Source of the DNA: Xylographa opegraphella
Lineage: Eukaryota
NCBI GenBank assembly: GCA_022813865.1
Contig: JALDZX010000027.1
Span: 62,001-126,000, forward strand
DNA length: 64,000 bases
Reading direction: 5' to 3'
This document shows, one piece after another, positions 1 through 64,000 of this stretch (position 1 is its first letter; every line of letters starts with the position of its first letter). The notes under the pieces were generated by a model that saw only the letters and a list, made by a program, of their open reading frames with translations, ran no database searches and had not been told where the DNA came from. A program made the position numbers and the translations under genes.

Positions 1-1029
1 GAAGACAAAGAGTACTTTAACGTTGAATCAATTTTGATATATGATCCATCTACCAGTACTGACATTGTGCAAGAACAAGGTGATTTACTATTTCTTTAGC
101 TACAGGGCTGCGTGCTGACAGCTTGAAGTCCCTGCAGTGGCTTTTCTGGATTATTGGGCTCCAGTATTCTCGCTGAATGCCTCCTACACAGAGCACCTCC
201 ACCAGATGGATGCAAGATGTGGATACACTGCGTATCAAAACGAGTATCTTGCTTACCCTCCTGCTGGCATACTACCAACCCCTCCCATGAAAGAGGACTG
301 CGACGTCTGGGATGCTATTCTCAATGCTGCACTTGAGATTAATCCTTGCTTTGACATCTACCAGATCCTGACAACCTGCCCACTTCTGTGGGATGTGCTA
401 GGCTTTCCTGGATCTTTTGATTACTCTCCGCCCGGAGCCTCGATCTACTTCAATAGGAGTGATGTGCAGAAGGCCATCAATGCACCTCCGACCAATTGGA
501 TGGAATGCACCAACAAGCACGTCTTCGTTCACAACACTGACCACTCTCCTCCAAGCGGCTTGTCAGTTTTACCCAGCGTTATTGAACGGACAAACAAAAC
601 GATCATTGGTCACGGCGCGCTTGACTATATTCTCATTGCGAACGGAACTCTCCTCATGATCCAAAACATGACTTGGAACGGCAAACAAGGCTTCCAAAAA
701 GCGCCTTCAGCTGAATTCTTTGTACCGTATCACATTGATTATAATGAAGATCAAACCTTAGCCGGTGCCGGAGTGTTTGGCACAACCCACACTGAGAGAG
801 GCCTGACATTTGTGGAAGTTAGCTTGAGTGGTCATAGTGAGTGCTTGGCGCGAAAACCTGGTGAATGGCAACTAATTCGAATGCAGTGATTCCCCAGTAT
901 GCACCGTCCGCTTCATATCGAACAGTCGAGTTCTTGCTTGGGAGAATAAGCAGCTTGACGGAGAGAGGCGATTTTACTACACAAACAGGAAATTTCACAA
1001 AGCGATCCACGGGATCGATGGTTATGTAA
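1..1029 (+). CDS. Serine carboxypeptidase (peptidase S10), 3' part; 5' end lies outside the window
   Basis: Motifs IIGHGALDYIL and HTERGLTFVEVSLSGH|MIPQY (catalytic His). Introns ~80-128 and 837-886. Stop TAA at 1027-1029. Confidence 0.88.
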
Positions 1030-1326
1030 ATAATGATTTGAAGGCTTCAATTAGTTTAGACACAATAACGCAATGACTGTGGAACCAACTTCTTGAGGTC
1101 GGGTCGAAGGCAGACTCTCTAGACTAAAGGGACAGAATCGCCTGCATGATGTACCTTCATAATAAGGTACCATTCGCTTCTTATGTACGCACGATATTGT
1201 CCCAAAACCCTAAGTGCACACCCACAACAGCATGACATCATGTCCGGAGTGCCGATGTGACCTCAATACCGAGATATATTCGCTCACACAATATTTGCCA
1301 TTACCTCGTGTATAGTCCCAACAATT

Positions 1327-2045
1327 ATGTCTGCAGAATACGAAGGCCAAGATCCTCTGGAGATTGCCAAGAAGGCAGAGAGGGATCTGAACTCGCACGA
1401 AGCAAAGCACGGGCATGGGGGCAGTCAGAGTGGTAGGTTTGCTTTTCGCGCTGAATAGCTGCTCCATCGATTCACTTGCCATCATACCACGACAACTTTG
1501 TCTTTTCTAGTAACGATGCTACCTCTACAACTCCACGTTTCTTTCACATCGTTACTACAATTCTTCCTGATGATCAAGGTGCTAATTTTCCCTCATTCAT
1601 ATAGTGAACGACTCTGGGGTCGACGAGAATGTTACTTCCAAGTTCCCGGGGAGCACGATAACCACTGGTTCAGCAGCATCGGGCGCTGGAGACAACAGGG
1701 AGATTCCCGTGGAGGAGGGTGGGGATATCAATAAACTTGGACAGTAAGAAGCCACCCGCGAGATTCGATGTGCCATGCGAAGCGTCCATCCCCCTTGCCA
1801 CCAGTAGTACAACTAAGTCAAAACTTGAGCATACTTGTGAAACGTGTACTGATGCCATCGAATGTAGGCCGACCAAGGCGCGAGACTTTGAAGGAGAGGG
1901 AGGTCCCGAGACGAAACAAGCGCTCTACGAGCAGAACAACCCCGGGAACGATGATGCGGGAACGAACTTCAGGGGCCAACCGCAGCAAGAGTTGGCTGAT
2001 CAGAATAACCCGGGAATTGCTGGCGAGGAATATAATGCGAATTAA
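1327..2045 (+). CDS. Small (140 aa) Gly/Glu/Asn-rich hydrophilic protein, 3 exons (1327-1432, 1605-1743, 1868-2045)
   Basis: Spliced frame MSAEYEGQDPLEIAKKAERDLNS...DSGVDENVTSKFPG...PTKARDFEGEGGPETK...YNAN*. Canonical GT..CTAAT/CTGAT..AG introns keep the frame. Confidence 0.8.
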
Positions 2046-3346
2046 GCGATACAATCGGGTTGACGCTACTACTTGTGCATATATGGTCAAAAATCTCTCA
2101 GTGTGAGCTTGATCAGAGAAAGCCCGAATATGATCGTCGATTGCTGAAATTTGGTCAACAAGCTGGCAGAACCAAGCTTCTAGATTTCCAAGATGAAGTG
2201 ACATCCTGCCCAGAGAAATGATCAGAGCCTCTACAATTTTTTTTGGCTCAATGGTCGAAGATCTCCATGAATTGAGTTCCGTTGCGTGTACTTTGAAGTA
2301 TAGTATTTGATTCTCGAGAAGCGGTCTCTGGTTTTCTTTCACCTTTGTGATGTTTGTCCATGTGACACGTGTCCAGATGCTCGACTTCTCACCTTGCCTT
2401 ACAGACAAAGTCTTCGCTCCATCCGCCATCTCAAAAAGTACCTGGACTCTATTGTGCTGGTTTGATCGATCCGTGAATATTGGTAGCCTTCCTTACATGA
2501 CCAACCACTCCGAGTTTTGAGCGCTATTCTCGTCCCCAGGGACTCCCTTCCAGTGTCGTGCCCATATATTGTTCACTCTGTCCATATGTCAACTCTACAT
2601 ATACAGGATGATGGAAGGTTATGGGGAGGGAGCTTTATGCCGCATGTGAGAGTACAGTGGAGAATAATCAACCATTGTGGAGTACTACCCTACTGAGTTG
2701 CTCATCTAATTCTCACTACATGAGTGGAGAAAATCTTAGGCGTGGTGCTGTCTGAACTCGGTGATCGAATAATGCGCAGAATGTCCAAGTCGGAGACGTG
2801 GTGAGTATCTAGGCAAACTTGGTGATAGCGAAGTGTCAGTCGTTATTCCGGATCATTACGGAACTTATTAGAAAAGCAGAAGCTTATCTACTATCCTGTA
2901 GAGTACCTAGAGCCTCTTCTCTGTAACAGTTGTTTAAGGGTGGTCAAGTATGAAAGTTGGATTTCACCAAGAGATATGGACACTGTAGTGTTTCACTAAA
3001 AGCATTGTACGGGGATGCAGATTAGCAACTTGAAGGTCGGGGTATAATATTCTATTGTTAACGAGATACTACGTATATACTCTACTCACTTATTGTCGAA
3101 ACACGCACACACATGCCATGATAGACTTAGTCAAGTATCACACGGACTCATATGGACATAACTAAGGTAGTCGCTGATTGTGAAAACCTTCCGGTCAACG
3201 TTCAGCATAATCTGGACGGCAGAATAGCTAGAGTCACTAAGACTCTTTGTTAGTTTCGCGTACTGCTACTCTCGCTGAATGACTGCATGCAAATAATTTT
3301 GTGCTTTGATTTCACTGTGGTTCTTGAGCTCTTACTATCTTAAGCA

Positions 3347-5457
3347 ATGCAACGTTTCAACTTGCAAAGGCTCAAAGATTCCTTCCAGCGGAAAAGATCT
3401 ACCGAACAAGATGTCTCTGATTCACATTTGCGGAAGCGTATGAGTGGTGGAATGCATCAGAATGAACCTACTCCAGAAAATCTCACCATGTTCCAAGCGT
3501 TTGAGTGGTATGTTCCTGCGGACCAGAACCACTGGCAGCGTCTCCTCTCAGCTCTGCCACAGTTACGAGACATTGGAATATCCAATATGTGGATCCCTCC
3601 GGGGTGCAAAGCCACAAATCCTCAGGACAATGGGTATGGTATTTACGATCTATACGACCTTGGGGAGTTCCATCAGAAAGGCAGCAGACCTACCAAATGG
3701 GGTAGCAAAGAGGATCTGCTACAGATGCTTGCCAAAGCGGAGGAACTGGGGATTGGTATTTACTGGGACACAATTCTGAATCACAAAGCGTCAGCAGATC
3801 ACACAGAAAGATGTATGGCGGTAAAAGTGGATCCGAATGGTCAGATACCACTGCCGTCTTCGTTGCTCTCTGTCACTGGGATCTCGAGAAAAATGGGAAG
3901 CAGCTAACGTTTTCACTACTTCACTCAGATCGGACAAAAGAAATAGCATCACCAGAGGAAATTGAATCATGGATCGGCTTTGACTTCCCTGAACGAGGTA
4001 ATCGTTACAGCTCTCAGAAGTACCACTGGTACCACTTTAACGGGACGGACTACAATTCTCTTGATCATTCATCGGCCATCTACCTCTTGCGAGGTAAGAA
4101 GTGGTCGGAATTCGTTGACAAGGAACACAAGAACTATGACTACTTGATGTTTTCAAATCTCGATCATACACATGGTGAAGTCAAGGAGGATATCAAGCAG
4201 TGGGGTGAATGGCTGGGACACGAACTGATGCTTAAGGGACTGAGACTCGATGGTAAGACATTTACATGTGCAGTTCGCGTCGTTGATCGTGTTTTCTGAC
4301 TGTGTAGCGGTCAAGCATTATTCGGACCGATTTCAGCTTGAGTTCATTGAGCATCTCGAGCGGACTGTTGGTTCAGGATGGTTCTTTGTTGCTGAAGTAT
4401 GGATCTCGTCCATGATGATCTTCTAACTCTTCAAACGCACTTTTAGTTCAATCCGACTGACATTCCTTCCACAGTACTGGCTGTTCTCTGTGAGAGGAAT
4501 GAGAGAATACCTGTCTCGTATGAAGCACAAAGTCTCTCTCTTCGACTCGATCCTTCTCTACAACTTTGCTCAGGTGTCCAAGACCAGAAACGCAGATCTT
4601 CGCAAGATATTCGAAGGCTCACTTGTCCAGATTGAGCCCCATCATGCGGTAGTAAGTCTTCCAACGCAAGCTTTTATCTGGGAAGACCTTTTTGGACTTA
4701 CGGAAGACGGTTCATAGATTGTAAACTGACTCAGAATCGGCAGACTCTTGTAATGTTTGTCCAATATGCCACCTAATCTCCACTGGTTTCCAAATCGGGT
4801 CACTAACCAGTCCAGGAATCATGATACACAACCAACTCAGCCATTAGCCGCACCTTTTGGTTTGTGGTTTAAACCCCTTGCATATGCTCTTATTCTACTC
4901 CGGGAAGATGGCTACCCGTGCGTCTTCTATGGCGACCTCTATGGCATTGCCAGCGACTCTCCACACAATTCACAATTCGAAGCACCATCGTGTAGGGGTA
5001 GGCTTCCGTATTTGTGTCTTGCGAGAAAGCTGTATGCCTACGGTCCTCAAATCAACTACTTTGACGCTTCGAGTTGCATCGGATTTACAAGGCTTGGCAC
5101 TTGGGACAGACCGGATGGGCTGGCTTGTGTCATGGCCAGTGGTAGCCTAGGAAAGAAGAAAATGTTTGTTGGCCGAGAACATGCTGGAAAGATATGGACT
5201 GAGATTCTGGGTTTGGGTATGGGTCGAAGGCAAGGAGTGGAGAAAAAAGTTATCATCGATGGGAAAGGCACTGGAGAGTTCACATGTGGTCCTATGTCTG
5301 TGGCTGTGTGGGTCAGAATGGACGCCCCGAATAGAGAAAAGTTTGATGTGCAATTGTAAGCGATTCCTGCCGGCCTGGTGCTGGTCGCGTCTCTTTTGAC
5401 TTCCTGTCCACTGACATTGGCATCGGGTACTTTAGTGACACGAGAATCTATAATTAG
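3347..5457 (+). CDS. Intracellular alpha-amylase, GH13 subfamily 5 (bacterial-liquefying-like fungal type), multi-exon
   Basis: Motifs TMFQAFEWY, GYGIYDLYDLGEF, ILNHK, LRLD|AVKH (nucleophile), VAE|YW (acid/base), NHDTQ, GYPCVFYGD. No signal peptide. The start could instead be Met at 3440 or later. Last exon ends at TAG 5455-5457. Confidence 0.9.
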
Positions 5458-6224
5458 ATGAAGGCTTTAACTTTGATACACAGCGAGCATCCCCATTCTC
5501 TCATTAATACCATACCAACAATCACTTGGACTTTGTGAACGGCCTGCAATACGAACCAGAAATTCCGAGCAGTAAGTCGAGCCACATAGATCCGGGGTTT
5601 CAGCATGCTGCTCCACCAAGCAGCTGGCTTAAAATATCGCTTCATGAGCTATAGTTGACATTTACTATGTCGGCTGCCACTTCAGGTACAACGTCGAACA
5701 CGGATACTTACTGCAGATTGGGGCAAAGTGGGATTTTCCTTCTTGCCTTATTCCTAACTTTAGAGCCCCTTTTTCTACGATTCTACTTACTTCCATTTGC
5801 GATTGACCACTCAGATAGCTTGATCAGTAGACCGCTTACATCACGATTGAACTCAAGTACTCCTCGGGATGTGCTTATTTACTTTGAGTTCTCTCCTGAA
5901 CGCTTCTGCGTATTCACCACCGAAGTTTGTGCAAGTGCCTTGGCGTGTGTATATATATGAGCATTGCCTCCCATCTTCTTCTGTTCTGTGTTTGGACTTC
6001 TGCAAATTACACTGTACCTACGCTTAGTATCGAAGCTTCGGCGCCGAGAACTCGTGAATACGGTGTTGTTTGCCTTAGTTGCATTACCACTGTAGACTGA
6101 CATTGGTATTGCTTCGCCGTGTCAATTCTCCTACCTTATTGCTTCTTGGTATTCTGAAATCGTTACATTCTCATCAGCACTTGTCTATATAAAAGCTACC
6201 GTCGACTTCTTCATCGCCACTGAA

Positions 6225-7466
6225 ATGTATCATCACGCTCCATTGCCTTCCGACCCTTCCTTCTTTCAGTCCGTGCTCTCTGATAACGAGCCAGAAGATA
6301 CACTTCGATACCGCTGCGCATACCTTGCTCCCGATCCATACACCGGTACCCCTTACCCACACGGCAGCAAGCATTTGGAGAAAATCTGGGAAGGGCCGTC
6401 GGTTAACGATGTCATGACAAAAGTTCGCAACCGGGAGATCATGTTCTGCAACCTCGAGCAGACAACACTTTACCTTGAAAATCTGTTGCAACCATCCAAA
6501 GCAGGCCTCAGAACCATGCCCAAGGAAGAACAAGTACAGATAGACTACGAATGCCGTCAATGTTGCCAAGATATCCCAGAGGATGCAGAAGTGCAAGAAG
6601 CTGTTCGGCGCCTTCAGTCTATCCCCAATCTCCGAAGCTGGGGACCGGGCATCGTCTATAAGGCTTTCGACGACCTGGATCTCGTTCTGTTCGGTGGCGC
6701 CCTTCGAGGATGCTCCAAACTCCGCTGGACAGACACCGAAACATTCAGCAAGAACAACCCCGAGTTGGAGCCAATGAACGGTTACGGCGTGACATGCAAT
6801 TCGCCGATTTCCCCTGGAAGCGTCGCTCTACCGCACGAAGAGGTCAAGCGAATTCCAACTCTACTTTACCCATCATTTGCCTACATCCACCTCAATACGG
6901 CGGAACACTTCCTGCAGCCCATCCAGGCCAGAGACCGTTCACGGTGAGACGAGATGTGGGGAACCTTGCTGCACGAGATGGTGCACGCGTATCTACGCGT
7001 CACGATCACCCCAACGCACCGAGACTTTGAATGGAGTGACCCGCAGCGAAAACACGGACGACATTTCCAGCGCTGTATCAGAGCCATCAATGCTCGGGCC
7101 GACGAATTGGGACTCGGGATTGGAGGAATTTTTCAAGGGGAGTGGGCCGTGAAGGTGGAGGGATGTTGCCTGGATGATTACGGAACAGCGTGGCTGTGTG
7201 AGAAGGAGGAAGAAGATGTGGAGGATGGAGAGTCTTCGCCATCGACGGCGGCATCAAGTTCGTCCTTGGGAGTAGTTGAAGCTTCTTATCAAGAGCGCGC
7301 CAGTGAGTGCCGCCCTGTTTTTCGAGATCTTTCATCGACTGACAATACTTTAGCAGCACCGGTAAACTTTCTCAACAGCACGAAGGATAAGGCGGTCAGT
7401 TTAGTGGAACCCTTGGTCAAGCCAGAAAAGACTTTACTCGACTCTATACACGCCTGCCTCTATTAA
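6225..7466 (+). pseudogene. SprT-like zinc metalloprotease-domain gene interrupted by one in-frame TGA (6945-6947); pseudogene or recoded gene
   Basis: ORFs 6225-6947 and 6954-7466 are in the same frame. AFDDLDLVLFGGAL lies before the stop; WGTLLHEMVHAY...HGRHF (HExxH) lies after it. Confidence 0.7.
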
Positions 7467-9595
7467 GCACTTACCTTCGACGCTTGACAGACTCCCACCG
7501 GTTCCATCAGAGCCAAGATCTTACCCGACCACTCTGGACTCTGCCATGGTCGGATTCGTTGCTTGACGAAGCCTACATATACCTTGATCAACTTTATAGA
7601 CGCCACCGACAAGTGTGAACACATCTCTCGGCACTCCTCAAACGACTTTTTTTTTACCGCTTTTTAAATTACCATTGCAAGACTCTTTGGTGTTCTGATT
7701 TACTTCATACCCACTTACGCCTAGCCCAATATATATATACGACACTTTTCAATGGATCTCCGCCAGCAGCAACAGACTGATATCGACCTCTCCCTCACAG
7801 GTTCAGTCAATACTACAGCCAGAGTCGTTGACCCGGCCGAAGCATACCTTGTCTCACCGCAAACATGTCTACTCAGTCAAGCATGCACCTAGAGCGAGTG
7901 TCGACACATCGAAAACAAAGAGATGGAATCGTTGTATCAAAATCCAGCGCTAATAATGATATTACATGAAAATAAATGCGCATGTAATGGTCCTCGACAC
8001 CTCTGCGACGCCTAATCCGAACATATTCTTGCCACTCTTTGAAGCCTTTCATTAGGAACTTCAGACTATTTACCGGTCCGGAATATACTGTGGCCAGGTT
8101 CATTGATCGACTCCATCCACACTGACAGGCAAGATGAAAAGCCCGCCGGAAGAGAATCCTTACGCTGTCCGGAAGCCTATGAGCGATCTCTGAGGATGTC
8201 TCCCGCAGAACAGGGACGCAGCAGAGAGTCCCACACTTGGCAAAACATGCCTTCACCACTCACCACCACCTTACCACAGTCTACCAAACCTAAAGAGAAC
8301 GCGAACAAAGCAGCAAGTCCCAACGACTCGGCATAGATCCGGAACTTCTGGAATCTACGCGTCACACCAAAGTATGCAGATACTTTACCCCGCCAACTGA
8401 GGTTCATCCTATTACACAACGGTGATCTAGAAGAGGAAGAGGGAATATTCAAGCTAGAGTCTCAGTGACCTGACCGAGAACTAGTGGGACGCTTTATAGG
8501 TGAAATCACGATAGGCATCTTTGCCAGGTGCGAGAACCTCTCATTCAATCCAATATTGCACGACGTGTGAAGCGTTCGGATGGTGTATTGGCTATATTGG
8601 TTTTGCAAGGGGAGCTTGGACGGCAACTGTAATTAAAATCACAGAGCAAATGATCCATGGGCGCTAGTGTCTAACAATCCGCAGGCTTCTCAAGCTCATC
8701 GAGGTGGACTTCCAAAATGGTGCATGGGGATACGGTATACGCTCTGAACCGCAGATTGAGCTCATGGTTGAATACAAAGAAGGAGATCCATCGGTTTGGA
8801 TTGCTGGGAACACAAAAACGTGGAACATTCATTGACCTCGGGAAGCTTTTGTGTGCTGGTCTTCCTTCTGTGGAGTTCGGCAGGGTTGAGAATGAGGGAT
8901 GGAGGAGACAGCAGATCCTCACAGGATTTGTCTTGGTCCGGAGTGGTTGGTTTCGGATGGTGAGTGGGCTGCTATACGGGAATCGTACTCAATTGAGCCC
9001 ATTGCCACCTCAAGTACAAACCGGGTAGTCTACAGGTCAGACTATCTTGAAATACGATTAGTTTACTTCGTTGCGTATGAGAGAATAATTTGCAAGATAA
9101 AGTGCAGCAGTGATGTACAACACCATATCTTTTATCATCCCAAGATATATTCTACGAAAGACCAATTCTACCCGTAACAGTAGGAGTATACCATGAGTGT
9201 CAGCAGTCAGTAAGCTTAGCCGGTGTCATGCCTCACTGATCTACCTTCCCCAGCCTGTGGTAGCAATGTCAAGCTCACTCCTCATGCCAAGTTCTACACT
9301 GCCACCCTGTCTAATGTAACATCACTGCAATATCTTCTCTGTACACGACCACGTCAACAAAACGACCTTGCAATCGACAGTATAATACCATCAACCTTGT
9401 TACCAGACAAGCAAATCGCCATCCAACTCACCCAAGATCCATCCTTAAACACCGGCTATACCCCCCTCCCAACATCCACCCCCCTTTAGCCCTCAACACT
9501 CCCCTCCCCAGATTCGTCTTAGTTTCCCTCGCAGCCTCCACAGAAGCTGGTCGGTACTCGTCATCGGCACTGCGTAGAAGTGCGAACCCCGCCGC

Positions 9596-9793
9596 CGATG
9601 TCCGTCTCGGGAGTCATTCCAGAGGTTGGACTCGAACCAACTTGCAGAGGAGTCCCGTCCTCAACGGAGCAATTAAGGACAATGCTGTCCGACAGGCCGC
9701 CCCCCAGCGATATCCGTCTCGGGAGTCATTCCAGAGGTTGGACTCGAACCAACTTGCAGAGGAGTCCCGTCCTCAACGGAGCAGTTAAGGACA
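9596..9793. repeat. Direct repeat: two 86-bp copies (9596-9681, 9708-9793), period 112 bp, 2 mismatches
   Basis: Direct alignment of tccgtctcgggagtcattccagaggttggactcgaaccaacttgcagaggagtcccgtcctcaacggagca at both positions. Confidence 0.95.
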
Positions 9794-9842
9794 GCCTACG
9801 CTGTGACTGCGGAGTCGAGCTCCGAGTCCACGCTGGAACTTT

Positions 9843-9975
9843 CCTCCTCCTCCCCCTCCTCCCCCCCCTCCTCCTCCTCCTCCTCTTCCTCATCTTCCCC
9901 TTCCTCACCCTCGCCCTCGTCCTCCGCCTCCGTCATCTCCTCATCCTCGTCCCCCTCCTCCGGGACCTCCTCCTC
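9843..9975. repeat. (CCT)n/(GAG)n low-complexity tract encoding poly-Glu on the minus strand
   Basis: Visible cctcctcct runs. The minus frame reads EEEVPEEGDEDEE...EEEEEEEE. Confidence 0.9.
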
Positions 9976-10851
9976 GAACAGTCCATGGACTCTCAAAATG
10001 TCTTGCACATCTTGGTGGTGCATTCTTCGCGATAGCCAGTATCGCCTGCGAGGATAACACGTGGTCAGCTTCAGATGCAATCTCGGAGAGACAAACTTCC
10101 CCAACATCAACGGGACCACAAGGATGAACGTACCACTCGTCGTGGACGAAGTTGCCCCCAGCTCTCCTGGCAGCCTCGCTTGGCTTTAGGCGGCCAGCCA
10201 AACAGTCCAGGTGGTATTTGACCGTATAGTAGTCCTTGGAGGACCCGAATGCGGCGTTGAGCTTGTCGGCTATCTGTCGGAAGCCGAGGACGCCGTGGAT
10301 CTCCAGGCAGATTGCATGGTCGCTTTGGACCGAAGTCCAGAGGTGACGGGTCACCATGGTCAAGACGATGTTGTTGTGGTCTGGAGGTTGAACGTCAGTG
10401 ACCGTGAAGTTATATCTGCTTAGCGGCCGCGCTACGGAGCGTGATGCGTACTTCAATCGTGGGTGTTAAGCACGGCCTATACCAGAAGCAACACCAGACT
10501 TCCGAGTGCTGCATGCCGCACGGACCTACCTTTCACTGCTTGAAATTGAACCACAGGCGGCCGCCGCGGAGGCCAGAGAACGGAGTTGCGAAATCAGTTG
10601 ATTGAAATCAATCATATATACAAGGATTGAGAACTATAGAAGAAACGCCATAAGGCTTTAACGACAGCTGGTTAATTGCAGCATAGTTAAAATATTAAAG
10701 GGGATTTAGCAGATCGGCCCAAGTATGTGTATTCAAAAAAGATTTTTAAATGCTGCCCTTTTCATCTAAAATATATGCCGATTAACGCCTGGCTCAATGC
10801 AATTATACCGGGTAAATATAAAAAAGCAATTATGAATAAGAATGGAAGCAA

Positions 10852-13800
10852 CTAGTTGCTGAAAAGTACTGTTAGTGAGGGAAGATCGACTGATTTGACT
10901 TGGAGCACCTACTATATCTCAAGAGGTGCCAGCTGGTCGATACTGTAAAGCCAATTTCCCCCTTGCTCTTCCTTGGCCAACCTAGGAGCATGATGTCAGT
11001 CAAAATCACTGTTGAGTGCCAGACTCCGAGTACACCTACCATTCATACGGCCACACAACCAAAGAGCCTTGTACCATTTTCAACAGCTCTTCCCCATCAA
11101 CTGAACTAATCATGTCGTCGCTAGCATGGAATTCCTTCTTTGACCCACGTGTCGCCGTTCGTCGTCTCCGTTTCTGTGAATTTGTATTCATCGCGTCAGA
11201 GTAGGCGATCGGGTTCGGCGCTTCTGATTTTCCGGGCTTCTCAGCCGTTGAGTTTGAGTTTGTAATATCAGACAATGGAGCAACGTTGGAGGTTGTGGCA
11301 GCAAACTTCTCATCATCTTCAGCACCTCGCCTGCCCATCTGGCTTTCGTTTGCCTCACGCTCAAGCTGCTGCCTGTTGGCCTCTGCAGCCCAATCTTCCA
11401 CTTCGCCCATAGGTTTGTTCTTTTCGTCACTTTTGTTGCTCTTCATGTTGCTAATGATGTGACCATCCAATCCTGTGGCTTGCAGAGCATTACCGGCCTT
11501 CTCCCCGATAGGTCCGATCATGCGCAGGCGATCCGCAAGGTTTGCCTGACCAGGTGGACCTGAAGCACTTTGCACTTCCTGAGTTACACGCTCTTTCGGT
11601 TTACCGCCACCCTGAGCTTGCGCAAACCGTTCACCATACGCAGCATATTCTTTATACTCTTTCCAGTTCTTGACTTCGTTGTCTGGCATGCACCGGAATA
11701 CAGCGCGGAATAGTTTTGTGTTGTTTTCCGCGACCGCAAGCCAGGTATCAAGGTAGAAAGAGTCATTCAGAGGATCTTTCATGCAATCTTTGTCAACAAT
11801 GGGTCGCTTCATATCCGAAAGCACAGGACTGATGATTGCTGTTGCTTTCTTCGAGAACATACGCTGGATGGATGGGCCACCAATGTCAGTATCATCGCTC
11901 TTGGGCAATGCCGGCAATTGTGAAAGCATTGGCAGTCCGAGTTGGAAAGTTGACATACGCGGTAATTGAGGCGGTAGTGGAAGCGTATTCACAGAATCTG
12001 GCCTCGGCACTGGTGATCCGGTGAGAGATCCACTTGCTGCGGTGGTAGATGATCGTCCAGCTTCATCTAGTACTGAACTTTGTCGACCTCTTTGAGCATT
12101 TGTGTTTTCATTATCTTTCATATGATCTACACCTTCGCCTGCGACATCTTTGCGGTGTTTAGCGTTGCCTGTGACTCTACTATCTGTAGTCACCCTTTTG
12201 TTGGCCACCAGATTCGGATTGTCGGCTTGTTCCCAATCGATATCATGATTAAAGCTATACATGTCGTCAGACTTAGCGATTAAATCGTCCTGGATCTTGT
12301 GCTTCGCCTCGATCAAGGAATTGTCCGCCTCGCGATCGTCTTGGAGATCTGCGGAGTTGTCACTTGGGCCATGAAATTGGTCCATTTCTTTCTCCCATTT
12401 TTCATTGACTTGCTCTCCCTTTTCATCCTCCATGACTTCGTCGACGTCTATGCCCAGATGCTCACGCATTAGACGCATTCTGAGAGTGTGAGGAAATCTG
12501 CCAACCAAGTACGGCCTCCCCGCCATTATAGACCACAACATATCGGTGTCGCGAACAACAGCGGCACATTCAGAATCCCGACTACCAAGCATAGAGCGTT
12601 CATTGATATTTGCCGACCCGATAATGGCAATCCTGTCATCCACTACCATACACTTTGCATGGATGTACAACTGCTCCGTGACAAGAGCTTTGTTTGGCCC
12701 TATTTTTCCCCAAGACCGTAGGCTGAAGAAGTGAATGTAATCTTCTGGCTCTATTCCTTCAGCCCGAAGCCGACCGAAAATCGAAGAATCCCCTCTGTTT
12801 ATGCTTCGGAATTGGCACTGCATAATGAGCCGTACGCTGGTACCATCTTGACTATCCACAGTATTCTGAAATCCGGGCAACAAGGGAATTACGATTATCG
12901 CCCGCCAGTCTTCGTTGTTTTGATAAGCTCGCACTATACGCTCGACCAGCGCATCGCCGATAGAATTCTCAATCCTCGTTCCTTCAACTTCGGTACTAGT
13001 AACGAAGAATTGGTTCTCCACGTATACAAAATGATCTGATTGCTGGATCATCTTTATATAAGCATCCATGATACTATGCTCGACACGATCGGGGGTGCCC
13101 AAGGACCACATACAGCACGAACGTAGAATTTGCACTTCGCATGTGCCGTCTAACCCAAGGGCTTCCAAGTCAGCCGGATTGAAGTCAGGCGGAGGTAGTA
13201 GGAAAGGCGTCGGTCTTGTGGGTCTCCGTTGCCGAAGAATATAGTTCCAGCGCTGCACAAAATGACGGGTTAAGTCACGGGCAGGCTGGCCGACCACTTG
13301 CATCGATATATCGTGCCATGGCATCCGAGGTACCTTGGTCCGATCGTACATCTCTTCATATGGCTTGTCCAAGGCATAGAAATCTTGAACTCGAGGGTTG
13401 GAATAGTCTTTGCCGGGCCACAATTGACAATGATCGGCGTCCTTGGGCATATCTGACTGCTCGAACCCGGTAAGTTTATCGTCGACAACACTATGCTGCG
13501 GAGTGTCCCATCTTCCATAACATAGATCGATGCCTCCCACAAAAGCAACCATGTGGTCGACAATACATATCTTTTCGTGATGAGCCCAGAAGAAAGTGCC
13601 TTGTCGTATTTGGTTTGGCGATCGCTGGACGAAAACGTTTGGATGGAGATCGAGCAATGAGAACTTAGAGTATTCCGAGTCAATGGGGATAGCCGAATTG
13701 ATATTGCGATACATTATCACAAAAACCTTTACCCCTTCCTGAGCTTTACGCTGCAGTAGTCGATCCAAGCGCCACTTCTGGCTGATCGCTGCTGGTCTTC

Positions 13801-16498
13801 TCATGTAGAGTTCCGGACTTAGCCACCAATCATGGATGTAGATAACATCCTTGGCCATGCTGATTGCTCGAGATACATTCCACATATAGTCACGCCCGTC
13901 AACGAGCCACTGTGCGAAGACATTTGGTCTTACAGGGGCAAAGCTGTCGAATCGGTTTACCTTTGCCCATGGTGTGTTTGTAGACATAAATCGAATCGAG
14001 TCTTCGAACTGGTGAAGCTGACGCTCGTTCTTGGCCAAAAGTCTCAGCTTTCGCTCTGAGTTGTAGAGTTTCAGGGTATGGTTTTGAGGGTGTGCAGCGG
14101 ATGCTTTGGCGGATTTGGCAAGTTCTTTAGGCTTCTGATCTCTTATAGGTGGCCGTTTCTTCTTAGTCTGAATTCTGAAATCGGAGTCGACAAGAAAGAC
14201 GTCGTATATGTTCATCTCCTCCGGAGAGTCCACACATACAACGTAGCTATGCCTCACAAGAAACCATTTGGGTCCATGACGAGCTTTAAGCAGCGTGGGA
14301 GTCCACTTTTTGCGGAAATCTACTCCCTTACCAGATTGCAAGATCAGGAGACCTTCCTTTCCATGATAGCTTCCTTCGGCAGCGAGGCGTACACCCAGGG
14401 CAGATAGTTCCAGAAACTTGCAAAGACGATTGCTTTCAGGACGGAAGATTAGGTACCTTATCATCTGCTGTAGGTATAGTTCCAACTTCCTACGCTGTCT
14501 CTCTGCAAAGGGGTCCTTACGATTCGAAGCACCAGCAACCGCACCTGCCGTTCCACCTGCAGCTGCAAGAACTCCTCCAACTGCAGACCCAAGCGCCACA
14601 TCCGTTGCGGCACTGGACTTGCGTCGCATAATACTCATCGAAGGACGACTCTTTTTTCTTTTGCTAGGCCTTTCCGTCGCGCTGCCATCGCCTCCGCTAG
14701 CACCGGTGCCGTCACCTTCCAGGTCCTCTTCCGCTTCAGACTCACTGTCAAGTCCTCGAATGCCTCGTAGATATGGAAAGGCGCTTCTAGGAAAATGTGG
14801 CATTTTGGTGCGAGCATCACTATCCTTTCGTTGAATGTATTTTTGAGCACTAATCTGTAGTTTGTATCTTGCATGCAAGTTGGCAAAATCCCTTAGAGCT
14901 CGGTGAATTACCCATTTCATACGTGTAAGCCCATTGCCGTATTCCAGTTCTATCCGAAATATCATATGCCTATCTCCCGACTTTGAATCAACTTGTTTGC
15001 TGTCAGTGAGTTTGACCTTTAGCTGTTCGAGAAGTACGGGTATTTTCCTGTTTCCGTGCTCGTCTCTCTGGAACATACTAGCTAGAATTAGGACGGCAGG
15101 GACCCCAGCGGTCAACTCAGCAAGCAATTCTGCAGACTTCGCATGATCTATGGTGATCTCTGCCTTTCGTCGTTGACCTATCATCTTCAACCCTGCCTTG
15201 ATTTGTCGCCACTTTGCTGCACTGAGAGACGATGTTCGTTCACCGCGAAGCTTCCAAGGCGAAAACGGCGTTCCTTCCGCGCCATCTCCCGAGCCTCCGA
15301 ATCCCGTAATGACGCGTCGGAAATTACTCGGTCGAGGCGTGTCATGGCTTAACTGTTGAGTAGACTTACTACGAGTTCCGCCATAACTCATGCCTCTAGG
15401 ACCGTGTACCCAAGCGCTGCCCCTCTTCCAAGGACTTCCTTGGGTAAGTCTACCCCGACCTTCATCTTCAGAAACACCCTGACGTTCTTCCATCGGCAGA
15501 TCAGTCATCGTTGCGCGTCTAGGTGGGAAAATAGGACGGATGTTTCCATCATTTGAAGTTGCAGAGTTCGAAGATAGCATGTCAGGTCGTCTCTCACGCA
15601 TGAAAGGAGTTTTGGGGGTCGTCGGAGCTGTTTGAGCTCCACCGTCTTGAGGACGGCGGCTTTTTCTTCTCCTGCTTCTACCTGCATGGTCTGGTCCAGT
15701 ATCTTCGGCAGTGCTTAGTTCACCATCGGCATCTGCTTCGTCTTCATCCTCGTCGGGACTTTCGGCAAAATATGGCCGTTCTCTATCTCCATCTGCTGTG
15801 AACAGTCCACCCGTCGGAAGTCGCTCATCAATAGAGTCACCACCAATCGTAAAAGCGCTTGGGCTACGGGTGTGAATTTGACGACTGGATGACCCGGCTA
15901 GCGCTCTGATCTTAGTAAGAAGAGATCCTCCACGACGATCTTTAAGTGATGGATCCAGGTCCAGTGAGCCTAGATTTTCGGGCTGAGAAGACTCTCCAGC
16001 AGGTCGCACGAATTGAACACTTCGACGTCCGGGCGGTGTAGTTGAGCCGCTTATGTTCGACCATTTCTGGGATGTGCTCTCTGAGGGTAGATTCAGGGTA
16101 TCTGAAGTACTGCGAATTGTTAACCCGCGCGGGCTATCTGTAATACCTGTCCCGTTTATCGCAGCTTTTCTACCAATACCATTCTTGTCGGCTTCTGACG
16201 TAGAGGGTCTGTGGGAACCGCTAGTTCCATGGAAGGGAAAACCATCTGTGATAGAGGCAAAGGTAACACCATTCGTAAGCTCCTCTTCTCCTTGACCGAC
16301 ACTGTCAATGACAGAACTGGAGGATTCGTCGGCATTTTGTGCGGTTCTCAACGGTGAATTCGGCGTAGTGTGTGGAGGTTGTAGGAAATCTTTCCGAAAT
16401 CTGAGACCTGTCTCGGGCCACTGAGTGAATGATGGTAGTATCGTGAGCGATGGGCTTGAATCACGGCCCTCCGTAGGCGGAGTTTCCATGCCGTCCAT
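10852..16498 (-). CDS. SPO14: Phospholipase D1 (Spo14/PLD1 type, PX-PH plus two HKD motifs)
   Basis: 1820-aa ORF with HHEKICIVD and YIHAKCMVVDD HKD motifs. Two small 3' exons (WLAKEEQGGNWLYSIDQLAPLEIY|N*) end at TAG 10852-10854. Confidence 0.95.
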
Positions 16499-17083
16499 CG
16501 ATCAAGTCATGTTTGACCTTAATTTTATCCTCACTGAATGGCATGACCTTCATGCATATGCCCAAAGTCGCCACACCCCTCAGGTATCCCTAGATTGATT
16601 GATGGGACCCTTGGACCGGGTAGAGAAAGAACAGAGGAAAGATTTCAGTACGGTCGTCTCCTTGCTGTTGAACGAATTGACTTCGCAGCCGCATTGGTTC
16701 GCATCCAAGAATTCTGAGGACTGTAGGCAAGTATGGTGACGGACTGCAGACCCGCTCCGAGACTTTAGGTGAGGTAGTTGTTGAAGCGGAGAAATCCCAG
16801 CATGTCTGTACTGGTATCACGTCCTTCATGTCCTCCAGCCGGAGGACGTGGATCTCCACCAAGCAAGGATCATTTCAGCCCTGTGATCTGCCGGGCGGAC
16901 AGGGGCTTTAAATGGCTGAATGGATGGGGTCGCTCTTAAAGTTCTCCGCACACGGATGAGGACCATGTCACGTAATTTTCTGTGCTTCCTGGCAATTGAT
17001 GCAATAGTTCAAATATCGGACCTATGTTCCTAACTGCTACTTCCACTTCATACCACGCCTTCACTACTACCTGTTGAGAAACA

Positions 17084-18206
17084 ATGGCTACCCCCAACCC
17101 ATTAGCAAACACTCATTCACAATCTCCCATACGGCTGTCAACGAAGACACATGTGATTGCCGGCATTCTGTGCACAGTTTATGGATATGATGAACTCCTT
17201 CCTGAGACGAAGAACGTTGCATGCTTATGGCTGCTCAATCCTCGACTGCAAACGCAGGCATGCATGGAACCTGTGGCGTTCTCGGCCATCAACCATTGGA
17301 ACCAGCGCCTGAAGCAGAAGCAAGATCGCCATGAGTTTCAAGGACTGATAGCCATCTCGTTCGACCAACGAAACCATGGCTCCCGAGAAATAAAACCTCT
17401 CGCCAACCAGTCATGGAGTGCTGGGAACGAGAAACATGCCCAGGATATGTTTTCAATCTTTCGTTTGTAGTCCATCGATTTTTCCCCCGGTTTATACAGC
17501 CTGACGTACAGTAGATGGCACGTCTCTAGACACTTCCCAATTGATTACATATCTGCCCTCATATATCTTTCCTAGCTCAGAGCGTCATATTTCTTCCAAC
17601 CTGGTCTTGGGCATATCGCTAGGAGGCCATGCTGCCTGGCATTGCGCGTTTCATGAACCTCGTATCACGACCGCTATCGTGATCATAGGATGTCCAGATT
17701 ATACCCGCTTGATGTCTGATCGGGCGAAACTGTCGAAGTTAGAGTCATGGACCACGACCACCCCTCCTGGATCGTCCTTTCTCGGCTCTGTAGATTTCCC
17801 ACTTGGCCTTGTGAAAGCTGTGGAGAGGTATGATCCCGCAGGAATGTGCCTTGGAGTATCGTCTCGATCCGAAGAGTCCTTCAAGCAAGCACCGTCACCC
17901 GAGCGGCAACGAGACCTTGTGCCGCTCCTGAAGCACTGCCTCGAGGGAAAGAGGATCATGAATCTGGCTGGGGCGGCTGACAAGTTGGTTCCCTATGCTC
18001 AAGCTGCGCCATACCTAGGATGGCTCAAGCGAGCAATAAGCCCACATGGATGGTTCAAGGAGGGACACGTAACGCTTGAGGATATTGTGTTCGATGGTGT
18101 CGGGCATGAGATGAGCCCTGATATGCTGAGCGCCGCAATTCGATTTATTGAACAGTCACTTGAGTCGATTCCTGCAAAGTCCAGAGAGACAGCTTCAAAG
18201 ATCTGA
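17084..18206 (+). CDS. Alpha/beta-hydrolase fold protein
   Basis: FDQRNHG, GISLGG nucleophile elbow, D(KLVP) and GVGH triad residues. Intron 17463-17514. Confidence 0.85.
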
Positions 18207-18602
18207 AAAGTAAAAAAGGTCTCTTACCTTTGTGTCATTATGCGATGGTGTTTTGTCGTGATCTTCAATACGCGAGAAATATTGTGGTTAAGGTCTACGA
18301 CTCTAGGAGATATGCGAATAATGCGGCTTCTGAATTGTCATGAATATCCTATTGTTTGACGGTGTGTTTTAATGGTCACTGCCAAGTCATGTTGTGTTGC
18401 TGAGGAAGAGGAAAGCGCCCTCGGTCATAGCACTTGCTGCCTGAGTCTGGGAAGTCAAATAAGAAATCAAAGCGCACCTCAAAAAGGCCTGAAAAAGTCT
18501 TCGCTTTAACATGGAACGGGATCGAACCCGGAACCAAAATGGTGACTGCCCCTGGGCACTCCCACTCACCCGCCAAAAAAGATCTCCGGCCGCCCAAAGT
18601 GC

Positions 18603-18917
18603 AAAAACATAACCCGGGATGGCTATGAAACCTAACTCAGCGGCTGCTAGGTGGGTTTTGGATTCGAGCTGGACCAATGGAACGGGAGGGGAGTCCATGG
18701 CTGGCCAGGGCAGTATTCACCCACGCCTGTCCCAGAAGATCCTCCACTCATGAAGCACTAGGTACAACATGAGTGGGATCTGCCCTGGGCCCGAGTGTCT
18801 GGGGAGTGAGGACAGGTACCACTATAGACACTTTAGCGAGATTCGTCGATCGATGTTGGCGAAATCCGTAAAGTCCATTGACCTGAGCCACCCGATGTGA
18901 CCGCCCGGGACTTAGTT
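18603..18917 (-). ncRNA. Candidate structured RNA polymerase III non-coding RNA (~310 nt), family not recognised
   Basis: Minus-strand TATA-like ATATATTTATTAAAAG (18931-18946), A-box-like TGGCTCAGGTCAATGG (18875-18890), T5 terminator (18603-18607), downstream B-box GGTTCGATCCC (18518-18528). Several 6-9-bp helices, with G-U pairs favouring the minus strand. Confidence 0.55.
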
Positions 18918-20432
18918 GAAGAAGCCACACCTTTTAATAAATATATTCTTACTCTTGAATTATCAGACATCGCAACACAAGTACCTGCACCGGGGTGCTA
19001 TCCTTCTTCTTGGAATCCAGGACACCACAACATCCACACGCTCCTCTCTCTCTCTTCGTGCATTGCGATGCAATGATCGAACAGTTGACTTACGGTCTGG
19101 TCGCATAACATTGAGCTGCCGTACTATTCGTACCTGCCTGTCACTATCTATCCCTCATCCTCGAAGCACATAGCTATACACTGTGTTACACAACTCAGAC
19201 AGTAGCCCCCATCGACGAGTGTATCTCGATGCAAGACACATCATCTCCATTTCTACAGCCAAAGATGATTCTTTCCATACACCCCTTTTCAAACAGCTCG
19301 ATTGATTGTTCTTACCAGAGTACCATCTTACTCGTCCCTCCTGATTGCAACACTCCTATTCTCATTCATGCCCAGGGCAAGCACCCACCCCATCGAAACA
19401 CCCACTCCCATCTAGCCATAGATGCGACAGCCCTCTATTGATCCCCATCCCCAGACTTTCTCACACCAGTATTACCGAACGCGCAACCCCCAGCACCAAG
19501 CTCACACCCACTACCATCCCCCTACCGCCCAGCCGTATCCACACATCACACCCACTATACACATACTCAACCCAGGCCACCGACACGAAAGCGCATCTCC
19601 GACAACGCTGCCGATACCACGACAGAAACCACCCCACACAACAACTCTACCATCCCACCTCCCTCCACCAAGCCAAGCCACACAGCAAAGTTCCCATCCG
19701 TTGCAAGCATAATTCCCTTCCCCCTTCACTCAAGCCGTCTCCCGAGGCAATACATCCGCTACCCAGATCGACAAGGCTACCATCCAGCATCCCATTCCCC
19801 AGAAGAGCCGAGCCGTCACGCCGTACGGGAGCCCCGGACTACGAGGCTGAACACAAAAGGGGGAGGATGGGCGGATGCGAAGTAGGGGATTTGGCATCGG
19901 CGAGGCAGATAGGAGGCGGTGCGATGTAACCGCACGCAACGCCGTGACGAGAAGATGAGATGAAGAGGCGCATGCGCGCTTAGGATGGCGTCCAATGGCA
20001 GGTTACATGTGGGCGTTACGACGGGAGGTCGCACTGGGAGTGTACAGCTCACTACGATGTAGATTTTGCGGGGCAAATTATGGTGAAGACTGTAGTGGTT
20101 ATATTGCATAATTTAGTCGAGACAATCACTCTGTGAGATTCTCGGTATCGTGTTACTATCTAATCTACGAGCTGACAGCATCAGTTCCAGAATCTAGACA
20201 TGTCTGTGATATAGACCTTTGTCGAACTTGTCATGAATCCATCCCAATATAATCCCACGCATGATGTCCTGTCCACGAGGGACAGTCTCGATGTGGCGAG
20301 GCACAATGTATGATGCATATATGTCAGCGATACTCTATGTTCGACAAGTCCCTCCCTCCAAGAACACGCTGGTGATGGCCTCGTTGCATGCTAAGCTCTG
20401 CTGTCGGAGCGGGCAGCTGTGCGACTCGACCT

Positions 20433-22289
20433 CTAGAAATTCTCTTTTCCCCATACGTAGTTGAAGCCTGGCTCACTATACATGTTGCACTTGATATGTA
20501 ACTGACTCCCAAGTGGTTTGGGGCCGCAGAAGAAGACTCCGGCCTCGGCAGGCGAGTGAATTTTGCGAATCGATTTGAAAATAGTGTCCCAATTGGGCCG
20601 TCCGAAATTTGTAGGCGCTCGCAAACCGGTGATTGCGTCGACAGCCGAATTGTGATCGTTGATCATGAGATTGGCAGCGTCGTCCGATTTTATCTTTGCT
20701 GTCAGATACTGTTTCTCGTTAGTGGACACCATCAATAGTCGTTATAGTCGGGGGGCTTACTGTATGAATTTCAATGTGGTTGTCCATATCCTGAGCCTCG
20801 ATGGCCATTAGCAACGATCGGAACCACTCGAACGAGCCGAAATCCCTGCAAATCCAGAAAAAGTAGACTTTCCTAAGTCGGGTTTTCTCTTTCGGATAAT
20901 TCATTCGATACCACACACTCTTGAGGATCGAGGCGAATGGTGTGACACCAATACCTGCACCGACTAAGACAGCAATCTCGTACTTGAAAACGTCTTCGGA
21001 GGCGCTACCAAATGGTCCATCGATATAGACACGAGGTAAAATTCTTCGCACTGCAGAATTTCTTTGTGTTTTCTCCGTGTCATCATTGAGGCTGACGACC
21101 TCCGGTTTTCCATCTTGCGGACTCTTCCTCCCATCTTCAAATGAGCACCCGACAGCTTTCGCCAGGTCCTTGGTGAAATTTCCCGCGCAACGAATATGAA
21201 CCGAAAGATAGTCTTCTTCAGGTGCACTGGTCAGAGTGAAGGGATGATATTGCCAGACAGATATCTCAGGACAACATAGAAAGATGTACTAGTACAATGT
21301 CAATATCGGCGCAGAATCAACGTCAAGATCTTTCTCACCTGTCCTGCCCTGGTTTTCGTGTGCTCCTTCTTGATTTGCAATTCGACAACGTTACTGGGAT
21401 GCTGAATGACCTTCGATATGTAAGTCTTGTGTCGTCCTCGTATCTCTCTCATTATTCGCTCTGCCAGGTAAATGAAACCTCCCCAACCCCAGTATTGATA
21501 GAAAACACCTGTGCCGAAGCAGAATGGTGCTGCATCCGCTTTTATCATACAGAAAGCTCCATGGACCGACCAGAAAATAAAAAATACAGCCATTAGATGA
21601 TGAGTGTACCAGAAACGTTCGAAATTGGCGCGCTTGAACCTTTCGATGGACGTAAAGACCATAGCCATCAAGGCAAATAGCATCACGTAGCCCGACCACC
21701 CGGGGCCAGTCTTAAAGTTGGCCAGAAGAAATCCTTTGAACCCTAGGTTTCCCTTGGCGGCAAGTTGAGCAAAATTGTTCCAATGTGCTATGGTATGAAC
21801 CCACGTGAAGAACACAATCGACCAAGCTACAAGCTTGTGAAAAGTGATGTTCTTGTCGAATTGTATGATCCCGTTGAGAGGTGTCTGCCTAAGGAGAGAG
21901 ATAAGAGTTCGGCACACTGGAAATACGAGGAAAGCAACATCGAAGTGCAGTACTAGAGCCGCAGCTCTGGCAATTGAGTATGTGACACCGAAAGTAGCCC
22001 GTGCAGTTGTCAGGTTGTCCTTCAGGTAGTAGTTCGTAAAACCAAAGGCGAAGACCATAGCGTGAACGAGCATAAAGAGGCCGACGGTCAATTGTCTTGA
22101 ACCCTCATTGACCATCCAACGCTGAGTCTTCTCGATCAAGCTCAGATCTCTGGGAGGTTCACCACTCATCTCACCCGACATTAGCATCCTAGTAAGTGGT
22201 GGGTATCGTGAGCGTTCTGACTTCACGGACAAGCCCCGCTCCAGCTTCGCCTCGGTCAAGCCATATAGGCCATCCTCGAAGCTGTTCAT
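20433..22289 (-). CDS. noxB: NADPH oxidase, NoxB/Nox2 type (gp91phox homologue)
   Basis: Ferric-reductase TM domain (ITFHKLV, HTIAH, WYTHH), [21 protein letters not shown]. The N-terminal extension [16 protein letters not shown] and the C-terminal WGKENF are typical of fungal NoxB. Two introns. Confidence 0.9.
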
Positions 22290-23598
22290 TTCTGGTATAT
22301 TGCTTTGATTGAACGATAGGTTTATTTTCCGGGTTCTCAAAGCAGTGGACGACAATGAGCCAAGTCAAAGTTCGACTCCAGTACCACTTTTTCTGTCCAA
22401 GGCAGCCGCCCACAATCCGTGATTAGAAGTTACAGAGGCCGAGTAGAAAGGTTGCTGATATGGCAAATGACTTGAAGCGGCTACTAGCAGGCACGCGGTC
22501 AGCAGAGAACGACTGTAGTGCACAGGGAAGGTACGGTGCTGGACTTACAAGCAAGCGACCTGCGCTAGGATAGTTCCTGCCTCAGTAGAAAGATACAACT
22601 CTCAGTCTCGAACACGGGTAGAGACGGTATAATAAGGAGTGACGTTCTACACAACGGAAAACAACGAGTACGAATTTAGAAGGGGCGGTAAGAGTAGTAG
22701 ATGTGCTTCGCTCAAGCCTCTCTAGGTTCTCGAAGGCTTAAACGAGCAGATTTGCAGTCACGTCTCATCTTCGCAAAAATGACATGGAGGATGCCGGGAA
22801 TTGACTGTAATGAGGCAGCATCAAGGGGGGGGCTCCACCGGTATACAGGACCAATGTGGAGGATGGTAGGCGCGCCGGGAGTCAAGACATACATCGGAGC
22901 CCCGAGATGGGTGTTTGCTACCAATGGGACATCTTGCCACCTCCATCGTGCTCCACGGTAGCTTTGAGGCATTCAATGCATCTCTCTTTAGCAGGGGATA
23001 GCTCCGTTGCTTCAAACGCGCTCATGTTTGATCGCCGCGCCAAGCGAGTCGCAGGGGTTCCAAGCCCCTGGTCGCCATGCGGAGTGGCAGTTCATGCATC
23101 ACTCCTTGGAAGGGCATTTTCATCTTGTTTGACTCTAGAGTGTAGGAGAATGCCGATGCCGACTACAGACGTTTCTCGTCACCAGTGGCGATTGCCTGTG
23201 TCACAGCACGCGCGGCTCAGGCAACTCCAGACGCCGAATACTCCTCCTTTACCCGGATACTCTACACGCACACATATGCAAGTTCCTACGTAAGGCTTGA
23301 TATGGAGTAGAAAGGCCCTCCATTACTCGTGTCTAATAATCTCTCCGACTATGGACCAGGTAGCCGTTACCATGAACGTGCAGAATAGAATGAGACTGCA
23401 CATAAACATTCATGCAAAATTGACTCAAAGCTCCACCACCAAAGGAAATCGTAACGTCTTCCACCAATGATGCCTGCCATTCCCATCTGCCTGTGAACAT
23501 GCATTATTACTTCTGAGAACTCCAGTCGAGCATTGGTCTACCAATAGCGCAGAGAATCGTTTGTCGTCCGTTACAATGCCGAGGCGGAGGGATTTGTC

Positions 23599-24406
<808 letters not shown>

Positions 24407-25005
24407 GATGTGTTTTCGTGAATCAGTTCGAGGTATGTGAATACTATGAGGCTGGTGGTGAGAAGCGGAGGTTGCGAATCGATGGTGGTTCCTAGATGAA
24501 CGAAAGGCTAGTGAGGTCTTCCTTTAAAGAATTGACACTGGCGAAGCAGTGACGCACGGACTGCTAATTCCCGAACTTTGGCAGTAACACACTTGGAGAG
24601 TTTTTGGGTGAACGACTTCACAACAGTATCTGGTGTTGGATACCTAAGGTATGGAAAGGTATCTTCTGGCTAAGCGGCGAGACAGACATTTCAGCCTGAC
24701 ATCGTGTGACTGAGCGCTAATGTCAGCTCCGCCACCACGACTATCGATCCATTGGTTGCGAAAGAGTTCTACAACATGGTTTTCACGAGAAGACGATTTG
24801 TCAGTATTATTCATGCTGTCTTGAGCATGTCATTGCTGTGCTTTCATTTGTCGGCTTCTATATTGAATGTACATGGTTGTATTGGCAAAGTTGCTTCAAA
24901 TGACTGCTGATTTGTTTCTGCGAATACTGTACAGGTTCTCGCCTCTCCCTTGCGCACTCCAGTACTTTTCCTGTACAAATGAATTAAATCTGCTTGCTGT
25001 GCTTC

Positions 25006-26432
25006 CTACACAAATGCCTGAATTCCAGTTATAGCTCTTCCAAGTATCAGGCCTAACGCGATCAGTCGATACCCTGACTCTATCGGGCATAGATGTACTT
25101 ACTGTGTATGTCGCTTTGCCCTTCATATGTTTGGGTTACAAAAAGATTTGAAACATGTCTACCAATATGGTACTCGTCGCTAACCGCGTTGCCGCCAAAT
25201 ATCTCTTGCAGTCTACACAGGGTCAGTATACTGTGATTCAGCACGCGAAATAACTCACGTCCTAGCATTGATCAATGCCCTGTCGCAGTTCTGTCTTTTG
25301 ATCATCGAAATCATTTCCGGTGATGCCTTTCCTTCGTCCTTCAAACGACCGACCTGAGTCGCAGCTAATATACCATATGCTGCGTCTGTTACGGCGTCTG
25401 ACAATTTCTTCTGTACTAACTGATATTTTGCTATGGGATTGTTTTTGAATTGTCGACGTTCCAAAGCATACGTTCGTGCTCTTGCGATACAGTCTTCTAA
25501 TGCACCCATCGTACCCCAAGCAATGCCGAACCTCGCGGAGTTCAGGCAGCTGAAAGGTCCCCTAAGACCTTCTACTTCTGGAAACATGTTTGCTTCCGGA
25601 ATTGGACATTCGTCAAGCTGTATCATGCCAGTGATGGATGCACGCAAACCGTTTTTGTTTTTGAGTGGAGGTGTTTCAAGTGTGCCGGGTGGGCACTGTT
25701 CACGGTCGATCAAGAAACCTCGGATTTTGCCACTTGATTGGAGCTTGGCCCACACAAGCATCACATCCGCAATAGGAGAGTTCGTTATCCAAGTCTTCGC
25801 TCCGGATATTGAGAGGTATCCTTCTTTTGAAGGATGGGGTTTTGCGGTTGTCTCCATCGAGCCAGGGTCTGAGCCGTGGTTTGGCTCTGTAAGACCAAAG
25901 CATCCCAGCGTTTTGCCTTTGGCTAATCCTGGCAAATATTTCTCCTTCTGCTCCTTTGTCCCGAACTCGTCAATTCCTCCCATTACAAGCGAACTTTGCA
26001 CCGACATTCCTGACCGGTAGCCAGAATCCACTCTCTCCACCTCCCGTGTAATGAGCCCAGATGCAACACTACTGACTCCAGCGCAATCATACCCCTTTAT
26101 TGTCGCACCCAAAAGCCCCAGCTCGCCCATCTCTTCCAGTATCTTTCGGTCATAGTGTTCTTGTCGATAAGCCTCTTGAAATGATCGATTAGTGGAGTTC
26201 AGTTCAAGTGACAAGCTTGCATACCCAAAACACGGGGGAGCATGCGTTCCTGGCAATAGGATCTGGCGGTCTCCTGAATGGCCAATTCCTCCTCGGTGAA
26301 TAGGCTAGCAGAATCTAAGGGATCTTCCCAATTGAATGGTACCGGAGCATGCAGATGCCTTTTGGGGATGTGTGGGTTATTCAAGGAGCAAGGCAGGCTC
26401 CTAGCACTGCGAATAATTGTAGTTCTAAACAT
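25006..26432 (-). CDS. GCDH: Mitochondrial glutaryl-CoA dehydrogenase (acyl-CoA dehydrogenase family)
   Basis: [53 protein letters not shown]. Arg/Ser-rich presequence. Three introns. Confidence 0.93.
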
Positions 26433-26747
26433 ACTAGATGTGTAGAAAGACAAAGAGAGATGCAGTGACCGAACATTTTGTGAGCGGGGACATCTCCATT
26501 CGTTCAAAGGATCTACTCAAGGTTTCCCCACAGCCTCGGTTTCCACCAAGGCGACGTCATTCGCACCGAAGGTCAACGCTCGTCTCTGTTAATGCGGATG
26601 TGCAGCAGCCTTCCTCTCGCGGCGGAGAATTATTGCCTCTAAAAGCCGTGATACCTATTGAATCGCATAGAGCAAAGATCTCTCACTCGCTGCTCGGACT
26701 ACTGTAATTGTGCACTTCTGTATCATCCAGTAAAGTGGTTTTCGGCT

Positions 26748-26761
26748 ACGCGTCAACGCGT
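26748..26761. promoter_or_regulatory. Two tandem MCB-like elements (ACGCGT) upstream of FEN1
   Basis: ACGCGT at 26748-26753 and 26756-26761, about 65 nt before the FEN1 ATG. Confidence 0.55.
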
Positions 26762-26825
26762 TCTTCTCCACGAACTCCATTGGCTTGGCCCGACTTACAA
26801 TCCAGGAGTATTGAAAATCTTCATC

Positions 26826-28296
26826 ATGGGCATCAAGCGTCAGTATCATCGAAGCTCTTAATGATTCTTGCTGGGTATGATCACTAACGAATTCAGAGCT
26901 TGCCGCTGTCATCAACGAACATGCACCGAACGCTATCAAGACCGGGGAGATTAAAAATCAGTTCGGAAGGAAGGTTGCTATTGTGAGTACTTCGTATATT
27001 CTTGACATACAGAGACCAACTATGACCCCTAACGTCTCCAGGATGCGTACGTTGACACCAATCGCTACAATTCCGCAGTCCCCCCTGAGTTCTAACACTG
27101 GGAGTGCTCAGGTCCATGAGCATCTACAGCTTCCTGATCGCGGTTCGCTCCGAAGGTCAAGTACTCACAAACGAAACGGGCGAGACGACTTCTCACTTGA
27201 TGGGAATGTTCTATCGCACGCTACGCATAGTCGAAAACGGCATCAAACCGGTCTACGTCTTCGACGGCGCTCCCCCGAAGCTCAAGTCAGGCGAGCTAGC
27301 CAAACGTTTCCAGCGTAAAGCGGAGGCCAATGAGGCTCACGAAGAAGCGAAAGAGACGGGTACCGCAGAGGAGGTCGAGAAGTTCTCGCGACGAACGGTG
27401 CGAGTGACAAAAGAGCACAATCAGGAATGCAAGAGACTTCTGACCCTCATGGGCGTGCCTTATATAGATGCTCCTACTGAAGCTGAAGCCCAATGCGCTG
27501 TTCTAGCGCGCGCTGATAAGGTGTATGCCGCCGCATCGGAAGACATGGATACCCTTTGCTTTGATTCACCTATTCTCCTCCGCCATCTTACCTTCAGCGA
27601 ACAACGAAAGGAACCCATCCAGGAAATCCATCTCGATCGGGTTCTGGAAGGTCTGGCAATGGACCGGAAGCAGGTGGGTGATATTCTGTTCAATAATTTG
27701 CCTTCTCCCCTTATGGCAAACCACCTCTCGACTGAATCGCCCCCCGAACTTGGAGACAAACTGACCTCTCCCAGTTCGTCGACCTCTGCATCCTCCTTGG
27801 CTGCGACTACCTCGACCCAATCCCCAAAGTTGGCCCCAACACCGCCCTCAAGCTGATCCGCGACCACGGATCCCTCGAAGCCGTTGTCGCCCACATCGAA
27901 TCCGACCCAAAGCACAAATACACCTTACCCGCCGACTGGCCCTACAAAGACGCGCGCGATCTCTTCTTCAACCCGGACGTCCACCCGGCCGAGCACCCGT
28001 CCTGCGATTTCCACTGGAAGGCGCCGGACGTGGACGGCCTGGTGAAGTTCCTGGTGGAGGAGAAGGGCTTCAGCGAAGACCGCGTGCGCAGCGGCGCCGC
28101 GCGGCTGAACAAGAACCTCAAAGTCGCGCAGCAGGCGCGGCTGGAGGGCTTCTTCAAGCCCGTGCAGCGCACGGAGGAGGAGAAGAGGAGCCTGAAGCGC
28201 AAGCACGACGAGAAGGCGGAGGAGAAGAAGAAGAAGGCGAAGCAGGAACTGAAGGCTAAGAAGGAGGCCAAGGGGAAGCCGCGCGCGCCGGCGTGA
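26826..28296 (+). CDS. FEN1: Flap endonuclease 1 (Rad27)
   Basis: MGIKQ|L...[39 protein letters not shown] box QARLEGFF, basic tail. Four introns including a 5-nt micro-exon. Confidence 0.96.
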
Positions 28297-29252
28297 TGGA
28301 GGGACGCGGGGGGGAGGGGGGGACTGCTCTGAGGCGGAAAGACCGCAGGGCTTCTTCTTTGCTTGGGAACCTTCGTGGCCAGGGCAGTTGGTGACGGTCG
28401 GTAGGCTTTGGCGGAGCTTGGGTATTACAGACCTTCTCGACAATTGAGACGTGGCGTTGTGGACTGGGGGGGGTTGGCTTTCCTTGCGACCAGGATGGCA
28501 TTCCATTGCATGAGCACGGCGTCGCGGGGCGCTCTGGCTGCGATATAAGCTACAGCCACACAGGCGTGAGTGCTGCTGTGCTGGAGAAATTCGCACATAC
28601 CATACATATACCGAGCTGCGCAAATCTGGTAGCCTACAACGGGTACTGGGCCAAAGTCCTTCTTCAAAACATGTTTTATGAGTAGCAGTCGCCGCAATTA
28701 CTTAAACGTGACTCTCATTGTCTATGGGACAGCTGACCCCGTCTGCTACTTCAGCCGATGACATGCATCCCCGTCCCCCCCCTTTGTCATATCATATCAC
28801 ATCAAAACCAAATCCATATTCTCCGTCCCGGACTCCGATCAAGATAGCAGCACCCACCCAAGAAATGCCCGCACATGCGATATATGCGCACGCGGAGCGA
28901 CCAAGACCGCGCGATTACACAGCCTGCCGAGTCCGTAGGCGGTGGGACAGAAGCAGAGGATGAGGAACTCTCCGCGCGCGAGGGCGGATAAGAAGTGAAC
29001 AAGGAGAATATGCTGGATGCTGGCATAGATGCAGGATGGGCAGGCGGGACGCCGCGATCGGATGGACATTGCGTACAGGCACCGTTGAGTATGACAAACC
29101 CAGTACATGAATCGGATGCTAGTGGTGACTGCGATGTAGCATTCCCGAGTCGGATATTGTGCGGCCCCCCCCCCTCCCTTCCAGAAACCCGTGTCCGAGA
29201 AAGGTGCTAGATATCCATGCCAAACACCCCACAAACCGCTCTCGAGCTCTCC

Positions 29253-30816
29253 TCACGCCTTCCCCGATTTCCGATCCGCGGTAATCATGATCCTATTACA
29301 CATTAGCGAGTGCCCATTGCCCCAACGACCCCCTCCGCCGCTCAACATACGGCAAACTCTCAAAGACGACTCCATTGCGCTCGTAATGCGTGACGAACCC
29401 CCCCTGCAGCACCCTGCGCAGCCCCTTGAGCCGCATCAGCTTCCACCACTTATCGATGCGCATCACGCCGTCCTTGTGGATGCGCACCGCCATGCGACTG
29501 CCGTAGCGCTTGCCCGTCTCGTGGCTGATGGCGTTCTGGTAGCGCGGCCCGCGCGTCGGGTTCTCGACGCTGTTGTGGATGTCGGAGAAGTTGGAGTGAA
29601 TGGACTTCTTGTCCTTCTTGGATAACGAGCGCGAGTTCAGCTTCGCGAGGTCGCTCAGCGTGTGCAGCAGCTGGTCGGTACGGCGGTAGGCGACGTAGCG
29701 CTTGACGAGCCGGGGTCCGGAATCGGACTCGTCGTCTGGGTCGGCGACGACGTCTTCGTCGCTGTCGGAGAGGACCTCGTTCTCTTCCGGAGGTGTGTAG
29801 GACTTCTCGTACAGGAGAGCGATGTTCTCGCCAGCGGCGATCTGGACCGCGGGGTCGGAACTGCCAAGCTGCTCCACGAAGGCGTCCATGGCGTCCTCGG
29901 TTTCGGCGGAGAGGTCCTCGATGAGCGTGGCGAGGAAGCCCCACTCTTCGAGAGCGGTGACAACAGGTACGGGCTCGTCCGGCGCGGAGATGAAGTGCCC
30001 GTCTGAAGAAATGATCTCGAGGAGGAAGGTCATGTTCTCGAGGATCTCGTCGTCGGAGGCGCCGCCGTAGAAGGTGCAGGTACCGAGGGTGTGGATAGCC
30101 GCAGATTTGATCGGGATAGATGAAGAATCGGATATTGTGCGCTTGAGAAGGGAGGAGGCGGCGTCGTAAATGGCGTCGGAGGGAGAAGTAATGAGTGTCA
30201 TGGCGAGAGCTGGTTCAATAGGTCAACCTCGAGCATTCCGGCTTGGGGACTGCGGGGGAGAAAGCACCTTTCATTGCCAGTATTGTCTCCTTCTCACTTG
30301 TCTCTGCCTTGATACTCTTCAGGAATGAGGCCACCAAGTCCATCTCCTTCCCCCTTATCTCATCCTCGGCATAAGCGCTTGTTAATATCCGAATGTACGC
30401 TGTGAGGGTTGCCTCCCGGCCTGATACACTGCTTCTCTTCCGGTCTATCGTCTCTTCGATCCTCTCTGCCAACTCCAACTTCCACGCTTCCGTCGCGGCC
30501 TCGGAATCGTCCACGGCTATCATTTCATCGATCGAGTTGACGCTATGCTGGATCAGTGGCTGTAGATCTCGAGCGCAAACATCTACTGCTGGCCTCAAAC
30601 ATGCAGATGAAGCGTTTCCGTCCAAACTTACCTAAACGAAGTCTCATCACTCAGCTCTCCTTCATCGTCCGACCCTGCTCGGCTGGCAGCTTTGCTCACA
30701 GGGCGCGAGTTGGCCGCGGAATTCCCGCGCGAACTCGCCGTGGACGACTGCTTCGACTTCGCCTTTCTCGAGACTGTCTTACCACTCTCCAGGGCTTGTC
30801 GCCTCAGATCATGCAT
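29253..30816 (-). CDS. IFRD (interferon-related developmental regulator) domain protein
   Basis: MHDLRRQALESGKTVSRKA start, QIAAGENIALLYE, IDKWWKLMRL, last exon IMITADRKSGKA*. Three introns. Confidence 0.85.
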
Positions 30817-31472
30817 CTTGTACGCAGCAACGATTTATAAATTTTGTTTCCAATAGTGCCGTTTACGCAGACAGCCTCTCGGGCTTGGAATCTGCGTTGT
30901 GGGTTACTGGAGCGGTAATGGATATTTGTAACAGTAATAAGTAGGCCGACAATAAGAACCTAATCGATCTTCCATAAGGCGGACGACGACGATGCTGTAG
31001 TGAGTCATTTATGGTAAGGGGAGGTCGCGTAGTGGTAACTGAGAAATGAGGCGGTCTGAACTACAACAAGAGGCAACCTCGGGCAAGTTTCCGCATTGTG
31101 GGGTTCGCCAGCACAACTCTTGCGGTGCGCCGCATCTCGCGCCACATGACTGGTTCAGATGATAAGCGGACTTCGGGCTTAGGTACCACTACATCAGGCT
31201 ACTCGTACCTAATGTATCTATCGTAGTTGTTTCAAGTCGAAGTAGACCACAGCGCATGTCCAACAACCCGGCTCTTCACAATATCTTTGTCAATTTTCCT
31301 TTGATAAGGGCAATGGGTGGCTCTGGGCATGTGACCGCAACCATGTAACGAAGTCCCAGTACGAGTATCATGTGAGCAACATTCACACACCAGAACACGG
31401 TCATCGGCAGAGTCCATTCAAGATCCACGAACGAGTATGATTGATACAGCGAGTCGAGCCCTTTACAATCAC

Positions 31473-34400
31473 TTAAACGGCCAGTATGTTCTGGACCCCC
31501 TTCCAGTCCCCCTTTGCCCGGTGCTCCCAGTAGCTTTCCTTCCCGCTTTTGAGCTTCCACACCTCCTCGCCCTCCACGCCTTCGGCCTTGGTGAACCACA
31601 TAGGATGCCATTCTGACCCCTCCTCTTCCGTGACACGTCTTCGTTCTCGCTGTGCTTCTTCCAGTTTGGCCTTGAAGAGTTCGGCCTTGTCCCAATCTCC
31701 CTCCTCCGCAGCTCGTTGGTCGGGCCGGAATCTGCTATCGGTGGGAGGCAGTCTGTCCTGGTCCCGCCCGATGATCTCGTTGAGGGAAGCCGTGAACGTC
31801 GTGAATCCGTAACATTTCGGAGCGTCGGCCACAAGTTCGCCAATGTTCCAGATGGCCTGTGAACGGGGAATGCCATTCTCAACGATGGCTAAAGACTGAG
31901 TCCACTTCCCTATCAGACTCAGTGGGAGCTCGTCGCCCTGCGAGTCGAAAACCTCCACTCCAACATCGTCGCTGCGTCCAGACCACATTCCCTTTATCTT
32001 GAATGTGACCACAGCTTTCTCCCCTGTGGTCTCGTTCGTAAGCGTCATAGTTCCAACCGGTTCGGCATACTTTTCTCCCGCAATGAGATTACGAAGTATA
32101 ACGGTAGCTGGTGTCCAGCTGAAACAATCACCAGTAGCGTGCAGAACAACACGAATACGGCCCTCGGTAATCAATTCGACCGACTTGCCCCAGAATTTCT
32201 GCGTGGGCGACGGTGATTGGGTCAAGCTCCAACCTTCTGATTCAGCCTGGCATGCCATTCTCACAGGACGATGGGAAATCTTCTCGGCCATAAATCGGAA
32301 GCCCCGGTCTTCTCTTACGAGCTCGAAGGTCTCGCCTAGCATAGGGTTGAAAGGCTTTCTCAATGCTCTTTCTTTAACGCGGAGAGAGGACTGCGATGAT
32401 ACTGCAAAGGCGGCGACATACAACAAACGTTCCAGACTTGTCGACGAGGGCCTTGCAGCACTGTCTAGTAAGGTTGAGTATTCCAGCTGCTCCGAAAGTT
32501 TTTGCAGGAGAGAGATTGGTTCATTCGCAGAGACCGGCATTGAGATTGTTGAAAAGTCTTTACCAACATTCTTTCGAAGAAATCCTATAATACTTGGCGG
32601 GGTGATTGTAGGTGGAGGTATCATTTTTCGCCGCCTTACCGGCTCCAATGGTAGCGGGTAGAGGGATTTCGCTTTGGATGGAAAGAGGGATTTAGCTACA
32701 CCTCCAGAAACCATTGACCGTTCGAGACTATCATCATCCTCGATTTCGCTCGCAGAGTCGTGATCATCGGTAGCAAAGTCGTTGTCAACGGGTCCAGCCT
32801 CATCATCGGTTTCGTGTTGAATGGTAAGAAGCTGCGACGTTTCTCCGCCTTCAGCATCAAAGAATTCTTGAGTTCCTTGTGAATCAATACTCACGCGTGA
32901 GTTGACAAGAGCTCCCTCAGGCGACCGTCGCTCTTTGCTCTCAGCAATTAGGTTGGTGAACTCAGCTACGACAAGTTCCAGATCTCTCAGTAACACCATA
33001 CATTGCTCATGTATGCCGTCCTCAGCGCAATTACGAAGCTGCGATTGCCGGGGGAGCGATGCTTGTGCGCGTTCGGTCGAAATAGATAAGCTTCGAGGCG
33101 AAGGCAGTTGAGGCTGAGCCGATACACTTCGCTTGAATATTCCCGGATTTGCTCGAGTATTGCTGACTTTTCGTTTCCAGAATGGTCGCCGCTCGCCATT
33201 TTGAAAATATTCATCATTGACCGAACCTTCGACCGGACTGCCCTCCACGCTAGGTAGCTCTTGGGTACGACTTAAGTCGGTGCTACTTCCTGCGATCGAA
33301 CTCGACGTGCTGAGGGATAGATATTTGGGATCGGTGTCCTTTGCTAGGCGGCGGGCAGTATCTCGAGATACAGCAACCTTATCTACTAAGCGTTGCAGCC
33401 TGAACCATTCACGCTCTTCTGCGTCGTTTAACTTGGGCTGTGACCGGCTTGGAATCTGTGGTCCAGTCCCTAAGCCACCGGGGATAGAAGGCTTCCTGCT
33501 CGATGTTTTGGAAGCTGACTCCAGTGCAATTTTCCAGGCTTCGAACTCCTTCTGGTTGGGTGCCCGTAAGTGCCAAACCTCGGCCCCTGAATCGATGGAA
33601 ATCTCCCTTGTAGTGCCATTGGCTCCGATTGCCGCTAGAGACAGCGGAACGGCTCCACGTAGTGCCAGAGTGTTCCGATTATGATAATAGGACAATGTAG
33701 ACGAATTGAAATCAAGGGAGAAGAACCTCCGAGCATAGCCTTGATGTCTCTTTCGCCTCCTCTTCTGTAAGATACCTGTAAAGAAAGCCGAATTCGTACT
33801 GCTATCGCTGTTGTGGTCCACGCGACTGGGTACTTGAGCGCTTGGCCCGTCAACTTGGTTGATAGTCCCAAGTGGACGGGGTACTGAATCGGAAGAGCTA
33901 CGCTTCTCTACCTTCAACATAGACTTTGACCTCTGTCTTGCGCTGGACAGACTGCCGGCAGACGTCCCTTGGAAATGGTGGACCTGATGGTTCGATTGCG
34001 GAGCATTATCAGTCGGATAGGTAAGAAGAACGAAGGTTGCCTGTTTTGCAAACGATTTGGCAAAGGTGTTGTCAAAGACCAGGGCATACATTCCCCCTTC
34101 ACTATCTGGCACCTTGTACTCTCCAGACGTGATCTGGTTTGCCTCGCAAGTCCCATGCCATTGTATGAACTTCAATCCTATGCCTTTCAACTTTTCTACA
34201 ACGGCCGTGGAGCTTCCCTGCGGTTGAGCTGTCTCAGCGGTGGTATCGACAGGTGGGAGTCCTGGGGTTAAGGGAGCATCGAAAGTGGTCGAAGGTAGAC
34301 GAGGTGTGGGTGCAGCACCAGAGCCTGGATGCTTGAAAATGCCGAAATTTATAGGTTTCTTGTGCGGCTGTATGCTCCATGATATTGTATGCCCGCCCTT

Positions 34401-34512
34401 CACGTTCACCCACCGGACCAGGTAAGACTAGTGAGACCGTCAGCGATGGTCAATGAAGTGAGGGGGGCAGGAGTACTTTGCTGTGAATTTCGAGCTGCTC
34501 CATGCCGGCCAT
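31473..34512 (-). CDS. OSH3: Oxysterol-binding protein-related, Osh3 type (GOLD-PH-ORD)
   Basis: First exon MAGMEQLEIHSK, GOLD-like LVFDNTF, PH domain, ORD motifs KPFNPMLGETFE, EKISHRP, PTDSRFRPD. Confidence 0.93.
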
Positions 34513-35585
34513 CCTGAATAATAACGCTGTTCATGCAAGCCGTATAGGATGCGGAAAGAAAGTCGTATGCAGCACGACACAAGGATGGTTGGGCTGACAG
34601 GATCAGTCGGCCATCTGGCCTAAGAGATGCAAAACCGATACTCCATTCACGGCATATCGGATGCCAGCAAGCCTTCCGTCCTCATCCGACTCGCGAAGTA
34701 TAGCTTGGTAAGAACTGATGGGTCAGGTGTGCCTCAGATACAGATCAAGAATGTTTACTATCCAACGGCGGAGGCTTCCTCTCAGAATTACAGGAATTGA
34801 GGGCACGGATCATCGCTCGCTGCAGCCCATGAATTTAGCGGCCGCTCACTCTAAAACAACAGTTGCGCGACACGCGAAAAGGCCGAGGGCCAGCTAAAAA
34901 GCCGCCCGGAGTCTCGCAGTCTTTGTGACCGAAACTGAGGCTGAGGAAACGATGCAGCTCGCCGAACAAGAGGTCGCACCGGATACGTCAGTCACCGAAC
35001 GTGCATACCTACCGTCTGCCGGCGTCAGGTAATGGTCGAGCGTGATACGCCCGGTAAGGCAAGCCGTTGACTTGCGCCATTATACGAGCGGCTTTTGTCA
35101 TTCGCGACATCGGATTGGTCTCGAGTCCCGGCCTCTCCAGGGATGGATGCTCCTCTTCAGAGGGTAAAATTTTTATTTAGCAGCCAGCTGTGGAGCGACT
35201 CCAGAATCTTTTCCGTCGCTTACGGTGCGCAATTACAAGTCTCTTGCCTTACTCTTCTACTGTCAAAATACATCGAGTCGTCTTCCAGTATCCACTCGCC
35301 CGACAGGAGCGATATGACTGTAGTGCTACCATCTGTAAAGGACTCGCGTAACGGCTCTTCGTATTGCAATCATATTCATGTGGCAAGTCGTGGAGCGGAT
35401 TCGGGACAATTTAGAAACCCGCGATCAGCGGCATGGCAAGTGATAGGAGACAGCGCGATCAACAGTCCAAGTCAACACGCGCGCCGAAGTTCCATGAGTC
35501 ATGTGGATCAATATTCTGATATGTACAAAGAATTAAGTACCGCCATAACTTTTCCATCGTCATATGCATCACGCATCCCCATGAT

Positions 35586-36667
35586 CTAGTTGGGCTGATC
35601 CGGGTCCCCACCGTTCAAGAGCTTCACGATCTGCGACGCCATCACGTCCTGCATGGGGTAGGTGGGGTGCAAGCTGTTGAGCCAGAAGTACTCGTTGACC
35701 GGGTATGTGCATTGCGGGTAGAAGGTGTCCGGCTGGGGAGTGCCGTTCGCGTATGACGGGCAATACCCGGTGGTGTTCTTGTAGAGCGCAGTCGCGGGGA
35801 ACGAGGCTGGGTAGGTGAGCACGGCGGAGAAGATGGCATTGGTGTCGAACTGGAAGACGGTGGCATCCGGGTGGGCAGCGGCAAAGCCATAGGCCATCGC
35901 GGCAAGACGGTCGTTGAAGTCGGCAATGTCAAGACCCTCCAGCGCAATCGCGCCTGGGCCGTACTCGGTGGTGCCGGGGGAGAGGTTGACGGGTGGGACG
36001 TTGAGGAACAGGAAGTTGCGGGCACCAGCAGCGTACAGCTAGTGAGAGGTCAGCCAGTTCATGGCACAGATGTAGCATACCGGTCTTACCTGGTTGACAA
36101 GCTTGAGGTAGATGCTGAAGATCTCACCGTTCAGAGCATCGTTCTGTGCGCCGTAGGAGTTGCCCACGTCGTTGATCCCAAAGAAGGCGGCGAACAAGCT
36201 GTTGTCCGCTGTCCACCCGGCCACGTTGGATTTGGTTCCATACACGGGAAGGAACTCCGCATTGACTTGATGGACGAAGTCGAGTACGGTAGGTAGGTAC
36301 TGAGCCACGAGGGCCGAGTCCACGGTGGCACCACCATAGGCCAAGTTGTATGTCTCAATCAAACTCTGGTTGTATTTGACGGTCATGTCATCAATCCAGC
36401 CTGGGCCGTTAACGGCGGTGTAGCCCGGGTACGGTGGGTTTCCGAGAGGGTTGCCTGGGCTTGGCTGTGTGCCGGAGACATTGAAGCCGGTGGTTGTGTA
36501 GGAGTCACCGCTATTGTCCATCAGTTGGGAGGAGGACTGCATGAGGTTGGCTCGTTTTCTTACAATGGGAAGAACTTCGTGACACCAGACCAGCCATGCC
36601 AGTACTTGCCCGCTGTTGGGGCAGCCAGCGCCACGGGCAAAGCCAGCAGAGCAGCGGTGGCCTTCAT
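35586..36667 (-). CDS. Secreted SGNH/GDSL esterase (carbohydrate esterase CE16-like)
   Basis: Signal peptide MKATAALLALPVALA, F|GDSY, NLAYGGAT, FGIND, GARNFLFLNVPP, WLNSLHP. Two introns. Confidence 0.88.
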
Positions 36668-38012
36668 GATTGAGGGCATGTCGGACGATGCTTGGTTGAT
36701 GGTCTCGAGCTTTCGGCTAAGTCCTGTCCCACTTCACAGGAGACAAATGGCACAGAGAAAGCAGGTCGTTTGATTGTCCCACGAGATGGAGCACGGAATG
36801 GACGAGATTTGGCGGACATGGCAGCTTTATAGGTCGAAGGTGCTTCCTCTTTGGGTTTCCTGCCATCTCAGATGCAGAACCTAGCCCCATCCACCCTGTA
36901 CACAAAGGCCATTCGAGGAGGGCCGGCATCAGTTGCACGCACCTGGGGAGCGGAGAAGAACGACGTCTGCCGTCGAACAGGGGACTTCGGCGGAGTGGAA
37001 GCTGGGGAAGGAGGGCAATATGCGGGGGAATGACCCCTGCCCGCCCTGGATCACTCGCCACTTGTGGAGACGGCTGCAGTGATTTCGAGCGATTGCCCCC
37101 CATTCAACGGTTTGTACAGCGCCCAATCCAATTCGGGCCTGGATGTGGCCCGGAGCACGCAGCTCCGCACTGCTAGAGCACTGAGAGGTGCATGCAGGAG
37201 AGTCGGTAAGTTCAACGTCGACGTGATGATGCGTAGCTCCGGCCGAAGCTTGATCGTACAAGTACGCGGAGATGGATGCCCCGTACCTTTGGTCCAGGAA
37301 CCGTGAGCCAGACCGTCCCCATTAGAATCCAAGTCTACTCTGTATCGATGTTGTGGCGGGCAGAAACTCGCACCGGCTGCGGGACTTCTCCAACGATGTG
37401 GAAATTTGGCATTCCTACAACAAAGACCGACTCCTCCCGGGAAGACAACGGATGCGATTGTACTCATATTACCGTCTTTGTTTCAAGCCTCGACCCGTGT
37501 ACAGTATCATTACTATCATTGCACTCGACAGTTGTTTCGCCTGGCCGACAAGAGTACCCAGGTATCCTAGTAACGAAGTACATATGTACCTTAGCTAGTC
37601 GTGATTCCTCAGATCCGACCTTACCGTACTCCGTAATACCCGGCACTTAGGGCGGCTGAAAAGACCAAGGCAATCACCCGCTCACGTACGTAGTTTAGTG
37701 GCTCTTAAAGCACATACTAGAGGAAATTACTCCGTACATTTCCTGGCGGTCGAACAGCAGGGGACGGTGATCCGGGCTCAGGAAGGGGAGTGGGATGTTC
37801 TGAACCACGTAACGTACGAGTGATTCAGGGTAGAAGGAAAAGCATTTGTCTGAGCGGTCCATGGAAAAACGTATACACGATCTAAGTACGGAGAAATCGC
37901 TTGAAGTTAATATGGACGGTCGTAAAAACAGCACTATACTGAGTGCAGCCGTGCAATTTTGGAATCCTTCGTAAAAAGTTTCAAAAAAAATCAAAAAAGA
38001 ATACCCTGCTTT

Positions 38013-38084
38013 TAGCACTGTCTGGTTTCGATCCAGAGCCCTCCGGGTTATGAGCCCGGCGCGCTTCCGCTGCGCCACAGTGCT
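38013..38084 (-). tRNA. tRNA-iMet (CAT), initiator
   Basis: AGCACTG acceptor stem with A1-U72, anticodon arm CCGGG-CTCATAA-CCCGG, initiator-type T-loop ATCGAAA, 72 nt, oligo-T downstream. Confidence 0.97.
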
Positions 38085-38630
38085 GACTAAGTTGAAAGGA
38101 TGACAATCCAACATAAAATATATCCTTTTGATATATTTTCGGACAGCTTCTTCCGAGGTTTATCGTTGATATACTCATCTGCTGCGGACCTCTTGAAACA
38201 AAGCTTTTAGTGGCACAACACATTATATTTTAGCCCGCTTTCCTTGACGTGAAATCCTTGGATTTCAGCATTATTTGAATAATCTATCGCTTCATCTACT
38301 GAATGTTCTGCGTCTTCATCAATGGTGCTCGCTCGACGATGAGCTGCACGGCAAGCAAAATATAAATTACAAAGACTGGCCAATCGGAGCCCCATCAAAT
38401 CGCGGCGGGATTCGCCTCCGTGCCCCGGCCGGGGAGGATAAGGTCCCAGAAGGTCCCGAAAGGCCAGCCTTCCTCAAGGTCCACTGCACGCTTCATTGAA
38501 TAGCAAGGTCTATGCCTGCCTACAATTTCTTGTCAACGGAGCCTCCTTCGCTGGGTATGTCGTCCGTACCGTCGACCTCGGAAGCCAGCTTGAGTTTAGT
38601 TCGTCAATCCATGAGCCCACGCAAGGCGAT

Positions 38631-39767
38631 CTATTCGTCCTCGCCCACCTCCTTTCGATCCCCTTGACCGCTACCAGTCTTCTTCCGCTTGTACGCCCGA
38701 CTGCTGCCACCTTTGGGCCGATAGGGTTCATCCTCTCGTTTCCGTTTCGATCTTGACATTCCTTCGAGACTGGCATTGAGGAGAAAGCCTTCATCGTCCA
38801 AAACTTCGGGGTCCGGCTTGGGAACAACTGTGGACCGCCTGGGTGTTTTGCTTGCGTTCGACGGCCTGGTAGAAGGTCTATCAGGCGGAGAGTCACTGTC
38901 CTGGAGAAAGACCTGTGGCTGATGTTTACGAAGCCAATTGTAAACAGAGACGGGATTACGTAGTGCCACGTCCTTGTCTCTATCGTTGGATCGTATAGGG
39001 TGTGAGTCCGCACTTCCTGTATGCCTCGATCCCGGGCCTTCGAGAGTCGCATCAAGGATAGCCAGATACTCCTCCTCGTGCTCCAACGAAAGATATCCTG
39101 CTGGTGAAGATTCCCCTATATCGTGAGGCAAATCGTCTTCCGGGACATCTTCGAGCACAGTGTGAGAAGTACTGCTCAGTTGTGACAAAGACAAAGGCTT
39201 GTGCAAGGCCTCGTTCAGAGCGGACTCGAGTTGACGATATGAATGAGGCGTTATCTGGCCCGTGCTAAGCTCATGCTTGGCTTCTTCCAAAGCAGCACGA
39301 GCACTTCCCAAGTCCATGGTCTTTCGGGAGGCCACATCGGGCTCCAATCCGGGAACAGCGGACTCGGACGGGGTCGGGGACCGAAGGTCATAACGAAGGT
39401 GTGGAGAAATCCCGGCAGACTCATTGACATCGAGCAGTAGATCCAAGAGTTGACTACCAGTTTTAGCCTTCACGTGATACGTGAATGGGGAGTATGCTGC
39501 TCACTCATTCTGCTCCTGCAGCCTGCGGGCTACCTTGATAGCTCTTTGCTCCTCGTCGAAGAGCGAATTGCTGACCTTCATTTTCTCCTTGAAGTTGTGC
39601 CTCATCTTGTTGTATTTCTTCCTGGCTGCCGTCAGTCCCATGTTCTACGAGCAAGAGTGAGATCATGCCTACTTGTAAGACTTGTAATTATGTTTGATGT
39701 CGCCATTTGAGATATCCTGTGGTGGTTCCAGGCCCTCCTCGGGAGACTTCTCATCCATCGAAGACAT
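38631..39767 (-). CDS. IEC3: INO80 chromatin-remodelling complex subunit Iec3-like
   Basis: YKSYK|KKYNKMRHNF...RRLQEQN|QLLDLLLDVN, RNPVSVYNWLRKHQPQVFLQD, YRPKGGSSR. Two introns. Confidence 0.82.
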
Positions 39768-40577
39768 GGTGTCGGCTCGGAGGAAGGCCTCTCATCGAGT
39801 CTTGATTGCAATCATCAGATGGCTCGCGGAAGGTCGATATTCGCATCACACGACACGTTCATTCGACAGTTCGTGATTTGGTACGTGTTTCGTCCTTTCA
39901 AGCCTGAAGCAGGTCCGCCGCTAGGACAGGGCTGAGCTCACTAGACTAGTGGCAGTTCTCATTCGTGCTCAAAGCCTCAATTCTGTACGAAGTAGGTATC
40001 TTGTGCGGAGTTGCATCACAATTTTTGTGTGTCATATTTAGAAGTTACTGCGAGGAATCTCTGCGATAAGTGCTAGTCCGCTACCCTCCAATGTTTTGTT
40101 CCAACCACGCAGAACCGCAGATACGGCTCGGATATATGGCGGAGTTAATTTCAATCCCCCACGATGGTCTTTCCTACCCAGTGTTGCCTTCCTCGTTGCT
40201 GCATGGGCAGCTCGCCTTCGCTATACTTACCTTACCGAAATGATATGGAGCACTTCTTCCCAATCTGTTTCAGGATTGCTAAGAAGCAACAATACCCCTC
40301 GAGTGCTAAAGTCGGCCAGCTTCCGTATGCGATTAGTGAGTGAGGCAGGACGTCATTTACGGCCGCCCATGCTTGCCGTGGGCTTTATCCATCGCGTGGG
40401 GTCTTTTAACCATGCCAAAACGTATACGTGAACAATGGCTTGAGAACATTCATTCCACCCGCATACTCTCTCCAATCTTAAAGCTCTGCGAATGCCAAAC
40501 AAACTCGTCATCCTAATCAACGAACCCCGCCTAAACCCCACATCTGCTCGAACAGGCAGACCACTGACAAAGTCAGG

Positions 40578-42453
40578 ATGCCGCTAAACGCAAAAGCCAT
40601 CTATCCCTCCTCGGATCCCGACTTCATCTCTTTCCCAAGTCGAAGGAGTGTAGTTCATAGCAGCAATGGCATGGTCGCGTGCACACAACCGCTGGCGGCC
40701 CGGGCTGGTCAGAGGATATTAAGAGCGGGTGGAAATGCTGCCGATGCTGCTGTGGCCGTTGCAGCGGCGCTCAATATGACCGAACCTTCGTCCACTGGTA
40801 TTGGCGGAGATATGTTCTGTTTGTTCTATAATGCAAAGACAAAGAAAGTTCACGCCCTCAATGGGTCAGGCAGATCGGCCGCGAATATCTCCTTAGAAGG
40901 GATGAAGAAAGACTTGGGCGTGAAAGCTGTGAGAACTGGGAAGATCCCAATGACTAGCGTTCATGCCGTCACTACTCCTGGAGCTGCAGCAGGCTGGGTA
41001 GATACGGTTGAGAAGTTTGGTAGTGGCAAGCTGTCCATGAAGGAGATTTTAACCCCAGCCATTGAACTGGGAGAGGAAGGCTTTCCCGTCTCCGAATTAT
41101 CAGCATATTTTGTGGGTATATCTTATACTCGGGTCTTAGGGTCATTTGCTGATAGGAACTTAGTGGGATAGAAGTGAACAGTTGATCCGCAATGCATCTC
41201 CGAACTTTGGAGAAATGTTGAAGACCGACAAATCCGCGAAAGATGGCAAACGAGCTCCCACACCTGGCGAGCTCATGTACAATCCGACTCTTGCCAATAC
41301 GTTCAAGCTGCTTGCGGAGCACGGCAAGAAGGGTTTCTACGAAGGGAAAGTCGCAGAGGCCTTGGTCAAAGTCGTGCAAGACCTCGGCGGCCACCTGTGC
41401 CTTGACGATCTAAAACACCACGCCGAACTCGGTACCCAAGAAGTGGACGCTATCTCACTGAAGTTCAACGGCCAAAATATCGCCGAAACACAGAACCACC
41501 CATACGACGACGAACGTGACATCAAGGACGGCGTCGAGATCTGGGAGCACCCGCCGAACGGACAAGGAATCGTGGCTCTCATGGCCCTTGGCATACTACA
41601 GGAGCTTGAACGCTCTGGCAAGATCCGCACGTTCAAAGAGAAGGAGCACAACTGCGCTGAGTACCTACATGCGCTCATCGACTCCCTTCGGATCGCCTTC
41701 GCAGACGCTAATTGGTGGGTGACCGACCCGGACGTTGAAAAGGTGCCGACGCAGGAACTCATCTCGCCCGAATACCTCGCCGAGCGCGCGAAGATCTTCG
41801 ACGCCAAGCGCGCCACCAACGTCGTCGACCACGGCTCGCCTGCCCATAACCACTGCGACACCGTCTACTTCGCTGTCACGGACGCCCTCGGCAATGGCAT
41901 TTCCTTCATCAACAGCAATTACGGTGGTTTCGGCACGTGCATCATTCCTCGCGGCTGCGGCTTCACGCTGCAGAATCGCGGCGCGAACTTCTCGCTACAG
42001 GAGGGTCACCCCAACGTGCTGGCGCCGCGCAAGCGGCCCTACCACACCATCATCCCCGCGCTCATCACAAACCCCAGCGACCAGAGCCTACACACCGTCT
42101 ACGGCGTCATGGGCGGCTTCATGCAGCCGCAGGGCCACGTCCAGGTCCTGCTCAACATGCTGACCTTCCGCTACAACCCGCAGGCGGCCCTGGACGCGCC
42201 GAGGATCTGTATCGGAGCCGGCATGCCGGACCAGGGCGAGGTGCTGGACCCGACCGTGTACCTGGAGGAGGGTATCAGCCAGCAGACGATGAAGGAGCTG
42301 GAGGCCATGGGCCATCGGGTGGAGATGGTCAAGGGGCAGGAAAGGGGCTTGTTCGGCAGGGGACAGGTGATCCGGTGTCACAAGGAGGATGGCAAGTACG
42401 TGTACAGCGCCGGGAGTGATCCGCGAGGGGACGGAGCGGCCTTCCCCGCATGA
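40578..42453 (+). CDS. Gamma-glutamyltranspeptidase (Ntn hydrolase, bacterial-like cytosolic type)
   Basis: GGNAADAAVA, GIGGD, HCD-T-VYF (catalytic Thr), KRPYHTIIP, GVMGGFMQPQGH, SDPRGDG. Intron 41112-41163. Confidence 0.93.
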
Positions 42454-43457
42454 CCGGATGGCTGCGATCGTGGTTTGTAGATACGGCGAGTGTCTTTGGG
42501 TGTATAGATACTTTCGTCCCGCATGCCCTCCCGCCGTCTCTCTGCCGCCGCAGCCGCGCTCGTCTTGGACGCTTCCCGTCCGTCTCCCATACCCATTTTC
42601 CCCAGTCGCAGCAAATTCACCCAAGCAACCCCTCCGGACGCTTCGCACACTGTAACCCACTATCTCCCAGCCTCAAAACTCCAAAATCAACTATACACAT
42701 CCCTGCTTCCCCACAGTACGCAGAGACGCGCTAGAATAGAAGAAAGCAGTTGAAAAAGAGCGTAGATGTCAGAGAGTAGATCCCGGCGCTGGTTGAAAAC
42801 TCTCGCGAGCCCACCGTGGCTTAACCGGCGTCAAAACTACATACTATTAATACTTACATACGACATAAAAGCGGGTAGGAGGAAAGAGTTCATATAGGCA
42901 ACATTAAGGAAGATATGGATGGGAGGAAGCACGGAGATATAAAAGGTCTGGATCAAAGAGGTCACTACACACGAAGCGAGGCGTCAGTAGACTTGGGCAT
43001 TATCAAATCACACTTAAGAGTCCGGAAGAGAGTGACTTGTAGTAAGATATGGAGGCAGCCATCTTCAGCCGTAGGGTACTATAGTACGTTCTGCCAGTAC
43101 GAGTACCTTTTGATTGCCACCGCTTCAACCTGGTCCCCAGTCTCCGAAGGAACGAGGCTGCACTCTGCTTTCCGGAGTATTTCACAGTCGTTATACACAT
43201 ATCCATATGCCGTTTTCTACACCAGAGCTGACCGCCCCCCAGTCTTTCGTAGTGGAGACTTGAAATTGTGCTGCTCTTGTCAGCAAAATGTCAGGGATAT
43301 CCAAGCGAGTTGGATTCTACCGACCTGCCCAGGCTTGAAGCGACGGAACAGAATTGTGAACCGGTAGAGCACTCGTCATGTACAACCATGGCGGGAATAG
43401 GGTGCAAGGGTCAAAGCTTCTCGAAGCGGGTATTGAAATGCGTGTTCAGAACGAGCC

Positions 43458-46052
43458 TTAGCTCTTGAATGTGAAACTCTTGCCTGCGATTTCTTTCTTC
43501 GACTTCCTCATTGCTTTTGGAGCATTCAGCGACTTTGAGTACGGATCAAATGACGGCCTTGCGCCGCCGCGATCGTTCTTGTTTGGCTTTGCGTGTAAAA
43601 TGGAAGGCGCATTCGCGTAATCGAAAGGCTCCTCGGCCTCGTTTGCGTTGCGGCTTTCATTCCGGCTTGCTTGTGCTTTCTCTAGCTTTCTTTGAGCTCT
43701 CTTCAACTTTTTTTGAGCTTTTCGTGCCGCGTGCATGTCGGCTTTCTCAACTACATCAGTTGGAGCGATCTCCATTTCGTCATCGTTATGGTCCGCAACT
43801 TCTGGCACATCTGATGATTTGCTCTGGAATGACGGCTCTGGTGTGTCTTTCAGCTCAGTCGCTTTTCTTTTCCGGAGACCACCAAGCTCTTTTATCACAA
43901 ACACGTTGTCCCGAGGCACAGGCCGCTCTTTGACGAATTTGTGTTCAGCGAGGGAACCTGGATTTCCAGATGGGGTTGTGATGCCAACCTGATCATCTAT
44001 GTTTGGTGTGGTAAAGATATCGGCTGTAAGTGGAGGCAATGGTAGTGCAAGACGAATCTCTGGCAGCAGTTGTACTGACTGCTCCGTAGTTACATTATCG
44101 GTTTCGTTGACAGTGGCACCCCAAAACATGGAGCTCCGGCTTCGTATCGCCGCCACTGTTTGCCCAATCGAGAACGATGGCACAGTCTGCGACGATCCGA
44201 GTTTTGTTAATGGTAGAGATCTGGAGTAATACTCCTTCTCTTGGATAGACTCGAAGCTTGCTGCTTGTGCTTTCATAAATTCTTTCATGTCCGGACCCTG
44301 GGAGCCGTGAGCTTTCGCATCTCTGACAATAGCTAGCAATTCGATAATATGTCCATGCATGAATCGTGATATTGGATGTGAGCATGCCAATAACGCAGGC
44401 AATTCGACAGGCATCTCCCTTGCAATGTTGTAAATGACAATCTTTGGCATTATGAAATTCAGACTTTCATCATACCGTCTGGCAATATCGTCTCGCCAAC
44501 GATGCACAGCTCGGAAGATCGAGAACTGTTCTCTGCTAAACAAAGCTGGGGTGCGGTTAAGCATATTGTACCATCCAGTGGCGCCCATCCCACACTCCGT
44601 GTCATATAATTCTCTCTCGTACTTCCGCAACGCCACTTTCTTGGATTCTTCAAGAACAGTGTTGACGAGGTTCCCACTCTCGGACCGGGTTTCCGAACCG
44701 TCGATCAACTCATTCCTCATATGATCGTAGATATTAAGCAAAAAGTGGGTGTCTGATCGAGCATATTTGAACATCTGCTCAGGAAGAGGCCTTGAAATCT
44801 TGATTAGTAGTTTGGTAACAAAGGTAAACAAAGGACAAATCAAACCGGAGACGCCAGTCAGCTGTCTGATATTGCTTCTGTGCGTTGAAGTTTGCAAATT
44901 TTGAAAGTAACCAAGCCAGGCTGTGGCGAGGGTAATTGAGAGAAACTGAAGCATGATAAGTGTCGAATAATCCTACGATGTATAGGCCCAAGTCTCGTTG
45001 CAACCAGATGATATCCATGAATGCACCATGTAAAACCTGTCACCATCAGCTTTGTTGATGAAATTCGAGACTGAACTCACCTTCAAGATAGCCGGGTCTG
45101 CAAAAACTTCATTTAACATCTGGAGCTCCTCCCTCCATGGCTTTAGGGTATCAACCACCCAATCTTTCTCTCGTGTACTGACCTGCATCAGAGATACTAG
45201 TCCAATGTAAGAGTGTGTGTCATGATGTTCCAAATCTATTGCTATTTCTTTCGCGTTTCTTAGATCTGCAAGCATAGCTTCCACGCCTTCGACGGTGTCA
45301 ACAAAAGTCGCTGTGGTAGAGTCGAGGGATGAGTACGGAAGAGGATCAGCTTTGACATAGACTGGCGGTGGGTAGGTCGATTGAAGAATCTCAGTCTGAT
45401 ATGGATGCTTGTATCTAAAGTGTGTGTCAGTCGAATTCCTCATTACTTGACCACAATTAGTCAATGACATATAACATTGAAAATCATACTCTTCGACGCC
45501 ATCTTCTCTTGTGACTGGGCCTATACTTTCCTGGAGAGGAACTATCGCATGAGGTTTAGCACGAAGTAGTGGCTTAAAAGCATTGGTCTCTTGATTATCT
45601 GGCACTTTGTTGAAAAGCAATTGCGGTTTTGGTATATCTTGGGACTTCTGCTTAGAAGCAAACGACTTCCGAATGGTCATCGGAGCCGGTGTACTCGTCT
45701 GAGACGAGGTAAATTGTTTGTTGGTGCCTGTGTACTCGTCAAGGCCGACGTCCGTCTTTTCAAGAAGATGGTCAACGACATCGATAACTCCTTTCCGATT
45801 GTCCTCCACGTTTTCTTTGTCCAGCAGTTCAGGTGTGGCTGCTGCGCTGCCAGTAGCAGCACTTTGTATCAGTTTCTGTGCCAGACTGAGCGGTCGGCTC
45901 TTCTGTTCGTCCAGCTTGCGTGCCAACGCAGGGCCAGAAGATCGGTGGAAGGCGAGATCTTCCGCGGCACTCTGCCCTGTGGTACGGTTGGTGGCAGCCG
46001 GGCTCGCAGGGATACGGTCCTGGAGGGACGTGAACTGCTGGTTAGAGTCCAT
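43458..46052 (-). CDS. RRP6: Nuclear exosome 3'-5' exonuclease Rrp6 (PMC2NT, DEDDy, HRDC)
   Basis: [43 protein letters not shown] ([12 protein letters not shown]). Three introns. Confidence 0.93.
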
Positions 46053-47244
46053 CTCCAAAGCCTAAAATAGCTCCAGAAGCAACCGTGACATGGTAAATAA
46101 GTTATGACCACGTACTTCTTCGAGGATCGTGCATAAGGTAGTTGCTCAACTTTCATCACCTCGCTTTGATCCCTGCCCGGAAACTTTTATCGCGCAACGC
46201 ACGGACTCCCGCGTGCAGGCATCGATCAAGCAGATGCGCCTACTAGCGTGCCTCGTTTTAAGCGTCGTCGATATGTCCTCCAGATCGTGGACTGGAACTC
46301 AACGAGTTAATCCACAATCACATCTGGACAGCGCAAGCAAGGGCATGTCAGCATCGTTGGCCCCAGAGTGCAACGAGGTCAAAGAGTATGCAGTAGTGTG
46401 GCCTGTATGTTGGCAACGTCACTGACAGCTATTCAGCCGCTACGATTCATGTTTTTTGAAGTGGTATAGCGAGAGTGAGATGTTCTTGTCGGTATCAGGC
46501 GTGCCACTTACAGACCCCAACAGAGTACCTTCGTGGCAATTCTGTCACTGACGAATGCGAACCTCTTTTCAAGAAGTACAAGGAATGCTTGACGGTATGT
46601 TCCTGCACATAGCCACCTTTGAGCATGTCTCGAAACGTTGCTGACCGGCTCTTAGAAAGCTCTGAAGGATAGAGGGATAGACAAGATGCTGGAAGAGGCT
46701 CGAGAGGACAACAACAGCAACGACGCCGATAGTTTCAAATGGGGATCTAAGTCATGATGTGAACGTCAAGGTCTCCACTCGTTTTCGAGGATAGCTATGT
46801 AGACGCTGCGAGTATTGCAGCTGTTGATTCAAAGATACCCCATTCCATGCAAAGGATATTATCGCTTGTCATGCTTCTGTTAATAAACATCTACAACTAA
46901 GGTAGATATCCAAGTACGGCAAGTCATATATAAGTGAGTTCATTGTGCTTGACGCGGGTTCGCGCCTGAGGCTGAAGCAGCCGCTAGCTGCAGCGGGAAG
47001 TGCCGCTCTGCCGTAAGTTTCGCGGGCTCGAGCTGGAAGTAATTCTTGCACCACGGGGATGAGATCAATCGAGGATGTTTCATGACCTATCTTCAGTGAG
47101 AGTGATGTATCCGCTCCTCGAGGATTCCCTGCACTTTCCGATTCACTGCCTCCATAAGTCTATCTGTCTGCTCCGAAATTGATCGATTGCGGACGATAGT
47201 GAAGCATACCGACCCGTCAGTACCTAGTGAATGGAATTTGATTC

Positions 47245-47625
47245 ATGCACCCTTTCTCAGTTCTCACCCTTGGAATATTCGTCGCTGGGTACATAACCGC
47301 TCGTTGGGATCTGGTCACACGTCTGTATGAGCTTGCCATCTTTGCCTGGGATCACGGAGTCATTGTAGGTAAACCTGCAAGGCAGATTCGACATAGCTAA
47401 GATGGTGCCCTCTAGACTCGAGCAACCAGAGGCTTCGTCATACTATCGATCTTCTTTGTTCTCTTCATTTTACCAGTTGGGCGATTGGCGTTACGAGAAT
47501 CGGTTCAGGTATTGTGGGCTTCCTTGAGGCTTCATCTGGAGTCTTGCTCATGTTCACAGCACCCCAGATCAAAGGACAGTGGTATCTCTGCACGTGAGCA
47601 ATTAAGGAGGCGTGGATCGTTTTGA
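47245..47625 (+). CDS. 92-aa hydrophobic microprotein, 3 exons (47245-47364, 47416-47508, 47560-47625), immediately upstream of GPI1; absent from the ORF track
   Basis: Spliced MHPFSVLTLGIFVAGYITARWDLVTRLYELAIFAWDHGVI|TRATRGFVILSIFFVLFILPVGRLALRESVQ|HPRSKDSGISAREQLRRRGSF*. Two phase-0 51-nt GT-AG introns. Confidence 0.75.
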
Positions 47626-47645
47626 TCTCCAACGACAATGATATT

Positions 47646-49927
47646 ATGGCTGGTGGTAGTGGGCTTTTAAGAATATTTTGGCCGTCAGATGTCCCTCGCA
47701 ACAATCGACAAGGGACGATTGTGGGATGGAGAAATTCAGAGCTCGACTTCTTTGTAGTTTCGGTGCTGCAGGATGTAGAGGTTCGGTGACTTCTTGTCAA
47801 CTCGAACTTTCTAACCTGTATTCCTAGGCACGCAACGTTGAGAACGCCCTTCGAGTGGGCACTCTGTTTCGTAACAGCCCGCATCCAGTCGAGAGGCTAT
47901 TTCAATTATGCGAGAAATCGACAATGAATGTCCTCGGTATCGCAAACCCACGAGTCAAGCCAAGCTCCTTCGATCAGTTACAACTACATGTCTTCATAGA
48001 TGCGACAACAGGATTCCCACAAATATACTGTCCATGGGAATACAAGATGTCCGTCCAGATCATCGTCTTTGACAGGCCCTTTGCTAGAGCGATGCAATAT
48101 ATGTCTCTGGATCCAATTTCTCTGGCACTGAGCGATACCTCGAGAATGGTATCCCCTTATCTCGCCGACTTGGAAGAGAAGCCAAAATCCAATCTCATCC
48201 AGAAGCTTCGGTTACACACGGTTGTTCATCATTCATCATCAGTCAAGGAATTGATCTTACCTGTCATCCTCAGTCAGATCAATTGCTCCATGGAACTCTC
48301 AACCTTGCTCGTAAAGAATATCAACCTGATAGGTGCTAGGCAGAAGCGTAGTCTTAGTGTCAGCGAGAGGGTGGTAGAATCTGCAAATACTCTTTGGGAA
48401 TTTATTATAGTTGCTATTTGGCACGGCCTTACTGTTTGGATTTTCCCGGTACTCACTCAGGCTTTCATCATTGGACTGATCTGCCATCGCGGAATCGCAG
48501 AAGGCATTCTGCAAGTTCTTGATTGGAGAATTCGACCGGATTCAGCAGCATTGAAGGACGTATCCGCTACAGCTCAGCAAGTAGACATCCGGTTACAGCA
48601 ATTTTGCTATTGGCCCATTCAATATACTACACTTCGTCGAAGACGAGATGACTGGGACAGCATTACAGACAGGCATCCCGATTACATCCGCTTCTACAAT
48701 AGCCTTTGGCTGGTCGCGAACGACGTTATCATAGGTATCGCCTTGGGATCTTACATTATCGACAATGCGGATTGGGTGGCCGAATCGATCAACAGCTTTT
48801 TGACCAATTGGACCGTGCAAGGTTTACAAAGAATGATTGTCTGGCTGACTGACTGGCCTGCCGGATTAAAGCTCAACAATGAACTGGCCAGTTTTCTTGG
48901 TGACCTGTTCTTGTGGGTGATCGACTATTGGTCCCGTGAGTAATACAGATATGAGATTGCGTGATAGTGCTAACAAAATCAGAATGTGTTGATAATTTTC
49001 GGCCATTCTTGCCTCAGATAATCTATTTCATTGGCTTCTCGAGCTTTGCCGGTGCCAGCATGCCAATAGCTCTGTTCTCCGATCTTCTGTCTCTACTGAC
49101 TGTACATATTACCGCATTTTATCTTGCCTCCGCACGTATATACCACTGGCAATGGATAATACTAATATCTCTTTTTCACCTTTTCCGAGGGAAAAAGCAC
49201 AACGTTTTACGTAATCGAATCGATTCATGCGACTACGACCTGGATCAGCTGCTTTTGGGAACCATCCTATTCACTCTGCTCGTCTTTCTATTGCCAACAG
49301 TGCTTGTATTTTACCTAACTTTCGCTTCCGCGAGGATGGCCATCATCTTTCTAGAAGCTGCATTGGACACTTTACTGGCATGTTTGAACCACTTTCCGCT
49401 TTTTGCATTGATGTTGCGTGTAAAGGACTCGCGGCGTCTCCCAGGTAGGTTTATTCCTAGGGTTTGTCTGTGCATGGGCTAACACTGTACAGGCGGTATT
49501 TGCTTTGAACTTCGTGATACCCCTTCTAACTTGCTAAGCCCACTTGATTTCAACGAAATTCCACCTGTATCATACGTCGCATTGAAGGTACAACTTAGCT
49601 TGCGATTTTTCAGCCGATGGCAAAGCTAATGCTTAGAAACAGTCTGTCCCATTATCACTTCGAGCCACATTTGACCAGTATTTCCAGCTCGCAGAACGCA
49701 TACGCAAGCACTATCTCTCGACTCGTGTAGGTTTTCACCTCGCCACTGGTCGGTTTGTGCCTCCAATACACCGTAGAAATCTGTACAGTCTTCAGTATAG
49801 TATGCTGCCACTTCGGCGCTATGAGATCGGTGCGGTGTGGAAACGACTGACCGAGACACGGGTCTCGTCAAGCAATGGTACCTTAAAAATACCGAACGGA
49901 GTTCACCTCCGACGCACATATCGATAA
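47646..49927 (+). CDS. GPI1: GPI-GlcNAc transferase subunit Gpi1/PIG-Q
   Basis: LRIFWP...VGWRN start, YIRFYNSLWLVANDVIIG, WPAGLKLNNEL, LFRGKKHNVLRNRIDSCDYDLDQLLLGT. Four introns. Stop TAA 49925-49927. Confidence 0.93.
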
Positions 49928-50308
49928 ATGAAATAACATAAGCCGTCTTTTCGACCACTGCTTGTAAAACTGGTAAGATTCTGCATGCGGATTCTGTCAC
50001 ACAGTTCTCAGCTTTCTGGATCGAACTTTCCATGCTACTCAAGCCATATACAGGAACATCACATCCTTGAGCCATCTGCACTGGCAGTAGAATCGTGGCT
50101 GAAATACGTCCAGGATTTATTGACAACTTATTTGACGAAATTATGCTGCCTAATAGTACTGCTACAAGATTTCAGTAAAGCACGAAAGAAACGATCTTTA
50201 CACCCCTCAGACACAATATAAACGTCGTAACTGCAGTGCAACAGTACCGAGTATGAGCCAAACACTGCTGGCTTAAGACGCGAAATACACGATCAGCTCT
50301 ATAGCAGA

Positions 50309-51659
50309 TTATCGTGTCGTCCTGGGTGTTACAGCTTCACATTCAGCGGGTGTCCCGTCATGCCAGATCCCTCCACATCCAGCACAACGCTTAGCGCAGC
50401 CCTCCATTCCATCATCCGAGAAAGGCAATCCACCCAGATGTTGACCACAAATACACGTTCTTCCAAAAAAAATTGTCTCTGTCTTTCCCTTCACGACACC
50501 TGCTCCCACAATCTCTCTCCTGACTTCTTCCTCAGCCGCAAGGCGTATGCTGGTGCGCTCAAGCCATTGGATGCGACAGCGGAGGCAGTAATGCCACGAC
50601 TTCTTTTGTGAAGACTTTCCTGAAGACGCTTCGGAAGGCAGCTGGAGAGGGCACCTACAGTCGTTGTGACCGGTAGTCGATGGGAATTTGACCTTCGCTT
50701 CTTGCGTGCAGGCCATACACAAGGGGAGAAGAGCCGGCGTAAGTAGGTGTTCCCGGTAAGTCTGGATGTACTCATGTCCGGCAACAATACAGTGTCGACA
50801 AATCCCTTTACCCTCTCCTCTGTTCTTGGGGTCGTGTCTCCTTTTATTATCACACAGGATCACTTTCCCTTCATGTTCCAAATCCAGCTGCTCTTCGCCT
50901 GTGATAGGATGGAGGTAGCTTTCTGTACAGGTTGGTGATGACGGCTCTTGGGACTGGTTCCGACCAATGACTGTTCTTGTGTCAGAACGGATTGTAGGAC
51001 AAGGCTGGTCTTTAACGACATGTCCGAGGAAGATGTCACCCGGGGGTGCGGCGATTGGTGTTGCAGTTGTGGACAACGAAGAAGTCGTTTCCAGACCAAT
51101 GATTCCTGTGGCAAGCCGCTTACGAGGACGGCCTACCGGCCGGCGTGCAACCAGAGCCGCATTCGCTGAAGGTATCGCAGTCCTCGGGGTGTCGGCAGCG
51201 CCTATTTCTTCAACCACAGCTGCCGAATAGGACCGCTTTCGACTCTTCTTGCCCTCGGACGAGGCACAACCATCCAGCGTCTCCGGTATGGGCTTCATGT
51301 ATCCAGGAATCCTGCGTAGGAGCTCAATACGCAAGTCTTTGGGGAACACCTCACTGGCCAGAACTCTTTCTCTAACACTGATTGGGTAAGATAAGACGCG
51401 ATACTCTCCTGTCCTTGTGTTCGTGTAGTAGTCGACCTCAAAGCCTACACGCCTCCTCTCTTTACGGATCAGCCTTGCGTCGAGGTGTATATTAGCACCG
51501 ATCTGTTCATCACGCTTCTGTTTCTTCTCTGTTGTGTGATTTCCGATTTGAGCTGTGGGAGCAGTGTTGATGGAGAGGAGGTTCTTCTCTGCTGGATGTT
51601 GAGGCACTACCAAGCCGTTTTTGAGGATGTCGCTCGACGACTCGAACAAGATGGTCATG
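50309..51659 (-). CDS. Hypothetical protein with AT-hook and Cys-rich putative Zn-binding C-terminus
   Basis: Open frame of ~450 codons, RRPVGRPRKR AT-hook, NLS-like KKSRKR, several CxxC/CxC pairs. Start uncertain (ATG at ~51659 or GTG at 51691). Confidence 0.6.
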
Positions 51660-52346
51660 CTGGGTTGGGACAGCGGGCTTGCTTGAGTCACCTTTTGCAG
51701 CTATACGTTCGGCGTGTTATCGAGAGGTGACTCTTGTGGTAACGCTAATTCATTGAGGGCTTCGAGTCCGTATCGACGAAGTTGTGATGGCCCAGGCTGG
51801 AATTCTGTGAGGACGTGGTATTCGACGATGGACTTGGACTACCACGATGGTACGATAGTTGTTCCAGCGCAAGGGTGCTATGTGCCGGTGCTTGTTGTTT
51901 ACTTCAAGGTGTTGTTGCTCATCACGCTTGAAGCTCATACTACGTGCATTCACTGCTTCCAATCTGTTGTGCACTAGCATCCGCCGTCGCCCTTCCGGCA
52001 ACCGAGTTCGAAGGCTAAGTGAATAGATATCTATATCATAGGGCGTTTATAGATTCAAGCTTCTAAGAAAACTACAACTTTTTGAATTTCTGACTCATCT
52101 AAAGGTGCAATTGTTGTGTATGTGTTGATTACTTCACATATGCCCACAATGCCCCCATTCACGAGATGATTCCCTTTCCTGTTCTTTGCTTGCTTTTCCC
52201 TTTCCTATAGTCAATTACCAGATTAACATCCACAACTCTGCAATTGAGTAATATACAAATAAATCTCAGGGGTATCCGTAAGCGAGACCAGAACTCCTGA
52301 CTAATCAGACTCGAACGAGGGGAGCAATCTCCGGTGCAGCCCCAGC

Positions 52347-55203
52347 TCACAATGCTTTCACAGACCGAAAGAACGGATTCTCCAGCAACTTCTGATTCCC
52401 CATCACCAGCTCCCGCATCTTGCCCACCATCTCCTCCTGGCTCAAGTCCCGGCCCTCCGTCTCCTTCTTCCACTGCACCAACATCTCCTTCAGCATCGCA
52501 CTCCCCGCCTCGACATCCTCCTTCGAGTGCTTGGTGGCCGCAGCGTCATGCTTGGTGGAGAAGTCCTCCAGCTCATCCGCCTTCCGCTTGGCCATATTGA
52601 CGACCTTCTGCGGAAAGCGGACGAGCTCCGCGACGTGGATGCCGAAACTCTGGTCGCAGACTCCGTCGTCGACTTTGTAGAGGAGCGTGACTTCGCGCTT
52701 GTCCCGGTCGCTGGTATCGCCGATGTGGGCGACGACGTGCAGGTTGCGGACTTGCGGGTATCCGTCGGCGAGGGCGGTGAGCTCGTGGAAATGGGTGGCG
52801 AACATGGAGAAGCATGTGATCTCCTGGATGATGTGCTCCGAGATGGCCCAGGCAAGGCCGAAGCCATCGTAAGTGCTTGTGCCGCGACCGAGCTCGTCGA
52901 TGATGATGAGGGACTCCGAGGTCGCGGATTTGAGGATGTTTGCCGTTTCGAGCATCTCTGCCATGAAGGTGGACACTCCCTTGAGCTGCGAGTCGCTGGC
53001 ACCCACACGGGCGAGTATGCAGTCGAAGATGGTCATTTCTGCTTCCGAGCACGGGACGAAGCAGCCGATTTGGGCCATCAAGGCTATTACTCCAATTTGC
53101 CTGATGTACGTGGATTTTCCGCCCATGTTGGGTCCCGTGATGATGAGAAATTCGGAGCTCCCTCGGATGAGAGAGACGTCGTTCGTTATGAATTGGATGT
53201 CGTCTTGCATTTCCATACAGGGATGGCGCGCTTCTTTGAGAATTGTGTTACCTTCGCCTCGCGGATGCATTTTCGGGCGGACATACGAGATTGGCGCGTG
53301 GACGGAAACATGGGCGAAGCTGACGATGACATCAAGGTGAGCCAGTACGCCAGCCAATTGTTCGATCACGGGGCAGTAAGACGCAGCGACGCTGACGACT
53401 TCGCTGACGAGACCACTTTGCGTACGATTGTAGCTTTCGGATAATTGGTCAAACTCCCGCCTCATCTCTTGCATGGTCTTGGTGGTGAAGTAGACTCCAT
53501 TCTTCTGAGTCGAACACTCTTGGTATTCCTTCTTGTTTCGAATGCAGCCTGCTTCGGTGCGAGTCAGCCGGAAACACCAACCGTGTACGCGGTGATTTTC
53601 CAAGAAGAGCTTCTTCTCAGTGTCCTGGCCTAGAGCCTTCCCGACTTTCCTATGCTCCACTTCCATATCGTAAGTGAGCTTGTCTAGTTTCTTCCGAATG
53701 ATCCGGAGACTGTCGTCAAATTCGGGCTTGATAATAAATTCGTGACGGTCAAGAGCGTCAAGGTCCACGGTAGTTTCGACCATCTCTTGTAGCTTCGAAA
53801 GGCTGTTGCAGTAATTGATCAGCTTTGACGTATACTCGGCGTCCAAGGGATCTTTATATTGCTCGTCCATAATGCCTTCCAATGTGCCGATAAATCCGGG
53901 AATTCTGATCACAACTTGATACGCTCTAACAACATCCTCTAGGTTCGCAAGCTTTCGCTGAAATCTTTTCGCCAACCGATACAAGTCGGGTATTGAACGA
54001 AGATGTTCTTCTTGCATTGTTTGTCGAAGTTCTGTATCCGTCACGAAGGCTTCCACAAGCTGTTGGCGCCGTTCAATTTCTTCCTGGCTCATCAATGGCT
54101 GCTTAAGCCATTGCGCCAGGAGTCTACTTCCTACCGGTGTCTTGCAATGGTTCAACAGGCCGAACAAGCTCATGTTTTTTGATCCGTCTCGAGGTCCTGG
54201 CATAAGGTTAAGCGCTTTGAGTGCTGAAGCATCCAATTTCATATATTGCGATAGGTCGTGCTGATAGAGCTGATATTGTCCAAAGTTCGAAGGATCTGAT
54301 AATACACCCAGGTACTTGATCAGCGCAGCGGACGAGGCCATAGCAAGCTTTAAGTCCGCTTGCGGTAATGTACCCGCCGCACGTTCTCCGCGAAGTAGCC
54401 GATCCAGATCTTGTTCAATATCCCTGATACCGAAATCTCCCACTGGGCGCTCAGCGATAGCGACTCCACAGCTATCCGCAATAGATCTTAGTCTAGCCAG
54501 CTCTGCATCCTTCTTCTGACCATCGGCTTGAAGCAGACACTCTTTAACGCCCAACTGAATAAGGAGAGATTCGAAGTTAGAGTATAGATCATTGTCGAGA
54601 AATTCGCTGACCCCGAGCTCCCGCACACTTGCATCTGCGAAGCACACTCCAACATTTCGAGCTTCCGACGCCCTTGCTGATACTTTGACCGCAAGTATTA
54701 TAGGTGCGGAGTCGATCTGGCCACCCAGCTCATCCTCAATATCTTGCAGATTCCCTGGGGAGGCTTGCTTCGTGATTTTCCATTGCATTCGACCTGCCGC
54801 CTCCCAGATCTCGATCCTCTTTCCCAGCCTGAACAATGCTTCTCTGAGAAAGTTTCGGAATACAGTGATCGTCATCGTCACAGAGGGAAGACCCGAGTCT
54901 GGCTTTCCCAATTGGCGCAGGACAGATGTTGTTTTATAGACCTATTCGATGTATCAAAAATGCTGGCTATTTGTGCAGCTGTGACATACTAGCTTACAGT
55001 TCGTGCAATGTAGGCGGCATCGTCACCATGGGCAGTGTACCAATCGCCGCGGTCAAAGACTCTTATCGTATCATCATCCTTCACAGGAAGATTGCGAAAG
55101 AATTTGATAAAGCCGACCTCATCATCCACCTGGAAATATGTTAGTTGTACTGTCGCACGTCAGCGCCGTCGTAACACACCTTAAGTTCTGGTCTGGAAGA
55201 CAT
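52347..55203 (-). CDS. MSH2: DNA mismatch repair protein Msh2
   Basis: First exon MSSRPELK, ASPGNLQ, Walker A TGPNMGGKST, IIDELGRGTS, ATHFHEL, QSFGIHVA. Confidence 0.96.
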
Positions 55204-55498
55204 CTTGCTGGCTACGATGAAAGTATTGGCCACTTCCCGTTTGAGATCGTGTACTTTAAATTGTCGTGCACACTGAAGTCAAATACGGCAGCCAGATACC
55301 GCAGGACAAATTCAATATAGAAAATCGCGTGGACGGTAAACGCGCTAGCAGAAGCGTGTTTTCTTATCGATTAGGGGTCGAGTCCAGTAGAACGCAGAAT
55401 ACTCGGCATGGATATATAATTTCGACAATACATAAGCCGGTAAACGGTTTATCTGCCTTAGACTCTGCTCATCGAGCAAAACCATTCAAAATCTTAAC

Positions 55499-56204
55499 AT
55501 GAACACAATAAGCAAGCCAGCAGACCCAGAAACCGCAGATATCGAAATCCGATATGTCCAATATCAAAGCGACAAGGAGACGACGTACTTACCCGCAATT
55601 CGTCAGATGATATCGAAAGATCTCTCCGAACCCTACAGCATCTACGTGTACCGCTACTTTTTGTATCAATGGGGAGATCTTTGCTTCATGGTAGCCTCGA
55701 CGTCGCCATTACATATACACTCATTGACGCTGTAATTAGGCATTAGACCCGGAAGACACCTTGATAGGTGTGGTAGTATCGAAGCTGGAGCCTCACCGTG
55801 GAGGCCCAATGCGAGGCTACATCGCCATGCTTGCTGTGAAAGAGACTTATCGAGGGAAGGGTATCGCGACGAAACTTGTCAGAATGGCAATTGACGCGAT
55901 GATTGAGAGAGATGCGGACGAGGTAGCATGGTTGAGTCGTTGTCGTTTTCATCACCCACTAATCATATCTATACAGATCGCTCTTGAGACCGAGGTAACC
56001 AATACAGCAGCGATGAAATTATACGAGCGACTCGGTTTCCTCCGAAGCAAACGACTTCACCGTTACTACTTAAACGGCAATACAGCATTTAGATTTTTGC
56101 TTTATGTCAAAGAAGGAGCTGCTACTGCCGCCATAGGCTCCGACGAAGCGTACGAGAATAGCGACCAGCAGATTACTCCTCCAGTCTATGCAGGGGTATC
56201 GTGA
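55499..56204 (+). CDS. MAK3: N-alpha-acetyltransferase NatC catalytic subunit (Mak3/Naa30)
   Basis: DLSEPYSIYVYRYFL, RGYIAMLAV, YRGKGIA, LETEVTN, RYYLNG. Two introns. Confidence 0.93.
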
Positions 56205-56265
56205 ATATCCATCCAAATAAAGTGACGATCATCATGACGAGAGACGAAAAACCTAGCAGCACTCC

Positions 56266-59200
56266 TCAGGCAGCTGCCTGGATTACCCGAAAGCCTGCGC
56301 TCACAGTCTTCTGGATTTCCTCATTCTTATGCTGTAAGAGGGAGAGCGCATAAGCCACGTCATTCCACTGTCGCTCACTCTCACAACGCGCAAGCCTGGC
56401 AGCAAGCTTGTCAGCCAACTGCTTGGCATGCTTGTCCTATTCACAAGTTAGCAGCTTATTCCATACGACGTGATAAAGACCGACCTTCTCGATGAAGGAC
56501 GCCAGGAACTTGATGATTCTTTTCAACGCGTCCTCCTCCAGATCCTTTTCTGCACTCAAGAGTGAAAACATATCCACGAAGTGGTTATACACTGCGTTAT
56601 CCTTCGTCGCAAGCTCGGTGAAGAACATCTTGGAGAGATCTGCGATGCGCTTGTCCGAGTCTTCCAGGCATTTGGCCATCTCACCTAACTGACCTTTCAC
56701 CTTGACCTGTCCCGCAAGGATGAGGAAGGTTAAAGTCATCAAGCATGTCCGCTTGACCGAAGCATCATTATCATTGAGTCGTCGATATAGGAAGTCCGTA
56801 TTCTCGTCAATGAGGTGGTTGAAACATACGGCCATGTCACCCAAAGCAATAACCACATTGCTGCGGGTTATGGGATCTTCCGATTTTTCAAGTATCGTTA
56901 TGAGCAACGGCAAGTTTGTCTCACAGTATTCAGCCGAAACACACATGAGCTTTGCCATACACAGTGTCGCCGCAGCTTGAAGATCCCGATTTTTGTATGT
57001 TGTATTGTTTGAGCAGATCTCTGTTACCAAGGGTGCAAAGCTTGAAAGCAATGATTTTTCTCCATATAGCAGTTCTCGCTCCCTGATATGGGCCATTGCT
57101 TCGGTAAAGTCGTCCTCTGTGGTCCCTCCGATTAAATCAAGTTCGTCTTGATCTTCTGAACCAGCTTTGTGCTCTGAGACATTTTCTGGCTTGTTCTTTT
57201 CTCTCTCGGCTTTTCGTCTTTTGAACTCTAGTTCACAGACCTCGAGATAAACAATCTGTTTGATGGCGATATGGCCAACAAGGAACAATAATTGCGACAA
57301 AGCGAGAGAACTATTCTGGAGCTTTGCTGGCTCTTCTGGAGGCGGCGTAGGCAAACTCTCGTGGGCTTGGGTCACATCCGCGTCTTCAGATGGTGCTGAA
57401 GCTGAAGGCTGGCTAAAGACATGCGTAGTCTTACGGCGGAGAATTTCGGAACAAAGCGTATCAGGATGTTTTGACAGAGTATAGATCGCACCCACTGCTT
57501 GCTCGGCGACCCCATACCTGCGAACACATCAGTGAAGAACACTAGAACATTCTGGGGGATGTGCCTACCATTCTTTGCTATCAGAGATAATCTCTGTGAT
57601 GGCCGCTAGTTTTACAAGAATAGCATGGTCGTTAGTAAGCTTTGACGGTGTGACGGTTGTCTCCTGGGCTTTCCTTCCACTGGGATTTATACGCCGTAAC
57701 GCAATACAAGTATACTTAGCCAAACCCAAGTCGGCTCGTCCGAGAGTTCCAAGTCCAATCCTCAGCATTGTCTCCATTTCTCGCACGACAATCTCCGGAT
57801 TCGCAAGACCAAGCATGCCCAACACCATAATAGCGCCACGGCGTTGATTCCTCGAGATTTCTTTTTTCTGAACCCCATATACCTGCCATAATTTGTCAAT
57901 GACCAATTCTGATACATGGCCGTCCTTCATCATTGTGCTCAGGAGCTGTTCCAAGGAAGTCAGCTCGGCAGGCGTAGCTCCAAACGTCAGGCTAATCATG
58001 TTCCGAGCGATATAGTTGGAAGCATCATTTTCGCTGAAGGAATCCGGAGCATCGAAGAAAAGGCCCTTGTAGCAATCAATGAGATGAGTCTGGACCCCTT
58101 TTCCCTCATCGCTATTGCCTTTGGTCCATATCAGGCGAAGCATCCTTCGAATTCCCGTCCTTGCAGTCTCAACTTTGTAAGCATCAATAACCACAAAAAA
58201 ATCCATTGCTTCAATGACTTCACTCTTGTTTTTAGAGGAGAGGAGCTGGCAGACCACAGGTGTTGCCGCATGCAACACCTCTATGAACCGGATGGCCTCC
58301 GTGTAATATTTGCGGGTCAGCTGTAGTCTAGTCATTAACTCTGACGTGGCCGCATCCTCTGCTGCCTTTTGCAAGGCTGCATGTTGTTGTGCTTCTGTCA
58401 TTGGCGCAGCACCCACATCTTCTTCCAATGTGGTCGCGTCGTCCAGCAATGCCTCATCGATTGTGGCATCCGCTCGACCACGCTTCTCTGCAAGTCCTGG
58501 CGAGCCTACAGGTGGTTTGATCGAGTTGAGCTCGGCCTCTACGGCTTGTAACCGGCTATCCCAGTCCTTGTACGAAAGCTGTCCGCCATGCATGACACTA
58601 AAAGGATGGGTTGACACCAATTTTCCCAGGAGTTTGATTGCATTACGCCTGACATTGCTGCTCTTATCTTCGAGACTTCGAGCAGCAAGTCGGGCTGCAA
58701 TCTGTCGCCGCTTTGGGAATTTTTGCTCCAGATCACAAAGCTTCATGAGCACTTGGATAGTTCGGCAGCGACAGTAAGGGTTGATGTCCAGGAATCGTTC
58801 CTCGAGGATGTCGAAATACCCATTGATCTGAGTTTTGTAGTTTTCACTTCGTTCTTCTTGCTTGCTGAGGTCTGCTATGAGATTTCCACAAACTTCTATA
58901 ACAGCACACCGAAGGGTATATGCTTCGCTGTCGAGCTGCTTGGCAAACAGAGTCATTTGCTTTATTACGAGCCGCGGCGTCAGCTCCGAGAGTTTGATGA
59001 CGAAGCTTGAGACCGATTTGGGGCCTCGGGTATCATTACTGTTAAACTCCTTCGTGCTCAATTCTCTGCACCGATCTATTAATATGTACTCATCAGTTTT
59101 CGAAGCATAGGACATACCGAAGCACCTCATCAGCTAGTTGAGGATAGTCATATTGCTCAGATAATATGTGCAAAAATTCTGCCATAGGCTCCGAAAGATG

Positions 59201-60119
59201 CTCAAAATAACTGAGATTTTGTATGATCGAGGTTTGAGCACCTATCTCAATATCAGCATGGCATTGAACGTCAAGGATTCAGTCGGGCATTACCAAAAGC
59301 GTGGCCGTGGTGTTTGACAGCTATACATAGAACTTTAAAGCCATGCATTCGAATCACTGTGTTTTTCGTCCTTTGCTCGCTCTCGAAAATTAGGTAGACT
59401 GGTCTGGTGAACAGTCCAACAAAAGTGTCTCTTTCGGAAGTAGTCATGAAGATTTTTGCCAATTTGAGCTTCAATACCTTACACATTGTATCAAGTGCGC
59501 CCTGGAGCTGGCTTGTCGAATCCCAGATCCCATCTTTGGAAACTGCTTTCGACTTCACTCCCTTTCCTGCACCCCGTGACCGGGCTGGTGCTCCACTGGC
59601 GGGCTTCTCGGCTGCTTTGGTTTCCACGGCAGAGATGCTCCACTGAAGAAGAAATCCGTACATTTCCAGTAGTTGTTTGTGATGCTGTACGGCATCCTGT
59701 TCGTCGGTTTCGAGATCATTGTGTATAATGTCGGCTCCGGTAGACAGGCCAGACACAATCACGTCGAGTATCTTGCTTAAGCTATGTGCAGGCAGCAACG
59801 ATGTAGATCTAGATAGTTTAAATAGTTCAGAATCAGGCTCACATGGGTAATTCTGCTGAGAAGAAGGAGAAGTAGGGGCACACTTTAGTAAGAATTGCAG
59901 TGAGTCAAAGATGGAGCTCTTTGCTAGAGCGTCTGGATTCTCTGCTATTGCTTCCACAATCGGATTAAGAATGCCATTTATGAGGCTGCTCGTGAGCGAC
60001 TCCGGATCATTCTCGCAGTCGACCAAGGCTCCTTCGGCTTCTGGAGTTGGTACCGTCGCTGGATCGCTGAGATAGTACTTCAGCGCATCGTTGACGTCGA
60101 AGTTGATTCGAGCCTCCAT
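56266..60119 (-). CDS. YCS4: Condensin complex subunit 1 (Ycs4/Cnd1/CAP-D2)
   Basis: HEAT-repeat protein, LEDKSSNVRRNAI, TFLILAGQVKVKGQL, ELATKDNAVYN. Multi-exon. Stop TGA 56266-56268. Confidence 0.93.
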
Positions 60120-60414
60120 CACGTTCGAGTTGCAGTTGAGTAAGTTAAACAGAGACCAGACGCATGTGGGCAAAGAGGCTGCCTCGTGTTGTGATGAGAA
60201 TTGGCCGTATGTTGAATATAATCAATCGTCGTTGTTGTCTGTCGGCTTCTTTGTTTACAGTGGGAAACTCTTGCAGGGATCAGCGCGGGGCATCGCGTCT
60301 TCCCGCACGCCTGCTCAGAACTCTCTTAAAAGCGAATTCAAGGATCCTGACTGCGATGACCCAGACCTTGCATGACGAGCGCGTCTAGCTAATGTCCCGG
60401 GTCGGATTTCATAG

Positions 60415-62020
60415 ATGGCAAAAACCAAACCATCTGCGGCAGAACCGAGTCCCTTCAATATCCTCGAGGACCGCCCGACACTCGACGAATATCAAGCGCG
60501 AATCGAACAAAAAAGACGTTACCAGGGTGAGCGGGAAGAGCTTGGAGGTGATGCCAGTGATACCTCCAACGACTCAGCGGTTCCGGTCAAGAAACCAAGA
60601 CCAGTTGACCCAACTGTTAAGGAGGATATGATCAAGTTCGAGGAATCGTTCAAGGGGATCAACAAACGTTACCGACTGATTGACAGAATCGGAGAAGGTA
60701 CATCATGGGAAACCGCTGTCCCATCCGCGCCTGACGCTAATTCTCTTAGGGACTTTCTCCACGGTTTACAAAGCTGAAGATCTACTATATGATCGCTACT
60801 ACAACGATTGGGACGTCGATTCTCCAGATGCTGCATTCTGGGTGTCTCCAAATTCCGCAAATGGAAATACTCCCCAGCACAAAAGGCCAAGGTATGTGGC
60901 TATCAAAAAGATATACGTCACGAGTAGCCCCATAAGAATACAAAATGAGCTGGAACTATTGAACGACCTTAAGTGGTGTAAGGCTATATGTCCTTTGATC
61001 ACAGCGTTTCGATGCCAAGACCAAGTCATTGCTGTCCTCCCTTATTACAGACATCAAGATTTCCGAGTAAGAGAGTCAACTAGCTTCAGGGAGCAGTAAC
61101 TGACCAAAAACAGGAATTTTTCCGAGAGATGATGCCATCAGAGATGCAGACATATTTCCGTTCTCTCTTCAAAGCGCTGAAAGCCGTGCACCAACAAGGC
61201 ATTGTGCACCGAGATATAAAGCCGACGTATGCTTTCGTGTGGTATCGTTCCCACCGAGGCCAATGCTAACTTGAGAAGGAATTTTCTATATGATATTTAT
61301 CGGGGACGTGGAGTTTTGGTAGATTTTGGTCTAGCAGAAGTAATCATTGAGAGCCCGCAAGTGCGGCTGAGCGAGTCAGCTAACCTTGAACAGAGAGAAG
61401 GGACCGACTGTTCCTACTGCATATGTTCCGACTCGCCTGCCCGTCGACGAATGAAGATAGAGAACAGCCATGCCGCAAACAACCCGCTCCCAACCGGTTA
61501 TCCCAAGAACGACACGCGGCCCTCGCGAAGAGCCAACAGAGCAGGAACCCGCGGCTTCCGTGCCCCAGAAGTTCTTTTCAAATGCACCAGCCAAACCACA
61601 AAAATCGACATCTGGTCCGCAGGCGTCATCCTCCTGACCATCCTCTCACAACGCTTCCCATTTTTCAATTCCACCGACGACGTCGAAGCCATGATCGAGA
61701 TCGCGAGCGTATTCGGTCAGCGGAGGATGAAGGCATGTGCCTTGCTGCACGGTAACGTGTTCGAGTGCACCATCCCCACGGTTGGGGAGAAGGGGTACCC
61801 CTTGGAGAAACTGATCGTCTGGGCCACGTGTCGAGTGAACGAAGCAGGCGCTGATACTCAACTGGACGCCGGCGAGAAGGCGGCCATCAAGTTCCTGGAC
61901 CGGTGTCTCGAGTTGGATCCGAAGAAGCGGATCAGTGCTGAAGAAGCTTTGCAGCATGATTTTCTCGTCGAGCATGATCCCTCCGAGGATGGGGAGGATG
62001 AGATGGACATGGTCGGTTAG
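60415..62020 (+). CDS. CDC7: Cdc7/Hsk1 (DDK) serine/threonine kinase
   Basis: IGE|GTFSTVYKA, VAIKKIYVTSSP, HRDIKP, VLVDFGLAE, RANRAGTRGFRAPEV. Four introns. Confidence 0.95.
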
Positions 62021-62300
62021 CAGTGGAGGACTTTTGTGACGACCAGACGCGTTTGCGTGCATATTTGAGCTTTCTCACAATGTGTGATTAGCAGTTCACC
62101 CTTTGGCGTTCAGACTTCCTAAACATGTCGATACCCCTGTGTAATATATATGCATCAGCATGAGAAGAGCAATTGGCGCAATCACGAGTGACAAATGATT
62201 TCATTCATGCAATAGAAGCTAGTCAACAGGCGACCAAGTTGTCCACTTGAAAACAGCCCAAGCAAGGAAATGCTATTCCCACTCCCCAACCAGATAGCAC

Positions 62301-63001
62301 CTATGCGACCAGCTCCACTATCCCTCCCGCTTCCTTGATCTTCCGCTCCGCCTCCTTGCTAAAATACCGCGCCCTCACCACCATTGGTATCTCCGGTAAC
62401 CTGCCCTTGCCCAACACCTTCGAGTATCCGAGCGGTAGTAAATCGAGCACAGGTGCCATGTCGCCTTCCTTGTTCTTCAGGTACTCGTCACGCTTCTCGA
62501 CAGGGACGAGGGACCAGAGCTATTCGTTGCAACAAGAAACAGTCAGCCTCCATTATATTTATCTTCACTCCGGAAGCCCCCAGTCCACTTCGACAAACTT
62601 CCATCCCAAACAACACATCATATCCAACAATTACGAGCCCTTTCTGGAACAACAAATTCGCAACCGCTTGGAGAGAGTCGCACCTTATCAAGATTGATCA
62701 CCGGCTTCCAGAACTGGTTCTGCAGCTTGTGGAAATACCGCATGCCGACCTTTCCGAAGTACCCGGGATGGTACTTGTCGATGTTCGTCCGGTGGTGATG
62801 TTGTCCACCAGCCATACCGCGACCACCGGGATGCTTGCGGTGCTTGCCCACTCGGCCGTGACCGGCGGAGACATGACCGCGGCTGCAGTGGAAATCAGAG
62901 ATTAGCGTCTGCTTGGGCATGTAGCAACGGTGTCGAGGAGTATATCGGTGGTACACGGGGGCTCCTTACTGCTTGCGCGTTTTACTCAATCGGCTAGGCA
63001 T
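62301..63001 (-). CDS. RPL28: 60S ribosomal protein uL15 (L28/L27a)
   Basis: [33 protein letters not shown]...INLDK|LWSLVP...GGIVELVA*. Confidence 0.96.
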
Positions 63002-63315
63002 GTTGGCGATTGAGGTGGAGGGTTGGAATAGATTTCGATATCGTTGTGGTGATATTTGACTGTGGGAATTTGGAAGTTCGGGACGTGGCGCTAGTGGAGC
63101 TTAGTGGCTCGCTTATTACAGACAGCCCTATCAAGGATTCCCAGCAACAGGATTCACTCTCATCACTACTGTTACTGCTCAATGTCATAGTTATGGCTAC
63201 TGCTCCCATACTAGAGCCAGATTCGTACTCGATTATTACAGTGTCAGACTCAAAAGATTTCTGTTAATCTGGTGATGTAATCACGTATGTCAATAAATGA
63301 AACCCAACGTCAGGT

Positions 63316-64000
63316 TCAGTAGTAGCGTCTACGTACGATTACCACTTCGGAACCCTCAGAGCTGGAAGACACATCTGTTGATCTAGTAGATCGTGTAGTG
63401 GGATCGGAATAATCTGAACGGTATATCATCGGTGAGCTTGGAGCCGAGACTGGATCCGAAAGTTCCGAACGCCGTTGTACGTAGGAATAAGCACTGCTGC
63501 TCGCAGAAGTAGAAACGGACTCTAATGGTTCATCGACTTTCAATCGCTTGAACGGGCGTGTCTGAGTTTCGATCTTGCAAAAGCTGATTGCCAGATTTGA
63601 CGGGGGTTGATCTGGCTTTGCACTCGTGACAATGATTTTGAAACTCTTATGATTCCTTTCGACGAGCTCAGAGAGTTTCGACAACAACGATTCGCCTTCG
63701 TCTGAAAGAAACTCCAATTGACATAGGTCGAAGCGATCGATGATGATGTACAGCGGCTCGACGATGGTCACAATACGTTCGAAAATCCTCCATACTTGTT
63801 CGAAAGACTCAGCACGTTGAAACAGTCTCGTATCAAACAGTTCCGGGTTCTCCATGACGAGAGTCGGCTGCTTTTCTATGATCCGGCAGATGAGTCGTTT
63901 CACTAGCTGCGTATCCGTATAGCTTTCTCCACGAGGACGGTCACACAGTGCAAAGGATAGAAGAGCGTCTTGAGCCTGAGACGCGCGGATCACATCAAGC
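63316..64000 (-). CDS. 3' part of a NACHT-associated/NPHP3_N-like domain protein; 5' end outside the window
   Basis: Motif order LSFALCD...LVKRLICRI...VWRIFERIV...LYIIIDRFD...FKIIVTS resembles the fungal NACHT/NPHP3_N core (Walker-B-like IIIDxxD). Confidence 0.55.
   Translation of the reverse strand, partial: LDVIRASQAQDALLSFALCDRPRGESYTDTQLVKRLICRIIEKQPTLVMENPELFDTRLFQRAESFEQVWRIFERIVTIVEPLYIIIDRFDLCQLEFLSDEGESLLSKLSELVERNHKSFKIIVTSAKPDQPPSNLAISFCKIETQTRPFKRLKVDEPLESVSTSASSSAYSYVQRRSELSDPVSAPSSPMIYRSDYSDPTTRSTRSTDVSSSSEGSEVVIVRRRYY

What the first reader, a model, noticed from the sequence alone, without database searches (positions are those of the whole stretch)
18518..18946. Candidate undescribed Pol III structured ncRNA (~310 nt) with a U6-type promoter and pseudoknot potential
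Seen, read on the minus strand: a TATA-like tract (18931-18946) about 28 nt before a likely start near 18917, an internal A-box-like TGGCTCAGGTCAATGG (18875-18890), a T5 terminator (18603-18607) backed by T6 (18575-18580), and a B-box GGTTCGATCCC (18518-18528) downstream of the terminator. Between start and terminator the sequence is densely self-complementary. The ends can pair through CCCGGG (18613-18618 / 18904-18909). There are perfect 9-bp helices 18705-18713 / 18780-18788 and 18744-18752 / 18768-18776, a 7-bp helix 18794-18800 / 18826-18832, and a 7-bp pairing 18726-18732 / 18810-18816 that crosses the first helix (pseudoknot or kissing loop). The hairpins GGTCAC/GTGGCT and ACCTAGC/GTTAGGT pair fully only with G-U on the minus strand, which agrees with the promoter orientation. 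Established: TATA + internal A-box + downstream B-box is the layout of S. cerevisiae SNR6. I could not find the hallmark motifs of U1-U6, RNase P/MRP, SRP RNA, TPP riboswitch or a TTAGGG telomerase template. Inference: a discrete, folded Pol III RNA of unknown family.
Basis: partly seen in the sequence, partly recalled or inferred. Interest (0 to 1): 0.85.

Follow-up and report, generated by a model that had tools for sequence, protein, structure and literature searches.

The report
Conserved unclassified Pol III RNA gene
A 315-base non-coding stretch between two fungal genes looks like a real, evolutionarily conserved small-RNA gene read by RNA polymerase III, and it matches no described RNA family.

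Summary

The strongest evidence is new. In the DNA assemblies of two related fungi, only 18600/18604-18917 aligns in this intergenic region, at about 91-92% identity. That is higher than the neighbouring coding sequence (87-89%). Both flanks are replaced by unalignable DNA. Each genome laid one contig, so it is not a SINE. A 269-nt contig from a wood-decay RNA library covers 18662-18917.

The 5' edge carries the same core promoter as the tRNA-iMet gene 19 kb away: TATATTT, about 21 nt, then TTCAACTNAGTC. These are the only two such sites in 64 kb. Four T5+ runs and a perfect orphan B-box follow the block.

No reading frame spans the block. Rfam 15 gives nothing at E<=10.

Structure is only partly supported. 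The whole-RNA energy z-score is -0.70, but the central 92 nt reach -3.54. I obtained no relatives' sequences, so covariation, the pseudoknot and function are untested.

Verdict: a real minus-strand Pol III gene of unknown family and function.

The parts
18931..18951 (-). AT-rich TATA-like tract at -13 to -33 from the predicted start. TATATTT begins at -28.
   Evidence: Sequence confirmed. One of 8 AT-rich clusters (>=15 of 16 A/T) in 64 kb. In relative X2 an AT-rich tract (TTATAATTAATATATA on the plus strand) occupies -15 to at least -30 (table 7).
18909..18919 (-). Initiator and leader motif TCAACTAAGTC. The predicted start is the A at 18917 or 18916.
   Evidence: TCAACTNAGTC occurs twice in 64 kb (0.17 expected). 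The other copy directly abuts the mature 5' end of tRNA-iMet. TATATTT-N15-25-TTCAAC occurs only at these two sites (0.02 expected).
18603..18917 (-). Predicted transcript of about 315 nt, equal to the block conserved in relatives.
   Evidence: X2 aligns 18600-18917 with 26 mismatches and 2 gaps. X4 aligns 18604-18917 with 28 and 1. RNA-library contig X3 aligns 18662-18917 with 20 and 1. Flanks are replaced by unlike DNA. No frame is open across it. No Rfam match.
18875..18890 (-). A-box-like TGGCTCAGGTCAATGG at +28 to +43. It resembles tRNA positions 8-21.
   Evidence: Sequence confirmed. The loose pattern is not rarer than chance by itself (2 against 3.4 expected). The tRNA-like reading is my inference.
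18660..18670 (-). Internal B-box-like AGCTCGAATCC at +248 to +258, inside the conserved block.
   Evidence: Matches GNTCGANNCC. That pattern has 18 matches in the window against 9.2 expected, so this is weak evidence.
18702..18793 (-). Central 92-nt rod-like hairpin domain with alternative pairings.
   Evidence: Minus strand -46.0 kcal/mol, z -3.54, 0 of 200 shuffles as good. Plus strand -33.9, z -2.13. It contains the two 9-bp Watson-Crick helices.
18904..18909 (-). 5' strand of the terminal stem, CCCGGG.
   Evidence: Pairs 6 of 6 with 18613-18618. It is kept in the centroid structure of the whole RNA.
18613..18618 (-). 3' strand of the terminal stem, CCCGGG.
18874..18883 (-). GGUCAAUGGA, the 5' strand of a possible 10-bp long-range helix.
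Evidence: Listed as a 10-bp WC+GU stem (RNA 35-44 with 237-246). It competes with a local hairpin, and its conservation is untested.
18672..18681 (-). UCCAUUGGUC, the 3' strand of that long-range helix.
18603..18607 (-). T5 run, the predicted primary Pol III terminator at +311 to +315.
   Evidence: Conservation in X2 and X4 stops at 18600 and 18604.
18481..18580 (-). Back-up T runs: T6 at 18575-18580, T5 at 18492-18496 and T5 at 18481-18485.
   Evidence: The tRNA-iMet gene of the same window is also followed by T6, T8 and T5 runs.
18518..18528 (-). Perfect orphan B-box GGTTCGATCCC at +390 to +400, downstream of the terminator.
   Evidence: 3 perfect B-boxes in 64 kb against 0.55 expected. No tRNA-model match in 18440-18610 at E<=10, and ARAGORN finds none. 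It lies in a flank that does not align with relatives.

Best explanation
An independent, single-copy RNA polymerase III gene lies on the minus strand. It produces a non-coding RNA of about 311-315 nt that belongs to no described family.

Proposed mechanism:
1. TFIIIB/TBP sits on the TATATTT tract at about -28.
2. TFIIIC is recruited through the A-box-like element (+28 to +43) and a B-box. The B-box is either the internal B-like element (+248) or the perfect orphan one at +390, which would be an SNR6-like arrangement.
3. Pol III starts at the A of TTC|AAC (18917 or 18916).
4. It stops at T5 (18603-18607), with three further T runs as back-up.

The RNA would end in a U-tract (a La-type 3' end), close its ends with a CCCGGG stem, and carry a stable 92-nt central rod. 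It most likely acts as a stable ribonucleoprotein scaffold or regulatory RNA, like other lineage-restricted Pol III RNAs, rather than as a catalytic P/MRP-type RNA.

Shown: sequence constraint with gene-sized sharp edges, the promoter and terminator signals, single-copy status, presence in an RNA library, no open reading frame and no Rfam match.
Inferred: Pol III usage, exact RNA ends, the fold and the function.
For: Conservation:
- Two relatives' assemblies align at 18600/18604-18917 only: 26 mismatches plus 2 gaps in 318 nt, and 28 plus 1 in 314 nt.
- The adjacent coding stretch is less conserved: 79 mismatches in 708 nt, and 120 plus 11 gaps in 902 nt (17500-18401, which runs about 195 nt past the stop at 18206).
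- The flanks are replaced by unlike DNA: 121 or 208 letters on one side, 209 or a loose end of at least 255 on the other.
- X1, X2 and X4 each laid one contig.
- RNA-library run X3 has a 269-nt contig on 18662-18917 that ends 5 letters past 18917.

Promoter:
- TCAACTNAGTC and TATATTT-N15-25-TTCAAC each occur only here and directly upstream of tRNA-iMet.
- X2 keeps an AT-rich tract at the same distance from the block edge (table 7).

Terminator and B-box:
- There are four minus-strand T5+ runs within 127 nt. The window-wide rate of 0.625 per kb gives about 0.08 expected.
- A perfect B-box lies 75 nt past T5.

Not coding: every frame has stops within the block. The 60-aa frame has no database relative.
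No Rfam family at the gathering score or at E<=10.
Local structure: central domain z -3.54; two 9-bp stems, P = 0.006.
Against: - The whole-RNA folding energy is not better than shuffles (z -0.70). The plus strand folds slightly better overall: -114.5 against -104.8 kcal/mol, z -1.61.
- Region 18828-18873 folds better on plus.
- The A-box pattern alone is within chance.
- The downstream B-box lies in DNA that does not align between relatives.
- The AT-rich tract read on the plus strand contains AATAAA at 18936, a possible polyadenylation signal.
- The RNA evidence is one short contig from one study. It carries no strand information, and its depth (4.7) is similar to that of the neighbouring mRNA, not the high level expected of an abundant housekeeping RNA.
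- Conservation is shown only among close relatives. No relatives' sequences could be retrieved, so there is no covariation test.
- I could not check whether canonical RNase P, MRP and SRP RNA genes exist elsewhere in this genome (no genome held).
Confidence: 0.6

Rival explanations
1. It is this lineage's highly divergent version of a known housekeeping Pol III RNA (RNase P, RNase MRP or SRP RNA) that Rfam's models miss.
For: - The length (about 315 nt), single-copy status, Pol III signals and terminal stem fit.
- A possible long-range 10-bp helix (RNA 35-44 with 237-246) and a 3' hairpin before the closing stem loosely recall the P1/P3/P4/P19 layout. That layout is recalled from memory, not tested.
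- I could not check whether canonical copies exist elsewhere, because no genome is held.
Against: - No Rfam match of any kind at E<=10, even when only 331 nt were searched with lax filters.
- On either strand there is no GNAANNUCNGNG, no ACNNNANNNNGNNUA, no GAAAGUC and no UGUAAU.
- No hairpin has a GNAR or GNRA tetraloop.
- These motif definitions are recalled from memory.
Confidence: 0.12
2. It is a Pol III-transcribed precursor of microRNA-like small RNAs, like milR-1 to milR-4 of Neurospora crassa. The central hairpin would be the Dicer substrate.
For: - The central 92 nt fold into a long imperfect hairpin of about 34 bp, z -3.54.
- In N. crassa the major milRNA precursors are made by Pol III, carry TATA-like elements and end in T clusters. 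One is linked to tRNAs (PMC3547838, passages read).
Against: - The whole 315 nt is conserved at about 92%. There are no indels outside 18857-18869, and the conservation is not confined to the hairpin arms.
- The RNA contig spans 256 nt, which fits a stable long RNA.
- No small-RNA data were available.
Confidence: 0.1
3. The block is read on the plus strand by Pol II. It would be a conserved element at the end of a long 3' UTR of the upstream ORF (stop at 18206), or a separate polyadenylated non-coding transcript.
For: - AATAAA at 18936 and an AT-rich tract lie just past the block on the plus strand.
- The plus strand folds slightly better overall.
- The same RNA library holds the 3' part of the neighbouring ORF at similar depth.
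Against: - This reading does not explain the perfect B-box, the four same-strand T runs, or the promoter motif shared with tRNA-iMet, all of which are oriented for the minus strand.
- The RNA contig stops 5 letters past 18917. That is before the AATAAA, whereas a polyadenylated plus-strand RNA should run 20-50 nt further.
- The central domain is 12 kcal/mol more stable on minus.
Confidence: 0.1
4. It is a DNA-level element with no functional RNA product: a conserved TFIIIC-bound boundary site, or a fossil of a tRNA-derived retroposon fixed before these species split.
For: - There is an orphan B-box and an A-box-like element resembling the tRNA D-arm.
- Another tRNA-like relic with perfect B-boxes lies at 9588-9793.
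- The site sits between convergent genes.
Against: - A fossil would decay like its flanks. Instead 315 bp are held at about 92%, almost without indels, while the flanks are unalignable.
- It is single copy at >=80% likeness in three genomes.
- It is present in an RNA library.
- A TFIIIC site needs only about 11 bp.
Confidence: 0.05

Closest known systems
S. cerevisiae SNR6 (U6 snRNA gene) promoter layout
   Same: TATA at about -30, an A-box inside the transcribed region, a T-run terminator, and a B-box placed downstream of the terminator. The SNR6 layout is recalled from memory; the elements here are.
   Different: The RNA is about three times longer than U6. It has no ACAGAGA box and no U6 match in Rfam. 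The downstream B-box is not shown to be conserved, and an internal B-like element also exists.
tRNA genes with an upstream TATA box (plants, S. pombe), and the tRNA-iMet gene of this window
   Same: TATATTT at -28/-29, then TTCAACTNAGTC at the start site and leader. A-box, and clustered T runs downstream. TATA at -30/-24 in plant and S. pombe tRNA genes: PMC7279448, passages read.
   Different: No cloverleaf (ARAGORN; Rfam tRNA model). The A-box sits at +28 rather than about +17 as in the tRNA here. The A-box to B-box distance is 220 or 360 bp.
Lineage-restricted Pol III RNAs that arose from tRNA or 7SL sequences (BC1, BC200, 4.5SH, 4.5SI of mammals)
   Same: Type-2-like internal promoter plus a TATA-like box near -30. 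A small stable RNA restricted to a narrow lineage (PMC7279448, passages read).
   Different: Those are mammalian, 90-200 nt long, and have identifiable SINE, tRNA or 7SL parents. Here no parent is identifiable beyond the promoter motifs.
[quoted passage not shown]
   Same: Size class, Pol III transcription in many eukaryotes, single copy, and paired ends or long-range helices.
   Different: The family-defining conserved regions and the helix-8 tetraloop motif are absent. No Rfam match.
Neurospora crassa Pol III-transcribed pri-milRNAs (milR-1 to milR-4)
   Same: A filamentous ascomycete. Pol III with TATA-like elements and T-cluster terminators, and a hairpin precursor (PMC3547838).
   Different: Full-length conservation here and a 256-nt assembled RNA contig. 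No small-RNA evidence.

Membership tests
Pol III-transcribed gene (hybrid TATA plus internal-element class) | TATA-like element about 30 bp upstream of the start | tested here: met
   TATATTT at -28. One of 8 AT-rich clusters in 64 kb. Same spacing as at tRNA-iMet. X2 keeps an AT tract at -15 to -30.
Pol III-transcribed gene (hybrid TATA plus internal-element class) | A-box and B-box for TFIIIC | tested here: inconclusive
   An A-box-like element is present, but the pattern is not rarer than chance. The perfect B-box is significant (3 against 0.55 expected), but it lies outside the alignable block. The internal B-like element is weak.
Pol III-transcribed gene (hybrid TATA plus internal-element class) | Oligo-T terminator at the 3' end | tested here: met
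   T5 lies exactly where conservation ends. T6, T5 and T5 follow within 127 nt.
Pol III-transcribed gene (hybrid TATA plus internal-element class) | Pol III/TFIIIC occupancy and dependence of the RNA on Pol III | not testable with these tools
   This needs ChIP or a Pol III inhibitor or knock-down.
U6 snRNA | ACAGAGA box and a match to the U6 covariance model | tested here: not met
   No ACAGAGA on either strand. No Rfam match.
Nuclear RNase P RNA | CR-I (GNAANNUCNGNG) and CR-V (ACNNNANNNNGNNUA), consensus recalled from memory; match to RF00009 | tested here: not met
   Neither motif is on either strand. No Rfam match at E<=10.
RNase MRP RNA | GAAAGUC-type CR-I (recalled from memory); match to RF00030 | tested here: not met
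   No GAAAGTC on either strand. No Rfam match. UAAAGUCC occurs on the plus strand only, near the wrong end of the block; I read this from the sequence.
SRP RNA | UGUAAU turn and a helix-8 hairpin with a GNAR tetraloop (recalled from memory); match to the SRP models | tested here: not met
   No UGUAAU. None of 3 GNAR sites and none of 2 GNRA sites is closed by a stem of 2 bp or more. No Rfam match.
C/D or H/ACA snoRNA | UGAUGA and CUGA boxes, or an ACA three nt from the 3' end | tested here: not met
   No TGATGA. No ACA in the last 20 nt (sequence). Only chance-level snoRNA matches of 13.9 bits.
SINE / dispersed retroposon | Many dispersed copies per genome | tested here: not met
   One contig laid per genome at >=80% likeness in X1, X2 and X4. 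No second copy in the 64-kb window.
Protein-coding exon or small ORF | An open frame across the conserved block | tested here: not met
   All six frames carry stops inside 18600-18917. The 60-aa frame has no relatives.
Structured ncRNA (evolutionarily conserved fold) | Compensatory substitutions in helices | not testable with these tools
Four collection scans found no homologue.

The most novel reading that the evidence does not exclude
It is the founding member of an undescribed family of selectively constrained Pol III RNAs in filamentous ascomycetes. It is expressed from a tRNA-type core promoter with an SNR6-like downstream B-box. It is built around a switchable 92-nt rod with a possible loop-to-internal-loop pseudoknot, and it serves as the RNA core of an unknown ribonucleoprotein.
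Probability: 0.5. Interest if true: 0.75.

Novelty: new member of a known kind. Interest (0 to 1): 0.62.

Why it matters
The set of Pol III transcripts in fungi is thought to be small and essentially complete: tRNAs, 5S, U6, RNase P and SRP RNAs, and a few yeast oddities. A conserved, single-copy, roughly 315-nt Pol III RNA with no family assignment would add to that set in filamentous fungi. It would also point to an unknown ribonucleoprotein.

The locus gives a compact native Pol III promoter and terminator pair: TATATTT, then TTCAACTNAGTC, then a T cluster. This kind of element is used to express guide RNAs in fungi.

The finding also shows that conservation edges in close relatives can mark RNA genes that covariance-model libraries miss.

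Tried and rejected
Homologue searches that found nothing usable:
- Exact-word scans of JGI metagenome contigs. A 22-mer from the A-box region gave 0 hits. An 18-mer from RNA 237-254 gave 7 loci (L001-L007), and all 7 match over only 18-21 nt by blastn, so they are chance hits.
- Exact-word scans of prokaryote genome contigs. A 20-mer gave 0 hits. A 21-mer gave 13 loci (L008-L020, 12 labelled as Acidobacteria-group genomes and 1 as Acidimicrobiales). They match 21-24 nt; in the three loci I printed (L008, L016, L020) the match lies in sequence that reads like a coding gene. All 13 are chance hits.
- A protein search with the 60-aa stop-free frame, in the hope that relatives carry miscalled ORFs there, found no candidate.
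- Earlier notes of this scan, searched by place, by sequence and by words, held nothing relevant.
- A full-text search for three sequence strings in DNA and RNA spelling found 0 papers.
- Literature word searches for a described fungal Pol III RNA of this kind returned nothing that matches. One preprint (10.1101/2024.07.27.605418) was checked by passages and is irrelevant.

Other dead ends:
- No whole genome is held for this window. Paralogues and the canonical RNase P, MRP and SRP genes could not be sought.
- The flank carrying the downstream B-box (18440-18610) and the tandem repeat at 9540-9840 have no tRNA-model match at E<=10.
- X3 gives no cover over 18237-18661 or 18918-19500. The relatives' DNA does not align over most of those stretches either (X4 aligns to 18401, X2 at 18338-18427), so this says nothing about transcription there.
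- Similarities I noticed by eye to the Alu/7SL 5' domain, to RNase P CR-IV (AGGUCAAU) and to 4.5S helix-8 words were judged too short, and they rest on recalled sequences. I did not pursue them.
Full report
**1. The observation**

- the AT-rich tract ATATATTTATTAAAAG (18931-18946);
- TGGCTCAGGTCAATGG (18875-18890);
- T5 (18603-18607) and T6 (18575-18580);
- GGTTCGATCCC (18518-18528);
- CCCGGG at both ends of the stretch;
- five perfectly Watson-Crick pairings of 9, 9, 7, 7 and 6 bp.

**2. Setting**

The stretch lies in a 2.2-kb gap between convergent genes.
- On the left, a plus-strand two-exon ORF ends at 18206. It has no Pfam match. I read a GxSxG motif in its translation.
- On the right, a minus-strand ferric-reductase/NOX-type gene ends near 20433. 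It matches PF01794, PF08022 and PF08030.
- A phospholipase D gene lies further left at 11036-16501 (minus).
- No reading frame is open across 18600-18917 on either strand.
- The longest stop-free frame (60 aa) has no relative among 5.8 billion protein clusters.

**3. Conservation, the decisive result**

A run search found the probable source assembly (X1), two relatives from the same study (X2, X4) and a wood-decay metatranscriptome (X3). I laid all four on 17500-19500 at >=80% likeness.

| Run | Stretch aligned | Mismatches, gaps |
|---|---|---|
| X2 | 17500-18207 (coding) | 79, 0 in 708 nt |
| X2 | 18338-18427 | 14, 3 in 90 nt |
| X2 | 18600-18917 | 26, 2 in 318 nt |
| X4 | 17500-18401 | 120, 11 in 902 nt |
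| X4 | 18604-18917 | 28, 1 in 314 nt |
| X4 | 19179-19201 | 1, 0 in 23 nt |
| X3 | 18662-18917 | 20, 1 in 256 nt |

- Between these pieces, the relatives carry unlike DNA of different length: 121 or 208 letters in place of 172 or 202, and 209 letters or a long loose end to the right of 18917.
- So a 315-bp island is held at about 91-92% identity. That is better than the adjacent coding sequence (87-89%), in otherwise unalignable intergenic DNA.
- The only indels in the island are at 18857-18869.
- X1, X2 and X4 each laid exactly one contig.
- The X3 contig is 269 nt long and ends 5 letters beyond 18917.
- The same RNA library holds the 3' part of the neighbouring ORF (17777-18212) but not its equally conserved 5' part. 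That pattern looks like RNA rather than contaminating DNA, though this is my inference.
- Limits: the contigs give no strand. This is one study. Contig ends are only weak evidence of RNA ends.

**4. Polymerase and strand**

The window's one tRNA gene is initiator tRNA-Met at 38013-38084 on the minus strand. It gives an internal standard for a Pol III gene in this genome.
- Its upstream region reads TATATTTTATGTTGGATTGTCATCCTTTCAACTTAGTC, followed directly by the mature tRNA.
- The candidate reads TATATTTATTAAAAGGTGTGGCTTCTTCAACTAAGTC, followed by the conserved block.
- TCAACTNAGTC occurs only at these two places in 64 kb (0.17 expected, 0 of 100 shuffles reach two).
- TATATTT-N15-25-TTCAAC also occurs only at these two places (0.02 expected).
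- The tRNA gene is followed by T6, T8 and T5 runs. The candidate is followed by T5, T6, T5 and T5 within 127 nt, where the minus strand averages 0.625 such runs per kb.
- In X2 the letters beyond 18917 read, on the minus strand, as an AT-rich tract from -30 to -15 followed by GGACTTCTT and then the block. The TATA-like tract therefore keeps its position even where the sequence does not align (table 7).
- A perfect B-box lies 75 nt beyond T5 in the same orientation. There are 3 perfect B-boxes in the window against 0.55 expected.
- That B-box is not part of a recognisable tRNA.

Together these signals make a minus-strand Pol III transcription unit the best reading. I put that at about 0.8.

A TATA box at -30/-24 in front of type-2 genes is described for plants and S. 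pombe (PMC7279448, passages read). The SNR6 layout, with its B-box downstream of the terminator, I recall from memory.

Two cautions on the promoter:
- The downstream B-box lies in the flank that does not align between relatives, so I cannot say whether it is conserved.
- An internal B-like AGCTCGAATCC (18660-18670) inside the conserved block could serve instead, though that loose pattern is common (18 against 9.2 expected). The A-box pattern alone is also within chance.

**5. The plus-strand rival**

- Read on the plus strand, the AT-rich tract holds AATAAA at 18936.
- The plus strand folds slightly better overall: -114.5 against -104.8 kcal/mol.
- A polyadenylated plus-strand RNA should extend 20-50 nt beyond 18917. 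The RNA contig stops after 5.
- This reading also leaves the B-box, the T-run cluster and the tRNA-type initiator unexplained.

**6. Structure**

- The full 315-nt RNA is not more stable than shuffles: z -0.70 on minus and -1.61 on plus.
- Having two Watson-Crick stems of >=9 bp is unusual (0.16 expected, P = 0.006). The count of stems of >=7 bp, which includes the proposed pseudoknot pairing, is not unusual (5 against 2.42, P = 0.10).
- The central 92 nt (18702-18793) are clearly special on the minus strand: -46.0 kcal/mol, z -3.54, 0 of 200 shuffles as good. The plus strand gives -33.9 and z -2.13.
- Their lowest-energy fold is a rod of about 34 bp. The whole-RNA fold uses a third alternative. 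The domain may therefore switch between conformations, or the models may simply be unresolved.
Under that constraint the program adds, without being told to, a 10-bp long-range helix between GGUCAAUGGA (18874-18883) and UCCAUUGGUC (18672-18681).
- The G-U strand argument holds for the 5' hairpin but not for the 3' hairpin, and region 18828-18873 prefers the plus strand.
- Without the relatives' letters there is no covariation test. All helices outside the central domain are inference.

**7. Comparison with known families**

- Rfam 15 gives only the tRNA at gathering scores across the whole window.
- At E<=10 there is nothing in or near the block, whether 901 nt or only 331 nt were searched. 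The only hits are chance-level snoRNA and sRNA matches of 13-16 bits.
- The motifs I recall as defining the following families are absent on both strands:
  - RNase P: CR-I and CR-V;
  - MRP: GAAAGUC;
  - U6: ACAGAGA;
  - SRP: UGUAAU and a GNAR-capped helix;
  - C/D and H/ACA snoRNAs;
  - a CCCUAA telomerase template.
- The promoter works like SNR6 or like TATA-assisted tRNA genes. As a gene type, the closest analogues are lineage-restricted Pol III RNAs such as BC1, BC200 and 4.5SH/4.5SI (PMC7279448).
- In a Sordariomycete, the Pol III-made pri-milRNAs of Neurospora are also close (PMC3547838, passages read).
- None of these is a family it can be filed under.

**8. What could not be done**

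- Four exact-word scans found no homologue: two of JGI metagenome contigs and two of prokaryote genome contigs.
- No genome is held for the window.
- The breadth of conservation beyond close relatives is therefore open. So are covariation, the presence of canonical RNase P, MRP and SRP genes elsewhere in the genome, and the RNA's strand and exact ends.
- Full-text searches for the sequence and for a described fungal RNA of this kind found nothing. Supplements and non-CC papers were not searched.

**9. Verdict**

This is a real, constrained, single-copy non-coding gene. It is most likely transcribed by Pol III on the minus strand from 18917/18916 to the T5 run at 18603-18607.
- It belongs to no family in Rfam 15.
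- Its function is unknown. My best guess is a stable RNP scaffold or regulatory RNA built around the central rod.
- About one chance in ten each goes to three rivals: a small-RNA precursor, a divergent housekeeping RNA, and a plus-strand Pol II element.
- Interest is moderate to high. The gene call is solid, but the structural and functional claims remain to be tested.

Noticed in passing
window 9588-9793 (minus strand): Two tandem copies (112-nt period, 95% alike) of a unit carrying a perfect tRNA T-arm-like GTTGG-TTCGAGT-CCAAC with a consensus B-box. They lie just after the stop codon of an acidic-tailed ORF. ARAGORN finds no tRNA there, and Rfam gives no tRNA match at E<=10.
   Followed up: partly
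window 38085-38122 (minus strand): The initiator tRNA-Met gene has a TATATTT box at -29 and a TTCAACTTAGTC start and leader motif, followed downstream by T6, T8 and T5 runs. This may be the local Pol III core-promoter consensus and is worth checking on other tRNA genes of this genome.
   Followed up: partly
window 19200-19950: A strongly strand-biased tract, C-rich on the plus strand, with GC skew down to -0.60 at 56-60% GC. It holds low-complexity Pro/Thr/His-rich pseudo-ORFs with no Pfam match. It does not align with the relatives except for 23 nt at 19179-19201.
   Followed up: no
window 17084-18206 (plus strand): A two-exon ORF conserved at 87-89% in relatives and present in the RNA library. 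It has no Pfam match at E<=0.001. Its translation contains a GxSxG motif, which suggests an unclassified serine hydrolase.
   Followed up: no
window 18773-18793; loci L008-L020: A 21-mer of the candidate is identical to sequence in 13 prokaryote genome loci, 12 of them labelled as Acidobacteria-group genomes (Terracidiphilus, Silvibacterium and relatives). In the three loci I printed it lies in sequence that reads like a conserved coding gene. The match does not extend beyond 21-24 nt, so it is a coincidence.
   Followed up: yes

What the first reader, a model, noticed from the sequence alone, without database searches (positions are those of the whole stretch)
47245..47680. Three-exon membrane microprotein gene ending 20 nt before the GPI1 start: possible bicistronic unit
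Seen: a spliced 92-aa ORF with two hydrophobic segments and a basic C-terminal RRRGSF stops at 47625. The GPI1 ATG is at 47646 on the same strand, leaving no room for a separate terminator and promoter between them. An out-of-frame ATG at 47638 opens a 10-codon ORF (MILWLVVVGF*) overlapping the GPI1 start. Established: Gpi1 belongs to the ER GPI-GlcNAc transferase, which includes very small membrane subunits (Eri1/PIG-Y, Gpi19), and human PIGY is itself encoded bicistronically. Inference: a bicistronic mRNA or peptide-coding uORF that couples a small membrane protein, perhaps an unrecognised complex subunit or regulator, to GPI1 translation.
Basis: partly seen in the sequence, partly recalled or inferred. 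Interest (0 to 1): 0.7.

Follow-up and report, generated by a model that had tools for sequence, protein, structure and literature searches.

The report
Conserved two-gene mRNA: microprotein plus GPI1
A very strongly conserved 92-residue membrane protein gene sits directly in front of the GPI-anchor gene GPI1 in filamentous ascomycetes, apparently on the same messenger RNA, so it may be an overlooked partner or regulator of an essential fungal pathway.

Summary
Three exons (47245-47364, 47416-47508, 47560-47625) give a 92-aa two-helix protein that stops 20 nt before the GPI1 ATG at 47646. An out-of-frame ATG lies at 47638.

The gene is real. More than 1000 database homologues exist, from Morchella and Orbilia to Aspergillus and Fusarium. 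Length is nearly fixed at 92 aa, pN/pS is 0.22, and both intron positions are conserved.

In 48 of 48 distinct related loci with enough downstream DNA, GPI1 starts 6-63 nt (median 20) after the small ORF's stop. The upstream neighbour is kept in only 13 of 30.

Two intron-free, RNA-derived contigs matched to their genomic copies carry the small ORF (one whole, one from codon 15) and GPI1. Five more contigs look the same.

The small ORF's ATG always has a pyrimidine at -3 (51/51). The ORF is about 5-fold depleted of ATG and has no internal Met. GPI1's ATG has a purine at -3 in 42/48.

Best reading: a Pezizomycotina-wide bicistronic mRNA in which GPI1 is reached mainly by leaky scanning.

Whether the microprotein belongs to the GPI-GlcNAc transferase is untested. 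It has no Pfam or PDB relative. No paper describing the locus was found.

The parts
47245..47364 (+). Small ORF exon 1 (codons 1-40): N-terminal hydrophobic helix plus an amphipathic stretch. The start ATG has T at -3 and C at +4.
   Evidence: translation; listed homologues are 90-100% identical.: -3 is a pyrimidine in 51/51 distinct loci and +4 is C in 50/51.
47365..47415 (+). Intron 1 (51 nt, GT..AG, phase 0, after codon 40).
   Evidence: where this intron is present in relatives it lies after codon 40 in 29 of 29.
47416..47508 (+). Small ORF exon 2 (codons 41-71): second hydrophobic helix and the most variable part of the protein.
   Evidence: median 60.7% identity to the window; pN/pS 0.34.
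47509..47559 (+). Intron 2 (51 nt, GT..AG, phase 0, after codon 71).
   Evidence: after codon 71 in 30 of 30 relatives that have this intron.
47560..47625 (+). Small ORF exon 3 (codons 72-92 plus stop TGA at 47623-47625). It carries the invariant basic C-terminus ending RRRGSF.
   Evidence: SAREQL.RRGSF is invariant; pN/pS 0.19.
47327..47329 (+). The only internal ATG of the spliced small ORF. It is out of frame, formed by the Tyr-Glu codons, and has T at -3.
   Evidence: ATG at CDS offset 82, frame +1, present in 32 of the 48 distinct loci for which internal ATGs were tabulated. Its -3 base is read from the sequence.
47626..47645 (+). 20-nt spacer between the small ORF's stop and the GPI1 ATG.
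   Evidence: 6-63 nt, median 20, in 48 of 48 distinct loci. Lengths modulo 3 are 18/15/15.
47638..47670 (+). Mini-ORF (10 codons plus TAA) from an ATG exactly 8 nt before the GPI1 ATG, out of frame with GPI1, with A at -3.
   Evidence: an ATG at -8 in 28 of 48 distinct loci and no other ATG in any spacer. All 28 have a purine at -3. The ORF is <=10 codons in 23 of 28.
47646..49927 (+). GPI1 (Gpi1/PIG-Q subunit of the GPI-GlcNAc transferase). Exon 1 is 47646-47780. Its ATG has A at -3 and G at +4.
   Evidence: PF05024; 91% identical to the Xylographa soralifera Gpi1; the C-terminal ORF ends at 49927.

Best explanation
The 92-codon gene and GPI1 form one transcription unit, a cellular bicistronic mRNA that has been kept since the origin of the Pezizomycotina.

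The first cistron encodes a real protein under strong purifying selection. It is a two-helix membrane hairpin with a basic C-terminal tail ending in RRRGSF, which reads as a protein kinase A-type consensus.

GPI1 is translated from the same mRNA mainly by leaky scanning. The small ORF's AUG is held in a poor context (pyrimidine at -3, C at +4). The 276-nt ORF and the spacer are kept almost free of AUG. As a result, many 40S subunits pass through to the better-placed GPI1 AUG.

A strong-context AUG 8 nt upstream of the GPI1 AUG is present in over half of the lineages. It opens a very short overlapping ORF that probably tunes how many ribosomes start on GPI1. In 10 of these 28 lineages it ends in an AUGA stop/start overlap.

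Shown: gene structure, conservation, spacing, AUG contexts and AUG avoidance, and RNA-derived contigs spanning both ORFs in relatives.

Inferred: a single mRNA molecule in the window's own organism, leaky scanning as the route, and any functional link of the microprotein to the GPI-GlcNAc transferase. I put that last point at about 0.3.
For: (1) Coding reality. 1016 homologues of exon 1. 46 of 51 distinct modelled proteins are exactly 92 aa. Synonymous sites are saturated (pS 0.68-0.85) while pN/pS is 0.14 in exon 1 and 0.22 overall. Intron positions are conserved in 29/29 and 30/30.

(2) Range. Homologues are named from Morchella, Orbilia, Botrytis, Cercospora, Fusarium, Aspergillus and Histoplasma. 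All named hits are Pezizomycotina.

(3) Linkage. 74 of 80 metagenome loci have GPI1 exon 1 downstream on the same strand. The other 6 contigs end before exon 3 or within 80 nt after the stop. In 48 of 48 distinct loci the spacer is 6-63 nt. As a control, the upstream Mdm35-like neighbour is kept in only 13 of 30.

(4) Transcripts. L041 equals genomic L050/L051 with 3 introns removed. It carries a 177-nt leader, the whole small ORF, the spacer and GPI1. L048 equals L032/33/35 with 4 introns removed and runs from inside the small ORF through GPI1. L001, L014, L023, L025 and L046 are short contigs lacking introns at every position that could be scored, with 69-369 nt of leader.

(5) Leaky-scanning marks. 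The small ATG has a pyrimidine at -3 in 51/51. The GPI1 ATG has a purine at -3 in 42/48. ATG density is 0.95 per 296 nt in the small ORF, against 4.74 in the GPI1 CDS and 4.28 in the 300 nt upstream. Off-frame ATGs number 0.88 observed against 1.73 expected from synonymous resampling. There are 0 internal Met in 4638 residues. No Met occurs in any of 64 variable columns, against 116 of 538 in Gpi1.

(6) Public gene models often fuse the two genes: P0285 (797 aa, 110 member sequences), P0261 and P0142. This shows that annotation pipelines see one unit.
Against: No RNA run could be listed for the window's organism, so nothing shows transcription here directly.

Short-read assemblers can merge overlapping neighbouring transcripts. 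L048 is itself chimeric at its 5' end: 114 nt of unrelated sequence that looks psbA-like by eye. The contigs therefore do not prove single molecules.

The -8 AUG has a good context in 28/28. Under simple leaky scanning it should intercept ribosomes before the GPI1 AUG.

Most lineages keep one or two out-of-frame AUGs inside the ORF. The L041 leader holds 4 ATGs.

GPI1's AUG context is poor in 6 of 48.

For the functional link there is no homology to PIG-Y/Eri1 or any other family. A separate ERI1 candidate is listed for Colletotrichum graminicola (GLRG_01976, against GPI1 GLRG_02030). The human PYURF-PIGY pair, by recall, combines functionally unrelated proteins.
Confidence: 0.7

Rival explanations
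1. Same bicistronic mRNA, but GPI1 is reached mainly by termination-reinitiation. Ribosomes translate the 92-codon ORF, terminate, and the 40S subunit restarts at the nearby GPI1 AUG. The short spacer exists for that purpose.
For: The stop-to-start distance is held at 6-63 nt, median 20, in 48/48, which is what coupled termination-reinitiation needs. In 10 of the 28 loci with a -8 AUG, the 3-codon mini-ORF ends in an AUGA stop/start overlap on the GPI1 AUG.
Against: Reinitiation does not require a weak first AUG or AUG/Met avoidance inside ORF1. Both are strongly selected here. Third codon positions of the last exon are the least conserved (major-allele frequency 0.44), so no embedded RNA element upstream of the stop is apparent. 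By general knowledge, reinitiation after a 92-codon ORF is usually inefficient.
Confidence: 0.15
2. Two separate, overlapping transcripts. The small gene has its own mRNA ending inside GPI1, and GPI1 has its own promoter and start site inside the small gene. The tight spacing is only genome compaction.
For: No single-molecule data exist. Assembled RNA contigs could merge overlapping transcripts, and one of them is demonstrably chimeric. Fungal genes are densely packed.
Against: Compaction does not explain why the spacing survives in 48/48 distinct loci across the whole subphylum while the other neighbour changes (13/30). It also does not explain the weak first AUG or the ATG/Met avoidance. The seven intron-free contigs start 69-369 nt upstream of the small ATG, except chimeric L048 whose fungal part begins at codon 15, and they continue through GPI1.
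Confidence: 0.1
3. The small ORF is chiefly a regulatory upstream ORF or part of a fusion. Either its peptide matters only in cis (nascent-peptide stalling), or exon skipping/readthrough joins it to Gpi1 as an N-terminal extension, as many database models show.
For: Fused gene models are common: P0285, P0261, P0142, and a 777-aa Atlas cluster of 80 members. A conserved peptide upstream of a main ORF is the signature of stalling uORFs.
Against: Spacer lengths fall in all three frames (18/15/15), and the stop directly after RRGSF is present in every one of the 78 models, so readthrough cannot give a conserved fusion. The fused models skip the invariant exon 3 or invent junctions that differ between species. 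The window's spacer has no AG acceptor. A 92-aa hairpin predicted with pLDDT 82.6, with selection over its whole length, is unlike known short stalling peptides (the comparison is recalled).
Confidence: 0.05

Closest known systems
Human PYURF-PIGY bicistronic transcript
   Same: A gene of the GPI-GlcNAc transferase shares one mRNA with a second, separately conserved small ORF. PMC13303939 names it among 'previously characterized bicistronic transcripts' (passage seen). By my recollection of Murakami et al. 2005 (only its title was seen, in the reference list of PMC3184424), the downstream ORF is reached by leaky scanning.
   Different: Here the transferase subunit is the large downstream Gpi1/PIG-Q, not the small PIG-Y. 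The upstream product is a membrane hairpin with no detectable relation to PreY or to any Pfam family. The arrangement is confined, as far as seen, to Pezizomycotina.
Upstream-ORF microproteins on human bicistronic mRNAs (SLC35A4/STREMI, MIEF1 microprotein)
   Same: A long (about 70-100 codon), conserved upstream ORF encodes a functional small protein ahead of a conventional CDS. STREMI is a 103-aa membrane microprotein (PMC13303939, abstract and one passage seen).
   Different: Different lineage and sequence. Those products are mitochondrial, whereas the location of this one is unknown. The fungal stop-to-start distance is held at 6-63 nt.
Eri1 (yeast) / PIG-Y (mammals), the smallest GPI-GlcNAc-transferase subunit
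   Same: A small protein with two hydrophobic helices, genetically tied to the first step of GPI synthesis. Yeast GPI-GnT cross-talks with Ras-cAMP-PKA signalling (PMC11294708, passages seen), and this protein ends in a PKA-type consensus.
   Different: No sequence match: 0 Pfam families at E<=10 for 5 of 5 homologues. It is 92 aa, against about 70 (recalled). A separate ERI1 candidate is listed in Colletotrichum graminicola (supplement of PMC8949851; its basis is BLAST only and was not checked here).
Polycistronic transcripts reported in fungi
   Same: Iso-Seq found 914 polycistronic transcripts from 321 loci in Fusarium graminearum (bioRxiv 10.1101/2021.11.08.467853, passages seen). A two-gene operon was described in Glarea lozoyensis (PMC4471562, abstract start seen).
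   Different: Those surveys required ORFs of at least 100 aa, which would miss this 92-aa ORF. They report no subphylum-wide conservation or leaky-scanning signature. Neither text mentions GPI ('gpi' has 0 occurrences).

Membership tests
Cellular bicistronic mRNA read by leaky scanning (a kind, not a protein family) | Two non-overlapping conserved ORFs on one strand with no room for a terminator and promoter between them. | tested here: met
   20-nt spacer in the window. 6-63 nt in 48/48 distinct loci. Both ORFs are under purifying selection or match Pfam.
Cellular bicistronic mRNA read by leaky scanning (a kind, not a protein family) | One RNA molecule carries both ORFs. | tested here: inconclusive
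   Spliced contigs L041 and L048, plus 5 probable ones, span both ORFs in relatives. These are assemblies, not single molecules, and none is from the window's organism. No RNA run was listed.
Cellular bicistronic mRNA read by leaky scanning (a kind, not a protein family) | The first AUG is in a weak context and the second in a better one. | tested here: met
   The small ATG has a pyrimidine at -3 in 51/51 and C at +4 in 50/51. The GPI1 ATG has a purine at -3 in 42/48.
Cellular bicistronic mRNA read by leaky scanning (a kind, not a protein family) | Few or no AUGs between the two start codons. | tested here: met
   0.95 ATG per 296 nt against 4.74 (GPI1 CDS) and 4.28 (upstream). 0 Met in 4638 residues. 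0 of 64 variable columns hold a Met, against 116 of 538 in Gpi1. Exceptions are one or two weak-context out-of-frame ATGs and the conserved ATG at -8.
Cellular bicistronic mRNA read by leaky scanning (a kind, not a protein family) | Both proteins are made from that mRNA. | not testable with these tools
   Needs ribosome profiling, tagging or reporters.
PIG-Y / Eri1 | Sequence membership (Pfam PIG-Y family; family name recalled). | tested here: not met
   hmmscan of 5 full-length homologues at E<=10 gave 0 families. The exon pieces gave only a chance-level CD225 hit (E 0.1, 13.2 bits against a cut-off of 27.1).
PIG-Y / Eri1 | Physical association with the GPI-GlcNAc transferase (PIG-A/Gpi3 or Gpi2) and a requirement for its activity. 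| not testable with these tools
Needs co-purification and an enzyme assay.
Gpi1 / PIG-Q (the name many databases give the 92-aa protein) | Gpi1 domain PF05024. | tested here: not met
   No PF05024 match in the 92-aa proteins, whereas the downstream gene matches at E 7e-40 and 8.8e-60. The label 'phosphatidylinositol glycan class Q' on 92-aa entries is therefore carried over from fused gene models.
DPM3 (small two-helix subunit of dolichol-phosphate-mannose synthase; the resemblance of length and basic C-terminus is recalled only) | Sequence membership in the Pfam DPM3 family. | tested here: not met
   No Pfam family at E<=10. No PDB sequence hit better than E 1.3. 0 Foldseek PDB matches. No profile-profile comparison was possible because no DPM3 sequence could be obtained from a tool.
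Peptide-dependent regulatory uORF (arg-2 / CPA1 type; recalled) | A short conserved peptide that stalls the ribosome in cis. | tested here: inconclusive
   The peptide is conserved, but it is 92 aa and predicted as a membrane hairpin, unlike the roughly 25-aa stalling peptides. Stalling itself is not testable here.

The most novel reading that the evidence does not exclude
The 92-aa hairpin is an unrecognised, Pezizomycotina-specific subunit or regulator of the ER GPI-GlcNAc transferase. It would be made in a fixed ratio with Gpi1 from one mRNA, and its invariant C-terminal RRRGSF tail would be a PKA-controlled switch, possibly also an arginine-based ER-retention signal or a 14-3-3 site. [quoted passage not shown]
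Probability: 0.25. Interest if true: 0.85.

Novelty: new variant of a known kind. Interest (0 to 1): 0.7.

Why it matters
Conserved protein-coding bicistronic mRNAs are rare in eukaryotic cells and hardly documented in ascomycete moulds. This one appears to have been kept since the origin of the Pezizomycotina, and it has a clear sequence signature of how the second ORF is reached. That makes it a natural model for leaky scanning and closely spaced start codons in fungi.

It also flags a microprotein that is more conserved than Gpi1 itself. Exon 1 has a median 90% identity to the window, against 54% for the Gpi1 middle region. The protein has no family assignment and is mislabelled or fused in many public annotations.

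If it acts with Gpi1, the subunit list of the fungal GPI-GlcNAc transferase is incomplete. GPI synthesis is essential and, by recall, already a target pathway for antifungal drugs.

At the least, gene models of GPI1 across hundreds of fungal genomes need correcting.

Tried and rejected
- Whole genome of the window: none held.
- Public RNA runs: no RNA holder was listed for window:46700-49700.
- Complex prediction of Gpi1 (P0273) with the small protein (P0088) of the same species gave 'no answer' (score 0.00, mark 0.34, alignments not used, controls not run). This is neither for nor against binding.
- PDB sequence search: no solved Gpi1/PIG-Q relative, so no complex structure to compare with. 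The small-protein profile gave one chance hit at E 1.3.
- AlphaFold2 model (pLDDT 82.6, two long helices): Foldseek against PDB gave 0 matches at E<=10.
- ESM Atlas: only the family's own clusters and fused Gpi1 models. The other rows were unrelated bacterial or archaeal proteins with low scores.
- Rfam on 46000-50500: one sub-threshold miRNA-like hit inside GPI1 (23.6 bits against 62), taken as chance.
- Minus-strand 139-aa ORF 47465-47884: no Pfam family, taken as spurious.
- Profile search of 1.84 billion representatives: 252 hits at E<=0.001, but only the best 150 are shown. Any distant relatives outside Pezizomycotina in the tail could not be seen.
- Readthrough or fusion reading: rejected, because spacer frames are 18/15/15.
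- Literature searches that found nothing on this locus. Searches found only background. PMC1266422 (the PIG-Y paper) is not held.
- My first exon-finding script used too strict a start pattern and missed most loci. One search replaced it.
Full report
**Observation**

The window sequence contains the gene exactly as described.
- Exon 1 (47245-47364) gives 40 aa.
- Exon 2 (47416-47508) gives 31 aa.
- Exon 3 (47560-47625) gives 21 aa plus TGA.
- Both introns are 51 nt with GT..AG ends.
- The GPI1 ATG is at 47646, 20 nt after the stop.
- An out-of-frame ATG at 47638 opens a 10-codon ORF ending at 47670.

The downstream gene is Gpi1: Pfam PF05024 matches at E 7e-40 and 8.8e-60. Its closest database relative is the Gpi1 of Xylographa soralifera, 91% identical, with an equivalent annotated N-terminus. 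The window therefore comes from a lichen-forming Lecanoromycete or a close relative.

An unbiased enumeration of GT/GC..AG introns, scored against stored homologues, picked the same exon boundaries.

**The small gene is real and very conserved**

- Exon 1 alone (40 aa) retrieves 1016 proteins at E<=0.01 among 1017 candidates. The 120 listed are 90-100% identical.
- Many hits are exactly 92 aa and come from Eurotiomycetes, Dothideomycetes, Leotiomycetes and Sordariomycetes. Others come from Orbilia and Morchella, so the family covers the deepest branches of Pezizomycotina.
- No named hit lay outside that subphylum. However, only the best 150 of 252 profile hits could be inspected.
- In an alignment of 16 full-length proteins, the first 41 residues and the C-terminal SAREQL.RRGSF are nearly invariant.
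- Longer or shorter database entries are intron read-throughs at the same two positions.
- Across 46 distinct 92-aa CDSs from related loci, synonymous sites are saturated (pS 0.68-0.85). pN/pS is 0.14 in exon 1, 0.34 in the middle, 0.19 in the C-terminal part and 0.22 overall.
- Where introns are present they lie after codon 40 (29/29) and codon 71 (30/30).
- No Pfam family matches, and there is no PDB sequence relative.
- AlphaFold2 with A1 predicts two long helices (residues 3-36 and 39-71, mean pLDDT 82.6) followed by a less confident tail. Foldseek finds nothing in the PDB.

**Linkage to GPI1**

A scan of metagenome contigs with the family's most conserved peptides gave 225 confirmed stretches, of which 80 loci were kept.
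- In 74 of the 80 loci, tblastn finds GPI1 exon 1 directly downstream on the same strand.
- The other 6 contigs end before exon 3 or within 80 nt after the stop.
- After collapsing identical proteins there are 51 distinct loci including the window, and 48 of them reach the GPI1 start.
- In all 48 the spacer is 6-63 nt, median 20.
- As a control for ordinary synteny, the upstream Mdm35-like gene (UPF0203) is retained in only 13 of 30 distinct loci with at least 1200 nt of upstream sequence.
- Spacer lengths fall equally in the three frames (18/15/15). A readthrough fusion therefore cannot be the conserved product.

**Transcript evidence from relatives**

No RNA run could be listed for the window itself. 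Among the loci, however, two contigs are RNA-derived copies of genomic contigs also in the set.
- L041 is 99.4-100% identical, piece by piece, to L050/L051, with three introns precisely absent. One is in the small ORF and two are in GPI1.
- L048 matches L032/L033/L035 with four introns absent.
- L041 holds 177 nt of leader, the whole small ORF, the 20-nt spacer and GPI1. L048 runs from codon 15 of the small ORF through GPI1.
- Five more short contigs (L001, L014, L023, L025, L046) lack introns at every position that could be scored. They start 69-369 nt upstream of the small ATG and continue into or through GPI1.

These are assemblies, not single molecules. L048 carries 114 nt of unrelated sequence at its 5' end, so assembly artefacts do occur.

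Public gene models frequently fuse the two genes, with species-specific invented junctions: P0285 (110 member sequences), P0261, P0142 and P0150. This shows that annotation pipelines see a single unit.

**How GPI1 is probably translated**

- The small ORF's ATG has a pyrimidine at -3 in 51 of 51 distinct loci (T 44, C 7) and C at +4 in 50 of 51. The GPI1 ATG has a purine at -3 in 42 of 48.
- The small CDS holds 0.95 ATG per 296 nt. The GPI1 CDS of the same loci holds 4.74 and the 300 nt upstream holds 4.28.
- Off-frame ATGs are half the number expected from synonymous resampling (0.88 against 1.73).
- There is no internal methionine in 4638 residues of 51 distinct proteins.
- None of the 64 variable alignment columns ever holds a Met, against 116 of 538 variable columns in Gpi1.
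- Among 121 database proteins of the family, 3 internal Met occur in 11001 residues. In Gpi1 the Met fraction is 2.5%.
- The few internal ATGs sit at fixed out-of-frame positions created by conserved residue pairs. In the window this is 47327, with T at -3.

A weak first AUG followed by an AUG-poor ORF is what leaky scanning requires. Neither independent transcription nor pure reinitiation requires it.

**The ATG at -8**

The only ATG ever found in a spacer lies exactly 8 nt before the GPI1 ATG.
- It occurs in 28 of 48 distinct loci, always with a purine at -3, although the five intervening bases vary.
- Its ORF is 3-10 codons long in 23 of 28.
- In 10 of 28 it is a 3-codon ORF whose TGA overlaps the GPI1 ATG as ATGA.

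I read it as a conserved tuning device that competes for, or hands ribosomes on to, the GPI1 start. By recall, closely spaced AUGs are known to share initiation in turnip yellow mosaic virus. It is also the main observation that simple leaky scanning does not explain.

**What the microprotein does**

This is inference only.
- The hairpin with invariant charged residues in helix 1 suggests a subunit that packs against other membrane proteins.
- The invariant C-terminal RRRGSF fits the PKA consensus R-R-x-S-hydrophobic. It also resembles arginine-based ER-retention signals and C-terminal 14-3-3 motifs. All three motif comparisons are recalled.
- GPI-GnT is known to cross-talk with Ras-cAMP-PKA in yeasts (PMC11294708, passages seen).
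- Against a GPI role: no similarity to PIG-Y/Eri1 was found. A separate ERI1 candidate is listed for Colletotrichum graminicola (supplement of PMC8949851). By recall, the two proteins of the human PYURF-PIGY pair are functionally unrelated.

I put a direct GPI-GnT role at about 0.25-0.3.

**Comparison and novelty**

The closest known cases are:
- the human PYURF-PIGY, MIEF1 and SLC35A4 bicistronic mRNAs (PMC13303939, abstract and one passage seen);
- polycistronic transcripts found by Iso-Seq in Fusarium graminearum, whose 100-aa ORF threshold would miss this case (bioRxiv 10.1101/2021.11.08.467853, passages seen).

Ten full-text searches found no description of this locus. Subscription journals and bioRxiv supplements were not searchable.

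Databases know the 92-aa protein only as 'hypothetical' or, wrongly, as 'PIG-Q'. It lacks the Gpi1 domain.

I rate it a new variant of a known kind: a deeply conserved fungal bicistronic gene with an uncharacterised, very strongly conserved microprotein.

Noticed in passing
window 46345-46757 (+): The gene upstream of the small ORF is an Mdm35/UPF0203-like small CHCH protein. Its start (MSASLAPECNE...) and C-terminal exon are visible. PF05254 matches the equivalent part of the fused Beauveria model P0150. The neighbour is conserved upstream in 13 of 30 distinct related loci, 615-985 nt before the small ATG.
   Followed up: partly
L048:1-114: The first 114 nt of this RNA-derived contig do not match the genomic copies. 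By eye they look like the start of a photosystem II psbA transcript, that is, an assembly chimera. This is a warning about using assembled metatranscriptome contigs as proof of single molecules.
   Followed up: partly
L041:166-180 and the ATG contexts listed: In L041 a 3-codon mini-uORF (ATG at 166) ends with a stop codon directly abutting the small ORF's ATG. A stop codon occupies -3..-1 of the small ATG in 7 of 51 distinct loci (L017, L032, L036, L039, L041, L046, L068), but not in the window. This may be a second layer of start-site control in one clade.
   Followed up: partly
proteins P0286, P0306, P0312, P0325, P0326 and others: Several Aspergillus gene models of about 1500-1660 aa fuse Gpi1 (PF05024) with a complete MutS/MSH2-type mismatch-repair protein. 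These are probably further mis-fusions with the downstream neighbour in that genus.
   Followed up: no
L069:5416-7867, L070:5416-7887, L073:2667-3322 and L075:5398-6053: In these loci the GPI1 coding hits are interrupted by about 0.65-2.4 kb of extra sequence in the middle of the gene, a large intron or an insertion.
   Followed up: no
window 44973-46052 (-) and 50309-51658 (-): Two long minus-strand ORFs (359 aa and 449 aa) flank the region. By eye the first looks like part of a 3'-5' exonuclease (Rrp6-like) gene. Neither was examined.
   Followed up: no
window 49469-49545 (+): Weak Rfam hit to mir-2788 inside GPI1, 23.6 bits against a gathering score of 62 (E 0.071). Taken as chance.
   Followed up: yes
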